Shown in pieces: positions 1 through 64,000 of a DNA stretch of 64,000 bases. Within the stretch, counting starts at the first letter, position 1, and the number at the start of each line of letters is the position of its first letter. Made by a program: the position numbers and the translations under genes. Below the pieces are notes generated by a model. The model did not search any database. It was not told where the DNA came from and saw only the letters and a list, made by a program, of their open reading frames with translations. Source of the DNA: Salpingoeca rosetta (Eukaryota > Protista > Choanoflagellata); contig JAWQFM010000015.1 in NCBI GenBank assembly GCA_033442325.1, positions 252,891 through 316,890 of the forward strand, in the 5' to 3' direction.

Positions 1-87
1 GTGTGTGTGTATGTGTGTGTGCGTGTGTGTATGTGTGTGTGCGTGTGTGTGTGTGCGCACGCATCGTCTGTGCGTGTGTGTGCTAAC

Positions 88-968
88 CGGGCCAATGGCG
101 AGCGAAACAAATTCGCGGGGAATGTCGAATGTGTGTGTCAGCATGTTCAGCGACTCCTGCAATCGAAAGTGACACGCAAGCAACACAACAATGTCAGCGC
201 TGCTTGTGTGTGTGTGCTTGTGTGTGTGTGTGTGCTTGTGTGCTTGTGTGTGTGTGTGTGCTTATGTGTGTGTGCTTATGTGTGTGTGTGTGTGTGCAGA
301 CCTGCTGGCGCTGGGCGATGGACTCGAGGAACCGCTGCTTGTCGGCGTGGATTTGAAGCTGTCAATGAACACAGAAGGTAGATACAAACACACCCCCCCC
401 CCACACACACACGACAAGCAAGGGGCAGTCAACGAAGCGTGAGGCAACAAAATTAACTGGCAAGGCGCAAGAGGTTCAAATAGGGATGCCGTGCACATGC
501 GTGTCACGTACGCGGCGAAGGAAGTCGTTCATGACCAGCTGTGATTTGTTGATCGCCTCCCGGTTGCCCTAAGGAAACACACACGCGCATACAGGAAACA
601 CATGCACGTGCACGGTTATGCTGTGAGCAAACCCGCAACGCAAGTCGGGATGAAGTCGGGATGAAAACGACAAAGCCCTGTCTTTCTCTTGACGATGCAT
701 GTATGCACACGCGAAGAGGCAGTGCGCAATGTGAAAGAAGCGAGTGAGCGCGGAACTTACGACGAGGACCCAGATTGGCTGGGCGCCGGGCGGGGTTTCG
801 ACCTGCACCGCCACCAGGCCGCACAGTGCCCGCAGATCCTCCTTGATCGCCTCGTCGCTCCTGTCGAAGCACAACACACACGCACGAAGAGCACAGCATT
901 GTGAGCCTAACAAACACTCGACATTGAGTGAATACGTGGGTATGTGTGTGTGTGTGTGTGCGCGTGCA

Positions 969-1000
<32 letters not shown>

Positions 1001-2262
1001 ATTGACGTACGCGGCCTGTACGAGCGTTGGCGCAAGGGCGACGTCGTGGCGGGCGAGCGTCTCCGGGTTGAACGCCGTGCTGCAATCATGCACGAAACAC
1101 AACATGAAAAGACACACACACACACACATACACACGCGATACTTTGGTGAGTGGATGCGACAACAACTGCTCAGCAGCGCGTAGTCAAAGCGCGATACAC
1201 TCTTGTGTTGTCGACAGCATGCGTGCAGGAGCACGCAATGCGCGTGCTTGCGGCGGCGGCTTACTTGTCGTTTGCCATGCGAACACGGCCGGGCTCCACC
1301 CACTCGTTGAAGCTCTCATCAAAGCCAGCGTACGTCACCAGCAGCAGCTGCAAGAGTGACACGGCAGCACGAGACAGTGGCACACATGCAAAACGCACGC
1401 TTGCGTGAGTAAAGAACGTGAGAGCGAAGCAAGCACAGGCAGGATGGCAGGCTGCACATTCATTCAACCACGGGTGTGAGGTGAGCAGTTGCAGCGTGTT
1501 GCACCACGTGACTGACCATGCTGGGGCCGTCGCCACGGACTTCAACGATGCTGGCACGCGCCCAGCACGGCGGGATGTTGGCGTCGACATAGTACAGCAC
1601 CTGGTGATTCGAGAAATGCTCAAGCATAAGCAGAATGCGCGTCGACACAAAGGGCACGTTGACACAAAGATATGCACACACACGTACTCGGCTTATAGGC
1701 AAGTACCTACGAACAAACGCACAAGCGAACAAAGGTACAAACAACAACCACGCCAGGACACACACACACACACACATGTGCACGTACGTCGACTTTCTGG
1801 CCTGGGACAGCCTTGAGGTCCTCATGGGGCGGCGTTGTGCGGACATGTGCCAGGGGCACTGACTGGGGCTGGCGCCAGCTACAGGAGCCACAACAACAAC
1901 AAACAACCACAAGTAGCCACAGCCCACAAAGCAACAGGACACGCAACGGAGTGAGCAAAAGCACGCGCGCGGGGCATCGACGCTCTTGCAACGCTAAACA
2001 ACAGGCGCAACCAGACGCTTGCACACCACGCCACAACGCACTTGTTGTCGAAGACGATGGTGGCATCGTCCTTGCTCCACTTTGTGATGGTTGCCTGTCG
2101 TTCACAACGGAGAGTTGTCGCGGGTTCAGTCAATAGCGCGGGAAATGAGTCAACGCGATCGGTTCATGCAGACCATGGCAGAACACAAACAAATTCGCTG
2201 CAACCACCACCTACCGGGAAATAGCCCCCAATCTCGGGGTCGAACACCTCGACGCGAAGCAT
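88..2262 (-). CDS. FMR1: Fragile X protein family (FMR1/FXR-like) RNA-binding protein, 5' part; gene continues beyond the left edge
   Basis: Ten GT-AG exons with consistent phases: 2262-2215, 2094-2042, 1878-1788, 1600-1517, 1347-1265, 1079-1011, 860-761, 568-512, 358-302, 156-88. Spliced protein: MLRVEVFDPEIGGYFPATITKWSKDDATIVFDNNWRQPQSVPLAHVRTTPP...VLYYVDANIPPCWARASIVEVRG...LVTYAGFDESFNEWVEPGRVRMAN...THTFDIPREFVSLAIGP. This is collinear with FMRP Agenet1 (VEV..F.NNW..VR.PP), Agenet2 (PCCWW..Y...YNE.V...RLR), KH0 and the start of KH1 (F...D..GLAIG). Confidence 0.85.
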
Positions 2263-2755
2263 GTCGTCGTCTCAAGTCTGTTTGCCTCTGCTAGTCTTGC
2301 TATGCGTTGTTGTTGTTGTTTCACTTTCACAACAAAGAAACACAGTGCACAGGCCAAAGTTGCAGACAAATTGAAGCGATCCACAGTCAGCACAACAAAA
2401 CGAACGTCAGTGAGATGGAACGGTGACAGAACGTATGTGTGTGGGTGTGTGTTGTGTGTTTGTGTGTGTCTTCCCCTCTTTCCCTCCCTCCCACTCTCGC
2501 CCTCGCCCTCGCCCTCGCACTCGCACTAACACTCACGCAAGCAAGCGAATAATGTGGGGTGTCAGGGCTGGCGTGGTTGCGAGCGAGCGAGTGGACAGCG
2601 GCAAACAAACAACACAAAGCAAGCAAGAAGCAAGCAAGCAAGAAGCAGACACAAACCTTTTCCACTGCCACGACGCACCAATGGAATTCTGTTGGAAAAT
2701 ATTCGCCAATTTTCCGGAGATCACAGGTTTGTGACAACGACGACGACGAAGAACA

Positions 2756-3401
2756 ATGACTGGTGGCGGTGGCAGCAACAAGGTGACGGCCAGCCTGGCA
2801 GCGGCGAGGCGGAGGTTTCGACGGCTCCCAGAGCACCTGGCACAGTGCAAGCAAGAGGTGCGTGTGGGTGTTTGATAGGTAGAGGGGAGAGGGGAGTTTA
2901 GTCGTGGGTGCGTGTGATGTGTGCGACGTGTGGTGTGGTGTGTGGTGTGATGTGTGCGACGTGTGATGTGATATGCGATGCGCAACGTCATCATCACAGA
3001 TATGCAAGTGTTTGTGGGTGTTCGTGGGTGCTGACCACGGCTTCCCACACGGTGCAGGCGTCAACGTATGCCAAGTGCATTGAAGGGAACGTTTCTGGTG
3101 TGCAGAAGGACATGTGTGCGCAAGAGTTTTCTCGCTTGCTGGCCTGCGTCAAAGCAGCTGCGGTACGTGTGCCATGAACATGGGCGTGTGTGCGAGCGTG
3201 TGTTGTTGTGCGTGTGCGAGCGTGTGCATTTTTGTGAGTGTGAGTGCATTGTGTATGCGTGTATGCGTGTGTGTACGTGTGTGTATGTGTGTCTGTGTAC
3301 AAACGAGTGAAACTGTGCTTCCCCAACCAGCCATTTTCTCACATGGCAGCGCGCCATGCTTCACGACACTTAACACGCTCGTTTTGCAGGCCAAGAAGTG
3401 A
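2756..3401 (+). CDS. NDUFAF8: NDUFAF8-like twin CX9C mitochondrial complex I assembly factor
   Basis: Exons 2756-2857, 3058-3162, 3390-3401 give MTGGGGSNKVTASLAAARRRFRRLPEHLAQCKQEASTYAKCIEGNVSGVQKDMCAQEFSRLLACVKAAAAKK*. Two CX9C motifs; pattern R..P..LA.C..EA..Y..C...KD.CA.EF..L..C is typical of NDUFAF8. Confidence 0.85.
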
Positions 3402-3783
3402 CAGCATGGCAACACCAACCTCCCTCCCCCCCCCACACATACACACACTCTCTCACGCACATGTAACGACTTGGCTTAGGATTACTAATGAACCCCCCCC
3501 CCATGTTTCTGTCGCTGGCGGTGTACACATGCACATATTGAAACCTTGTGCTCTGCACGCAAGTGTTGCACCTGGCTCGCTTGCCTTGGTTCGCTTCTAA
3601 CATGCAACTGGTGACACCTTGTGATATCAAAGTACAAGCCAGCAAGATTGCACAAGGAACAAGCACACACAGCGGACAGAGAGGCAGAGAGAACGAGAGG
3701 AAAAAGTTGACGCTGACACACACACACACGCACACACACACACACGCACACACATACATACACACATAACACGTCAACAACGG

Positions 3784-4618
3784 CTAAGCTTGTTGGGCGG
3801 CCTTGCTGCGCATAATCTTGTCCTGTCGCTTGGCCACCTTGCGTGCCTTCCTTGCCTTCTGCGCCTCTGTCTTCTTGGGCTTCTTGGCGTGCGGGTTCGG
3901 GCCCTTGCTGCGGCTGCTGTTGGCCTTGCGTCGTTTCATGCTCGTCGCCGGCGCAAACTTCTCCGACGCCACCAGCCCCTGATATGACGGCCGTCGCGGC
4001 GCACCAGGCCTGGGCACAGAGACACGTGGTGATGGAATTGAAGAAGAGGGGGGGGGGGGAGAACAAGGGTGGATGTGAGGATAGGCGCGCGTGCGTGTGT
4101 GCGTGTGCGCGTGTGTTGCGGATTGAATCGTGTCGTGTTCTGCGCACTGTGGCAATAGCAGGAGCAACTGCACCGACGAGCACGTGCAACCACTTCACCA
4201 CAATCACCCTGCACAGCACAGCACAGCACGGCACATCACCTTGGTGCGTGTCGCGGCTTTTTCCCGCGGTGGTCCAGCACAACGACCTTCGCCCGCTTCC
4301 CGCCAGGCCCGCCTGCACAGCAGCAAACAGGCACGACGCAACGTTGGTGGATGCATGCATGGTAGGTGAATGTGTGGATGCGCGTGTGCATGTGTGTGTG
4401 TGTGTGTGCATGTGTGTGTGTGTGTGTGTTCACCTGCTCGCTTCTTTGCGTTGCGGTCTGCCTTGCTCCTCTTCGCTGCAAGTCGGCGCAGTGCACCCGG
4501 CTACAAACACACAAGCACACACAGATGCGCGTAGAAGTACGGTAAATGTCAGTCGCGGTCATCACAATAGCCGTCACAACACAATGTTCCTCTGCGAAGC
4601 AGCAGGCACACACACACA

Positions 4619-4693
<75 letters not shown>

Positions 4694-5036
4694 GCAACAC
4701 AGCGCAGAAGCATGACAGCAAAATCGTACCGGGAGATCCTCTGGGTTGACATCACGGCCACCATCACCATCACCATCATCATCACCATCGGCCTCCTGTG
4801 CCCTTCGCTTCCCTTTCGCCCCCTTGCTCCCCTTGCTCTCCTTGCTCCCCTTGCTCTCCTTGCTGCTGTCATCGCCACCCTTGCCACCGTCAGTGCCGCC
4901 ACGGCCGCGTGCACATCGCTGCACGCGCATCTCGCGCGTTCGGAGTTTCTTTCCGTCAAGCAGGAGCGCAAGGGATACGCTCTCCTCAAGCGCAAACGAC
5001 ACATACGCAAACCCTTTGCCAACACGCAGCACCTGC

Positions 5037-5099
<63 letters not shown>

Positions 5100-6890
5100 C
5101 GGGGGTGAGGAATTGCATGAGCACCATCGCCCGGTTCAAGACCACATACACCGGCAGCAGCAGCAGCAGCACCACCACCACCACCAGCAGCAGCACACCT
5201 TATCACGGATCACACGGACGCCGGCGACGGTGCCGGCCTCATCAAACGCCGCGTACAGCTCCTCTTCCGTCACGTCTGATGGTGGCGGTGATGGTGAGTG
5301 GGTGGTGGAGCATCAAGCAATGAGGATGCGAAGCGGAAGATGCAAAGAATCAGAGAGACAGACACACACACACACACACACATAAACACATAAACACGCA
5401 CACACGCAAGACACACTGACAGACAGACAGACTGACACACACACACACACACACTCCATGATGAAGAGGCGCACCAAAGGGGAGGTTGCCGACAAAGACG
5501 GTCTTTGTTGGCGGGAGCCTTGTGTTGGACCCGGCCATATCCACACGCAGATGCCGCTCGTTGAACACCATCCCATTGCTGCCGTATGGGAAGCGCATGC
5601 ACGTGTGCGTGTGTGTACGTGTGTGTGCGAGAGTGAGGGTGAACGTACAGGTGTACGTGTGTGTATGTGTGTGCGCGCGCGCTGTTGAGTGGGTTGCATT
5701 GGTGCATGTGTACGTTACGTGTGCATGTATGGGAATGCTTGCTTTACATCTGCACGACAATGCATGAAAATATGAACATGACCGTGCGTGTTCGCCACTG
5801 TAACGCACCACTTGAGTGCAGCGCGTGCCATTGCGTCCTCTGCAAAGACGACATACGCGTTGACCGAGTTCTCCTCCCCGCCAACTTTGCGCCGCCTGAG
5901 CAACAGCACGGGCAGCACAACACGGAGGTGGGGCGGGAGCATTAAGATCGCGAAGGGTGGTACGCTCGCAGCGCATGGCAAGGCTTGAACACACACATAC
6001 ACAAACACACACAAACACAAACACAGCACCATGACAAGCGTGGGCTTCCAAACGCACAGGAGAACGGCGGCCTTGGCTCCGCCCTTGTGTGCCATCAGGT
6101 TCTGTGAGCAGGCAGACAGGTCGCACATTGGAGAGGCATGTGAGGCTACAGTACAAGCACACACACATGCACACATGCACACATGCACACAGACACACAG
6201 ACACACACACACAAGCACACACACACAAGCACACACATACATACACAACCACACACCGTCGTTCGGAATCGGCATGACTCGATCTTGCCAAACTGGCTGA
6301 ACAGCTTCTTCAACGCCTACAATATGCACACGAACACACGCCCAGGGATCGTGAGAGGAGAAATAGAGTGGTGCACCATCACCCACAACCAACATGGCAG
6401 AAGCAGACACAGCAAGCAGCCAAGCCAGTGTGCAAGGTACCCATGTCTGTGCACAGCCGTGTGTGCATGCTTCTTTCACACGCACCTTTGGCTTTGTGTT
6501 GATGGGCAGGTTGCCGACGAAGATGGTGCGCTTATTCCTCTCTTCCTTCTCCTCTGCACTCATTCGTCCTGTTGTGGCCTCGGCTGTGTCTGCTGTCTTG
6601 TCCTTTTGATCTTTCTTGCTCTTCTTGCTCTTCTTTGATTTGTTGGCTGCACCATCGCCACCCTCCTCACCCTCTCCACCTTCCTCATCCTCGCCCTCGC
6701 TCCCCTGCTCTCCATCTGCACCAGCGTCACCGCTGCCGCCTTCCTCGTCCTCATCGTCCTCCTCCTCGTCATCTGTCTCCTCCTTGGCTGGCGGCATCAC
6801 AAACGGATCGGGTGCGGCAAACAGGTCTGCGATCGCCGCATCCTTCGCCACCTCGGTCTTCGGGCCGCTCGAGCCAAACACAAACGCCAT
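3784..6890 (-). CDS. RBM34: RBM34/Nop12-like nucleolar two-RRM protein (multi-exon)
   Basis: Acidic/Lys-rich N-terminus MAFVFGSSG...; RRM1 RTIFVGNLP...SVNAYVVF; linker FNERHLRVD; RRM2 TVFVGNLPF|DVTEEEL...VRVIRDK|..GKGFAYVSF; basic C-terminus ending RSKAAQQA* at 3784. Confidence 0.85.
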
Positions 6891-6984
6891 CCTCGATGTG
6901 TGCGTGTGCGTGTGTGTGTGTGTGGGGGGGGGGTGGGTTGGTTGGTTGGTTGGTTGGTGTGTATCGATGTGTCGATGCAGATGC

Positions 6985-7115
<131 letters not shown>

Positions 7116-7251
7116 ATGGATGTGGCTGGATGTGTGTATCTGCTGCTGCAAACACGTGCGCGCAAATCACGTTTTCCTGTTTTGCACAAGCAAGCAACGG
7201 CAACAGCAAACAACAACAACACACACCACGACCCACCTCACGTCCATCACC

Positions 7252-7364
7252 ATGTTTGAGGAGGCGCTGAAACGGGCTGGCGTGGACGAGAAGGATGAAG
7301 GGACGCTGACACGCGCGCAGCAGTTGTGGTCGTTCCTGGACACCATGGCTGCCACCGACCCAAA

Positions 7365-7420
<56 letters not shown>

Positions 7421-8170
7421 ATGTTTGTGTCAATGTGTGTGTGTATGTACGAACGTCCTTGTTGCTGCTGTGTGTATGTCGTCCCCACATGCAAGAATAC
7501 GCGTAGTTCTTCATCTCACCTGCGCTCGCACTCGACTGTAGCGTATCGTGAGTTCATCCGCAAGCAGATGGACGAGAAGAAGAAGATGGAAGAGGAGATG
7601 CACCCACCAGCCGCCTTTACCCTCCGCGCAAAGAATGTGCGCCAACTGTCGTTGATGCCGCTGTGTGTGTTGTGTGACTGAAGCCGCTGTTGCTGGTGTG
7701 GCCTGGCCTGCACTTGATTCTCGTCATTCCGTGCACACACTCATGGCACACCCTCCCTCACACACACACACTCACTCACTCACTCTCTCTCTCTCTCTCA
7801 CATGCACAAACACACACACACACACACACTTACAAACATACACATGCATGCACCGCCTGAACCACGCGTGGTTCTGAAGATGAAGAACAACGACACGTGC
7901 CTGGTGTCGTTTTGTGGTTCGGACAAGGTGCCATATCCCCAGACGCCGACATCACCGGTGCCTGTCGTCACGCGAAAGCCGGTGCAGACAACCCATCAAG
8001 GCGAACCCACACAGCTGCTCGAGGTGCGCGTGTGTCCTTCTCCCCACCACCGTTCATGCCAATCTTGTATTGATGCAATCGTCTTCTTTAACCCTAACCC
8101 TAACGCTAACGCCCAGCCGCATCATCCCCACACTCACTCATTCAAGAACATGTGCTGCCATCTCCACCCA

Positions 8171-8214
<44 letters not shown>

Positions 8215-8472
8215 ATTCACACACACACACACACACACACATTCACACACTCATTCACACCACATTAGGTGATCTTCAACCCTCGGGTGCTTTCGGAGTG
8301 CGAGGAGGATGCAGAGGCGCACCGCATGCTGGTCGACCTTGCCCTGCGCTGCATCAACAGCAAGCACGGCGACACGTTCCAGCTGGACCAGGCGAAAACA
8401 GCCCGTCTCAAGCAGCCATTCACATACAAGGAACCCACGTTCCCGCCATCCTTTCAGCATCATCAACAACAA

Positions 8473-8503
<31 letters not shown>

Positions 8504-8843
8504 GAGGGCCTTTGGAGCCGCAGGATTTGCTGCGAGAGTTGGCGCGACAACGCGCACAGAACGACACCACCGATGATGACGACGGCAGCGGCGATGGTGA
8601 TGTCGCGAGCAGCGATGGTTTGTTGAGTGCAGTGAAAAAGAGCAGCGGGCGCAGTGCAAGCGGCGTTGAAACCTCGAGCATCCTGCTGCCGGGTGGCCTT
8701 CGCGCGAGCGAGGTCATTGGGGGCGGCACCAACAGCGCACCAGCAGCGCCAGCACCATCGTCGACATCGACAGCAGCGACGACAGGGTTGAGAGAGACAA
8801 CAGCGGGCGTGAGGGCAGGAGAGACTCGAGGTGTATCACAGCA

Positions 8844-8879
<36 letters not shown>

Positions 8880-9294
8880 CGGGGTAGACAGCGATAGCAG
8901 CAGAAGTGACAAGAGCCACCAGCGGACTCGCACTGGCGGTCACGATGATAATGATGATGAGGATGGCGACAATGATGGTGATGGTGCGAGGCGCGCGTTG
9001 TCGTCACAGCAGCGGCCGCTCGTGCAGACGATTGCGTCCACATCCGGTGCCACCATCCCCACATACCGGTTTGCACCGTCGCCGCCACCCAACTCCACCG
9101 TGCTGGAGGTGGTGCTGCCTGGCGTGGCGACAGCAGCAGATATCGACCTGGACATTGACGATGACAGCGTGGAGTTGAGTGTGCCCGACCGTCACCAGCT
9201 GCAGGTATCGCTGCCAGCACCAGTTGACCCCGACGCAGCGCGCGCCAAGTTTGTCAAGGCCACCGCCACCCTCGTCCTCACCCTCCCGCACCAG

Positions 9295-9297
<3 letters not shown>
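7252..9297 (+). CDS. PIH1D2: PIH1 domain-containing protein (PIH1D2-like R2TP-type co-chaperone), 4 exons
   Basis: TRAQQLWSFLDTMAATDPK|AYREFIRKQM matches the PIH1D2 N-terminus; KVPYPQTPTSPVPV; VIFNPRVL...LVDLALRCI; C-terminal CS domain VVLPGV...DIDLDI...LPAPVDPDAARAKFVKATATLVLTLP. Confidence 0.8.
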
Positions 9298-9391
<94 letters not shown>

Positions 9392-9770
9392 TGTGTGTGT
9401 GTGAAAGTGTGTGTGTGTGAAAGTGTGTGTGTGTGTGTGTGATTGCATTTGCTGTGTGTCAGTGTATTTGTTCCTTTGTCTCTGTGCCCCTTTGTCATCC
9501 TCTCGGCAATACCGTGTGTTGTCGTGTTGTTTACTTGCAACGAAGCATATTCCCTTGTATATTCACACGCGTGCCTGCACGCAAGTTATTACCTCTCTCT
9601 CATTCCCGCAACCCTACCAGCCGCTACAATACGTCGTTCAAGCCAGTACAAGTACACATACACGACAACCGCACAATTGCACGGTCGCACACTCGCACAG
9701 GCAACGCCACTGCTGACACTGCTGCTGTCTGTATGTCACACTCACTCCACATTCACGCCATCATTGGCTT

Positions 9771-9772
9771 GG

Positions 9773-9861
<89 letters not shown>

Positions 9862-9862
9862 G
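9771..9862. repeat. (GTT)n microsatellite between convergent PIH1D2 and ADAT2
   Basis: Perfect trinucleotide run downstream of both stop codons. Confidence 0.95.
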
Positions 9863-9961
9863 CTGGTGGGTCTTCTTTCTCGCTCCTTTTCCCTTCTGCT
9901 GCTGCTGCTGCTGCTATTCATGTTCTTGTACTTGTTGTTCTTGTTCCCGCGTGGCTGCCCT

Positions 9962-11028
9962 CTATCCTCCTTGTCCTTGCTCTCCTCCTCCATGTTCTGT
10001 CTCCCCTCCTCCCTGCTGCTGCTGCTGTTCAGGCAGAAGCTTTGGGTCACGGCGCGTCTTGCGTTTTGGCCGCGGGGCGTTGGGGTTTTCGTTAACGTAG
10101 AACAGCTTGAGCAAGTTGATGGCCCGCGTGCGCATGGGCCCGGCCTCCAGCTGCAACTTGGGCAGGCCGTCTGGCGTCTCGCACTGCAGCAGTGCCGTGT
10201 GTCATGCAATGCATTCATGGTGATGATTGGTGGTGATTTGTGGTGATTGTGGTGATGCTTGAGCGTTTGAGCGTCTACAGTGGTAGACTCAAACAGGCAA
10301 ATAAGAACAAAGCAGTGCAAGCACACACACACACAATAACAACAGCTGCACACTCACTAACACACACATGCACGCGCGCGCACACACGCACAAGGATGCA
10401 CACCGTACCGTGGCAACGTCCATGGTGGAGCCGCAGCCGCCGAACCGATCATTGTGGCAGCCAAACACGACTCTTGTGACCCCGAGCAGGCGCAGCGCAT
10501 AGGCACACATCACGCACGGTTCAACCGTTACGTAGAGCGTGCAACTGGCTACAATATCCTTGGCCTTTTCCACATCTCCGCCGCACCTCGCAACACAGTC
10601 GTCAAAGGCAACCAGCTCTGTTCCCACATACATGTGCATGTGTTGGGGGTTGCGGAGTGCGATAGGCGTGAAGGGATGTCCACGAAGGATACAGAGACAG
10701 ACGTCGAGGCAAAGAGCGGGAGAGGGATAAAGACAGAGAGGGAGACACACACACACACAGACACACACACACAGACACACACAGAAACGCACACAGAGCG
10801 ACACTCACTCACTCTCACGCAAACATGCACACACACTGCTCACTCTCACACAAACATGCACGCACACATACAACAAGCCGTACCTGCGTGGCGGGTAGCG
10901 TTGTGCTCAATGTTCGTTTGGTTGCGCCCTGCTGCTTGTACGTTGCCGTTGTCATCCACAAACACGCAGCCAACAGGCACCTCACCCTCAGCCAGCGCAC
11001 GCTGCGCCTCAGCCACCGCCGCCTCCAT
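9962..11028 (-). CDS. ADAT2: tRNA-specific adenosine-34 deaminase catalytic subunit (ADAT2/Tad2)
   Basis: [15 protein letters not shown]|E (HAE zinc motif across an intron), [11 protein letters not shown] (PCxxC), [32 protein letters not shown]. Start codon is uncertain. Confidence 0.9.
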
Positions 11029-11227
11029 CACTCTGCTGAAAATTACCTACATTGCCCAACACTTTTCTACAACCACCACAACAAGCACAACAACAACAAC
11101 AAGCACAACAACGACAAGCACAACCATCCACCACTAACCAAACCTTCAACCTCCTCCTCCTCCTCCTCACCACCTTCCCCATCTCCCCCCCCCCCAATCC
11201 CCGGTCCAATTCGGTGCGTATGAGAGG

Positions 11228-12757
11228 ATGACGACGACGATGACGACGCCGCCGCCGCGAGAGGCGCCTGCACAGGCACGAGCGCTGTTTGATCGCTTCA
11301 CAATGGGCATGGTGCAAACGTTGGAAGAGTGCGAGCATGTCGTGGACATTCGGAGCAAGCCCGCAGTGCCGTGCACCAGCTCGCAAATCGCCACTTGGGA
11401 AAGCACGCACACCCACCGGCTCCCCACAGATGTCAAGGACTTCTACCTCAGCTCCAACGGCCTGCAAATTGCGTGGACCGTGCTCTTCGGCCAGCAGATC
11501 CTGCCCCTCGGGTGGCTGCACATCAACGCCCTCGGCGATCTCAAGCCCGTGTCCGCCACATCCTCGTCTGCGACTTCCATGGCTGGCACCAGCAAGGCCA
11601 GGGCCTCCAAGCTGCCAGAGGGCGTTGAGGAGTTTCTCAAGTCCACCAGCGTCGCAGATGATACCCTCACCATCAAGCGGAGGAGACACATGCCGTTCCG
11701 AGCGTTTGCCCTTTCGCCTTGCGGCACGCACGCCACCGTGTGCCTCACCTTCACACATCCATCGCCGTCCATCTGGCTCCTGGACCGCAGCAAGACGTGG
11801 CACATGATCGCACGCACGTTCACCGAGTACTACCGCCTGATGACCCTGTACCTTGGCCTGCCGGAGTGGCAGTATGCGCTCACGACACTTGGGCCTTTGC
11901 CCGACACCCGCCGCTGGCTGCACGCCTTTGTACCCCCGCACGTCCTGCGCGACAACGCCCACGAAAGTGGTGGCGGCAGTGGTGGCGGTGGTGGTAATCA
12001 GCACGGCAGCACTCGAGATGGTGCTTCCAATGGCAGTGCGTGGACTGTTGCGGGCAGCACGGATCGCAGCGTCAGCCCACAGGGCACAGGCACCGACCAC
12101 CATCATCAACATCATCAACATCATCAACAACACCACCAACGACAACAAAACGTGGTGGGCAGCAGCACGTGGCCCAACAGGCATGGTAGCGATGGTGATG
12201 GCGATGGTGGCACCACTGTCGCTGATGGCACGGTCGGTGCACGCTCCCGGCGCACGAGGGCTCAGTCTGCACTGCCAACATCCGCGCGATCGCAGCTGCG
12301 TGGCGAAAGCAGCGGCCGATACGACGCTGCCGGCAATGGGGCGGTGGCATCAAGGCATCGCCTAAAGAGCGCTGCACCTGGGCGCTCCCGGCGAGCGTCA
12401 CGTGATCACCGCGACGCAGGCGCTGTCTCCACCACCACACACGCAACCAAGTTCACCAGCGGCGGCAGCAGCGGCGGCGGTGCGAATATGGGGGCGACCG
12501 CAGCAGCGGCAGCACACACGCGACGGGCCATGTCCAAGCTGGACCTGGAGACGGTGATGCGCCGCGTGCGCAACACCGTGGTGAGCCCATCCAAAGGTGA
12601 TGGTGGTGGTGGTGGTGAGCAGCAGCACCAGCACCAGCAGCAGCAGCAGCAGCAGGTGCGGTCGAGTCAAGCACGACCGCCTCGGCCATTGAGCGGCGCG
12701 ACGACACCCGGCACCACACGCACGACGTCACGCACCAGCGCCACTTCCAAGCAATAG
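11228..12757 (+). CDS. TPGS2: Tubulin polyglutamylase complex subunit 2 (SMI1/KNR4-like domain), single exon with low-complexity tail
   Basis: 509-aa ORF: FDRFTMGMVQTLE...IATWE...LPTDVKDFYLSSNGLQIAW...LPLGWLHIN...IWLLDRSKTWHMIARTFTEYYRLMTLYLGLPEWQYALT, the TPGS2 signature. Confidence 0.85.
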   Translation: MTTTMTTPPPREAPAQARALFDRFTMGMVQTLEECEHVVDIRSKPAVPCTSSQIATWESTHTHRLPTDVKDFYLSSNGLQIAWTVLFGQQILPLGWLHINALGDLKPVSATSSSATSMAGTSKARASKLPEGVEEFLKSTSVADDTLTIKRRRHMPFRAFALSPCGTHATVCLTFTHPSPSIWLLDRSKTWHMIARTFTEYYRLMTLYLGLPEWQYALTTLGPLPDTRRWLHAFVPPHVLRDNAHESGGGSGGGGGNQHGSTRDGASNGSAWTVAGSTDRSVSPQGTGTDHHHQHHQHHQQHHQRQQNVVGSSTWPNRHGSDGDGDGGTTVADGTVGARSRRTRAQSALPTSARSQLRGESSGRYDAAGNGAVASRHRLKSAAPGRSRRASRDHRDAGAVSTTTHATKFTSGGSSGGGANMGATAAAAAHTRRAMSKLDLETVMRRVRNTVVSPSKGDGGGGGEQQHQHQQQQQQQVRSSQARPPRPLSGATTPGTTRTTSRTSATSKQ

Positions 12758-12760
12758 CAC

Positions 12761-12836
<76 letters not shown>

Positions 12837-12837
12837 T

Positions 12838-13183
12838 CTCATCCTGTGCGGTCAGAACTTGCCAACGTGCAGCCTATTTACCAGGGGGACCGGTGGACCG
12901 GGATTAATTTTAATGGGACGGGAACGTCTATGGACGACCTAATCACTGCAATTAAAGTGGTCAGCCACTCATCTACAATGATCTTCAGAGAATAGCCGGA
13001 TTAAGAGTACCCCGAAAAGAGGAGGGTAACATAAATCGGCTTGACTCCTTGGGGAACTACACCCCCAGTGAGCGTGCAACTGTCATGCGGTGTATCCTTA
13101 CTGGGCCTCCACTTGTGACATATGAGTCGTCTGTGACTAGAATTTGAGAAGAACCCGTGGCGCCATCCATGTCACAGGGAGAG
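12838..13183. mobile_element. Possible non-autonomous element or TE fragment inserted in a microsatellite
   Basis: ~345 bp of repeat-free sequence unlike its surroundings, between (GT)n and (GA)(GT)/(CA)n tracts. Imperfect terminal inverted match: tctcatcctgtg versus cacagggagaga. Confidence 0.3.
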
Positions 13184-13210
13184 AGAGAGTGTGTGTGTGT
13201 CACACACACC

Positions 13211-13267
<57 letters not shown>

Positions 13268-13671
13268 CCTTTCCTCTGCCGATAATCAGCGTATGATTTT
13301 GTGCAATTTTCCTTTGTGTGGCTTGGCCGTTGCTGTCTGTTGTTTGTTGTTGGACAGATTTGCGCTTTGTATTTTTCGTCGCGCATGCACACAGCTGGCG
13401 GATATCGACCTGCGAGACACACCAGGGAAGGAACGCAAAGCATCAAGCAAGCAAACAAGGCTGGCTCACTCGCTTGTGCACCCCTCTTGCGATCTGCAGA
13501 AGCGCAGGGATCCAGCCACTGTTTGGGCTTTGCACAAAGTGATATTGTGACAAACGCAGAAGCAGGCCACCGAACAGACGTGTCTTGTTGTTTGCTTGCA
13601 CTCTGCTGTTGCCGTTGAGTTTGCATTTGTGGCCCTTTGTTAGCTTGCCGCTCCAACGATTGCACGCCACC

Positions 13672-19584
<5,913 letters not shown>

Positions 19585-20502
19585 TCGCAGCCAATATGTG
19601 TGTGTGTGTGTTCAAGACAACGCAATGGGGAACAAGATAATGGCGCAAGCACGATCCTCGCTCTTGTTCCAATGTCTCCCAAAGCCGTGTCCCTTCTGGC
19701 CTGTTTTCGCATAGCGTAGCCCAGTGTGCATTGCTTGTCGCTATTCGTTGCTGTTCTTTCTGCGTCATTTTCTTGCGTGCCTTTGCTGGCGTCCATGGGT
19801 GTACATCGTTGTATGTGCACGTGCGTGTGTGTGTGTGTGTGTGTTGGCTCATAATTGCTTTTTCACATTTTTCTTTCTGCAAGTGCTGGAACGTTCGTGC
19901 CACTTGTTCATGTGCGCAACTTTGATTGGTTGTTGTGATTGTGCGTGCTTGCGTGTGTGTGTCTGTGTGTGTGTGTGTGTCCGTCTGTTCCATTAGCCCT
20001 TACTTCATTTCTTCCGTCGCTGCCTGTTGCGTTGCCTCGTGCTTCCTCTCATGTTTCTCTGTCTCTGTTGTCATGTCGTTACAATCCCACGCTGTGTTTG
20101 CTTTAACATACACCGTTCCTGTCCAATCCCAACGAGGCATGCACCACGCTTCCTTTGGTGTAGCGTGTGCGCATGTGCGTGTGTATGCGTTGTGCGACAG
20201 CAGACATGTATTCTTCTTCGTGGACGCACGCGCACACGCAGAACGTGCAAAACAAGCGCAAACAAGCAGTGCGAAGGAGGGCACGAAGGCACAACAACAA
20301 GCAACGAAGCAGCAAAGAAGCAACCAAAACAAGCAAACAAACCAAAGGCAACACGCAGAGCTCGCACACACGCAAAACGTGTAAGCATCGACATGTGCGT
20401 GCACGTGAGTGTGTGTGCACGTGCATGTGTGTGTGCGTGCACGTGCATTTGTGTGTGTATGTGTGTGTGTGTGTGCGTGTGTGTGTGTGTGTGTGTGTGC
20501 GT

Positions 20503-23210
<2,708 letters not shown>

Positions 23211-23361
23211 CGTGGACGGAAGGACGGAAGGAAGCCGTGGACAGGGCGGTTGTGACACACAGACAGTCAGTGCCGCTTGTTGCTTGTTGGGCTTGCTTGC
23301 TTTGTTGCGCACTGTTGTTGATATCTGCTATATTTTTGAGTGTCGTGTCGCCCACTATCGC

Positions 23362-23371
23362 TTTGGCGCGC
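23362..23371 (+). promoter_or_regulatory. E2F-consensus site in the MTCH/PARG bidirectional promoter
   Basis: TTTGGCGCGC about 100 bp upstream of the PARG ATG. Confidence 0.4.
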
Positions 23372-23466
23372 TCGCACATCCACATACGCTGACGCACACG
23401 AAAACACGACACACACCAACCCGCATCGGCCCCACGACGCTTTAGCAGGCAAGTGGGGAGGGAATC

Positions 23467-29607
<6,141 letters not shown>

Positions 29608-30261
29608 GCGCTGACACGCCTGTCTGTAAGTGTGCGTGTGCGTGCGTGTGTGTGTGTGTGTCTGCGTTAGCGTATCTGTTGTCTGCGTTAGCGTGTCTGT
29701 TGTCTGTGTGTCTGTGTGTCTGTGTGTGCATGCCTGCGTCACACTGCGGCGCGTCTCCGTTTGAAGATGACCCTTCCGCACCAGTGCACTCGTGCATGAC
29801 ATGAGATGGGATGAACTTGCTTTCCGATAAACTCATTGATGATCATTCACCTCTTCACCTTTGTGAGTGACGAGACCCCTCGCAACACCCCTTGCAACAT
29901 CCGTCTGTTGTGTGGTTGTTGATGCGCACTTCTCCACATATCCACCATTCACGGCGAGAGGAAAGTTGGCGGGTAAAGGGTCGAAAGGACAGTTTGTGCA
30001 AATCGCCCAAAGAGAAACTTTGTCATTGCACTACAAAATGTCGGACGCTCCTCACATTATTCAGATTATTCTTGCACAACCCACAAACTGTCACGCCACG
30101 GCGCGCTAACACACCGCAGTTCCCGCGTGGGTCAAGGCATTCCTTGTTCCATTTCCTCACATAAGCTCCTTTGCACCCACAGCACGCCCCAACACGAGCC
30201 AGACCACCGGCCGACCCATTGCCCAGCACCTTCACGCACTCCCCAAAACCAAAGAGCAACA

Positions 30262-31793
30262 ATGGACCCTTCGAAGAACTGGACGCAGAGCGACAACACC
30301 GGCGCCAGTAGCAGCTCCAGCCCAAGCAGCTCCAGCAGCTCCAGCAGCTCCAGCTCAAGCTCCAAGAACAACACCAACACCAACAGCATGGACATGGATG
30401 TGGATATGGAGGCTGACGCTATGGATGTGGCACCCGACGCGTCCAAGGCTGAGCCTGCATCAAGCTCCAAGCCAGGTGCGCGTGCCATGGTGACTGCAGA
30501 TGACCACGACCCCAGCGACAACTTCCTCAACACCAATGGAGAGGCCGACGTCATCCAACTCATGCAGAACATGGCTCTGGAAGTGGACCGACGCCACCCA
30601 GTGATTGTGCCGCCGGAAGAAGACAAGCAAGATGACGACGGCAGCAACACCATCCGCGTCGACAACGGCGTCCTCGACCTCCGAGGTATCCTCGTCCCTT
30701 GTGTCGAGGGTGACGAGTATCCGCAAGTCGGAAAAGGGCTGCTGACAACAGCAGACTTGCTTGAGGTGGCAAAGCGGCGCGCCCAGCCCAACACCAACCG
30801 CGAGGGGGGTAGACCCGATCATGACAACGGCGACGGCGGCAACCGCGGCGATGCTCGCGTCGATGACGATGATGATGATGACGACGACGACGATGACGAC
30901 GGTGAACATGTCGACGAGGACGACGACGACGACGAGGACCAGGACGACGAGGACGAGCGCCCGCCTCTCAAAGTGGACTGGCCCACCATCTCCACCATTT
31001 GCTTCACGCGCCGCCAGTGGGGCCTGATGGACACGTGCCACATTCTCCTCGCGTGCCGGTGGCTTGCTGCAGGCAACCCAGAGTTTACCGGTATCAACCT
31101 GGTTGGCATCGACCTCAAGCGCGGACAGAGCGAGAACCAACCGCACTGCAATACCCCTACGCGAGACGACCGAGCCCAAGCCCTGGCTGGCCCTGAGTTC
31201 ACCAAGCAACTGGTGCGTTTTGTTTGCGTGGTGTGTATGCATGTGTGTATGTGTGCATGTGTGCATGTGTGCATGTGTGCATGTGTGCATGTCCGTGTGC
31301 GTCTGTGTGTGTGATTGTCTGTGTGTGTGTGTGTGCAAGTGTGCGTATGCGTGTGTATGTGTGTATGTTTGTGTGTGCCTATCTTTCTGCCCCTGCAACT
31401 GCGAGGATGGGCAAGCTGGTTTGTTTGTTTGTTGTTGGCACACACTGTGGTGCTTCACTGTCGAAGCACAGCCACTTCCCACTCACGCCGCACTCGTTGC
31501 TGCGCTTCATTGTCGCTCGACAGGTCAAGGCACTTGAGGAGTACATTGTGCAGAACGGAGGCGTTCCTGTGTATCACCATGTGAACCGAGCCCAGGATGA
31601 CAATGTCGTCAGAGCTGGCAAGGCCAGGCTTGCTCGCAACGCTGTCAACGCGCGCCACACCGCAAACGCAGACAATGCCAGGATTGCGCGCAGGAAGACG
31701 GTCCTGCGCGTGAGAGTGCGTATGGGCCAGGTCGAGCGAAGGCTCCCACTCGACCACCGTGCCGTGTTTGAACTCCTTCAAGACGAAGCTTGA
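30262..31793 (+). CDS. Hypothetical protein, 2 exons (30262-31212, 31524-31793)
   Basis: Long non-repeat ORF with codon-like composition and a phase-0 GT-AG intron; no family recognised. Confidence 0.7.
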
Positions 31794-32619
31794 GCCAACA
31801 GCAGGCTCATCTTCACAAGACAGAACAGCTGTGCTATGCTGTGCTCGGCTTGTTTCTTGTAGTCCAATGCGTCGCAAAGGTGACGCTTTGAGGCTTTGGA
31901 TTTGCGTTTGTACAGTGTGTATGTACGTGCACGTGTGTGCCTTTGTACACGTTTCTTTTCTTCTTCTTTTCTTTTCGTCCCTGTGTGATCTGGACGCTTC
32001 GCATTGTCAGTTTGCGCGCTAGCATGCTTCATTCATGGAGATGTATCGCAGCACCAATGCAATGTAATGTTCCCACCCTCTTGGTCCTTTTCTTTTTTCC
32101 TTTTGCGTATTGTTTGCGCTCGTGTTGCGTGTACGTATCTCTGTCGCCTGCTGCTTTTTCTGCACTTCTGCCTGGCATGGTACTGCACCACACCAGGTCA
32201 AGCGCTGGCAGCATTCGTGTGTGTGTTCCCTTTAGGTTGCTGCTTTCGTTCATTGTTGTTTGTGCATGCTTTCTCGTTTCGTGATGCGCTTTGTGCGCCG
32301 TAGTGTTGTTGCGCAAGACAATGAACAGAGTGATGATGGTTTCTGAAAGCAGGGCTTGAACGAAGGTGTGGATGTGCTTGTACTTGAACGAGACACAAGG
32401 ATAACAAATTCCCAAAAAGCGAACAAACACTACAAGGGGAGGAGGGTCAGTTACTCGTGACAGGTGCGTGCACAACGCAACAGAAGCCTACACAGTCAAA
32501 CAACAGAACATGCATGCACGCACAACAAACGCAACAAAAGGACGGTCTATTCGACTCGTGACTGGATGGGATGGGGCAGGGGCTTCAGTCACGCTCTGCT
32601 ACAAATCAACAGCACTCCG

Positions 32620-39392
<6,773 letters not shown>

Positions 39393-39490
39393 ACTGCCGC
39401 GCAATCACTCAACGTGCACGGCGCCGCCGTTGCTGTGGGCTGGACCGTGCAACAGCGTCGCTCAAACCAAAGTCGTGGCCGTTGACCCTG

Positions 39491-39570
<80 letters not shown>

Positions 39571-41106
39571 TGGATGGATGAGTGGATGTGTGGACAGACG
39601 TGTGGATGGGTGAATGCCCCGTTGTTCGCAGAAGAACAGCAGCCGCAAATACAAACAACAAACGTGTGTCCGAGCAAACAAAGTACCTCAACCCACGTGG
39701 CTGTGATGTGATGTGTGTGTGTGCTTGTGTTGTGTTACATTACTGTGCGCCACGCAAGCTTTCGCAGCACTGAATGTCACCAAGCACATCCGTGCGTGCA
39801 AGCGTGTCGTCTCACCGTGCTTCTTGTCTCTGGTTGTACCTTGTGTGTGTGTGTGTGTGTCACACCCGGCCTTGTGTGCCAGCAGCGTGGGTTTGTTGTG
39901 TTGTTGATCTTGGAGGCGTTTGTGCGGGGCGATTTCCGCAATCCATCACAATCAGCAGCGGCCGCCATTCAAAAATAAACACAGCTCTTTGTGCGCGTTG
40001 CTGATGACTTGACAGCAATTGGAGAGATGGCCTGACTCGCCGCTGTGGTTGTCATGTCATGCCATTGATGCGAGTGTGCACCAGACACAGGGTGTGCAGT
40101 TTGTGGTCGTCTCCCTGCTTTGCACCTTCATTGCGCTACGCTTTCTTGCTCCAAGCATGTGCGATTTGGGGGGTTTTGCTGTTTGCGTTGGACACACACA
40201 ACGCGACACGCTACGGCTGGGCAGAACCCGCAAAAGAAACGCAAGTGCGGGAAAGCAGTAGCAGCAGCTATGCCAACGTTGCCCAGAAAAGGAGGAGATC
40301 CAACAAGGAAGGAAACAGGGAGAGGAAGGGGAGCAAGAGAGTTCACGGGGCGCGACACGCAAACACCTCAGCCAGGCACACGGCGACAAAGCCCACACAA
40401 TACATGTACACACGCGCACATACACAGTCGACAATCACGGGTAGAGAGACAAGTTTCCAAAACAAATGCACAGAGAAGAAGCAAGTGTGCTTGGTTCAAT
40501 GCTGCGAGGCTTCACTTCACATTCACACATGCAGACAACACGACAGCACGCGCGTACACGTACACATACACTCACATGCCGGTGGAATCACCACCAAACA
40601 CTGCAAATGGGGAAGAGGAGGAACAAAGAAATGGGAAACGCAAGGAGGAAGAAGAGGAGGGGGAAAATGCGACACATGCACAACGGCGAAAACGTGCGAG
40701 CCGCCGCAAGCACGCCACGCAGCAAGCAAGGTGCCACGTGCGCAAACGCACAGCCCAATGGACACCACACCGCTACCAAGTCAAAGGGGAAAAGGAGGGG
40801 ACTGGGTCGAGCGAACCTCAGACCGCAAAGGCGGAATGACAAGGAACACCGACAAAGAGAGTGGGCAGGGGAAAGGCTTGACATGGCAGACAGGCAGTTT
40901 GGAGAGACGATGCGCGGGGCAGAAAGGGGGAAAAGAAAAGAGGACACGAAAGAGCACGACAATAGGACATAACGTCACATGAAGAGAACACACGAAACAA
41001 AGCCAGCAACGCCACAACTCTCCCACACGATCCCGCCTTAGATCTGGAAGACGAGGGAGGGAGGAGGCGACGCCACCAAGTTCATTTCACGAGGCCAATC
41101 TGTCCT

Positions 41107-41731
41107 TTAGTTCTCGTCATCGCCGTCCACGTTGTCGGTGTCCGAGGTCCAGAGCTGATGGTTGAAAGTGCAAAACAAGAGGAAGCGGAGGGAGCAGAGC
41201 ATGGTAACAGGAAGAGCGGGTGAGTGGATGATCGCAGTCGTGTAATCCAGCGACAAGGTCAACACACACACACAACACTGCAGATCCAGCGACTGATAGT
41301 GGCACTCATACACGAGAACGGGAACACCACCACCACCACGACCAAACAATGTTTCATTCGTACCGTGAGGTTGTCGCGCAGCAGCTGCATGATGAGTGTG
41401 CTGTCTTTGTACGACTCCTCGTTGAGGGTGTCGAGCTCGGCAATGGCGTCGTCAAACGCCTGCTTGGCAAGGTGGCAGGCCTTGTCGGGGGTGTTCTTGA
41501 TCTCGTAGTAGAAGACGGAGAAGTTGAGGGCAAGGCCGAGGCGGATGGGGTGCGTGGGCGCCATCTCGGATTTGCTGATGTCAAGGGCCGCCTGGTAGGC
41601 CTCCTGCGAGTCGTTGACAATCTCTGCACAGTCGGAACAGTAAGTGCGCAAGGGGCATGTGGATGAGTGTGGAAGAGAGAAGAGAGTGTGTGAGAGGATA
41701 GAGAAAGACAGACAGACAGAGAGAGAGAGAG

Positions 41732-41766
<35 letters not shown>

Positions 41767-42502
41767 AAGAGAGAGAGAGAAAGAGAGAGAGAGAGTGTGT
41801 GTGTGTGTGCAGCAGCAGCAGCAGCAACAAAAACAACAACACGTGTACAAATGCACACAACCCACAGAAAACACACGAAAACAGCAAAGAGATGCAACGT
41901 ACTGTCGCGGTCGTCGCCGGTTGCGACCTCAGCGAGGTAGCGGTAGTAGTCGCCCTTCATCTTGAGGTAGAAGACCTTGCTCTCAGAGTTGGTGGACTTG
42001 GGGACGAGGTGGTCGTCCAGGAGTTTCTGATGAAAGAGAACCAAGGAAGCAGTGAGAAAGGCACGTTGTGCGAACGCGTGTTTGGCGGAGCAGAGACTTG
42101 GCAACCGTAATCGCTCGCTCAAATTGAGAAACCACACCAACCCACAGAAACAAAGCACACCGCTACCACCAAGGTGATACAAAAAGGTTGCACGGTTTGA
42201 CTTACCAGGACCTCCTCGCAGATGGTCTTGAGCTCACCCTCAATCTTCTCCCTGTACTCCTTGGCCATCGACTGCTTGCGCTCGTTGCTCTCGGTCTTCT
42301 GTTCGATGGAGGAGATGACACGCCAGGACGAGCGGCGGGTGCCGACAACGTTCTTGTAGGCGACGGAGAGGAGGTTGCGCTCCTCGGGGCTGAGCTCGCT
42401 GTCCATCTCGGTGACCTTCTTCATGGCCGCGGCCATGTCCTCGTAGCGCTCGGCCTGCTCGGCGAGCTTGGCCTGTGTCACGGTATCGTCCCGCTCAGAC
42501 AT
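41107..42502 (-). CDS. 14-3-3 protein (4 coding exons)
   Basis: [76 protein letters not shown]|LWTSD. Confidence 0.98.
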
Positions 42503-43672
42503 GATGCTGTTTGTTGTGGGATAAGGGGGTGTTCTGCAGGCCAACAGGAACAAGAGAGCCAAGACAGAGACCGTGAGTGTGTGAGTGAGGGATGGCTTGA
42601 GTGTGTGCGTGTGAAACAACAAAGATGCCGGCGATAGCTGGTGTTGGTTCGTCGTCTGTATGCTGTTGTCGTTTGTTCAGCCTCCTCACACAACACGCAC
42701 ACATCCACAAAAGCACACTCTCACGGCGCCACCAATGAATCGACTCAAACCACCAACAACACACCAAAGAACTGGGTGGAAACTGACAGCGAAGCAAGCG
42801 CAAGGAAAGACAGAGAGGAGAGGAGAGGAGAGGGATTGAACAGGGGTTGGAAATGCAAGCGAACAAGAGAGAGATGCAACACAAAGGGTGGGTGCGGGAA
42901 AGGTAGCACAGAGAAACAAGATGGAGCGAAAGACACACGGAAGGAACCCCGTTGCGAAGACAGCCAACAAACAAAAGCCAAGGAGAAAGCGGGTGTATCT
43001 TGAAACAGTCAAAGTAAAGTAAAGTGTACAGGCGGCACCACCCGAAAGCAAGAGCAGAAACAAGGGCAAGCGAGCGCGCGTGATCGGAACACCATTCAGT
43101 GCGGAACCACACAGCCCCATCTCGTGCGTGTGTGTTGGTTGCATGTTTGGTGTGTTGTGCACGCTTTGACACCCATCAACAAAGCGACAACAAATCAGAG
43201 GCAGGGCAAACGGTTGAATGGGCTACGGTTCGGTGAACAAGAAACAAACACAGCCCCATGGTTGAGGCAAGGCGAGGCGAGGACTGAGTCCACCATCAGC
43301 ACCACCATCACCTCAACCCAAACAAAACAGGGAGCGGGGATGGAACAAAGCCAACAACCGTTGAAACCAAACACACAAACAGCAAACTCAAGAGGTAGGG
43401 AGGGGGAGGTGTGGACCTTGCCACACCCAGCCATCTCTACACCCATTGACGGTCACCCACAGCTCGGAGCACACGAACAACAACCAACAACCAACAACCA
43501 ACAACGCTCAGCACCACAAAAGCTGCCGTCCGTCCGCTGCTGGTGCTGTTGGCGAACCACCACCACCACCAATGTCGTGCATGAAATCCATCCATCACTC
43601 GCTGCACACGGCGTTGGCTTCGTGTGTGCATGATGGCTCCCCGCTTCAGTCGCCTCTCCCAGAGAGCCACGC

Positions 43673-43707
<35 letters not shown>

Positions 43708-44322
43708 CTGATCCAAACACCAAGCTCCCATCCCCCATCACCATCACCAAGCGCGGCAGGTTGCTTGTGCTTGCCTACCTGTTGAGTTGAAGGGCTGAGT
43801 TGGCGCTGTGGTGGCAAGCGGTTGTGTGTGTGAATGTGTGCAGTAAGAAAAACTCTCTTTCTCCTTTCCTCTGGCTGGCAAGAGCAAAGAAGCAACAGCG
43901 GAAAGAAAAAAAACGACGGATGCTGTGTGTGTGTGGCCTGAACGGACGTTGCAAAGAAAGAAAGAATTTTGTGGACTTTTGGTGAATGATTTCTATTGAT
44001 TGTCGGGGTTCGATGGTGCGGAAGTTGTAATTGCTGGAGCGGCAAAAATGGGGCTCAGCTCATAACACACTATCCACCATCGAAACGAACAGATGCACGA
44101 TTGCAGCAATCGTCCACCAAAAGCGCCAGGACAAAACAAGCAAGAAAAACGACATCTATTTTTGGATGGAACCGGGCGAATGGGTTGGCAAGTGTGTTGT
44201 GGTGTGTGTGCTTGTGTGTTTGTGTGTTGTGTGTTGGCGTCAGTTGGTTCTTTCCCTTCTTCTTGCTGTCTGTCATCCTTGCCTTGCGTTGTCCCTTGCC
44301 TGTGCCTTTTGGGTTTGGTTGG

Positions 44323-44552
44323 TTAAGCCTCCTCTTGGAGTTCCAGGAGGGTTTCCAGCTCCTCCACCAGCGTCTCAAAGCGATAGGCGCAGCGCGTATC
44401 AGGCACGTTGGATTGCCTATGTTTGGGTGTGTGTGGGAGGGGGGAGATGTGTGTGATGTGTGTGTGTGTGAGGGATGCAAGGATGGCAAACGTGCACACA
44501 CATACTCGCGCGCGCACACACCTCACGTATGCACACATCCCCCCCCCGACGC

Positions 44553-44594
<42 letters not shown>

Positions 44595-46325
44595 CACCAC
44601 CACCACCAACGTACGCAATGTTGTTGCCTGAAGGGCCGGCGCTGTCAAAGTGGTCGCCGAGCCAGTGGCGCTTAAACTCTGCAGGGAAGCCGCTGATGCG
44701 AACAGAGTTGGCGCAAATCTCGCACACATCCACGCGGGACAGGCGCCACACCTGCGACGCAATGCTGTACTCCTCAATCAGGGGCTCGCGTGACAGATGG
44801 AACAACAGCGGGTCGTCTGTTTGTGTGTGTGTGTGTGCACTGTGGTGTGTGTGTGATGTGTGGTGTGTCTGTGTGGGGAATGTGAGAAGCGGGGTGGAGG
44901 GTGAACGACGACTGCTCAACGCACGCCTTCCAAACACGCACGCAGAGTCACGCGAGAGCAAACAAACAAAACACCAAACCAAACCAAGCAAACTAACAAC
45001 CTCAACAAACAAAGAAACCAAGCAAAGGTCAGAACACACACACGTACACAACACACACACAAAATACGGACCGGTGGAGAGGGTGACGTTCATGCCCATG
45101 GCATGGAAGTTGGGGAAGGGGTTCTTGTGATAGTCGAGGAAGAGGTGGTTGTTGCTGAGCGGCGACACAGAGAGGCCCACCTGGCACAGGTAGTACAGGT
45201 ACTGCAGCACGGGCGCCTGTGGCAAGTTACACCGCAACATTGGGAATGGGAAACAGAGGTCAAAGTGAGATGGGGTATACACACACATGTGCAAGCAAGA
45301 GCAGGCACACGCGCACACCCATACCCACACCCCCACCCCACACACACACGCACACACACACACACACACACACTTACTTTGCGGAGACGAATGCCGTGGG
45401 AAATGTTCTCGCTGAGAAGGTAGGTGGTGACCAGGTGCTCGATGGAGCCCGCCTCGCCAGAGTGGGGGCGGAACGCAAACGTGTTCAGGCCCTTGGCCTT
45501 GCGCAACTTGTTCAGCACGCTCAGGTTGGCATACGTGTAGTACGCATAGTACGAGTACGACGGGTTGTCGGGCTTGTCCCACATCTCTGGTTGCTCGCAG
45601 CTGCGTATATGCGTGTGCATATGCGTGTGTGTGTGCATGTGTGTGGGTGAGGACATAAATCACGCAGCAACACAGGCCATGTGCACTCGTTCCCAAGCCC
45701 TTCTTCACAACCCCCCCCCCCCTTCCGGGCTCCTCCATGATCATGAAAACACTCTTCCAATCACCCGTCCCACCCCTTCCTCGCATCAACACGACACGCC
45801 CGCCAGCAAAGAGAGAAGGCGGCACCTTGGGGTGTGTGGGAAGCGCTCTGGCTTGCTCTCGTCGTCCACGCTGTCAAAGCCAACCACGTGCGCCAGGAAC
45901 TCCGCCAGCTTGGGGTCCTTCTCGGGGTTGAGCGTGTTCTGCGCAGCAGGCAAAGGGGTGTGGAGGAGGGGGGAAAAAGTGGGTTGGTGAGTGTGGTGCA
46001 GATGTGATGCAACTGTGCGTGTGTGTGTGTGTGTTGTGTGCACGTACTTGTAGCAAGCAGACGCAGTGGCAAAGACATTTGAAGAGGAACAAGAGGAGGA
46101 AAAGGCAAAGCACGCATGCACAGACACATGTGCAGACACAGACACACGTACACAGACACATGAGCCAACTGACCTCGAAGAGAGGGCGGAAGAGGTTGTC
46201 GAGAACTTGTGCAAAGTTGTCGAGGAGGCCCGTCTTCTTGTACACATAACTGCACACACACAAAGCGGTACAAAAAAAAAAAGCAGTGAGCAAAGGGTAC
46301 AGCGAAAGAGTGTCCAAACAGCACG

Positions 46326-46393
<68 letters not shown>

Positions 46394-46665
46394 CCTCAAC
46401 ACCACGCGAGTTGAGACAACGCACTAGAGGCGGGGCACTTGGATGAGCCAGCGGACGTTGTCGGAGGCCATGTTGTTGTCGCAGAACCACGCGCCAAGCT
46501 TCGTCAGCTCGTCGGGCGCACGCCCGTACACAGACACGCGGTACTCAGCCTGCAGCGGACAAAGGTTTGGGGGTGGAGGAGGTGGGTAATTGGTAAGCGC
46601 AGAGGGAAACGGGGTGGAGGAGGAGGAGGAGAGAAGAGAAGAAGGCATGAGAGCACGTAAGGCGA

Positions 46666-46724
<59 letters not shown>

Positions 46725-47390
46725 CTTGTGTGTGTGTGTGTGTGTGTGTGCTGAGAGAACAGGACAACAGCCGACTGCCCAAGAGCAACAGCACGACATC
46801 TAACGCACCATCTGGTACTTTGACTCCTCGAGGTCGTCAATGACCTGGCGGGAAACCTCCGCAAAGTACCGCCCCTTGATCTGCAGTGACAGTAGTGGCG
46901 GCGGTGTGAGCAAACCCGTCATCGTGATGGTGACGCAACCACAACACAAAAACAGCACACACACACACATCCGTAAACGCACACATCCGTAAACTAACCC
47001 AACACAACACGACACAACACAGCACAACACTACCACAACACAACACAACACAACACCACACCTTGTTGCTTGTCTTGAGGAAGATCTCGCGCAGGCGGGA
47101 CTCGCCAATGGGGTTGTACTTGAGGTTGAAGCGGTCAAAGCGGTGGAACGTCGACTGGTCCGCGTGCATGTCCAGCGTGTCAATCGACAAATCGTACGAC
47201 GTCAGGTTCAGGCTGCAACGCGGTCATAGTGTGAAGGCAAGCGCGTGGACGGCGTTGTGGGTGGATTGAATGAGGTGTGGCAGTCGAGACGTGGACACAG
47301 GGCAAGAGTCACAAGCAGCAAAGCAAACACGTATGTACACGCACACGAAAATACACACACACACACACAAATACGCACACACACACAAAT

Positions 47391-47427
<37 letters not shown>

Positions 47428-48376
47428 TACGCACACACACACACGCACAAACAACCAAATAAAGTTCAAACAGAGCAGGCCACCCCTGCACCACCACGGG
47501 CGGCGCACCTGTCAAAGACTTGCTGGAGGGTGAGGTCCTTTCCATCACGGTGGATGACCGTCTCGTCAGGGCACTTCTTCAGCTTCGACTTGATGAAGCG
47601 CAGCAGGTGCTTCTGGTTCATGCACGCAGACAGGTGCACGTGTGTGTCCACCTGACATGATGGTGTTGGTTGGTTGATTGGTTTGGTTGGTTGGTTGGCG
47701 AGGCAGGGAACATGGGATGGCGTGAGAGACGTGTGCGTGTGCGTGTGTGTGCGAGTAAGATGTGTGCGTGTGTGTGTGTGTTGGGAAAGGGGAGAGCAGA
47801 GTTGTGACGTGACAGCATCAAGCAAAACGTGAAGTAGGCAAGGGCATTTGCACTGCGCGGGCTCACACCTTTCGGATGTTGTAAAAGTCACGATGGGGAA
47901 CGGACTTTTGCTCCGCTGTCAAGGATATCGCAACAGCAACCGCAGGTGTGAGTCATCACGTGTTGTGCAACAAGAGCGTGCAGTGAAGCACAAGGAAGCA
48001 TGCGCATAAGTAAGTTCACGAGCACATAGCTAAGAGTTTGGCCAAAATTTGCAAACACCACACACACACACAGAAACACACACAGAAACACACACACGCA
48101 CACACCCACACACATACGCACACACGCCAAGGGCAGCAACGCACTGAGCTCGCGGGTGCTGTTGAGCATGGTGTGGAGGGTGAACTTGTTGAGGAGAAAG
48201 TGGATGCGGCGGAAGGAGAAGGACTTGGTTGGTCCGTCGTTGATCAGCGCCAACAGCTTCGACAAATCCCGCAGATAGTACTTCACATCTGCAGTTTGCA
48301 CATGGGGCACAACAGCCGGGGGTGTCAGAGACAAAGTAGGCGTGTCTCGATGACAAGGGAGAGAGAATTGTCGCGC

Positions 48377-48440
<64 letters not shown>

Positions 48441-48634
48441 CACCAACTTGGTTGTATCAACCCCCCCTTCTCTCTCTTTTGTTTATTTCGATATAATTTT
48501 TTTCTTCTTCGCCTTACACTTTCCGACTTTTTTCNNNNNNNNNNNNNNNNNNNNNNNNNNNNNNNNNNNNNNNNNNNNNNNNNNNNNNNNNNNNNNNNNN
48601 NNNNNNNNNNNNNNNNNNNNNNNNNNNNNNNNNN

Positions 48635-48727
<93 letters not shown>

Positions 48728-49903
48728 TTCCGAGTGTTCAACACAAGCGATACACGTGCACAGAAAGCGCTCGTTGTTGTGGCCACTCACCAACGTATTT
48801 GTAGAAGGGGATGGTGCACTCCTCATCATCGCCTGCGTACAGGTTGAACACGCCCTTATGCTGCAGACACACGCGCACGCAAACGTGAGCAGTCACCAGC
48901 ACACGCAATCTGCACATTGGTTTCGTGCAACCACAAGTCGTTTGGCTTTGCCACACACACACACACAAACACAAAGTCATGCACACACACACACACAAGC
49001 ACATGTACGCAAGCATGTATACATACATGAACGCACGCACGCGCACTGACCATGCTGAGCTTGACGTTGTTTGACTTGAGGCAATCGGCAACCACGTCCT
49101 CCTCTGCAAACACCTTCGAGCACTTTGGCAGATTCTGCCCGCTGGATGATGGCGCAGTCTTCGTATGCGTGTGCGTATGCGTGTGCGTGTGCGCGCGTGT
49201 GTGCGCGTGTGTGCGTGTGTGTGTGTACGTGTGGGGATGTATATACGTGGTTGAGAAGACATTGAATCAACCGCGTATCATTCAGCATATCTGCGACACA
49301 GCAAAGTGCTCGTGCGGCATGTGTTACCTTGCGGGACGGCCCTTTGCCTGCAAGCAAGAGCTCCGTCACAAACGAGGGGAACTGTTGCTCGCTCTGTCAA
49401 GGTGTGCGTCAAGATATCATGAAGGGGCACAAGGTTAGATCAGAGTGGCGGGCTCCACGATTAGTGATGGTTCAATCGACAGCATGAACGACAACAGTCC
49501 TCATAACAGCAAATCCCCCCGCGTCGTGAACACACGTGTTCCATCCTACGTGTTCCGCCCAACACTTCACACATAATCACACACGTACACACTCACACAC
49601 ACACTCACACACGTACACACACACACACACATTCCCACACACACGCACACACACACACACACACGCACGACGTACCCTGCGCATGTACTTTTGGCGAAGG
49701 AAGACGGCGTTCATGATCATGGTGGAAATGTCGCCCGTCTCAAGCTCGTGCTGGTGTTATCCAAACAACAAACAAGCCAATGCGTGCATGCAATGAGTCC
49801 AATGCACCAGAGGTGCTAACGATGCGGTTGCTAGTGGTGCAGGTGATGTAGACACACACACACACACACGAACACACACACACACACGAACACACACACA
49901 CGA

Positions 49904-49935
<32 letters not shown>

Positions 49936-50563
49936 GCACGCACACACACACAAAAAAAAATGTCACCACCGGCATACATTCTCACCTTCTCCATGCGTGT
50001 GAGGAGGATGCGGCGGAAGTCGACAGCAGAGGTGGCCTCCTTGAGGTCGGGGGCGATGGTGGTCATCGAGGTGAGGCGCTCGCGGCGGCGGACCGGCGGG
50101 GACAGCGACCCTTTGCTCGGCTCAGGGGCATCTGGAGGCTGCAGCTTCGCGTGCCACTTCAACAGCGCATCCTGGAGAGCGTGGACAAGGGACGAGGAGG
50201 TTTGGGGTGTGGGTTAGGAAAGGTTTGAAAGGGTGAGTGAAGAAAGGGGCGAGAGGATGGGGGATACAACAGACGAGGTAAGGGAAGGGAACAAACGCAA
50301 CACACACATACACATACACACACATATGCAGCCAGGCTTACGTTGAGCTTCTTCTCTTCGGTGACGGTGTAGCGAGCGTCACCGGTCAGGCGGGCGGCCT
50401 GCAGCATCTCCTCCTCCTCGTCGGCTGAAACCTGCCGTGGAGTAGCAATTAAAGCAAGGGAAGGAAGGGAGCAAGGGAAGGGAGTTCAAGCACGAACCAC
50501 ACGCGTGTTAGTTCACACACACACACACGCACACACGCGCACACACTATCTCTCTGACTCACT

Positions 50564-50597
<34 letters not shown>

Positions 50598-51113
50598 CGC
50601 GCACACACCCGACCTGATCCTCTTCGTCGGAGACATCCTCGATGACGTCAGGCACGCCGCTCTGCAGGTACTTGAGGGCGCTGCTTGGCTGGGTCTCCAT
50701 CAGCTGACGATACACGTCTTGCTGGTTCCTGTGGGTGTCAAAAGCAAGGTCCAAGGGCCGTTCGGAAATGAGGGTGAATGAAGCTGGTGTCACACCACAC
50801 CACTGCAGGCAACAGCAAGCAAATGCACTCGTCGTGCAGTGCATGCAACGCATGGGACACCACAAACGAAGGGGATCAAAGCCGCAACAGAAGCCCTGTC
50901 ACACAGCACACACAGGCATTCAAACAGCACACACACGCACGCACTGGCGTACCCTGGCAGGATGCAGACATCGCCGGAGGCGGTGTGGACGACGCCGACG
51001 TCCTTTGTCTTCTTGCTGCTGCTGCTGCTGCTGCTCTCCGCGCTTGTGTTGGGTTCCACGACCGTGGGCTTCTCTTCCTCCGTCTTCTTGGAGGCGTCTC
51101 CCTTGTCGGCCAT
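44323..51113 (-). CDS. AMPD: AMP deaminase, many exons
   Basis: HRDFYNIRK|VDTHVH (zinc HxH), [68 protein letters not shown]|[14 protein letters not shown]; ends LQEEA*. Confidence 0.96.
48535..48634. other. Assembly gap (100 N) inside an AMPD intron
   Basis: Run of N. The flanking exons join in phase (…FYKYV|DVKYYLRD…), so probably no exon is missing. Confidence 0.95.
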
Positions 51114-51328
51114 GCTCACTGGCTCTTGTCGCAGTGGGGGTGGAGGGAGCGGTTCACTCACGTGCTACCAGCAAGGGCGCAATCAATCAATCAAGCAAGC
51201 AAGAAGCAAGGTCGATCTTGGATCTGGGCTGATGTGATGATGGCAATGCGGACGCTGTGCGGAAAAAATGACAGCACTCTCTCAGCTCAGCGCACAAAAG
51301 TCAGCGCACAAAAAGCGCACACGGCACA

Positions 51329-53509
51329 ATGCAAGAAGGAAACAACGTCTTCTTCGAAAACGCACACAACGCGCACACGAAGAAGAGAAGAAATTGCGCG
51401 ATTGCGAAATCGGGAAACGACAGCATGAACAGTAGTCGGATATGGCGGAGCGGCTCAACAAGCCCAGCAAGCACAACAAGCGCAGCAAGTACAACAAGCG
51501 CAGGAGCGTTGGGTTTGGTAGCTGTGCTGCCGTGTTGTGGCAGCGATTGCAAGCAGCACGCGCGCTGCGTCAGCGTGGACTTTGGCGTCACCACGCCACA
51601 CATCCAAGGCAAGAAGCACAAGAAGCAGCACCAGCAGCACGACCACAGGCCAACACAGCATGAGCAACGACAGCAAGCAACGTCGTCTGTCACCGAAGAG
51701 GTGGATGGTGCCGCGCTGCCCCGGAAGCGTGCAAAAGGCGCGCTGACAGGAACACCAGCCAAACCAGCAGCTGTGCCAGCATCGGTACCAGCCGCAGGCA
51801 CGCAGCGTGACAGGCTGTCTGCCTGTTTCAGTGCTTGTGAGACCTTCTATTCAACGCTGCCTCGTGAGCGCAGATGTGTCCACGACTCGCACACGTGCTT
51901 GACGCGAGAGCAGATCAAGACGCTCTCCAAGGACCCTTGGCCCGCAGCAACAGATCCAGGCACAACACAACAACTGCCGCCACTGAGGTTGCCAGACGCG
52001 AGCAGCGACAGGATGCCCATGCGCCTCACGACCACCGACCTCGCCAACCGCATCGTCTGCGTAATGTCACCGGAAAGGGTGGCCCACGATGAAAAGCAGC
52101 CTGCTGACGGCCAGGCAGAGGCGACCAACACCAAGCTCGATACGAACTGCGGTGCGTGCTGCTACCGAGCGCAGATTGACGACAAGGAGATACTGGTGCC
52201 ATCGCCCTGCAGGTTCCTGCTGGCAAACATCCAACACCTGCGCCCGCACATGCAGGACCTTGGCGTCTTTGATCTCATTGTGATGGATCCGCCGTGGCAC
52301 AACGGCTCTGTTCGCCGCGGGTCCCGATATGGTACCATGGATTACGACGCCATCATGGACATTCCCATCCCGTTTCTCATGTCGCCGCGCTGCCTCCTCG
52401 CCCTCTGGATCACCAACAACGACCGCTGCGCCACATTCGTCCACGTGAGTTGCAAGGAATGTGTGTGTGCGTGCTTTTGTCTGTGTGTGTGTGCGTGTGT
52501 GTGTGTATGCGTGTGTGTGTGTGTGTGTGTGTGTGCGTGCTTTTGTCTGTGTGTGTGTGTATGTGTATGTGTTTGTGCTTTTGTGTGTATGTGTGTGTGT
52601 ATGTGTGTGTGTGCTTTTTTGTGTGTATGTGTGTGTGTGTGCTTTTTTGTGTGTGTGTGTGGTGGTGGTCACTAATGTGATGAATTCAATGCGGTCGTGC
52701 CGCAGTTCGCACCCGTGCGCACAAGCACACCATCACATACATAGACACAGACGCGCAGCCACACCACATTTGTGCATGCATGAGCTGATGCTGTTCCCTT
52801 GCGTGCTGTGCAGGAGAGGTTGCTGCCTCACTGGGGCTTGAAGAAGGTGACGGAGTGGAAATGGTTAAAGGTGACGACGCAAGGGGAGCCCGTGTTCCCG
52901 CTCTCAAGCCGCCACAAGCGCCCATATGAGGTGCTCATCCTCGCCACGAATGCCCCGGGCGCCTTTGAAACCGCACCAGCATACGGCATCGTCCACCAAT
53001 GGCAGGCAGCGATGCGCCAGCAGCAGGACGAGGACAGGAGGGAGCAGCAGCAGGACGAGGAGAAACAGCAGAAATTGGAGACGAAGGAGAACGAGGGTGA
53101 GAAGCAGGAAGGTGAACAGCACCAGCAAGTTGCGAAATGCTCAAACCACACTGAACACTCACAGCAGGTCAAACATGCACCACCAGCTGTTGTGCAGCAT
53201 GGAGCTGATGCCCCAATAGCGCTGCCTGCGGACCTGCGCATTGCCGGCGTGCCCTCGCTCGTGCACAGCGAAAAGCCGCCCGCAATTCACCGCTTGCTCG
53301 TGTCGTTGCTGACACGCGGCTCGAACACATCTCCTTTGCGACAGCAGCAGCAGCAGCAGCAGCGGCAGGAGGAGGATGGTGTGCTTGCAAGCACACCACG
53401 ACAACGCCCGCGGTGTCTGGAAGTGTTTGCGCGGCGGTTGCACCGGCATTGGACGAGTGTTGGCAACCAGGTCTTCAAGCTGCAGGACGTGCGCCTGTAT
53501 GACGCTTGA
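51329..53509 (+). CDS. METTL4: MT-A70 family N6-adenine methyltransferase, METTL4-like (2 exons; start may be the ATG at 51425)
   Basis: FDLIVMDPPWHNGSVRR (DPPW), LALWITN, WKWLKVTTQGEPVFPL...HKRPYE, VPSLVHSEKPP, LEVFARRL...WTSVGNQV. NxSVxR and KxPYE are METTL4-clade features. Confidence 0.9.
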
Positions 53510-53999
53510 GCAACGTGCGTGTTGTGGTGTGTATGTTTGTATGTGTGAATGAATGTAAGTATGCCTGTGTGTGTCTGTGTGTGTGTGTCTGTGTGTGTCT
53601 GTGTGTGTGTGTCTGTGTCTGTGTGTGTCTGTGTGTCTGTGTGTGTGTGTGCAAATATATGTACATATGTGTCTGTGTGCGTGTGTGTTGTGAGAGAAAG
53701 ACGTGTGGTTGTATCAGTTCAAAGCACTCAGCCATCTGCGTGTTCGTTCCCCACACCCACCCACGCCCTTGTTCACGAAGTTGTGTATGGGACGGGCGTT
53801 TATGGTGATTGATGGTTCTGTCAAACCAAGGAACAAAGTGAAACGAGAGAAAGAAGGAAGCAAAACACGACCCAAAAAACGAACAACAGAAGCGACCATT
53901 CGTGCCATGCCATGTACACCACAAACAGGCATCACGCGTGCCGCAGTATCGTCATGCAAGTCATGTCAGCAGCAAGCTTTTCTGTAAGCAGTCCAATCC

Positions 54000-54033
<34 letters not shown>

Positions 54034-54250
54034 GCAGCAGCAGCAGCAACAACAACGACATACATGCATGCACATGCAAGCATGCGACAAGTACGAGTTC
54101 AAAATGCAGCAACGCAAAACGACAATCAGCGAGGAAGGAAGAGGGTCAGCGGGGAAACAAAGTGTGGAAACAATGCTCAGAGGAACAGGAAGAAGGAAGA
54201 AACGTGCTTAGTTCCACATCAAACACGCGGTTGGTTGTAGTGGTACAGCG

Positions 54251-56926
54251 TCATGCCAGGAGATCAAAGATGGGAGCAGCCACGTTTTGGCGGGAAGAGG
54301 GGCTGCTGCCTGTATTGGCGTCAGCGTTGGGGGATGTGTTCTCGTCATCCTCCGTGATGCAGGCGAGGGCGGGACGTGCACGCGAGGGACCTGTGTGTTG
54401 GTACGGCGGGCAGCGAGTGGGCCGAACAGTGAGCGCAGGTGCACAACAGTATCAACACGAAGAGAAAGAGAAACATGGCAAAGAACACAAAAGACTGGGA
54501 ATGGATGCACGTGTTCCTCGAGTGAGTGTGCCCAACACAGAAAGCGCACGCGCTTACACGCAGACGCACACACACACATACACACATACATACACACACA
54601 CATACACACACACATACACACACACACACTCACTCACGTTTGCGGGAGGACATGAAGAGCGGAGTGGATGTGCAAGGGCGCGGAGTGAGGTTGATGAGGG
54701 CTGGCGAGGGTGCACAGCTGTCAGCGTTGTCACCGCCACGCTGCGGTGTCTGTTGCGGCGTCTCGCACGTGAGCAGCGCAGCCAGATTGCTGTTGGGCGT
54801 GAGGGCGCGAAGACTGCTGCGACGACGGCGCGTTGAGCTCGCATTGACTGGCGTACAAGGAATATCCTCCTCCTGCTGCTGTTGCTGCTGTTCAGTGGCG
54901 TGGTGGGCTGCACCATCAGTGGCATTCTGCTGTGCTGTCGCATCGGCTCGCACATCAAGGGCCGGGTTGGGTTTGTATGCAAAGTTGGGCTGCTCAATGG
55001 CAGTGGAGAACTCCATCACCGTGTTGGCATTGCGGTACTTGCTGGGCGTCTGCGAGAATGTTGGTGCAGAGCAGACGACACATACAAAGGTCAGAGAAAG
55101 CAAATACAAGGGCACACGCGATCGAAAACTCGACCCCACCACCAGCCATACGCCACCCACAGCCCCATCACCACCCAAAACAACAACAACAGCAACCATG
55201 GCCAATATTTCCATCTGCGTACCGTGCGCCGGGAGCGACGAACAGGGGTGAAGATGACCTCGGCGCCAAGGCTCTCCCGCTCCGTCTTGGAGGCGCGCAC
55301 GGGGGTGAGCAGCATGCTGTTGTTGCGGCGGGCGCCAGCAGCTGTGCGGCGCTTGCCAGAGAAGAGTGGCGTGATGGGCGCAACCATCGCAATGCCGTTA
55401 CCGTTGTCATCGTTGTCCGTCTCAACATCGCTGTCATCGCGGAGCGAAAGGCGCGCGTTCTTGCGGCGTGGGAGGGCATCAGCAGCAATTGGCGACGCGG
55501 CCGTGATATTGTCAGCGATGAGCGCATCAACCCCGTTGGCCACATCGTCCAGGGATGGTGGCGGCACGGGTGCTGGCAGACTCGCGGGCTTGGGTGCAAC
55601 AGCGAGCTCAATCTGCGGTGACGCCTGGAACCGATTGCAACGAAACGTGTGCACGAGAACAGGTTAATATGGGTTGGGCATGGTGTGTGTTTGTTTGTTT
55701 GTTTGTTTGTTCGATTGCTTGTTTGTTTGTTTGTTCGATTGCTTGTTTGTTTGTTTGTTTGTTTGTTTGTTTGTTTGTTTGTTTGTTTGTTTGTTTGTTT
55801 GTTTGTTTGTTTGTTTGTTTGTTTGTTTGTTTGTTTGTTGTGTGTTTGTGTGTATGTACAACAAGCAACACTTGATGTGGGTTTGAATGTGTTGTTCGTG
55901 ACAGTGGTGGTGCTCACAGTGGCAGCTGTGCGCTTTTCGGCGCGCTTCTTGGCGAGAAAGGCGGCGACAGCAGATGAGGGCTTGCCCTTGCGCGCCTTGC
56001 GAACGACCCTGATGGACAAGAAGTGCAGGAGTGAATGGACAAAGTGTCAGATAAACGACAGTAGACTCACACACTCATGAAGAATTCTTCAAGAAGCGAT
56101 AGGGGTCCGGTTTGCCACCGTCGCTGCTCACAGCGCCAATTAATCACTCACACACACTCCACACACACACACACTCCACACACACACACACACGCACACA
56201 CACACTCCACACACACACGCACGCACGCACGCACGCACGCACACCCGCACGCACACACGCACGCACGACGATCAGCACGCACTTCTTCTTTGCTTTGCGC
56301 TTCTTTGGCGCAGCAGGCTCCGGTGTCTCCTGCTTGTGCTGCCAGTTGTTGCTGCGAATTTCATCCAGCGCCTTGAACATCGCCTTGATGTCCATCACCT
56401 GGACAAACAGAAAACATGTTGTTTTGCGTGCAGCGCAAATGGATGAGGGTCGAAGGTGGTGCTGCTTTGTGTTTTATGTCACAGACACGCTCCATGGAGT
56501 CATGTAAAGGGTTACCTTGTCGCAACACACCATACACCACACACCATACAAACAAGTCACACACCTGAGCTTCGACGCGCGCGTCCCAGTAGCCCTGAAG
56601 ATCGTCCAAGCGGACAGTGGCGTCGTCGTTGTTGGCGTTGTGGCACAGCTCCAGGTACTGTGACAAACAACATGCACACACAATGCATGTTCGTTTGGTG
56701 AGGACCGTTGTTGCAGTGGTGTGCCACCATGACACAACACAAGCGCGTCCTCATAGAGCACACACACACACACGCACACACACACACACAACACACACAC
56801 ACACACACACACAAACTCACAAACACACCTTGGGCATGAGCTTGCGCATGAGAAGCTCCGCCTGGCCGAGGGCGCGGTTGATTTCGCCCTCAAGCTCACT
56901 GTTCACAGCAGTGGCCTGTGTGTGTG

Positions 56927-56958
<32 letters not shown>

Positions 56959-56966
56959 AACCTTTG

Positions 56967-57012
<46 letters not shown>

Positions 57013-57013
57013 T

Positions 57014-57054
<41 letters not shown>

Positions 57055-58173
57055 TGTGTCTGTGTGTGTCTGTGTCTGTGTGTGTCTGTGTCTGTGTGTG
57101 TGCGTTATGTTCGCATGGAAACTTGTTACTCTTCAATCGGACACAGAGAGTGATGACTGCACACATTACCTTGATGAACTGCTCCATGGTTTTGAATGGC
57201 GATCGCGCTCGCCCGACAATAAATGGCGGCTTTGCGTTTGCAGTGGCCTGCTCCTGTTCTTGTTGTCTCTTCTCCTCGCGCGCCTGAACAGAAATCAACA
57301 GCGCAAACCACAACGTGAGGCGGTGACATGACGTGTGCAAAGGCAAGAAAAAGGAAAAGGTAGGCTGTGTGCATGTGCAAAACGTGTGCAAGCCGCAGGA
57401 TCAAACGACAGAGATCGGTAGGTGTACCTTTTGCCAGATTTGCAGTTTCTGTCGGCGATCCATCTTGGGCACTGAGGAAAAGGGAGAGAGTGTGTGTGAG
57501 TGTGAGTGTGAGTGTGTGTGTGTGTGTGTGTGTATTTGTGCGTGAATGCACGGGTGAGTGAGTGAGTGTATGTATGTGCGTGAGTATGTGTATATGTATG
57601 ATTGTATGCGCATGTGTGAGTGGGATGAAGCAAAGAAGGGGTGAGAAGGTGCCACGAATATGCATGCAAACTGGGAGTGGTGCGTGTGTGCAACGCAGCC
57701 ACCCCAACGCAACGGAACGCACTTGTGCTAAAGTCGACGAGCGAAGTGTTGGTGGACTCCATGTCCCTATTTTCGTTGAGGCGCTGTTGCCGTGTGACGG
57801 AGCGTTGGTGTTGCCTTCGAGTCTGGCGTGAGTTCTGAAGGACTGCAGGCGTGGTCGACGGCATAGGAATAGGGGGAGTGTGTGAGGCGGGGGGGGAGTG
57901 TGTGTGTGGGAAATGTGCATTGAAGCATGAAAGTGTAAACACATGACGCACGTTCTTGGTTTATCTTTGTGTACGCGTGCATGAGTGTAGCCACGCACGC
58001 CCACGCACAACGACAAGCTAGCGCGCACAAGCACACACAGACGAGCACATCTGCTCATATCTCCCCACGTCCCTCCCAACGCACACACACACACACACAC
58101 ACACACCTTCTGAGGAGCGCTCGAAGCGCTGTTTGAATTGGTGAAGGCGGGCGCTGCGCCGTGTCGTGGGCAT
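54251..58173 (-). CDS. DLGAP5: GKAP/GH1-domain protein, DLGAP5 (HURP/Mars)-like spindle protein
   Basis: EINRALGQAELLMRKLMPK|YLELC...DDLQGYWD...Q|VMDIKAMFKALDEIRSNNW matches the GH1 core (AVGQ.RLLM..F..L...DL.GFWD..Q..D....F..L..L....W). Basic N-terminus and KPPFIVGR are HURP-like; many S/TP sites; no obvious C-terminal PDZ ligand. Confidence 0.75.
55689..55838. repeat. (GTTT)n tetranucleotide repeat in a DLGAP5-like intron
   Basis: GTTT run interrupted twice by the same 'cgattgctt' variant. Confidence 0.9.
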
Positions 58174-58397
58174 GATGGCAACTGGCGTGCACGCTACTGC
58201 TTGAGAGGTCAAGGGGCAGGCAGGTGGAGGTGGGAGGGGACGCGATCAAGCGAAGGGAAGAAGGATGACGGTCTGGATGCGGTCGGTGCGCCAGATTCAT
58301 TCAGTGCGTGCAGTGCTGTGTGCTGTGTGTGCAGAGAGAGGAGGAAATGTCGTGTGTGGGGGGAAATCGTGGTTGCGACAACAACCAACCAGCTTTT

Positions 58398-58411
58398 TTT
58401 GAATTTCGCGG
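58398..58411. promoter_or_regulatory. Adjacent CHR-like and E2F-like motifs in the DLGAP5/eIF4E bidirectional promoter
   Basis: TTTGAA immediately followed by TTTCGCGG, ~225 bp upstream of the DLGAP5-like ATG. Confidence 0.4.
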
Positions 58412-58703
58412 CGAATGTGGCCGTGGCATAGAAATAGCATGGTGAAAATTGACCTATAATTTCAACCAACATTCCGAGCGTGTGGTGTTGTGTGTGCGAT
58501 CGCACGACAACCGCGTGTGTGCATCCTTTTCTCTTCGCCCACCTTGCTTCACTCGCTGCCTTTCAGCTTCTCCTGTGGATCCACACCCACTGCGCCCGTC
58601 CTTGTTTGCCGCATCGCTGTTTGAGTCAGCCCCCCCCCCTTGCCACTTTTCCTTCCGCACCTTACCCTCCACGCCCCCATACTGTTGCGTCGCACCAGCC
58701 AAG

Positions 58704-58794
58704 ATGTCCATGCTTGAGCGCAAGTCGTCCGAACAGGAGCAGCCAAACAACGTGCGTGTGTGTGTGTGTGTGTGTGTGCGTGTGTATGTTCTTG

Positions 58795-58825
<31 letters not shown>

Positions 58826-59483
58826 CTTGTGTTGTGCGTGTATGTTCTTGTTGTGTGTGTGTGTGTGTGTTCTTGTGTTGTGCGTGTATGTTCTTGTTGT
58901 GTGTCTGTGTGCGTATGCTCTTGTTGCGTGTGTCTGTGTGCGGATGCTCTGCGTATACGCGTCGCCCTCCCTTGCAGAACCGCACACAGAGTGACTCACT
59001 CAATCAGTCTCTTCTTCTCCCCCCCCCTCTTTGCTCTGTCATCAACCCTGCAGCAATGCGAGTTGGCTGTCCCCATTGGCCCTGAGCCGGAGCACAAGCT
59101 GTGCGACACGTGGTGCCTGTACTACGACAACCCCATGGACCTTCCCCGCAACCCCACAGATGAGCAGTACAAGCAGAACCTCAAGAAGGTGTGTGGGTGT
59201 AAATGCGAAGTGGGTGTGTGGGTGTGTGGGTTTTGTTGGTGGGTGTGTGGCAGTTGTGTCCTCGTCGCTGTCATGTTGCTGCGTGCACGTTTTCGCCCTT
59301 CCTTCCCCTTCCCTCTGCCTGTGAATGTTCGTGCTGATGCTTCCTTTTTCCGGTGCACTCAACACTGCACATGACCGTGACTCGAAACAGGTGTATGTGT
59401 TTGACACGCTGGAGCAGTTCTGGCGCCTGTACAACAACATCAAGGCCGTGGAGGAGATGAGCGGCTGCAACTTCCACCTCTTC

Positions 59484-59526
<43 letters not shown>

Positions 59527-60506
59527 GGTAGACTTGTGCGCTTTTGCTTCTTGCACGCATGCGTGTGTGCACCCTTGGTGCCTGTTTTGTCTTCGTCTTT
59601 GTTCAACCCTTTCCTCCTTCACCCAACCACGTGTGCTTTCATTTGTTTACAATGTAGAATGGCGTGTCGCCGACCTGGGAGGATCCCTTCAACGAGCGCG
59701 GTGGCAAGTGGGTGTGCCAGGTTGGCATTTCCAACGACCTGTGGATGCGCACCATCTTGAGCGTGATTGGCGGTCTCTTCGGCGAGTATCAGGACCATGT
59801 GTGCGGCGCTGTGGCCGCTCTCAAGAAGTCCAAGAAGCGCGACCGCCTCAGCCTCTGGCTCAAGGACGTGTCTGACAGAGAGGCCTGCATGGCGATTGGG
59901 TGCGTATGATGATGGTCGTGCTGCTGCTGCTGCTGCTGTTGTTGTTGTTGCTCCTTCCTGCTTCTTCCAAGTCTTTGCTGCGCCTTGTCCTATTTTATGT
60001 GTGTTGTGTCGACTGTATCACTCATGGGCTTCCCCACATTCGCTCACGTGTCTTCCTCCCTCTCCCCCGGGTCCTGTTCTGTTTATTTCTGTTCAGCCGC
60101 AAGTGGAAGGATATTTGCAGGGAGCTGGGCAAGATTGAGTTCCTTGTAAGTTGGTTGCACCATCGCAGCTGTATTGCTTCGTGCACATGCACACTCACGC
60201 ACACTCACACATATGCACACACGCACACACTCACACATATTCACACGCACGCATGCACGCACGCACGCACGCATTTCTCATCTCCCAAACCCCCCCCCCC
60301 TACACACACACCCTCACACATATGCACACTCACTCACACACACATATGCACACGCACGCACGCATTTCTCATCTCCCAACCCTCTCCCCCTCCCAACACA
60401 CACACACACGCGTCCCTCGCATCTGTCACCCTCCCAACAGCCTCATCAGGTCGCACAGAAGGCCAAGTCCAGCTACTTCTCTGAGAGCAAGTACATGATC
60501 AACTAG
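58704..60506 (+). CDS. EIF4E: eIF4E-family cap-binding protein, non-class-I aromatic pattern
   Basis: HKLCDTWCLYYD...YKQNLKK|VYVFDTLEQFWRLYNNI...FHLFR|NGVSPTWEDPFNERGGKW...LW..TILSVIG...VCGAV...DRLSLW...IG|RKWK...SKYMIN*. Confidence 0.93.
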
Positions 60507-61170
60507 GCAGATTCCACACACACACACCCCTCTCTCTCTCCTCCCTCTCTTCCCACACGTTCTATGCGCGCTGTGGTGGTGTTCTGTTTTTGGTGTGCGC
60601 GCACGCGGTAGCTGTGCGCGCTTTCTTGGTGTACATGTACATGGCTTAATGGAAATTGCAGCCCTTTGCAAGTCTTTTGAGCCAGTTGCTTGCTTGCTTG
60701 GTTCTGTTCCTTTGCCCCTGCCCCCTCTCTCTACTTCTCTTCCTTCCTCTCACCACCCTACGATTGAGCCAGTGACATGTTGCTTCCTCGCGCGCTATGT
60801 GCACGTGATGCCATAGCATCCTTCGTGTGTGTTGCTTCTCTGTTTTCCTCCGCCGTGTACGACGCCGGTTATTCCGAGCTGTCGTTGCGGAGATGTGCGT
60901 TGTGCGTGTATGTAATTGTGTGAGTGCGCCCCTCATTTGCGCGACGGTCGCATTAAACACCAGACAAGTCGCGCTGTGGCTCTGGATGCGTTTATTGCGG
61001 CTCATAATTGTAGTGTGGTGTGGTGGTGTGATGTGACACGCAAACGCAACATATGACATGTGACAACATCACATGCGTGAGCAACAAACGCTTCCCTCAA
61101 CCCAGACCCAAGGACCCATGGCCTCGCTCCTTCGCTCGCTCCCTTCCCCTCTCAAGCCTTCAAGCTCCCT

Positions 61171-62512
61171 TCAGTGCCTCGTGCGGCGCCTGTGTGGCGG
61201 CACGTAGACCTCCGTTTGCCTTTGCTCCTCCTGGTCCTGGGTACCTTCAGTGCTACGTGTGGTTGTGAGCCCATCCAGGCCGGGCGGGGTAGAGACGCTG
61301 CGCGTGTGGCGGCGGCGGCGGCGATGCAGATGTTTCTGATCGCCACCGTGGCCCCAGCGAGCATTGGGATGAGGATGATGTGGCTGCCTCCCGTTTGGCC
61401 TGCTCACTCCGCTGTTGCGGCGGCGTGTCTCCGGTGAGGCCGGAGCAGAGGTTGTCACGGGAGTGTTTGCGTAAGCACGCGTATTGCCACAGTTGGCATC
61501 ATAGCCGTATCCATAGCCGTCGCCCAGCATGTGCAATGATGAAGCACTGCTGTCAACAGAGGAGTCACGGGTGTTGCTGCCACTGCTGCTGACGCTGTGG
61601 TCGTCTTGGTAATCCTGGTAGTTGGAGTTCATGAACGACGAGAGTTCGCGCTCACCGTGGCGCTGCAGCAACCTGCCCATGTTCGTGGCTGTCTCACCAT
61701 CCTGCTCACATGTTCGTTGCTGACGTTGCTGACGTTGCTGGCGGTGGTGATGATGGCGGTGTTCGTCGCTTCTGCTGCCTCCGCTTCCTTTGCTGTCTCC
61801 GCTTCCTCTGCTGCCCCCACTTCCTCGTTTGTGCCTACCAACACCACTACTTCTCCTGCTGCTGACGGTGGTGGTGGTGTGCTGTCGGATGCGCGTCCAG
61901 AAGGTGACTTTGGCGGCGCGCTCCTCGCCGAGCACGCGAAGCGCCCACTGCTCCAGCTGTGCGCTGAGCGGCACCTGGTGCATGAGCACGAGCCCAGGGC
62001 CGTGCATGTCCACGTACTTTCGCAGCTTGCGCCCAAAGTCGTGCAGCAGCCGCGGGCAGGATGTCCTCGGGAAGGTGAGCCCGGACTTTACGTCAATCCA
62101 CTGCACGCATGCACCGTTGATGGTCGTGGGCGAGTGGAACTTGATGTCTGGGGTGGCCACGTTTGTCTCGTGCGTCTTCTTCATCTCGGCCTCCACCAGA
62201 TACGCGCTGCGCGGCACGCCCATGGCCGCCAAGTCCGCCGTGAGCTGCACCTCCGCGTGCGTGGCCTGGCGCGGCTTCGTCTGCGCGTCCCTGTACGTGT
62301 ATGCGGAGATTTTGTCTGTCTTGCTGCGGTGCGTGACCTGCTCGAACCAGAACCTGCGGTTTGCCTCGTCCGTCTTGGAGTAGTAGCGTTTCCCCTTGAC
62401 GCACAGGGCGCCCTCCAGCGCAATCTGTTCCAGCTCCTTGTCGGCAGCCACCATCGCCAGCCATTCTTCCTCTGTAAACTCGGGTAGCGCAGCGGTGCGA
62501 TCAGTGTCCGTG

Positions 62513-62549
<37 letters not shown>

Positions 62550-63409
62550 CCATCATCATCGTCGTCGTCGTCGTTGAATGTGGAGTCAGCATCGTCGTTG
62601 CCGTCATCAGCATCGTCGTCATCATTCCTGTTCTGCTCAAGACCATCCTCATCATTCTCGTCGTCGTCGCTGTCAACGGCGGCGTTGCGGAGGCATTCGC
62701 GCGCCTGGAGGACGAGGGCAATGCGCTTGCGGTTGTGGACCATGAGGCGAAGAAACGCCTCGTCCTCCACAATGTGGAAGAGCTCCGTCTTGGCGGTGGG
62801 GTCGAGGTGGTGCGGCGTGAGGCAGAAGTACTTGCTGAAGAGGCCGCCAACCAGCGCCATGCCCAGCGCAGTGACGCCAATGTTGTGCCTGCGGGCAAGC
62901 GTTTGCAGGTTCAGTTCGCGGCGGCGCCCGCGCGTCTCCCGAAACTCGTGCTGCCTGCGGTAGAGCGCCTGCATGTTGAGGTTCGACATGCGCTTCTGCC
63001 AGTCCATGAACAGCGTGACAACGAGCGCCTGCCTGCTGTGGGCAAAGGCGGGGCGGAGCTGGCGATTCAACGCAGAGAACGCGCGCTCCCCAACAGCAGC
63101 GCGCACGTCCTTGTGGCTGTGGCACGGCTGATGCACGTCCACAGGGGTTGGCAGCGACTGGAAGATGCGCTCGATGACTTGGTCGTCCACGCGGACATCC
63201 TGCCGCCAATTCGGGTTGACGTAGCTGGTGCTGGTGCTGGCTGTGGGGGTGATTGCCGGCTTGATGGTGGAAGTGGAACTCAGGGAACTGGAGGGCATGT
63301 CGAGGCAAGGGGTTGGATCAGGTGTGGGAAGAAGCCCTTCTGGCTTGTATGCGTAGGTCTGCTGCTCTTGGCGAGGAGGGTAATGGGACCGAGAACGGTT
63401 GTCGTTCAT
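61171..63409 (-). CDS. CDIN1/C15orf41-like TPD-domain PD-(D/E)XK nuclease; frame break at ~62510 (79-nt intron or 1-nt indel)
   Basis: C-terminal part YLVEAEMK...ATPDIKFHSPTTINGACVQWIDVKS...KYVDMHGPGLVL fits the TPD family (TPD...WIESK...Y..RFGPGLVI). The upstream ORF (ATG 63409) has an HTH-like LARRHNIGVTALG segment and ends in poly-Asp. Confidence 0.72.
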
Positions 63410-64000
63410 GCTGGTTGTATTGGGATCAGAAGGATGAAAATGAAAGGAACGTGGGAACGGGAATGTTGTGGAGACGGGTGGGAAGTCTGGTTTGTAGACT
63501 AGCTGAGCGTTGTCGACGAGAGCTGGCTTGTTCAAACTGGCCTAAACTTTAGTTGTTTGGTTCCTGGCAATAAGTTGAGGCTGCAACGGGGGAAGGGGGA
63601 AGGGAAAATGGTCGCTTGAGCACAGCTGTTGCGGTTTGTTGCAGCAAAGTGTTGTGTCTGTAGTAGGCTGCTGTGTCGGTGTATCTGACAGTGCAGTTGG
63701 CTTTGCGGACAACAGAGAAGGAATGTGTGTGTCCCAAGCTGTTTTGTGGGCGGGGTTGGGGTGTGCGTTGCACAGTGTTGCTGTGTGTGGATGTCTTCTT
63801 GTTGAGTCAGGTCGGCTGGTGAGTCAGTGCCAGTCTGCTGTCTGTGGGGTATGGGACTGTGTTGTTTCCGGATGTGTCAGTTGGAGTTGCTGCGAAGGTT
63901 CGAAGGTTCAGGCTTGTCGCTGTTGGTGTTGGTGTCAGTGTGAACGTGTGTGTGTGTGCTTTCGTGGCTGGTGGAGCTGACACAGACTTCTTGGGGGTTG

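What the first reader, a model, noticed from the sequence alone, without database searches (positions are those of the whole stretch)
88..2262. Fragile X protein (FMR1/FXR) homolog hidden in ten micro-exons of a probable unicellular holozoan
Seen: ten exons of 48-100 nt splice with consistent phases into one protein; no single ORF in the track shows it. Known: FMRP/FXR1/FXR2 have Agenet1-Agenet2-KH0-KH1-KH2-RGG and are mostly discussed as animal, neuron-associated translation repressors. The reconstructed protein follows that order motif by motif (VEV, FDNNW, VR..PP, PCW, Y...FNE.V...R.R, LAIG). Inference: if the host is a choanoflagellate, the FMRP translational-control module predates animals and neurons, and the exon fragmentation would make it easy to mis-annotate.
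Basis: partly seen in the sequence, partly recalled or inferred. Interest (0 to 1): 0.85.

Follow-up and report, generated by a model that had tools for sequence, protein, structure and literature searches.

The report
Choanoflagellate fragile-X-family RNA-binding protein gene
This is a real, expressed 14-exon gene of the choanoflagellate Salpingoeca rosetta encoding a 756-residue protein built like the animal fragile-X proteins, but the public genome annotation already carries a model with the same start codon and length, so it is a solid though modest finding.

Summary
On the minus strand, ten exons of 48-100 nt (window 2262 down to 88) have GT..AG borders and compatible phases. Four more exons lie left of the window, giving a 756-aa protein. 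Stranded RNA reads and transcript contigs support all 13 junctions.

- a KH1 loop, G-P-K-G
- a KH2 loop, G-K-N-G
- an RG-rich box of 12 RG dipeptides in 47 residues
- Q-rich and K-rich tails

The KH2 exon's best solved relative is human FMR1 KH2 (E 1.3e-6), about 10 bits above any other KH domain.

The window is 100% identical over 21.5 kb to NCBI GCA_000188695.1, scaffold GL832969.1, which is Salpingoeca rosetta. The host is therefore a choanoflagellate, not an animal.

Two limits apply:
Exon-by-exon tests of the Agenet/Tudor, KH0 and KH1 parts were blank. The animal C-terminal core model (PF12235) did not match the single-exon C-terminal part.
- The gene is not hidden. GenBank has a gene with the same start codon and a 756-aa product.

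No paper in the held library links FMR1 or FMRP to choanoflagellates. Verdict: a divergent pre-animal FXR-family homologue of modest interest.

The parts
2263..2323 (-). 5' untranslated region, minimum extent. RNA depth continues to about window 2430 and is zero beyond.
   Evidence: A transcript contig reaches L005 5314, which is window 2323. An in-frame stop lies 4 codons upstream of the ATG.
2215..2262 (-). Exon 1 (48 nt), ATG at 2262, residues 1-16 (MLRVEVF...), start of the first Tudor/Agenet-like domain.
   Evidence: Junction to exon 2 seen in RNA (L005 5084->5205). The GenBank gene ends at this same base.
2042..2094 (-). Exon 2 (53 nt), residues 17-34, ending inside the second N codon of F-D-N-N-W.
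   Evidence: RNA joints L005 5084->5205 and 4869->5033.
1788..1878 (-). Exon 3 (91 nt), residues 34-64 (W...VR..PP...).
   Evidence: Upstream joint.
1517..1600 (-). Exon 4 (84 nt), residues 65-92 (..PPCW..), second Tudor/Agenet-like domain.
   Evidence: RNA joint L005 4338->4508.
1265..1347 (-). Exon 5 (83 nt), residues 93-120 (..YAGFDESFNEWV..), last strands of the second Royal-family domain.
   Evidence: RNA joints. All six weak PDB matches are chromo-barrel domains of EAF3 or MOF, E 0.5-2.
1011..1079 (-). Exon 6 (69 nt), residues 120-143, start of the KH0-like region.
   Evidence: RNA joint L005 4070->4256.
761..860 (-). Exon 7 (100 nt), residues 143-176, KH0-like region.
   Evidence: RNA joint L005 3558->3751 and contig piece 3751-3851.
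512..568 (-). Exon 8 (57 nt), residues 177-195.
   Evidence: RNA joints.
302..358 (-). Exon 9 (57 nt), residues 196-214.
   Evidence: The loose-end consensus after L005 3151 reads this exon (44 reads). The bin itself was masked as repeat-flanked.
88..156 (-). Exon 10 (69 nt), residues 215-237, ending ..SLAIGP. This is the first strand of KH1 and the first half of its GxxG loop.
   Evidence: RNA joint L005 2900->3079.
1..87 (-). Start of intron 10 (178 nt, GT-microsatellite rich). The gene continues left of the window in G000:C15. Exon 11 is L005 2728-2900 (KH1). Exon 12 is L005 2345-2465 (KH2, GKNG). Exon 13 is L005 1238-2143 (helix, RG box, poly-Q, K-rich). Exon 14 is L005 591-950 (stop at 591-593), followed by the 3'UTR.
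   Evidence: RNA joints 2464->2727, 2142->2344 and 949->1237. L005 is G000:C15:249900-255500, and window coordinate = L005 coordinate - 2991.

Best explanation
This is the single-copy FXR-family (FMR1/FXR1/FXR2-like) gene of the choanoflagellate Salpingoeca rosetta. It has 14 exons on the minus strand, at complement 250490..255152 of scaffold GL832969.1, and it is transcribed and spliced into a 756-aa protein. Shown here: the exon structure, its expression, the host, two KH loops (GPKG at 236-239, GKNG at 303-306), specific similarity of KH2 to human FMR1 KH2, and an RG-rich box at 385-432 followed by Q-, K- and A/T/P-rich low-complexity tails. Inferred: residues 1-118 form two Tudor/Agenet-type barrels and residues 120-214 form a KH0-like module. 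Inferred mechanism: the protein acts as a cytoplasmic mRNA-binding regulator. The KH1 and KH2 GxxG clefts would hold single-stranded RNA or contact the ribosome. The RG box would bind structured, G-rich RNA. The N-terminal barrels would dock methylated or other protein partners. The disordered tail would drive granule assembly. The net effect would be control of translation or storage of bound mRNAs, as described for animal FMRP.
For: Gene model: GT..AG at all 13 introns, one open frame of 756 codons, and an in-frame stop 4 codons upstream of the ATG. Expression: stranded reads are almost all in one orientation, 9 junctions appear as direct joints in 4 runs, and the other 4 are supported by a loose-end consensus and by contig arithmetic. 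Host: 21,530 of 21,530 bases are identical to GCA_000188695.1 GL832969.1, which a paper names as S. rosetta. Family: Pfam KH_1 matches exon 12 at E 2.4e-4. The best PDB hit of exon 12 is FMR1 2qnd at E 1.3e-6. Its KH2 stretch scores 24.8 bits with 17 of 27 residues identical, against 14.8 bits for the next KH domain. There are 12 RG dipeptides in residues 386-431 and GxxG loops at 236 and 303. Exon 5 matches only Royal-family chromo-barrels. The gene is single copy. From memory, not tested here: residues 1-118 align co-linearly with the human FMRP N-terminus at roughly 35-40% identity. Also from memory, the first four introns fall at the same alignment positions and phases as in human FMR1, whose exon 2 is also 53 nt.
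Against: FXR-specific Pfam models did not detect this gene exon by exon: Agenet, Tudor_FRX1 and KH_9 in six-frame searches and exon peptides against Pfam. PF12235 (FXMRP1_C_core) did not match exon 13, which is one uninterrupted 302-aa exon, so that test was fair. The same exon-wise method did detect CYFIP strongly. The N-terminal similarity to the Pfam models is therefore weak, or the models are too short for split exons. PDB searches of exons 3, 4, 7, 10 and 11 found no FMRP chain. The GenBank product has no Pfam hit on record. No function has been tested.
Confidence: 0.85

Rival explanations
1. It is a generic two-KH plus RG-box RNA-binding protein of S. rosetta. It would share KH and RGG modules with FMRP by common domain ancestry only, and would have an unrelated N-terminal region. 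It would not be an orthologue of the animal FXR family.
For: Only the general KH_1 model hit, at 21.3 bits, just under its 21.5 cut-off. All FXR-specific Pfam models were blank on this gene. N-terminal exons found no FMRP chain in the PDB. No Pfam hit is on record for the GenBank product.
Against: KH2 is about 10 bits closer to FMR1 KH2 than to any other solved KH domain. There are exactly two canonical KH domains, followed by a helix and an RG box, and preceded by about 210 residues whose exon 5 carries a Royal-family signature. No other known family combines tandem Royal-family domains, two KH domains and an RGG box (established knowledge). The recalled co-linear N-terminal similarity and shared intron positions also argue against it.
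Confidence: 0.1
2. The locus is animal DNA or an assembly artefact, through contamination or recent horizontal transfer from an animal, and not a native choanoflagellate gene.
For: None found.
Against: The gene lies 250 kb inside a 1.5-Mb scaffold of the S. rosetta assembly. Runs from 6 studies, all labelled with one organism, hold it. It is spliced and expressed in S. rosetta RNA runs. Its intron sizes (120-287 nt) and GT/CA microsatellites match the rest of the window. It is far too divergent from animal FXR proteins for a recent transfer.
Confidence: 0.01
3. It is a transcribed but non-functional or decaying gene.
For: Long low-complexity tails are present. No functional data exist.
Against: The 756-codon frame is intact across 14 exons. 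All splice sites are canonical. Depth is steady in every RNA run laid, and both GxxG loops are intact.
Confidence: 0.04

Closest known systems
Animal FXR family: human FMRP (FMR1), FXR1, FXR2 and Drosophila dFMR1
   Same: The order of parts is the same: an N-terminal region with Tudor/Agenet-like motifs, a KH0-like linker, KH1 (GxxG), KH2 (GxxG), a helix, then an RG/RGG box and a disordered tail. The KH2 core is 17/27 identical to human FMR1 KH2. The isoleucine after the KH2 GxxG loop, equivalent to human I304 by my recollection of the numbering, is kept. The gene is single copy, as in invertebrates.
   Different: The variable loop in KH2 is short and lacks the long vertebrate insert. The C-terminal core is not recognised by Pfam PF12235. 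The RG box is a long GRG repeat, followed by poly-Q, K-rich and A/T/P-rich tails without counterpart in my recollection of animal proteins. The N-terminal part is too divergent for exon-wise detection. The organism has no neurons.
Other multi-KH RNA-binding proteins (FUBP/KHSRP, PCBP/hnRNP K, Nova, IGF2BP)
   Same: They share the type I KH fold with a GxxG loop, and they are the next-best PDB matches of exon 12 (E 3.6e-5 to 0.3).
   Different: They have three or four KH domains, or RRMs, and lack the Royal-family N-terminus. Their KH domains score about 10 bits lower than FMR1 KH2.
Chromo-barrel and Tudor-knot Royal-family domains (EAF3/MRG15, MOF)
   Same: Exon 5 shares the Y-x-G...(D/E)EWV...R signature of the last strands of the barrel.
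   Different: The matches are weak (E 0.5-2) and cover one exon only. Those proteins are chromatin factors without KH domains.

Membership tests
FXR family (FMR1/FXR1/FXR2) | Two N-terminal Tudor/Agenet (Royal-family) domains | tested here: inconclusive
   The domains are split over exons 1-5 (16-30 aa each). Exon peptides gave no Pfam hit. Six-frame searches with PF05641 and PF18336 gave no hit on this gene. Exon 5 weakly matches chromo-barrels only. Full-length search was not possible because the spliced protein has no reference. The by-eye motif order agrees with FMRP, but that rests on recollection.
FXR family (FMR1/FXR1/FXR2) | KH0 module between the Agenet domains and KH1 | tested here: inconclusive
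   PF17904 gave no hit in six frames. Exons 6 and 7 gave no Pfam hit and no FMRP chain in the PDB. The region is split over exons 6-9.
FXR family (FMR1/FXR1/FXR2) | KH1 domain with GxxG loop | tested here: inconclusive
   The sequence shows ..SLAIG-P-K-G.. at residues 233-239, spanning exons 10 and 11. Exon 11 alone gave no Pfam hit and no PDB hit. Its single-sequence AlphaFold model (pLDDT 77) gave no meaningful Foldseek match.
FXR family (FMR1/FXR1/FXR2) | KH2 domain with GxxG loop, closest to FXR KH2 | tested here: met
   Pfam KH_1 E 2.4e-4. The best PDB hit is FMR1 2qnd at E 1.3e-6, with the KH2 stretch at 24.8 bits against 14.8 for the next family. GKNG lies at 303-306.
FXR family (FMR1/FXR1/FXR2) | RGG/RG box C-terminal to KH2 | tested here: met
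   There are 12 RG dipeptides in residues 386-431. Composition of residues 376-435 is G 42%, R 20%, P 15%.
FXR family (FMR1/FXR1/FXR2) | Animal-type C-terminal core (Pfam PF12235 FXMRP1_C_core). This is typical of animal members, and I do not treat it as defining for a pre-animal homologue. | tested here: not met
   Exon 13 is one 302-aa exon, so the test is fair. PF12235 gave no hit at E <= 10. The genome-wide six-frame search hit only an unrelated place at E 1.2.
FXR family (FMR1/FXR1/FXR2) | Reciprocal best hit and phylogenetic placement with FXR proteins | not testable with these tools
   No FXR sequence could be obtained by reference. Searches with exon 13 returned only low-complexity matches.

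The most novel reading that the evidence does not exclude
The choanoflagellate protein is a functional orthologue of FMRP. The fragile-X translational-control module (Royal-family barrels + KH0-KH1-KH2 + RG box, with CYFIP also present in the genome) would then have existed in the last common ancestor of choanoflagellates and animals. It has not been pointed out in the literature. S. rosetta is genetically tractable, so it would allow the ancestral, non-neuronal role of FMRP to be tested directly.
Probability: 0.4. Interest if true: 0.5.

Novelty: new member of a known kind. Interest (0 to 1): 0.3.

Why it matters
FMRP is mostly studied as a neuronal translation regulator. A bona fide homologue in the closest unicellular relatives of animals would date the module before animals and neurons, as has been shown for many synaptic scaffold proteins. 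It would also offer a simple, CRISPR-tractable cell in which to ask what the protein does without synapses. The value is tempered in three ways. The gene model is already public. Pre-animal origins of 'neuronal' proteins are no longer surprising. The N-terminal domain assignment still needs a full-length test.

Tried and rejected
The spliced 756-aa protein exists only in my script folder and has no reference, and I did not type it, split it or read it through stops.

(2) I tried to recover the organism's own annotated protein, or relatives, with exon 13. The search of protein representatives gave only two low-complexity bacterial hits. The search for homologous proteins gave one spurious hit. 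The longest stop-free frame around exon 13 is 427 aa, too short to reach a 756-aa target under the 1.75x length rule, so I did not repeat the search.

(3) Exon-wise Pfam gave only KH_1 on exon 12. A CCDC53 hit at E 0.0036 on the Q/K-rich part of exon 13 is compositional.

(4) Exon-wise PDB searches of exons 3, 4, 7, 10, 11 and the first 50 aa of exon 13 gave nothing, or chance helical or designed proteins.

(5) Six-frame searches of the genome with Agenet, KH_9, Tudor_FRX1 and FXMRP1_C_core gave no hit on this gene.

(6) The ESM Atlas look-alike search for exon 11 gave no usable hit.

(7) AlphaFold of exon 11 alone followed by Foldseek against the PDB gave only retroviral-integrase fragments at E > 0.3, which are meaningless for a domain fragment.

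(8) Partner searches for Caprin-1_dimer and NUFIP1 were blank, which is not evidence of absence.

Nine looked for FMR1, FMRP or fragile X together with choanoflagellate, Salpingoeca, Monosiga, Capsaspora or early-animal names, or with Agenet and metazoa. None found a paper reporting this homologue. One paper id (PMC4697369) is not held. The tenth search identified the genome assembly.

(10) The bacterial promoter/terminator scan is irrelevant to a eukaryote.

Full report
WHAT IS THERE. They lie at 2215-2262, 2042-2094, 1788-1878, 1517-1600, 1265-1347, 1011-1079, 761-860, 512-568, 302-358 and 88-156. Their sizes are 48, 53, 91, 84, 83, 69, 100, 57, 57 and 69 nt. Every intron starts GT and ends AG, and the phases join into one frame. 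No mechanically listed ORF contains the protein. The ATG at 2262 is preceded by an in-frame stop four codons upstream.

EXTENSION. The window is G000:C15:252891-316890. I fetched the DNA to its left and found four more exons:
- Exon 11 (173 nt) completes KH1. The loop G-P-K-G at residues 236-239 spans the exon 10/11 junction.
- Exon 12 (121 nt) carries the KH2 core, with G-K-N-G at residues 303-306.
- Exon 13 (906 nt) carries a helix, an RG-rich box (12 RG dipeptides between residues 386 and 431; G 42%, R 20%), two poly-Q tracts and K-rich stretches.
- Exon 14 ends the 756-aa frame at L005 591-593.

The introns measure 120-287 nt, and many hold GT/CA microsatellites.

EXPRESSION AND SPLICING. 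I laid two raw stranded RNA runs and two contig runs on the 5.6-kb locus.
- Nine junctions appear directly as CT..AC joints on the plus strand, which are GT..AG on the minus strand. Each is backed by 10-128 reads per raw RNA run.
- The two junctions around exon 9 appear as a composite joint. A loose-end consensus of 44 reads reads exactly into exon 9. That bin was masked because microsatellites flank it.
- The exon 7/6 and exon 4/3 junctions were not among the rows shown. One 2219-nt contig runs from exon 14 to the 5'UTR, and the unshown stretches of its record coordinates equal the summed exon lengths to the base.
- First mates lie almost only on the plus strand, as expected for a minus-strand RNA in a standard stranded library.

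HOST AND EXISTING ANNOTATION. A single-exon 509-aa SMI1/KNR4 ORF lies 9 kb away. I used it for an exact look-up. It is carried by NCBI GCA_000188695.1, scaffold GL832969.1. The returned 21,530 bases are identical to window 1228-22757. A paper names that assembly as Salpingoeca rosetta. So the host is a choanoflagellate and not an animal.

The same look-up lists an annotated minus-strand gene that ends exactly at the ATG I found and has a 756-residue product. This is the same length as my RNA-supported model. No Pfam family is on record for it. The gene is therefore not hidden or mis-annotated in the public record.

FAMILY TESTS. Under the rules I neither typed it nor read it through stops, so the full-length Pfam, PDB and AlphaFold tests were left out and I worked exon by exon.

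Positive results:
- Exon 12 matches Pfam KH_1 at E 2.4e-4 (21.3 bits against a cut-off of 21.5).
- Its best match among all solved structures is human FMR1 KH1-KH2 (2qnd, E 1.3e-6). The KH2 stretch aligns at 17 of 27 identical residues and 24.8 bits, against 14.8 bits for the best KH domain of the runner-up FUBP2.
- Exon 5 finds only Royal-family chromo-barrels (EAF3, MOF), and only weakly, at E 0.5-2.

Negative or blank results:
- Exons 3, 4, 6, 7, 10 and 11 gave no Pfam hit. Exons 3, 4, 7, 10 and 11 found no FMRP chain in the PDB.
- Six-frame searches of the genome with Agenet, Tudor_FRX1 and KH_9 did not light up this gene.
- PF12235, the animal C-terminal core, did not match exon 13. That exon is uninterrupted, so the test is fair.
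- As a control on the exon-wise method, it did detect a CYFIP gene strongly. The blanks therefore mean real divergence, or models too short for split exons. They do not mean the method fails on this genome.

The gene is single copy.

WHAT I RECALL BUT DID NOT TEST. Residues 1-118 align co-linearly with my recollection of the human FMRP N-terminus at roughly 35-40% identity (VEV; F-E/D-N-N-W; VR.PP; P.CW; Y....Y/FNE.V). The first four introns fall at the same alignment positions and phases as in human FMR1, whose exon 2 I recall as also 53 nt. No other family I know combines tandem Royal-family domains, two KH domains and an RGG box. This recollection raises my confidence, but it is not a tool result.

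MECHANISM (INFERRED). By analogy with animal FXR proteins:
- The two KH GxxG clefts would bind single-stranded RNA or the ribosome.
- The RG box would bind structured, G-rich RNA.
- The N-terminal barrels would bind protein partners.
- The low-complexity tail would promote granule formation.

Together these would regulate translation or storage of target mRNAs. Shown: architecture, intact loops, expression. Not shown: any binding or function.

PARTNERS. A CYFIP homologue is present on C1, and a second, weaker set of matches lies on C12. CYFIP is also a WAVE-complex subunit, so its presence is not specific evidence. Caprin and NUFIP1 models were blank, which is uninformative.

NOVELTY. No paper in the held library connects FMR1 or FMRP with choanoflagellates. 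Other first-stage notes on this genome also guessed a choanoflagellate, which I have now confirmed. Three things keep the interest modest. The gene model is public. Pre-animal origins of 'neuronal' proteins are well established for other families. Orthology databases probably already group this protein, which I could not check. I rate it a new, divergent member of a known family, with interest 0.3.

Noticed in passing
L005:1684-1800 (exon 13, left of the window; G000:C15:251583-251699): In the CAG/CAA-coded poly-Q part, RNA reads show short-anchored joints between the two Q tracts (1705->1773, with 4 or 7 letters between them). They also show base differences at 1787 and 1791 and many loose ends. 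These are probably reads of other CAG-rich transcripts laid here. An in-frame length polymorphism of about 20 residues is not excluded.
   Followed up: no
window 1-60, 190-300, 940-1000, 1110-1135, 1760-1780: Most introns of the gene carry (GT)n/(CA)n microsatellites. The reads tool masked them as repeats, which hid exon 9 from the depth table.
   Followed up: partly
G000:C1:3421874-3428031 (+) and G000:C12:1319426-1322886 (-): There are two loci with CYFIP (Pfam FragX_IP) matches. The C1 gene matches across profile positions 62-803 in about 14 exons. The C12 locus is a weaker, possibly paralogous or partial copy.
   Followed up: no
window 2756-3401 (+): A small divergent gene starts about 500 bp upstream of the FXR start codon on the other strand. 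GenBank gives it a 72-aa product. The two genes may share a bidirectional promoter region.
   Followed up: no
window 11228-12757 (+): A rare single-exon gene in this intron-rich genome: a 509-aa SMI1/KNR4 (SUKH-1) protein, Pfam E 2.8e-8.
   Followed up: partly
window 35664-37460 (-), 44326-45825 (-), 51329-52672 (+), 61174-62898 (-): Long exons of other genes in the window match Lipin middle domain, AMP deaminase (E 2e-49), an MT-A70 methyltransferase and a TPD-motif protein.
   Followed up: no
G000:C7:987452-987529 (-): This is the only Agenet (PF05641) match in the genome by six-frame search, at E 0.03 and below the cut-off. It lies in a different gene.
   Followed up: no
L005:1123-1870: There is low antisense read depth (first mate on minus, 12-53x) over exon 13. 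It may be cross-laid repeat reads or a real antisense transcript.
   Followed up: no
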